Assembly: GCA_964473645.1 (NCBI GenBank) | Contig: CAYYPW010000032.1 | Span: 665-24,664, forward strand | Direction: 5' to 3' | Origin: an uncultured Moraxellaceae bacterium | Lineage (GTDB): Bacteria; Pseudomonadota; Gammaproteobacteria; Pseudomonadales; Ketobacteraceae | DNA length: 24,000 nt | Part shown: positions 1-24,000 of the stretch, piece by piece | Layout: each line of letters starts with the position of its first letter | Numbering within the stretch: the stretch's first letter is position 1 | Program-made: the position numbers and the translations under genes | Notes under the pieces: model-generated | The model's input: the letters and a program-made list of their open reading frames with translations, nothing else | What the model was told of the DNA's origin: nothing | Database searches by the model: none

Positions 1-1287
1 CTCATACCCTGCACGCAAGTCGATGACATCATCCCAAGCATACTCGACACCAACACCATAAGCCCATGTATCTCTGTAATTTCGCGGCAGGAAAAGAGAT
101 GTCGGCCCCGCATCCCCCGGTGCTACCAACGATGCGATCCTTAGAAAATCCAATTTCTTGTCAAAATACAGATCAAACGAATCCCATACAGAGTATTCCG
201 TCCACCGCGCGTCTGCATTCACCCTAACCCGAGGAAATAATTGCACGCTGATTCCGGTTTGCACTTCATCAGGTAGTTCCATTTCTAATTTAACTTTACC
301 TTTTTCAGATGCCTGAATACCGTTTGGCAAAATTGGCAGATTTATCACATTCAAGCCTTTCCAGAACGTCTGCCAATTATCTGAATAAGAAAACTCATAA
401 TCCCCCTCTAGAGATAATTTTGCCCCCGTACGGTATGTTGCCCCCCAAGAAAACCATTGCGCCGGCTCCCACAAAACCCCCAAATTAAAAGTGGGAGTAA
501 GCCCTTTTTCTACCTCAATGGCCAATGATCCTATGTCTTCGTAAGGGCCGAGAGATGACGCACATGGATCAAATACGTCCTCTACAATCATGCATGCCGA
601 CTGCAATGAGGCCAAAATCAAATTCGCGGCACGAAGATCCATATCCATTGCGACACCTGTCCACCCGAAATTCAATGCCCCCCCCATCGCGAACGTCTCT
701 GAAATCTTCATTGCATACGCTGGATTGAAGTACCTGATATTCACCATAGTCACAGATTTACCTTGGTATCTACCCGGATCATCTTCCGACCTCGTGTATC
801 CAACTGCCAGCGGGGAGTACACATTAGTTGCTACTGTTGCCGTCCCATCTGGAAAAGGTATTGCTATGCCACCGACAGGTGCACCCAACACCGGGAGATC
901 GGTGGGGCCCGCACCAGGTATGTAAAGTATTGGTTCGCTGCTATTAAGTTTGCTCGTTGTGTTTTCTAGCGGGTCTTCAAGTTTTTCTATACTTAGCCCC
1001 GTCGCCAGAAACTCCGCCAGTTCATCTGCCGCTAAAGCTCTTTGGCCGAACTTTGTCTGCGATTCCAATTTGGCGGTCAATAAATTAATCTGAGCTGTTC
1101 TATGCTTTATCTTAACGAGCGCCGCAGGATTAAAATGAATGGCATCCACCGCCGTATAATCCGCAGTTACTGCACTACCCATTGCCATTGCCTTTGCGCT
1201 TCCAATAGGAAGGCTATTTAAAAACTGAGCGTTACAGATTGAACACTGCAACAAACTCAACATGCCCGCGGCCAGCAAAATACGCAT
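1..1287 (-). CDS. Outer-membrane transport protein, FadL/OMPP1/TodX family (3-prime end lies beyond the window)
   Basis: Minus-strand ATG at 1287 is preceded by GGGGGAAGT. It translates MRILLAAGMLSLLQCSICNAQ (signal peptide), then GSAKAMAMGSAVTADYTAVDAIHFNPAAL, the N-terminal signature of FadL-type barrels. The frame (1287 nt = 429 codons) stays open to position 1, where it reads YGVGVEYAWDDVIDLRAGYE. It is missing from the ORF track only because no stop codon falls inside the window. Confidence 0.75.
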   Translation of the reverse strand, partial: MRILLAAGMLSLLQCSICNAQFLNSLPIGSAKAMAMGSAVTADYTAVDAIHFNPAALVKIKHRTAQINLLTAKLESQTKFGQRALAADELAEFLATGLSIEKLEDPLENTTSKLNSSEPILYIPGAGPTDLPVLGAPVGGIAIPFPDGTATVATNVYSPLAVGYTRSEDDPGRYQGKSVTMVNIRYFNPAYAMKISETFAMGGALNFGWTGVAMDMDLRAANLILASLQSACMIVEDVFDPCASSLGPYEDIGSLAIEVEKGLTPTFNLGVLWEPAQWFSWGATYRTGAKLSLEGDYEFSYSDNWQTFWKGLNVINLPILPNGIQASEKGKVKLEMELPDEVQTGISVQLFPRVRVNADARWTEYSVWDSFDLYFDKKLDFLRIASLVAPGDAGPTSLFLPRNYRDTWAYGVGVEYAWDDVIDLRAGYE

Positions 1288-1473
1288 ACTTCCCCCAACT
1301 CTTATTATTCTGCTTATTCCCTTGCAACTCACATTAATACACCATTTTTATATAAATATTTTTCTTGTGAGCCGCATGCAATCTAATTGCGGATAAAAAT
1401 ATTAACACCACATTACTATTTCAATTTTAACCGAAAAAACAATAGAGATGCTTGTATACCAACACAGCTGATT

Positions 1474-1638
1474 TCAGAAAAACTCATCCATCAAAGACGC
1501 TTTGTTTTTTGATTTTTCCTCCTCCATTTTAACTGCAATTTCATTCAATTCATGGGCTTTTTCCTCTGAGGTAAATACAGACACGACTCCTATATTTGTC
1601 GCAGATAACGCTGCAAATAAAACGATAAGCTCTAACAT
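1474..1638 (-). CDS. Hypothetical small membrane protein (54 aa)
   Basis: Below the 60-aa cutoff of the ORF track. ATG at 1638 is preceded by GGGGGATGACAT. Translation is MLELIVLFAALSATNIGVVSVFTSEEKAHELNEIAVKMEEEKSKNKASLMDEFF, with one N-terminal hydrophobic helix and a charged tail. The stop (tca on plus) is at 1474-1476. I recognise no homology. Confidence 0.3.
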   Translation of the reverse strand: MLELIVLFAALSATNIGVVSVFTSEEKAHELNEIAVKMEEEKSKNKASLMDEFF

Positions 1639-1862
1639 ATGTCATCCCCCGAATGAACCCACCTTTTGTTTGATACTATACTGACACTTTGGCGTATAGA
1701 ACCTTCCAAAAATCAGGAAAGCGTCATAATGGCGCCACATGTTCCCTTTTGGCGCCAACTGGCACACGGATATATTTTGAGCAATTCTTGATATCTAGTG
1801 CCATCCACCGACCGTTAGCCAATCCAGCTTCAGCGTGGTCTGAGATTCCTACACCACGGCCA

Positions 1863-1896
1863 CACGACACTTCCAACTGTCACGACACTTCCAACT
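1863..1896 (+). repeat. Two perfect 16-bp direct repeats (CACGACACTTCCAACT), period 18 bp; candidate AraC-type activator site
   Basis: Copies at 1863-1878 and 1881-1896 are identical and separated by GT. The second copy ends on the first T of a TTGACA -35 hexamer. Confidence 0.9.
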
Positions 1897-1925
1897 TGAC
1901 ATCTAACAAACAAATCAACTAAAAT
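1896..1925 (+). promoter_or_regulatory. Putative sigma70 promoter upstream of the AraC-family gene
   Basis: TTGACA (1896-1901), an 18-nt spacer, then TAAAAT (1920-1925). It lies about 75 nt upstream of GTG 2000 and about 130 nt upstream of ATG 2057. Confidence 0.5.
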
Positions 1926-2056
1926 TTGGACGGACGACCAACCACAAAAGGAACCGAAATAAAATCTGTTCCATTTCATAAGCTTGTAGAAACTTATACG
2001 TGGGTTTTGTACAGTTCAAAAGATTGAAATGCAGCAACGGTAAGAGATTGAGTGGC

Positions 2057-3088
2057 ATGAGCTTTATTATTTCGAAAAAGGAATCAACGGAGGCTGTGCC
2101 ACTCATTGTCATACACAGCGTTGTAAAAGCGGCACACGATCTCAATTTTGAAATTGACGAAAAAGTTCGAAAAATTGTTCTGGAGTATCATTTATACAAA
2201 GATTCAAAAACATTCACAGATATTGAGCTGTTAAAGCAATTACTAGATAATTTAACAGAGAATGAGAGCTTTCCTGCAGGGATAAAAATCGGAGAAGCGT
2301 TTAATCTTGACTTGATACCTGAATTAGAAATATTTCTTTCATCATGCAGCACTCTCAGAGATGCCATGCAAGCGCTAATGATGGCCGTACAGAATTTGCT
2401 ACCATTCTATAAGATAAGAACAATAGAGTCGGACAATTATTTCAATTTGGTTGTTAAAATTTCTGATGGCCCAATGTCAAGTTACAGCTGTTTTTTAATT
2501 GAAGCACTATTTTCGTCAATCGCGAAGTTTGGAAGAGCGGTTGCTCCTGACATATTCAAGCTGGAAAAAGTTATTTTTGCCCATCGACTTAACGGTTCCA
2601 TTAGGGAGTACAGAAATACGTTTAACTCCAATGTGTTTGCGGGCAGCACATACAATGCGCTGGTGTTTCCATGCGGGTTAATGGATGCCGATTTCAAGAA
2701 CCCGATGGCGAAGTACAACAAAAAAGCGAGGGAAGCACTACAAAAAAAGCTTGAGGAATGCAAGGAACGCCAGAAATTATCAGATCAAGTGTCCAAGAAG
2801 TTTTTTTTAGCCGATGAATTAAAGAAATACAATATTGAAACAATGTCTGGACTCATGAACATTAACAAAAGAACACTGCAGAGGAGACTCCAAAAAGAAG
2901 GTTATTCTTTTAAAACAATTGCCAGCACCTCTAAATGTGAATTAGCGAAGGAGATGCTAACCCACTCCAGCGTGTCTATAGAAGAAATAAGTAAAAAGCT
3001 TGGTTTTTCAGACAGAAGAAGCTTCTCTAGAGCTTTTCAGAAAATTTCGGGGTTGTCGCCATCGAAATTCCGTAAGACTAATTCTTAG
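2057..3088 (+). CDS. AraC/XylS-family transcriptional regulator
   Basis: The C-terminal double HTH is typical of AraC: NINKRTLQRRLQKEGYSFKTI ... SIEEISKKLGFSDRRSFSRAFQKISGLSPSKFRK. The roughly 250-aa N-terminal region looks like a ligand/effector domain. The track ORF opens at GTG 2000. I place the start at the first ATG (2057, MSFIISKKE), so the start is uncertain. Confidence 0.85.
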   Translation: MSFIISKKESTEAVPLIVIHSVVKAAHDLNFEIDEKVRKIVLEYHLYKDSKTFTDIELLKQLLDNLTENESFPAGIKIGEAFNLDLIPELEIFLSSCSTLRDAMQALMMAVQNLLPFYKIRTIESDNYFNLVVKISDGPMSSYSCFLIEALFSSIAKFGRAVAPDIFKLEKVIFAHRLNGSIREYRNTFNSNVFAGSTYNALVFPCGLMDADFKNPMAKYNKKAREALQKKLEECKERQKLSDQVSKKFFLADELKKYNIETMSGLMNINKRTLQRRLQKEGYSFKTIASTSKCELAKEMLTHSSVSIEEISKKLGFSDRRSFSRAFQKISGLSPSKFRKTNS

Positions 3089-3116
3089 AGGAACGAAATA
3101 CAAACAATTGTATACA

Positions 3117-3758
3117 TCACTTAATTTGAGGATTATTCAAAAGAGAAGGATTAATGAATCCTGCGGTAAGCGTGATCCAAATAGTATCAGCGATACCCTT
3201 CAAATCATAGCGGCCACCGTGGCGATACCACGTTGCAACCCAGTTGACAGCGCCAAATCCTATTAGCCTTATCAGATTTACATCAATCCCATTTTTAATG
3301 TAACCCTGCCTCTTTAATACTGATAGATGCTTCTTCCAATATTGTTCAAAGCGATCACGTTCTTCAATCATTTCACCCAAAGCGTCTCCTTCCAGAGCGC
3401 GCCACTCGAACAACAGCACGTACACCATGTCATTTTCGGACACAAGTATTTCTAAATACGCCTGAACGGCCATACGTAAACTTTCCATGGGATCTGAAAT
3501 TCCAGCGACTGACAACTTTAACTGACGCAACGTTTGATCAATCGCAAGTCTCATCATATCTACCAGAATAGAATCCTTGCTCTTATATCTATAATGAAGA
3601 CTGCCTGGAAGCATTTTACAAGCTTCAGCGATCTGCCTGACCGTTGTCTTCTCATATCCTTGAGATCGAAACAACTTGGCCGCAATCGTCAAAACTCTTT
3701 CTCTCTCGGCATCATCTACAATGACGTAATCTCTAATTTTTTTCAAAATGTATCCCAC
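3117..3758 (-). CDS. TetR/AcrR-family transcriptional regulator
   Basis: N-terminal TetR HTH: ERERVLTIAAKLFRSQGYEKTTVRQIAEACKMLPGSLHYRYKSKDSIL. At 213 aa it is typical size. The start codon at 3758 is GTG with no clear SD; TTG at 3746 is an alternative. Confidence 0.9.
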   Translation of the reverse strand: MGYILKKIRDYVIVDDAERERVLTIAAKLFRSQGYEKTTVRQIAEACKMLPGSLHYRYKSKDSILVDMMRLAIDQTLRQLKLSVAGISDPMESLRMAVQAYLEILVSENDMVYVLLFEWRALEGDALGEMIEERDRFEQYWKKHLSVLKRQGYIKNGIDVNLIRLIGFGAVNWVATWYRHGGRYDLKGIADTIWITLTAGFINPSLLNNPQIK

Positions 3759-4230
3759 ACATTAAAAGCATACCCTCAATGCGCCTGAAACGAACAATCA
3801 TTCTGATCGAGTTGCCGCGGCGGACATTCTTCAGCCCCCCATCATGACACAAACTACCCTAACTGCTAAAGCCGTGCTTTAATTAATTGGATGACTGACC
3901 AAATAGGCTTGATGAAGCCGCACAAATCAGAAAATAAAGCCAAAGGCATATTGTGCCATAAAAAATTAAAATGTACAGGATAAAAACTATGCCAACTGAG
4001 CTCTATTTGATATCTCTAAGCGCCATGTACACTGCATGTATACTAGTATTCGATCAACTTCAAATGATCGACAAACACTGCAAAACATAACCCTAATTGA
4101 AGCCGGACATGAATGCAGTTTCAGCCTGAACCTCAACCACGACGAACAAAATCAATTCGCCGTGGATCACAGCTTTTGCGGCACCATTAGGATTAAGTTA
4201 AAAAATTAAAAATTTGGGGTCGTTGAAATT

Positions 4231-7059
4231 TTGGGTGAATTCTTGAACACAACATTGAGCACAAAACATTCCCACCGCAGAATTACGCAGAATTTTTTTT
4301 CGTTTATATTGCTAACCTTTTCTTTCTGCGCCAGCGCATCCGATTCAACTCTAAATGTTTATGAAGCCAAAAAATATTCTATTGAAAAATATGTCTCCAT
4401 TTTAGAGGACAAAAAAAACGATCTAAAAATTGATGATGTTTCATCTAGCAAATTCAGTTCTAAATTCAAAGAAAACCATAAAAAAACAATAAATTTTGGA
4501 ATAAGCAACTCCATTTATTGGCTAAAATTTAAAATAAAATATGAATCACCAACATCAAAAAAATCCGATATTAGTAAAGAATTTTACATAGAAGTTGCCC
4601 GTAGCCAATTTGAAATAGCCGAGATATATTTTGTCGATCAACATGGCAAAATCTCATCGAAAACATCTGATCGCAGAACGCCATACACCCAAAGGGAAAT
4701 AAAATATATATATAGCGTACTCCCAATTATCTTAAAAAACGGAGAAACAAATCAAATATACCTCAGAATAAAAAACAGAAACTCTTTTTACGCACCCATT
4801 ATTCTTTGGCCGCCTGAGCTATTTGCCGGAAAAATATTGCATGAAACTTTCGTTTACGGGGTTTTCTATGGATGCATGATTATCATTATTTTGTATAACA
4901 TTTTGTTGTATTTATCTATACGTGACCTTAGTTATCTTTATTATGTTGCTTTTCTTTGCTCTTCAACCGCTTTCGAATTCATTGAGCTAGGCCACAGCGC
5001 AATATTTTTCGAGAATAATCAAATACTATTTCAAGTAGAATCCACCCCTGATTGGATCTGGGCCAGCTGGGTATTTGCTCTCTTGTTTACGCGAAATTTT
5101 CTTGACATTAAGAGTCGACATCCATTTATCAATCAAGTTATAAAAGTTCTTATTATATTATCACCTATTTATATTTATTTGGGACACCATGTTAAATACG
5201 AAACTGCGCTTTGGAGTACGGTAGTTTTCTCGCTTATTCTATTATTTTTGATACCCTGTCTTGGCATATATTGTTGGCACACGGGTAATAGAAATGCAGC
5301 TCTCTTCACGCTCGCATGGATTTTTAATATGGCCGGTTTTGCTATATATGCGACTGTTGTATTGGGTATTACTCCCGCAAATTTATTTACTCTTTCCGCT
5401 ATGCCGCTAGGAACCGCTCTTGAAGCAGCGCTACTCTCATTTGTACTCGCCGAAAGAATAAAAAGAATTAGAAAAACAATATTAAACTCAAGAAAGCGCG
5501 CAGTTGAGAGTCTATCAAGGTATAGATCGGTGTTCGATAATGCATCTGCAGGAATGTATAAAATGTCTATTAATGGGAAATTAAAAGACACCAATTTATC
5601 AATGGCAAAAATGATGGGATACCCATCTATTGATCAACTTCGGAAGTCTCGCATCAATGTTGGAAAAATTTTATTTTCTGATAAAACAAAAAATTATTCA
5701 ATGTTATTGACAAACGGCAAGCATCAAGAGGAAGTTTCTTACTTGAGGATGGATGGAGAGCAAATATTGGCGATTAATAGCGCAAGTATAGCATATGACT
5801 TAAAAGGAAAACCTACCCATATAGAAGGCACCTTGATTGATATAACCGAGACAAATAGAAAAGAAATAGCACAAAGAGAAAGGATAATGGAGCGCTGGCG
5901 AATGCAGCTGGCAAAGAATGAGTCAGAAGAAAAGACATATTTTCTCAAAAAAATCAGCTTTGAAATTAGATCTACATTGAATTCTATTATGGGTTATAGC
6001 GAGTCGTTACTATTCATTAAAAACAACCCATCAGAAAAAATTGAACTATCACAGGCGGTTTATAACAATAGCAAATCTCTTTTGCAATTGATTAACGATA
6101 TACTAGATTATTCAAAAATAGAAGCAGGAAAAATGACAATTGAAAGTGTTCCTGTTGATCTAGCTCATCTAACAGAAAGCGTGCGTTTAAGCATTAAAAA
6201 AGCAGCCTCACAAAAAGGTGTGATATTTGATTTTCTGTATAGATTTCCATTGCCCAAGGAAATCTATACAGATTCAGTACGCATTAAACAAATAATACTC
6301 AACATGTGTATCGGCATAATAGAATCAATTGAAGATGGATGCATCGAGTTAAACGTGCTGCACGATAGGAAATCCGAAATTATGCAGTATTCAATTAAGA
6401 TCTATAATACTGGAGCAATTAAAGAAAAAATTGACTTTTTATTTCAAGCATTGGACGAAGATGTAAGCTTCAATTTAATCAGCAATATGGGTATTTATCT
6501 CAGGATTTCAATAGTCAAGAAGCTCATAAAATTAATGCATGGACGCATTAGTGTTGAATTTGTAAAAACTGATGAATACCTGTTAAATATTTACGTTAGC
6601 TGCAAGATGGCGGGCAGGATGGAGTTTGTATCAAACATAAACACCGTAGCTGATTCTACGAAAAAAATTGAAACAAATGACGCCGGCAAGCTAATGGGGC
6701 ATGTCCTTCTTGCTGAGGATAATGTCGTTAATCAGCAACTTATTCAAAGGATAATTCGCAAGACTGGTGCACACGTTACTATCGCCGATGATGGAGAGAA
6801 GGCGCTATCTCTTGGAAAACAGCTCACTTTTGATCTGATACTGATGGACGTAAATATGCCCCATATGGACGGCATATGCGCAACAAAGGAGCTTCGTAAG
6901 GCAGGTTACTCAAAACCGATTTATGCACTTACCGCCGAACACGACCAGGAACAAATCGATGCGTGTTTAGATGCTGGTTGCAACGGACATCTTAGAAAGC
7001 CAATTGAGATGGACAAATTTTTGGGGGTGTTAAATATGGCGTTGAAACGATCTCCATAG
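4231..7059 (+). CDS. 7TMR-DISM / PAS / degenerate HisKA-HATPase / receiver hybrid sensor protein (LadS/RetS-like architecture, probable pseudokinase)
   Basis: - Signal-like N-terminus (FFSFILLTFSFCASA).
- Periplasmic 7TMR-DISMED2-like region (NFGISNSIYWLKFKIKY), followed by about 7 TM helices.
- PAS-like segment (YRSVFDNASAGMYKMSINGK...).
- DHp-like box KTYFLKKISFEIRSTLNSIMGYSE.
- Eroded ATPase boxes.
- Intact REC domain (LLAEDN ... LILMDVNMPHMDG ... ALTA ... LRKPI).
- The start codon is uncertain: TTG at 4231, 4243 or 4255, with no ATG upstream of the signal peptide. Confidence 0.85.
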   Translation: MGEFLNTTLSTKHSHRRITQNFFSFILLTFSFCASASDSTLNVYEAKKYSIEKYVSILEDKKNDLKIDDVSSSKFSSKFKENHKKTINFGISNSIYWLKFKIKYESPTSKKSDISKEFYIEVARSQFEIAEIYFVDQHGKISSKTSDRRTPYTQREIKYIYSVLPIILKNGETNQIYLRIKNRNSFYAPIILWPPELFAGKILHETFVYGVFYGCMIIIILYNILLYLSIRDLSYLYYVAFLCSSTAFEFIELGHSAIFFENNQILFQVESTPDWIWASWVFALLFTRNFLDIKSRHPFINQVIKVLIILSPIYIYLGHHVKYETALWSTVVFSLILLFLIPCLGIYCWHTGNRNAALFTLAWIFNMAGFAIYATVVLGITPANLFTLSAMPLGTALEAALLSFVLAERIKRIRKTILNSRKRAVESLSRYRSVFDNASAGMYKMSINGKLKDTNLSMAKMMGYPSIDQLRKSRINVGKILFSDKTKNYSMLLTNGKHQEEVSYLRMDGEQILAINSASIAYDLKGKPTHIEGTLIDITETNRKEIAQRERIMERWRMQLAKNESEEKTYFLKKISFEIRSTLNSIMGYSESLLFIKNNPSEKIELSQAVYNNSKSLLQLINDILDYSKIEAGKMTIESVPVDLAHLTESVRLSIKKAASQKGVIFDFLYRFPLPKEIYTDSVRIKQIILNMCIGIIESIEDGCIELNVLHDRKSEIMQYSIKIYNTGAIKEKIDFLFQALDEDVSFNLISNMGIYLRISIVKKLIKLMHGRISVEFVKTDEYLLNIYVSCKMAGRMEFVSNINTVADSTKKIETNDAGKLMGHVLLAEDNVVNQQLIQRIIRKTGAHVTIADDGEKALSLGKQLTFDLILMDVNMPHMDGICATKELRKAGYSKPIYALTAEHDQEQIDACLDAGCNGHLRKPIEMDKFLGVLNMALKRSP

Positions 7060-7166
7060 GACTAAATCTATCAAATTATAGGGAGGGTGTTCAAAAATCT
7101 GTGTCAATCTAGGGGAGCTAAACAATTTTTTATTCCAACGAAGTTTATAACATTGCGGATTCAACA

Positions 7167-7598
7167 TTAAAATGAATATACTACTCTTACAGAATCCAGT
7201 TCCACACCTTCACTTACAAAACCAATAGCACTCCTGTTGTTTTTTACTATTTCCAAAACTTCTTGGTCAGATTTTACAATCATTGGCGGTTTGATGCCCC
7301 GTGTAAATAGTAGCCTCATCCAGTATGCCCGCGCTTCTAAGTTGGTTTTTCCTATTACTTTCTCGTAAAATTGCTTTGCAATATCACTTGTTTCTTCTCT
7401 ATTAATTGGCTCAGCAACCGTTCCATCTTTAAATTGCGTTTGTTTTTTTAGATATATTCGCTGAATTTCTTGGAGAGATAGCCTTTCCGCTGGGTTACTG
7501 ACGCTTACAATAACTAAACCGTCTGCGTAAGACACATCAGCAATCACGACAAACAATAGAAGTAAAATTTTTCCGATATTTGATCTCATCTCCGTCAT
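7167..7598 (-). CDS. Small secreted periplasmic-binding-protein-like protein (PstS/PBP-like single lobe)
   Basis: Signal peptide (GKILLLLFVVIADVSYA). The motif LSLQEIQRIYLKKQTQFKDGT resembles the PBP-like phosphate-binding-protein fold. It begins only 3 nt after the upstream porin gene ends, so the two are probably co-transcribed. ATG at 7589 is an alternative start. Confidence 0.6.
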   Translation of the reverse strand: MTEMRSNIGKILLLLFVVIADVSYADGLVIVSVSNPAERLSLQEIQRIYLKKQTQFKDGTVAEPINREETSDIAKQFYEKVIGKTNLEARAYWMRLLFTRGIKPPMIVKSDQEVLEIVKNNRSAIGFVSEGVELDSVRVVYSF

Positions 7599-7601
7599 TC
7601 C

Positions 7602-8762
7602 CTAAAAAACGAAGTCCAAAGCAAAAGACAATAGTTTTGGCTCTTCATCATAGCGGCTGCCGCTCCTGTTGACGGGCTGTCCTGGTAGATCCTTTTGAAA
7701 GTCATCACTAAAAGCAGCATATTCTACCTTGATAGCGCTATTTTGGGAGATATCGTAACGCCACCCTGCAATCCAAGAACTCTGTTCCCATGGATTTGAA
7801 GAAGAAGGAATCGGTTCAGGATAAGAGAATTTCTCCGTCTTTGAATCTACTTTTGAGTATGTCAGATGAAATGTCGAATTTTCCTTTTTTATCCCTCCTG
7901 TCAAATAAAATGCATCTTGGTCAGAGACTAATACATTTCTCGCCCAATCAACCACTGTGTATTCCGCGCCAAAAAACAAATGGTTATTTTCAAAAAAAGC
8001 ACCAACACCCATGAAATCTGCTGGCTTTTCACTCATCAGCACATCATCAGATACTTCTTCAGGAAAAACCGCACTCAACAACTCTGTTTCGTCGTTTGAT
8101 GCTGAAAGCTCTCTAGCCTTTCCATAACTCGCTCGAAACCTTAATGAGTTCCACGAAATAGATCCGGAAATTACATATAAATCATTTAAATCTACGCTAA
8201 ATAGCCTCTTTGGATCCCCAGACAAGGAGTTCTCTGGAATTGGCAGCTCCTGGTCGGCTGCTCCATAAGTAATATTTAAATCACCACTCACATTATCAGT
8301 CGACCACTCGTGCACGACACTGAATCCACCGGAAACGGAGGTCAAAGGCAGAAAATAGGTTTCTATCGGGGGACGAATCCAATGGTAGGAATATCCAATT
8401 TCCAATGATTCAGAATACTCATAGAAAGGTGTGCGGATCCTTCCGACTCTAATTGATGTTTTTTGACCTAGCTGATAAGAGGCATATGCCCATTCAATCT
8501 TCGTTTCAAGATCGTTGATCCCTCGACTCACGAACTGACTAACAAGAGTTATGTTATTTTCAAGATCCACTGACGCTTGTAGGCCAAAAATCGTGTCTTC
8601 ATTGAAAGATAAGTTATTACCATATTCCAATACATGGTCATTTTTCTTTGCTGTTATTCCGCCTGCAAATGACGCAAAACCATTTATTCTGACATTCACC
8701 TCCTCATTTGCGAGCGCTATTTCTGCACTTATACCGAAAACTATAAATAATATCTTTTTCAT
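7602..8762 (-). CDS. Outer-membrane beta-barrel porin-like protein
   Basis: The internal ATG at 8762 gives MKKILFIVFGISAEIALANEE (signal peptide). The sequence is rich in alternating aromatic/polar beta-strand patterns (YGAADQ, SGSISWNSLRFRASYGKA, IKVEYAAFSDDF). It ends in the OMP-type C-terminal signal LSFALDFVF. The track start at 8861 adds 33 non-signal residues and is rejected. Confidence 0.6.
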   Translation of the reverse strand: MKKILFIVFGISAEIALANEEVNVRINGFASFAGGITAKKNDHVLEYGNNLSFNEDTIFGLQASVDLENNITLVSQFVSRGINDLETKIEWAYASYQLGQKTSIRVGRIRTPFYEYSESLEIGYSYHWIRPPIETYFLPLTSVSGGFSVVHEWSTDNVSGDLNITYGAADQELPIPENSLSGDPKRLFSVDLNDLYVISGSISWNSLRFRASYGKARELSASNDETELLSAVFPEEVSDDVLMSEKPADFMGVGAFFENNHLFFGAEYTVVDWARNVLVSDQDAFYLTGGIKKENSTFHLTYSKVDSKTEKFSYPEPIPSSSNPWEQSSWIAGWRYDISQNSAIKVEYAAFSDDFQKDLPGQPVNRSGSRYDEEPKLLSFALDFVF

Positions 8763-8966
8763 ATTCTTTATTGGTATATATGTTTGACTCATTCGAACAT
8801 GCCAAGGTATTTTATATTTTTTACATGTAATCAGGTAAGCAGATAAGTGATCACAGATCAATACGGACTTTCTAGTGGACTCAATTCAGTCCGGGTGACT
8901 AGTAGGGGGAATGAAGATGGCGTGACCTTACCGCTGTTTGATAACTTTCACTGACCAAGAAGGAAG

Positions 8967-9221
8967 TCAGTAGTGATATCGACACTGGGCAATGATGACT
9001 GTGTCTTCAGTAGCCCTAAATACCAAACGATGTTCTCTGTCGATCCGTCGTGACCAATAGCCATACCAGTTATTCCGAAGTGGCTCTGGGTCTCCTATGC
9101 CTTCGAAGGGATGCCGTTTGATGTCCTTGATGAGTTCATTGATTCTCTTGAGAATCTTCTTATAAGTGACTTGCCAGTAAAGATAATCCTCCCATGCTTT
9201 TTCAGCCCATGCGAGGATCAT
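8967..9221 (-). CDS. yoeB: YoeB/Txe-family type II toxin (ribosome-dependent mRNA interferase)
   Basis: The 84-aa product has the family signature over its full length: AWEDYLYWQ ... KRINELIKDIKRHPFEGIGDPEPLRNNWYGYWSRRIDREHRLVF ... IIAQCRYHY. Its ATG overlaps the yefM stop (ATGA at 9218-9221). Confidence 0.92.
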   Translation of the reverse strand: MILAWAEKAWEDYLYWQVTYKKILKRINELIKDIKRHPFEGIGDPEPLRNNWYGYWSRRIDREHRLVFRATEDTVIIAQCRYHY

Positions 9222-17323: not shown

Positions 17324-18373
17324 ATGCTACGTTCTGACTCTCTCAAAATCACCCAAGAGATCCTGGGCCTAATCGCCCGGATCGACGAATTCAAAGGCGC
17401 ATGGCGGGCTTTGGGTACGCTTGCGCCCGACCGCCTGTCGGCACTACGGCGGGTTGCGACCATCGAAAGTATTGGCTCGTCCACCCGCATTGAGGGAAGC
17501 AAGTTGAGTAACCGCGAGGTTGAACACTTGCTTTCCAACCTGACCATCCAGTCCTTCGCAACCCGCGACGAGCAAGAAGTCGCAGGTTACGCCGAACTGA
17601 TGGACTTAGTGTTTAGTTCGTGGCACGACATTCCGTTCAACGAAAATCACATCAAACAACTGCACCAAATCTTGTTGCGTCACAGTGAAAAGGACTCGCG
17701 CCACAGGGGGCAATACAAGACCCACTCGAACAGTGTCGCGGCATTCGACGAGAACGGGGTCCAGATCGGTATCGTCTTCGAAACTGCTACACCGTTTGAT
17801 ACTCCACTGTTAATGGCCGATTTGGTCGTTTGGGTGAATGACGAGCGGGAGAAGAGGCAGCTGCACCCACTGCTGATCATTGCCCTCTTTGTAGTGGTAT
17901 TCCTTGAAATCCACCCGTTTCAAGATGGCAATGGACGGCTTAGTCGGGTGCTGACGACCTTGCTGCTGATTCAGGCGGGGTATGTCTATGTACCGTATAG
18001 CTCCCTTGAAAGCGTGGTTGAGCTGAACAAGGAAGGCTATTACCTGGCGTTGCGCCAGACGCAAGGCACCATCCGAACGGATGCGCCAAACTGGCAACCC
18101 TGGCTGGTGTTCTTTCTGCGGTCGCTTGCCGAACAGGTTCGCCGCCTGGAGAAGAAGGTGGAGCGAGAACGGATTGTGCTGGCCGTCTTGCCAGATCTGT
18201 CATTGCAGATCGTAGAATTCACCCGCGAACACGGGCGCATCACTATGGGTGACGCCATCAAACTAACCACGGCCAACCGCAACACGCTGAAACAACACTT
18301 CCGCAACTTGGTCGAACGAGGTCACCTTACACAGCATGGTAGCGGGCGTGGTGTTTGGTACGAACTGAAGTGA
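17324..18373 (+). CDS. Fic-family protein (class II, self-inhibited AMPylase type) with C-terminal winged-helix domain
   Basis: The Fic motif HPFQDGNGRLSR starts at 17912. The N-terminal inhibitory motif S-T-R-I-E-G ([S/T]xxxE[G/N]) is at 17480-17497. The C-terminal wHTH-like segment is ITMGDAIKLTTANRNTLKQHFRNLVERGHLTQHGSGRGVWYEL. I place the start at ATG 17324 (MLRSDSLKITQEILGLIARIDEFKGAW), which is the usual family N-terminus. Confidence 0.9.
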   Translation: MLRSDSLKITQEILGLIARIDEFKGAWRALGTLAPDRLSALRRVATIESIGSSTRIEGSKLSNREVEHLLSNLTIQSFATRDEQEVAGYAELMDLVFSSWHDIPFNENHIKQLHQILLRHSEKDSRHRGQYKTHSNSVAAFDENGVQIGIVFETATPFDTPLLMADLVVWVNDEREKRQLHPLLIIALFVVVFLEIHPFQDGNGRLSRVLTTLLLIQAGYVYVPYSSLESVVELNKEGYYLALRQTQGTIRTDAPNWQPWLVFFLRSLAEQVRRLEKKVERERIVLAVLPDLSLQIVEFTREHGRITMGDAIKLTTANRNTLKQHFRNLVERGHLTQHGSGRGVWYELK

Positions 18374-18502
18374 ACTGGCTGGACAATTCTGGGCGGCGGT
18401 TACTTAGTAAGCCCCGCGCACAAGATCTTGCTATTGGAGCGCTTCAAATCTCGCGAAAGCGTTACCACATAAATCCGCTATCTGAGAAAGGGAATCCCAA
18501 AC

Positions 18503-18961
18503 ATGCCATTTTCATTACCGCCGAAAGAAATTTTTGCCTTCCGAACCATCGATTTACGTGATCGATTCCCTGAGCCGATACCAACATTTCTGGCAGCGCT
18601 TGAAAAGCTCCAGAGCGACGCAGCGTATATGCCAGAAACGGGTGAAATCATTGCTTATCTGGTGGACGGCAGATCAATACCTATCCCCCGAGAGTTCTAC
18701 ATCCGGCACGAAAAGCGTTTTAAATCACGGGCAGAGGCAGAAAAATGGGTTCGCGAGCGCATGGCGAGCATAGCAGATAATCCTCGCCATCGAATATTCG
18801 GCATCTTTATTGCCGATCCCGACGCACCCATTGAAGAACAGATCGACGAGGCTATCGGCTACACCGACACATCAGTAGCAGACGTCAGTGAAAATCCGCA
18901 GATCGTTGCAAACGTAAACGCCTGGCTGCGAAGCACGGTACGCGAAATGCTGTACAAATAA
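18503..18961 (+). CDS. Hypothetical protein (152 aa), no recognisable domain
   Basis: ATG at 18503 is preceded by GAGAAAGGGAATCCCAAAC. The composition is ordinary and protein-like with no low-complexity stretches. It is co-directional with the flanking Fic and AAA+ genes. I recognise no motif. Confidence 0.5.
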   Translation: MPFSLPPKEIFAFRTIDLRDRFPEPIPTFLAALEKLQSDAAYMPETGEIIAYLVDGRSIPIPREFYIRHEKRFKSRAEAEKWVRERMASIADNPRHRIFGIFIADPDAPIEEQIDEAIGYTDTSVADVSENPQIVANVNAWLRSTVREMLYK

Positions 18962-19281
18962 GACGTCTCTGCGCCAGCGAAACGAAAATTTATCGCGAGA
19001 CTCGAGAGAACAACCGGCGTACTACTGAAAGAACTTTGCCAAAAACCAGTGATTGTGATCGTCGCCAAGCACGTTACCTTGGCGGTACTCCTGCAGCAAG
19101 ATATTGCGGGATGACATCAAGGGCTAGCTCGGTTAAAGCGTTCTCTCATTGCTTACATTTAAATTAAAGAATGCTTTAATATGGTGGCAAGCAATCAAAG
19201 AGTTCTTTAAATGACTCGTACCACCGACACCTACGAGATCTCTACCACTCTGGGCGAATCGGTATCGGGACCAAACTCACC

Positions 19282-20349
19282 ATGAACTCCACCATTCAAC
19301 TCACCCCCGCACAAACCTTTGAATTTCTTCTCAATGTCGCGATTGTGCGCCCGGTTTTTATTTGGGGCGCACCGGGTATTGGAAAAAGCGCCATGGTCAA
19401 ACGTTTTGCTGATGAAGTCGGGCTGGAATGTGTTTCTCTTCTGGGAAGCCAGCTTGCCCCCGAAGATCTGCTCGGCGTTCCAAAAATCGACGGCGAATGT
19501 TCCCGCTTTTTTCCACCTGCCAATATCGTCAGGCATGAGCCGTTTGTTTTATTTCTCGACGAATTAAACGCGTCCTCGCATGAAATTCAAAAAGCGTTTT
19601 ATTCGCTGATATTGGAGCAGCGCGTGGGTGAATATCGGCTTCCGCCCGGCACGATTGTCATTGGTGCTGGCAACCGGGCGAAAGATGCGGCCATTGTCAA
19701 ACCAATGCCTTCCGCCTTGATCAACCGACTCGTTCACATTCATTTACGCGCTGATCATCGGCAATGGTTGACCTGGGCCATCAACCAAGGTGGCATACAT
19801 CCATGGGTGGTCGAATATTTACAGCTTCGCCCAGATCATTTGTGGAGCGAACCACCCAAGCATGAGGAACCGTTTTCCACGCCGCGCAGCTGGCATATGT
19901 TTTCAGATGCATTGAAATCGTTCGGAGAAAGAATTACCGATGACATGATCGAAGCGCTCGCCTTCGGTTTGCTTTCACCTTCACATGCTGCGCATTTCAA
20001 AGGATTCATCAAACAGATTCGTGAGCAACATACACTGAATGCCATCCTCAAAGGTGACCGCCATTGGCCTGCGGCACCTGCTGATCGTGATGTGCTCTAT
20101 TTTCTGGCGCAATCCTTTCGCACGCATTTACGCAAAGAACTCCCTAACGACGAAGCTTCGGTGCGAACTGAGCACAAAGCTTTGGCAATACGCGCAAAAG
20201 ACATGCTGCGTGACCTGGCCCGCATCAGCGTAGAGATTGCGCAATCGGTATTGAGTGAAGACGAAAATGGTAACAGTTTGCCCAGTTGGTTTTTAATCGA
20301 GATCGCTCGCGATTTGCCACGTCTTGCAGCGCGTGGCAAGGGCGCATAA
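19282..20349 (+). CDS. MoxR-like AAA+ ATPase (AAA_5 type)
   Basis: Walker A GAPGIGKS (19366-19389). Walker B FVLFLDELN (D93 at 19558). Sensor-1-like VIGAGN and PSALINRL. A roughly 170-aa C-terminal helical extension follows. The stop codon overlaps the next gene's ATG. Confidence 0.85.
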   Translation: MNSTIQLTPAQTFEFLLNVAIVRPVFIWGAPGIGKSAMVKRFADEVGLECVSLLGSQLAPEDLLGVPKIDGECSRFFPPANIVRHEPFVLFLDELNASSHEIQKAFYSLILEQRVGEYRLPPGTIVIGAGNRAKDAAIVKPMPSALINRLVHIHLRADHRQWLTWAINQGGIHPWVVEYLQLRPDHLWSEPPKHEEPFSTPRSWHMFSDALKSFGERITDDMIEALAFGLLSPSHAAHFKGFIKQIREQHTLNAILKGDRHWPAAPADRDVLYFLAQSFRTHLRKELPNDEASVRTEHKALAIRAKDMLRDLARISVEIAQSVLSEDENGNSLPSWFLIEIARDLPRLAARGKGA

Positions 20350-22151
20350 TGAAACGCAATTCAACCCGTGATGCCGCCGCCGAGGCAAGAAACACTGCTA
20401 TTTTGCAATTGCGATACCACCCGGTATTGGCATTAATCTGCGAACAGATCAGCATTCGTGCCGACACAGACCACCGCTACTTAGGCGAACGTAGCTGGAT
20501 CGTCGTGCAACCCAACGGCAATATCTGGCTACACCCCAAACGATTGCTAACACCAGAAGAATGGCTGCGACTGCTGGCGTTGGCAACGGTGTGTCTCGGC
20601 TTTGGGCTCGTCGTAAAGCGCCAACCCTTAGCCACCTGGGAACTAAGCTCATTGCTGATCGCCAACAGATTTTGTGACGAGCTCAAAATCGGGAGCCTAC
20701 CAGAAGCGTTAGAAAGCGAATTCCCCGTACTCCCTGCAGGCGGTGCGGAAGCACTCTTTCGCTTGCTCTGCACCAGCGAGATCCACTCCCCACTGTTCAG
20801 CTGGCATTATACTCTCACCGGAGGCGGATCTTTCTTTATCAATCTGGAGGAAAAAATCCCCAGCTATTCCAAAAAAGACTGGAAAGCCTTGCTGGCCAAA
20901 GGAATCGCGGCGGGCGTCGGGCGCGCACTCAAAGTGGCGGCAGGCCAAGAAATAAGTGCCACGCCAGAACGCCCCAACTCGCCCGCACAACAAGCCAAAC
21001 GCAGATTGATCGACAATTATCCCTTATTGGGTGCGCTCGCAGCCACCTTCGATCTTGAAGAAGATCATCGTCTCTGCCAGCAATACGGTATTCAAGTTGC
21101 CGCCATTGATGTGGGCGCTCGCAAAATCTGGATGAACCCCGGCGCGCACCTGAATAGCAATGAATGCCTGTTTGTATTCACGCATGAGCTGCTGCATGCC
21201 GGCCTCAACCATGCATCCCGCCGACGCGGTCGTGATCCGCAATTATGGAATGTCGCCTGCGATTTCATCATTAACGCCTGGCTGATCGAGATGGGCATTG
21301 GCTCACCACCTGGCATCGGGCTGTTGCATGACGCCAAATTTCATAATTGGTCCGCAGAAGAAATCTATGACGATTTGGCAAAAGATATTCGTCGTGCACG
21401 CAAGCTCGCAACATTACGCGGTGCCGGGCAACCTGATCTGATCGGCGATGAAGAGAGCCCACATTTTACTGATGCCGAGCGTTATTGTCGTCGGGCGTTG
21501 GCACAAGGCTTGGAACGCTGTCTATTCAGTGGAATGCGAGGCACGCTACCCGCCGGATTAATTGAAGAAATTCGCAGCTTGAATCAACCGCCTATTCCGT
21601 GGGATGTAAAACTGGCCGAATGGTTTGACGAACGATTCCCACCACCTGAAACACGCCGTAGTTATGCACGCCCATCCCGGCGCCAAGCGTCTACGCCTGA
21701 TATCCCCCGGCCTTCTGCATTGAAACCACCCGAGGAGGAACGGAAAAGTCGTGTATTTGGCGTCGTACTGGATACCTCAGGCTCCATGGATACGCAATTA
21801 TTGGGGAAAGCCTTAGGCGCCATTGCGAGCTATGCGATGGCACGCGATGTTTTTGCGGTGCGATTTATTAGCTGCGATGCAAGCGCTTACGATCATGGTT
21901 GGGTTGAGCCCGAGAATTTGTTGGACAGATTTTCTATTCGCGGGCGCGGCGGCACCATTCTGCAACCAGGCATTGATCTGATCGAAGCACAAAGAAATCG
22001 CGCAGAATTTCCCAAAGAGGGCCCGGTGTTGATCATTACTGATGGTTTTTGTGAAGACCAATTGCACGTCTCCATGGATCATGCGTTTTTATTGCCCGAG
22101 GGACGACGTTTGCCGTTTTATCCCAAAGGGAAAGTGTTCTCAGTGTCTTAA
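20349..22151 (+). CDS. Zincin-like metallopeptidase / von Willebrand factor A (vWA) protein, DUF2201-like, with an extra degenerate N-terminal peptidase-like domain
   Basis: ATG at 20349 shares its A with the upstream TAA (TAATG). HExxH as THELLHAGLNH (H279 at 21183). vWA MIDAS DTSGS at 21771-21785, with a later ITDG. Residues about 14-90 repeat the fold pattern of residues about 216-290 but lack HExxH. The track start at 20286 overlaps the upstream gene by 64 nt and is rejected. Confidence 0.85.
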   Translation: MKRNSTRDAAAEARNTAILQLRYHPVLALICEQISIRADTDHRYLGERSWIVVQPNGNIWLHPKRLLTPEEWLRLLALATVCLGFGLVVKRQPLATWELSSLLIANRFCDELKIGSLPEALESEFPVLPAGGAEALFRLLCTSEIHSPLFSWHYTLTGGGSFFINLEEKIPSYSKKDWKALLAKGIAAGVGRALKVAAGQEISATPERPNSPAQQAKRRLIDNYPLLGALAATFDLEEDHRLCQQYGIQVAAIDVGARKIWMNPGAHLNSNECLFVFTHELLHAGLNHASRRRGRDPQLWNVACDFIINAWLIEMGIGSPPGIGLLHDAKFHNWSAEEIYDDLAKDIRRARKLATLRGAGQPDLIGDEESPHFTDAERYCRRALAQGLERCLFSGMRGTLPAGLIEEIRSLNQPPIPWDVKLAEWFDERFPPPETRRSYARPSRRQASTPDIPRPSALKPPEEERKSRVFGVVLDTSGSMDTQLLGKALGAIASYAMARDVFAVRFISCDASAYDHGWVEPENLLDRFSIRGRGGTILQPGIDLIEAQRNRAEFPKEGPVLIITDGFCEDQLHVSMDHAFLLPEGRRLPFYPKGKVFSVS

Positions 22152-22176
22152 CGCCCGACCGCGGTCATACAAACAT

Positions 22177-23520
22177 TTATAAGGATTCACTCTTCCACGA
22201 ATGAAACATCCCGTCTGGATCATAAAGGGTGCGTATTGCTTGTAATCGTGTTTTGTTCTCCGCTGACAAAAAGCGGGCACGGCGGCGGCCAAGATTTTCG
22301 TCGGCCAGCTGAATTCCCACGCCAAGATGTTCCATGGATTTAATGTTGTCTGTCGCCCAGCTGGCATAAAGGTCGTCGTCCTGCGGATTTTTCCATTCAC
22401 CATAGAGAGCAAGATAGTGTTTTCCTTCTACCGAAAAGGCCATGTCCTGGCGTTTTTCCGGGGGATGCCAGCTGATCATCAACACATGACTGGGCATAGG
22501 CGGCATGGTCTCGGCAATCGTATGCAGGCCGGGAAGCAATTGCTCCATGGGTGCATTGGTCCACATGTTATCGACGCTCCAGCGCATTTTGGGCGGGAAG
22601 ATTCTGCGTGCCGCCAGCGTGGACATCACGGCCGTCGAAATCGGCATTAACGGAAAGGGTAAGCTGGCCAGCCGTCGCATCGGGCCGCGCGTCAGAAATG
22701 CCGTGTCCTCTTTTGCCTGTTTCCAGCTATGCGTCAGTACCGGAGCAATCACCTCGATCCCCGGAGCAAAAATGCCGTTGGCCTTGCGTGTCAGCAACAA
22801 TTGGAACTCCACCGAACGCGGTACTTCCGGGCCGATTTTCTCAGCCCACAGAAATACGTCATCAAGATGGCGCATGCGAAAAACATGCGACGCTAACGCT
22901 GTAACTTGGGGGCGCGGATGCACTTTCAGGTGATAGCGAACGACGACGCCAAAAAATCCCGGACCTGCGCCACGCGCGGCCCAGTAAAGGTCGGCATGTT
23001 CCTCGGCATTCGCGTGAATCAGTTGCCCGTCAGCGGTAACCACATCGATGCCCAGTACATTTTCACAGGCGAGACCCAGCACGCGGCTGTTCCAGCCAAA
23101 ACCACCCTGCAATAAATAACCGCCAAGACATACATCAATGGCATGTGCAATCGGAAAAAAAAGCGCGTGACGTTTTAGCGTGTTGTCGAGATCCACGCTC
23201 CAGCAACCGGGGCCGGCAAATGCCATTTGTCGCTCCACATCGACCTCGATGTTATTGAGGCGTGACATGTCGATCAGCAAGCCGCCCTCGCGCAAATGAT
23301 TCTGCAGCCAGCTATGGCCACCCGAACAGACACTGATATTCAGCCCTTCGCGGCGTGCCCGTTTGACAGCGGCGATCACGTCAAAGACGTGGTTTGCCTG
23401 CACCAGCACTTTGGGGCGAACCCCCGGGTCTGAACCGTTAAATGAGGTGCCGAGCACGGCGGCGTCGAACCCGTCATGGTGGCGGGTCATGGTCTTGCCA
23501 ACGCTGTGTGGACGTTTCAT
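22177..23520 (-). CDS. FAD-binding oxidoreductase (FAD_binding_4 / VAO-type flavoprotein)
   Basis: The N-terminal FAD-binding pattern is VRPKVLVQANHVFDVIAAVKRARREGLNISVCSGGHSW ... YWAARGAGPGFFGVVVRYHLKV. I place the start at ATG 23520, preceded by GGGGAGAACACC. That start leaves a 28-nt gap to the upstream gene instead of an overlap. Confidence 0.85.
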   Translation of the reverse strand: MKRPHSVGKTMTRHHDGFDAAVLGTSFNGSDPGVRPKVLVQANHVFDVIAAVKRARREGLNISVCSGGHSWLQNHLREGGLLIDMSRLNNIEVDVERQMAFAGPGCWSVDLDNTLKRHALFFPIAHAIDVCLGGYLLQGGFGWNSRVLGLACENVLGIDVVTADGQLIHANAEEHADLYWAARGAGPGFFGVVVRYHLKVHPRPQVTALASHVFRMRHLDDVFLWAEKIGPEVPRSVEFQLLLTRKANGIFAPGIEVIAPVLTHSWKQAKEDTAFLTRGPMRRLASLPFPLMPISTAVMSTLAARRIFPPKMRWSVDNMWTNAPMEQLLPGLHTIAETMPPMPSHVLMISWHPPEKRQDMAFSVEGKHYLALYGEWKNPQDDDLYASWATDNIKSMEHLGVGIQLADENLGRRRARFLSAENKTRLQAIRTLYDPDGMFHSWKSESL

Positions 23521-23548
23521 GGTGTTCTCCCCAATTAGGCCGCTCAGT

Positions 23549-24000
23549 TCACGCGTTGCGGGCGAAGCTTGCATGTAGCACCGGCAGAATCGCGGCGAGA
23601 TGGTTCATTTCCTGGGCGTCATGTATCAGCATTTCTTCTGCCTGTCGGGCGCTCAGGCGTTGGGTTTGTGCCGCTATCAGTCCCAGCCATTTGCCGAAAC
23701 GGTTGTGCACACCCACAGGATTGACGTTACTGCCGCCCAGCCAGAAGCGGGAACGCATTTCGGCACCGTCTGCAACGGGCCGAATGTGATGCACCAGCCA
23801 GACGGCTTCCATGGGCAAACCGGCAACGCCGCCTCGCCCGCAAATCACGACTTCACCTCGGTCACGCAGGCGCTCTTCATCAAACCCCAGGGTTGCGGGG
23901 CGAACGAACGTGAGAAACACCCGTAAGCGCTTTGCGCCAATGTATTCGACGATATTCGAAGTTCTGCCGACGTAATATTGCAATTCGCTATGACCATCGG
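23549..24000 (-). CDS. Partial CDS (5-prime end beyond window), possibly DAPG/phloretin-hydrolase-like metal hydrolase
   Basis: The frame is open to the window edge (DGHSELQYYVGR...). The C-terminus contains EMRSRFWLGG and HDAQEM (an HxxxE spacing, as in the zinc ligands of PhlG-type hydrolases). The family call is from memory and is tentative. Confidence 0.45.
   Translation of the reverse strand, partial: DGHSELQYYVGRTSNIVEYIGAKRLRVFLTFVRPATLGFDEERLRDRGEVVICGRGGVAGLPMEAVWLVHHIRPVADGAEMRSRFWLGGSNVNPVGVHNRFGKWLGLIAAQTQRLSARQAEEMLIHDAQEMNHLAAILPVLHASFARNA

Follow-up and report, generated by a model that had tools for sequence, protein, structure and literature searches.

In the stretch of DNA analyzed here (hereafter the window; 24,000 nucleotides from an uncultured Moraxellaceae bacterium), we found an intact, self-contained two-gene cassette that encodes a MoxR-like AAA+ ATPase (gene 1) and a partner (gene 2) with three domains, in order an inactive zincin-like domain, a predicted active zincin, and a vWA/MIDAS domain. 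MoxR-vWA pairs are a known kind of system; what appears to be new here, judging from the sequence, is a zincin partner that also carries a dead zincin duplicate. Our best reading, which we favor tentatively, is that the ATPase drives a vWA-targeted protease in a response to RNA damage or translation stress, rather than the pair being an abortive-infection effector.

The features of the pair are as follows.

19282-20349, + strand: gene 1, MoxR-like AAA+ ATPase; intact ORF of 355 aa with an ATG start
19366-19389, + strand: Walker A GAPGIGKS, residues 29-36 (read from the translation)
19558-19563, + strand: Walker B D93/E94, within LFLDELN (read from the translation)
20347-20351, + strand: TAATG stop/start overlap (TAA 20347-20349, ATG 20349-20351)
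20349-22151, + strand: gene 2, three-domain partner; intact ORF of 600 aa from its ATG
20364-20780, + strand: putative degenerate zincin duplicate at the N-terminus, residues ~6-144 (hhalign, BLASTP, and model)
20973-21389, + strand: predicted active zincin-like metallopeptidase domain, residues ~209-347 (Pfam DUF2201_N)
21183-21197, + strand: HELLH, with H279/E280/H283 (translation)
21210-21212, + strand: H288, likely third zinc ligand (translation)
21396-21728, + strand: conserved low-confidence segment, residues ~350-460, with motifs RKLATLRG, DAE.YCRRAL, QPPIPWD, and PSRRQ
21744-22148, + strand: vWA domain with a complete MIDAS site (conservation and Foldseek)
21771-21785, + strand: DTSGS, with D475/S477/S479 (translation); T536 and D565 are candidate further MIDAS residues

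The two genes form a conserved and mobile unit

One base is common to the stop codon of gene 1 and the start codon of gene 2, an overlap that implies probable translational coupling of the two genes. In orthologous loci, the called genes are likewise separated by few-base gaps or joined by short overlaps, such as the 4-base overlaps in L002, L003, and L008. A tblastn survey placed the ATPase gene directly upstream of the partner in 81 of the 88 related loci, which come from many phyla, and a contig end cuts 3 of the 7 loci that lack an upstream ATPase. Across many phyla, gene 1 is 57-84% identical to the genes upstream of orthologous partners, and identity of the partner among relatives is 40-65%. 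The pair ranges from Pseudomonadota to Streptomyces, Bacillota, Cyanobacteriota, and Chloroflexota. Since complete pairs are also found on plasmids (of Nostoc and Sphaerospermopsis), the pair moves horizontally as a unit. No conserved third gene family stands beside the pair in the related loci, the largest non-pair neighbor family being RtcB. Homologues of 957-968 aa, which as ATPase-partner fusions would have shown physical coupling, were rejected as such: in these, the partner is split by a LAGLIDADG intein at the boundary between WNVAC and D.

The family as a whole comprises 4,147 clusters at E <= 1e-10, and the clade of 600-aa proteins accounts for 281 clusters at E <= 1e-30. Neither gene 1 nor gene 2 matched an NCBIfam model, and a full-text literature search for DUF2201 and COG3864 returned nothing relevant and no paper characterizing the family. 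Database names of the gene 2 orthologues are "DUF2201 family putative metallopeptidase" or "VWA-like domain-containing protein."

Gene 1 encodes a complete AAA+ ATPase

Gene 1 consists of an AAA+ core (residues ~1-160) followed by a lid and a helical C-terminal extension up to residue 355. In an alignment of 40 orthologues, G29, P31, G32, G34, and K35 of Walker A and L92, D93, E94, L95, and N96 of Walker B are invariant, as are N131, R149, and R202, which by their positions are candidates for sensor 1, the arginine finger, and sensor 2, respectively. The protein exceeds the Pfam cut-offs for AAA (33.6 bits, cut-off 21.2) and AAA_5 (31.6 bits, cut-off 22) and does not reach the MoxR-specific profiles AAA_3 (24.8 bits vs a cut-off of 27) and bpMoxR (19.7 bits vs a cut-off of 27). 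The top PDB match of its AlphaFold model (pLDDT 82) in Foldseek is NorQ (9qh4, E = 1.4e-9, TM 0.59 normalized to the target), and the other top matches are CbbQ2 (6l1q), cso-CbbQ, dynein, and RavA; at the sequence level, gene 1 also matches midasin. The modeled fold thus appears closest to solved MoxR ATPases, and its hairpins at residues 66-77 and ~113-120 may represent the helix-2 insert and the pre-sensor-1 hairpin.

Gene 2 combines a dead zincin, a predicted active zincin, and a vWA domain

The first ~145 residues of gene 2, missed by an earlier, sequence-only reading of this DNA, are best described as a duplicated zincin domain that has degenerated and is inactive. In hhalign, residues 1-205 aligned with residues 206-345 over 129 co-linear columns (E = 2.5e-5, probability 75%), compared with E = 0.2 when the vWA part served as the control. 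In addition, the N-terminus of one homologue (P0243) keeps HCLLH...H and matches the active zincin domain of the window protein in BLASTP (E = 2e-7), and the N-terminal duplicate is modeled with a pLDDT of ~90. The duplicate is predicted to be catalytically dead because ATVCLGFGLV stands where HELLHAGLNH should be.

The second domain matches Pfam DUF2201_N (103.6 bits, cut-off 23.2, E = 1.8e-29), and H279, E280, H283, and H288 are invariant in 40 gene 2 orthologues; peptidase activity is therefore predicted from the intact motif. A PDB sequence search found no solved relative of gene 2 beyond a weak match to the minigluzincin MJ1213 (4qhf, E = 1e-3). Within the segment that follows, residues 350-417 are modeled with a pLDDT below 50 despite many invariant columns, and the segment might contact the ATPase or the substrate. 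The C-terminal domain matches VWA/MIDAS domains with a Foldseek probability of 1.0 (CLCA1 6pyo, MDN1 8ql1, and Rea1 6qt8), and D475, T476, S477, G478, S479, T536, T564, D565, and G566 are invariant in the same 40 orthologues. Its score against Pfam DUF2201 (vWA) is 22.7 bits, just short of the cut-off of 26.4; many gene 2 orthologues have a precomputed Pfam hit to this family (PF09967).

What the sequence-only reading had seen in the two proteins is correct. Two intact genes are joined by TAATG at 20347-20351; gene 1 is a complete AAA+ protein with Walker A, a Walker B DE, and a long helical C-terminal extension according to the translation, Pfam, and the model; and gene 2 has both an intact HExxH (21183-21197) and an intact MIDAS motif (DTSGS, 21771), invariant across 40 orthologues. 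Its remark that the peptidase-vWA partner class has no experimentally assigned function agrees with the full-text literature on DUF2201 and COG3864, where we found none.

Surroundings of the pair in the window

Upstream of the pair lie the following features.

14779-15801, co-directional with the pair: AEP-TOTE PrimPol ORF
15968-17158, co-directional with the pair: ResIII helicase ORF, in a frame different from that of the PrimPol ORF
17201-18373, co-directional with the pair: Fic, SoFic-like (PADLOC E = 9.7e-48)
18503-18961, co-directional with the pair: orf152
18962-19281, + strand: intergenic region of 320 bases between orf152 and gene 1 (ORF list)

The TOTE-type PrimPol-helicase looks frame-broken. 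A scan for the sigma-70 consensus found no + strand site in 18962-19281, and promoter and terminator scans of 18300-22500 gave nothing beyond chance. The flanks contain a fragment of a YhcG PD-(D/E)xK nuclease, YoeB/YefM, and IS91 fragments, in line with the nuclease, toxin-antitoxin, and IS remnants described previously, and the pair lies in a higher-GC stretch of the window. The sequence-only reading had treated AEP-helicase, Fic, orf152, and the pair as one co-directional block; the arrangement is real, but it is not a single system, as neither orf152 nor Fic is a conserved companion of the pair. More specifically, orf152 adjoins the pair at no other locus of the 88-locus set and a Fic gene does so in only one other organism, and both genes were therefore rejected as parts of the module. 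We propose that the pair sits here in an acquired island, and that the adjoining defense-like and mobile remnants are not part of it.

RNA-repair genes recur beside the pair in other genomes

About one-quarter of the orthologous loci carry RtcB, RtcA, RtcR, PrfH, Ro60, Band-7/tRNA-like, Pnkp-Hen1, or tRNA arrays, often co-directional with the pair, and about three-quarters have no RNA-repair neighbor. Anti-phage defense genes are found beside the pair less frequently than RNA-repair genes. Pfam confirmed RtcB, RF-1 (PrfH), Ro60, RtcA, RtcR, Band_7, Pnkp, and Hen1 among these neighbors. RtcB lies within 10 kb of the pair in 17 of 88 loci and Band-7 occurs in 7 of 88 (L001-L088, with a few duplicates included), counts that ignore kinship and are inflated for RtcB because many of its loci share Burkholderiales ancestry. 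No other neighbor family recurs to a comparable extent in the related loci, and the case for enrichment is one of argument from raw counts, without a genome-wide background.

Several of these loci are compact. The orders RtcB-PrfH-ATPase-partner (L019) and ATPase-partner-RtcB-PrfH (L094) are both co-directional and contiguous, and Massilia has, also co-directionally, RtcB, a 48-aa ORF, the ATPase, and the partner. In L172, a tRNA-like gene, Band-7, RtcB, RtcA, the ATPase, and the partner follow one another in the same direction, with RtcR divergent upstream. Elsewhere, the pair is flanked by Pnkp-Hen1 (L036 and L174), adjoins tRNA arrays of 24 and 21 genes (L010 and L072, respectively), or has Ro60 genes beside it (L009 and L017). 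The window holds no RNA ligase, RNA-repair cofactor, Band-7, Ro60, or tRNA gene, and the link to RNA repair thus belongs to the family and not to the window copy.

A single translational-stress regulon of Anabaena unites RtcB, a slipin (Band-7) gene, and a lengthy array of tRNA genes (PMC8421152, PMC10272220), and all0263, an "AAA family ATPase," belongs to the regulon of the translational-stress repressor TrcR (PMC10272220). Control of the cyanobacterial copies of the pair by TrcR was considered and rejected: on the Nostoc plasmid, the region preceding the pair lacks the published repeat motif (PMC8421152), which matches within that locus only at chance level.

Possible roles of the pair

A stand-alone anti-invader defense, in which the ATPase senses or licenses and a zincin-vWA protease effector is released on infection and kills or arrests the cell, seems unlikely to us. 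It would suit the window, with its SoFic-like Fic, TOTE-type AEP PrimPol and helicase, YoeB/YefM, IS91 fragments, and GC shift, and it would suit a module that is sporadic and mobile and can be a small insertion amid housekeeping genes. One relative lies within a BREX locus and adjoins a Fic gene, although this BREX-embedded copy has lost the ATPase, and L174 contains AbiEii as well as a PIN toxin-antitoxin pair that has been inserted there. Moreover, a role in conflict has been suggested for vWA-MoxR systems that have peptidase effectors (PMC7159879). Against this, neither protein fits any PADLOC defense model (in PADLOC-DB 2.0, gene 2 has no match and the sole match of gene 1 is IetA, with E = 0.0059 across 33 P-loop residues), no conserved third (sensor) gene was found in the related loci, and an ATPase that is 57-84% identical across phyla is unusually conservative for a component of an arms race. 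Nor did a search of 5,426 complete E. coli genomes, with an enterobacterial copy as the query, find any match. The defense-island context advanced by the sequence-only reading has little support in other loci, although a weak defense enrichment may exist: among 126 neighboring ORFs from 27 diverse loci (one sample, without a control set), PADLOC matches were scattered and mostly generic (mad3 four times, mad8 and AriA three times each, WYL twice, and singles), and no coherent defense system emerged. The pair also lacks VMAP or iSTAND, the third component by which vWA-MoxR conflict systems are defined. Collectively, the coupled MoxR-like AAA+/zincin-vWA module of that interpretation is supported, the single-system block is not, and the defense context has little support.

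Two further explanations strike us as improbable, each somewhat more so than stand-alone defense. The pair could be a MoxR-vWA pair of the conventional type that serves a particular enzyme or complex in maturation or as a chaperone, as NorQD, CbbQO, and CoxDE do; the zincin would process that client, and the role would be one of housekeeping and not of conflict. NorQ and CbbQ are indeed the nearest solved structures, sequence conservation is very high, housekeeping surroundings are seen in Methylovulum, Chitinimonas, and Metakosakonia (plainly so in the last, where a NUDIX gene and pta flank the pair), and several Streptomyces have the pair upstream of an OsmC and an Hsp70 gene, again a plainly housekeeping context. 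However, known MoxR-vWA maturases are located in the operon of their client, and no candidate client gene is conserved alongside this pair; its patchy distribution, plasmids included, also speaks against this reading, which leaves the RNA-repair linkage unexplained. Alternatively, the pair may serve a mobile element, with a function shared with or taken from phages or plasmids, either as an anti-defense protease against host nucleases or as a helper in assembly or replication. Plasmid copies of the pair exist, and relatives of the zincin-vWA core are encoded in 446 phage records (N4-like and jumbo phages) and on more than 200 viral contigs, with BFVD structural matches down to E = 3.6e-15. In the N4-like phage St11Ph5, the match is gp25, with gp24 directly upstream, and a virion-assembly role has been proposed for the jumbo-phage pair (Iyer et al. 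2021, PMC7824862). Yet the phage proteins are a distinct short clade that covers residues ~210-570 only, at 24-31% identity and without the N-terminal dead zincin; the 600-aa clade accounts for only 3 of 234 viral-contig relatives, and no phage structural or replication genes surround the window copy.

In our preferred reading, a protease acting in an RNA-damage or translation-stress response, the ATPase would assemble into a hexameric ring and hold the vWA protein, by analogy with NorQ-NorD, CbbQ-CbbO, RavA-ViaA, and Rea1/midasin; the MIDAS site would grip an acidic residue of the target protein, and ATP hydrolysis would remodel or position that target for cleavage by the zincin. Since the only recurrent neighbors are RNA-repair and translation-stress genes, we propose that the target comes from the damaged translation apparatus, the candidates being ribotoxic nucleases and proteins stuck on ribosomes or tRNAs that have suffered damage. 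The pair would then be the protein-level arm of an RNA-damage response that may also act alone, as in the window. Such neighbors still suggest a conflict-related theme, but one of damage repair and not of an invader-triggered protease effector. A more specific version, which we regard as doubtful, is a previously unrecognized arm of RNA repair: the MoxR motor and MIDAS-targeted zincin would clear away either a ribotoxic nuclease or a protein caught on a stalled ribosome or on tRNA or rRNA that has been cut, after which the RNA could be re-ligated by RtcB or Pnkp-Hen1, and phages would carry a trimmed version against host tRNA-cleaving defenses.

MoxR-vWA pairs are common, and clients are known for few of them. 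Members of the clade number in the thousands and span many phyla, and hundreds of phages carry relatives. The genomic tie of the pair to three RNA-repair systems (Rtc, RtcB-PrfH, and Pnkp-Hen1), to the cofactors of these systems, and to long tRNA arrays offers a concrete idea of what the target may be. To our knowledge, the RNA-repair field has yet to settle how the offending nuclease or the damaged ribonucleoprotein is cleared ahead of ligation. If the RNA-repair link is wrong, the pair would still be a clean two-gene candidate for defense or chaperone activity.

Comparison with known systems

Like the window pair, NorQ-NorD, CbbQ-CbbO, and RavA-ViaA consist of adjacent genes for an AAA+ ATPase and a vWA/MIDAS protein, and their logic, in which a hexameric ring works with a vWA adaptor and uses ATP to remodel a client, may be expected here too. 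NorQ and CbbQ2 give the best superposition on the gene 1 model; a helical C-terminal extension carries gene 1 ~100 residues past the length of NorQ, and gene 1 falls under the Pfam cut-offs for AAA_3 (MoxR proper) and bpMoxR. The window pair also differs from these three systems in having no client operon. We know of neither a zincin peptidase domain nor a dead duplicate in NorD, CbbO, or ViaA, whereas gene 2 has both.

The ternary vWA-MoxR conflict systems of Kaur et al. (2020) also contain a MoxR ATPase and a vWA protein, possibly with a peptidase (PMC7159879), and are defined by a third component, VMAP or iSTAND (PMC7159879, PMC12839542). The window pair has no VMAP, iSTAND, or beta-propeller component. 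In those systems, peptidases in the effector position are mostly trypsin- or caspase-like and often inactive (PMC7159879), whereas the zincin of gene 2 lies N-terminal to the vWA domain and its motif is intact.

Gene 2 is a member of the DUF2201_N/DUF2201 family (COG3864-type "predicted metal-dependent peptidase" with a VWA-like domain), to which the 600-aa clade adds the N-terminal dead zincin domain. Phage MoxR/metallopeptidase-vWA pairs (jumbo phages, and gp24/gp25 of the N4-like type, the upstream gene having been seen in the one phage record examined) share the zincin-vWA core architecture, although their partner proteins, of ~380-470 aa and 24-31% identity to gene 2, lack residues 1-210. 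Finally, the vWA model of gene 2 matches the MIDAS domains of MDN1/Rea1, a resemblance only at 9-12% identity. Rea1/midasin and Ro60/Rsr (TROVE and vWA), which have no peptidase and domain orders unrelated to that of gene 2, nevertheless offer precedents for MIDAS/vWA domains at work on ribonucleoprotein particles.

Conserved active sites and a duplicated zincin domain in the gene pair

The pair comprises two intact genes placed as in the sequence-only reading, which had also described correctly their Walker A, Walker B, HELLH, and DTSGS motifs.

19282-20349, + strand: gene 1, ATPase, intact, 355 aa; Walker A GAPGIGKS, Walker B D93/E94, and N131, R149, and R202
20349-22151, + strand: gene 2, zincin-vWA partner, intact, 600 aa counted from the ATG; HELLH (21183-21197), H288 (probable third zinc ligand), DTSGS (21771-21785), and T536 and D565

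All residues listed are invariant across 40 orthologues per protein, as judged separately for gene 1 and gene 2. The gene 1 stop codon (TAA, 20347-20349) and the gene 2 start codon (ATG, 20349-20351) have one base in common, and the mechanical ORF of gene 2 begins upstream of this ATG, at TTG 20286.

The gene 1 product matches the Pfam families AAA and AAA_5, and it falls short of the thresholds set for the Pfam profiles specific to MoxR. Despite these scores, the label MoxR-like is justified by predicted fold, since the best superpositions of its AlphaFold model (pLDDT 82) are with NorQ, CbbQ2, dynein AAA modules, and RavA. The gene 2 product matches DUF2201_N (E = 1.8e-29), its vWA part scores near the DUF2201 cut-off, and the C-terminal domain of its model (pLDDT 77.5) matches the VWA/MIDAS domains of CLCA1, MDN1, and Rea1. 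Sequence searches of the PDB turned up no close relative of the gene 2 product.

Judging from sequence, the first ~145 residues of the gene 2 product are a degenerate copy of its zincin domain. Indeed, profile-profile alignment of residues 1-205 with residues 206-345 gave 129 co-linear columns (E = 2.5e-5), whereas the control alignment with the vWA part gave E = 0.2. In addition, the homologue P0243 retains HCLLH...H at the place matching the degenerate copy and aligns to the active zincin domain (E = 2e-7). Since the window protein reads ATVCLGFGLV at this position, its N-terminal copy is predicted to be catalytically dead. Residues 350-460 combine strong conservation with low model confidence, a profile that would be typical of a segment folding on a partner.

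Four gene 2 homologues of 957-968 aa (P0243, P0286, P0292, and P0303, the last assigned solely from length and match pattern) carry an intein of ~355 aa that contains a LAGLIDADG homing endonuclease. The intein interrupts the zincin domain precisely at its invariant WNVAC|D motif and terminates in ...VHN|C; the equivalent site in the window is 21258-21263 (C304|D305).

The pair is the conserved unit

Related loci were drawn from species-representative genomes and assemblies with called genes. Of 88 loci searched by tblastn, 81 have the ATPase gene immediately 5' of the partner, and 3 of the other 7 are truncated by a contig end. The same search showed orf152 to be absent from every other locus and a Fic gene to lie near the family in one other organism only. 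The pair alone, therefore, makes up the unit, and not the wider block of AEP-helicase, Fic, orf152, and pair that had been proposed from sequence.

Carriers include Pseudomonadota, Bacillota, Actinomycetota, Cyanobacteriota, Chloroflexota, and Acidobacteriota, among others, with cross-phylum identities of 57-84% for the ATPase and 40-65% for the partner. Cyanobacterial plasmids bear complete pairs as well. The profile search retrieved 4,147 clusters of gene 2 relatives at E <= 1e-10, of which 281 passed E <= 1e-30.

RNA-repair genes near the pair

Clustering of all neighbouring ORFs revealed RtcB as the sole low-copy family to stand out. The counts below were obtained by tblastn with locus-derived representatives, and the identity of every family was confirmed by Pfam.

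Neighbouring families in loci L001-L088, a few duplicates included (number of loci)
RtcB: 17
Band-7: 7
RtcR: 4
RtcA: 3
Ro60: 2
Cytidylyltransferase-like protein: 2
PrfH: 1

Roughly one locus in four carries at least one RNA-repair marker; such loci come from at least four phyla and differ in gene order. These are raw counts, not enrichments over a genome-wide background, and many RtcB-linked loci are from related Burkholderiales. Contiguous, co-directional arrangements include RtcB-PrfH-ATPase-partner (L019), ATPase-partner-RtcB-PrfH (L094), and RtcB, a 48-aa ORF, ATPase, and partner (Massilia). In L172, a tRNA-like gene, Band-7, RtcB, RtcA, ATPase, and partner are co-directional, with RtcR divergent and upstream. 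Pfam also identified a Pnkp-Hen1 pair in L036, and Hen1-Pnkp lies 1.2 kb 3' of the pair in L174. Arrays of 24 and 21 tRNA genes abut the pair, with RtcB present, in two genomes unrelated to each other, from Rhodoferax (L010, 13287-16045) and Actinomycetota (L072, 2198-8113), respectively. The translational-stress response of Anabaena places RtcB, a slipin gene, and a long tRNA array under common regulation (PMC8421152, PMC10272220). According to bioRxiv 10.1101/312249, Burroughs and Aravind (2016) predicted a Band-7-associated tRNA-like gene beside RtcB. None of the RNA-repair marker genes was found in the window itself.

The called 48-aa ORF of Massilia (L003, 6780-6926) is separated from RtcB and the ATPase gene by 4-base spacers; related Oxalobacteraceae (L014-L016, L020) have a ~155-base gap at this place. 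In Paenibacillus sinensis (L036), where Pnkp-Hen1 occupies one flank of the pair and RtcB and Band-7 the other, the stretch separating the partner gene from RtcB holds an Rfam match to BsrG, a type I toxin RNA (12029-12274, 68 bits). In L174, ATPase and partner are split by an inserted VapBC-like pair, made up of a PIN-domain gene and a small ORF (6329-7023), and an AbiEii gene together with the Hen1-Pnkp lies just 3' of the partner.

Surroundings of the pair and alternative roles

The surroundings of the pair in the window look acquired, with GC rising from 34-41% over 1-9 kb to 47-57% over 13-24 kb.

8967-9613: YoeB/YefM, GC boundary region
10129-10895: IS91 fragments, GC boundary region
12651-13655: no ORF of at least 60 aa
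14254-14571: truncated YhcG nuclease, GC boundary region
Within 14779-17158: AEP-TOTE PrimPol ORF (Pfam E = 3.7e-95; PADLOC CRISPR-associated PrimPol E = 1.8e-97)
Within 14779-17158: ResIII/Helicase_C ORF, beginning 166 bases after the PrimPol ORF in a different frame
17201-18373: Fic (PADLOC SoFic model E = 9.7e-48)
18503-18961: orf152, no family match

The tail of the PrimPol ORF resembles out-of-frame sequence, and 14779-17158 is therefore probably a single frameshifted PrimPol-helicase gene. The Fic product scores 64 bits against the NCBIfam SoFic equivalog, far under its 550-bit cut-off.

A role as a defence effector would suit the island-like context, which stands in the window (GC shift, toxin-antitoxin, IS91, and nuclease remnants) but found little support elsewhere: contexts in other genomes range from housekeeping to one BREX locus, where the relative has lost its ATPase. 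PADLOC models did not match either product, and when 126 ORFs from the neighbourhoods of 27 diverse loci were run against PADLOC, without a control set, the matches were scattered and mostly generic. We consider this role unlikely. The BREX locus (Thiorhodovibrio, L004/L005, 4820-9824) holds a full-length partner gene adjoining a DUF4172-Fic gene, the only other Fic near the family, and an AAA_14/DUF4143 ATPase. In Serratia sp. DD3 (L175, 1-5525), a single case, the pair adjoins a CdiB/CdiA-like locus for two-partner secretion, and the large protein of that locus has a PT-VENN toxin-delivery domain.

A shorter relative of the gene 2 product occurs in 446 phage records and >200 viral contigs, including gp25 of the N4-like phage St11Ph5, directly downstream of gp24; a virion-assembly role was proposed for a jumbo-phage version by Iyer et al. 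2021 (PMC7824862). These relatives match only residues ~210-570 (24-31% identity) and the 600-aa form is on only three viral contigs, so the gene 2 product belongs to a mainly cellular clade, set apart by its added dead zincin domain. A mobile-element function appears distinctly improbable. A conventional enzyme-maturation chaperone, the remaining alternative, would be in keeping with MoxR-vWA pairing; the pair comes without a client operon, and we think this role decidedly unlikely.

Proposed mechanism and relation to known systems

The pair unites an intact ATPase of MoxR-like fold with intact zincin and MIDAS sites in consistently paired genes that move horizontally. If it works like NorQD, CbbQO, RavA-ViaA, and Rea1, a hexameric ATPase ring would hold the vWA protein, the MIDAS site would capture an acidic residue of a protein target, and ATP hydrolysis would remodel that target for its cleavage. 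Gene context suggests a target tied to RNA damage or stalled translation, for which the candidates are a ribotoxic nuclease and a protein trapped on damaged tRNA or on a damaged ribosome. We put forward this whole reading, ATPase-driven, vWA-targeted cleavage of such a target, tentatively.

MoxR-vWA pairs are already known as a kind, and so is DUF2201, the family of the gene 2 product. This variant, in which a dead and a live zincin domain stand in tandem ahead of a fused vWA domain, without a client operon and linked to RNA repair, appears uncharacterised in the literature that was searchable. Clustering of neighbouring ORFs found no conserved third component beside the pair, which therefore does not belong to the ternary vWA-MoxR conflict systems (PMC7159879, PMC12839542).
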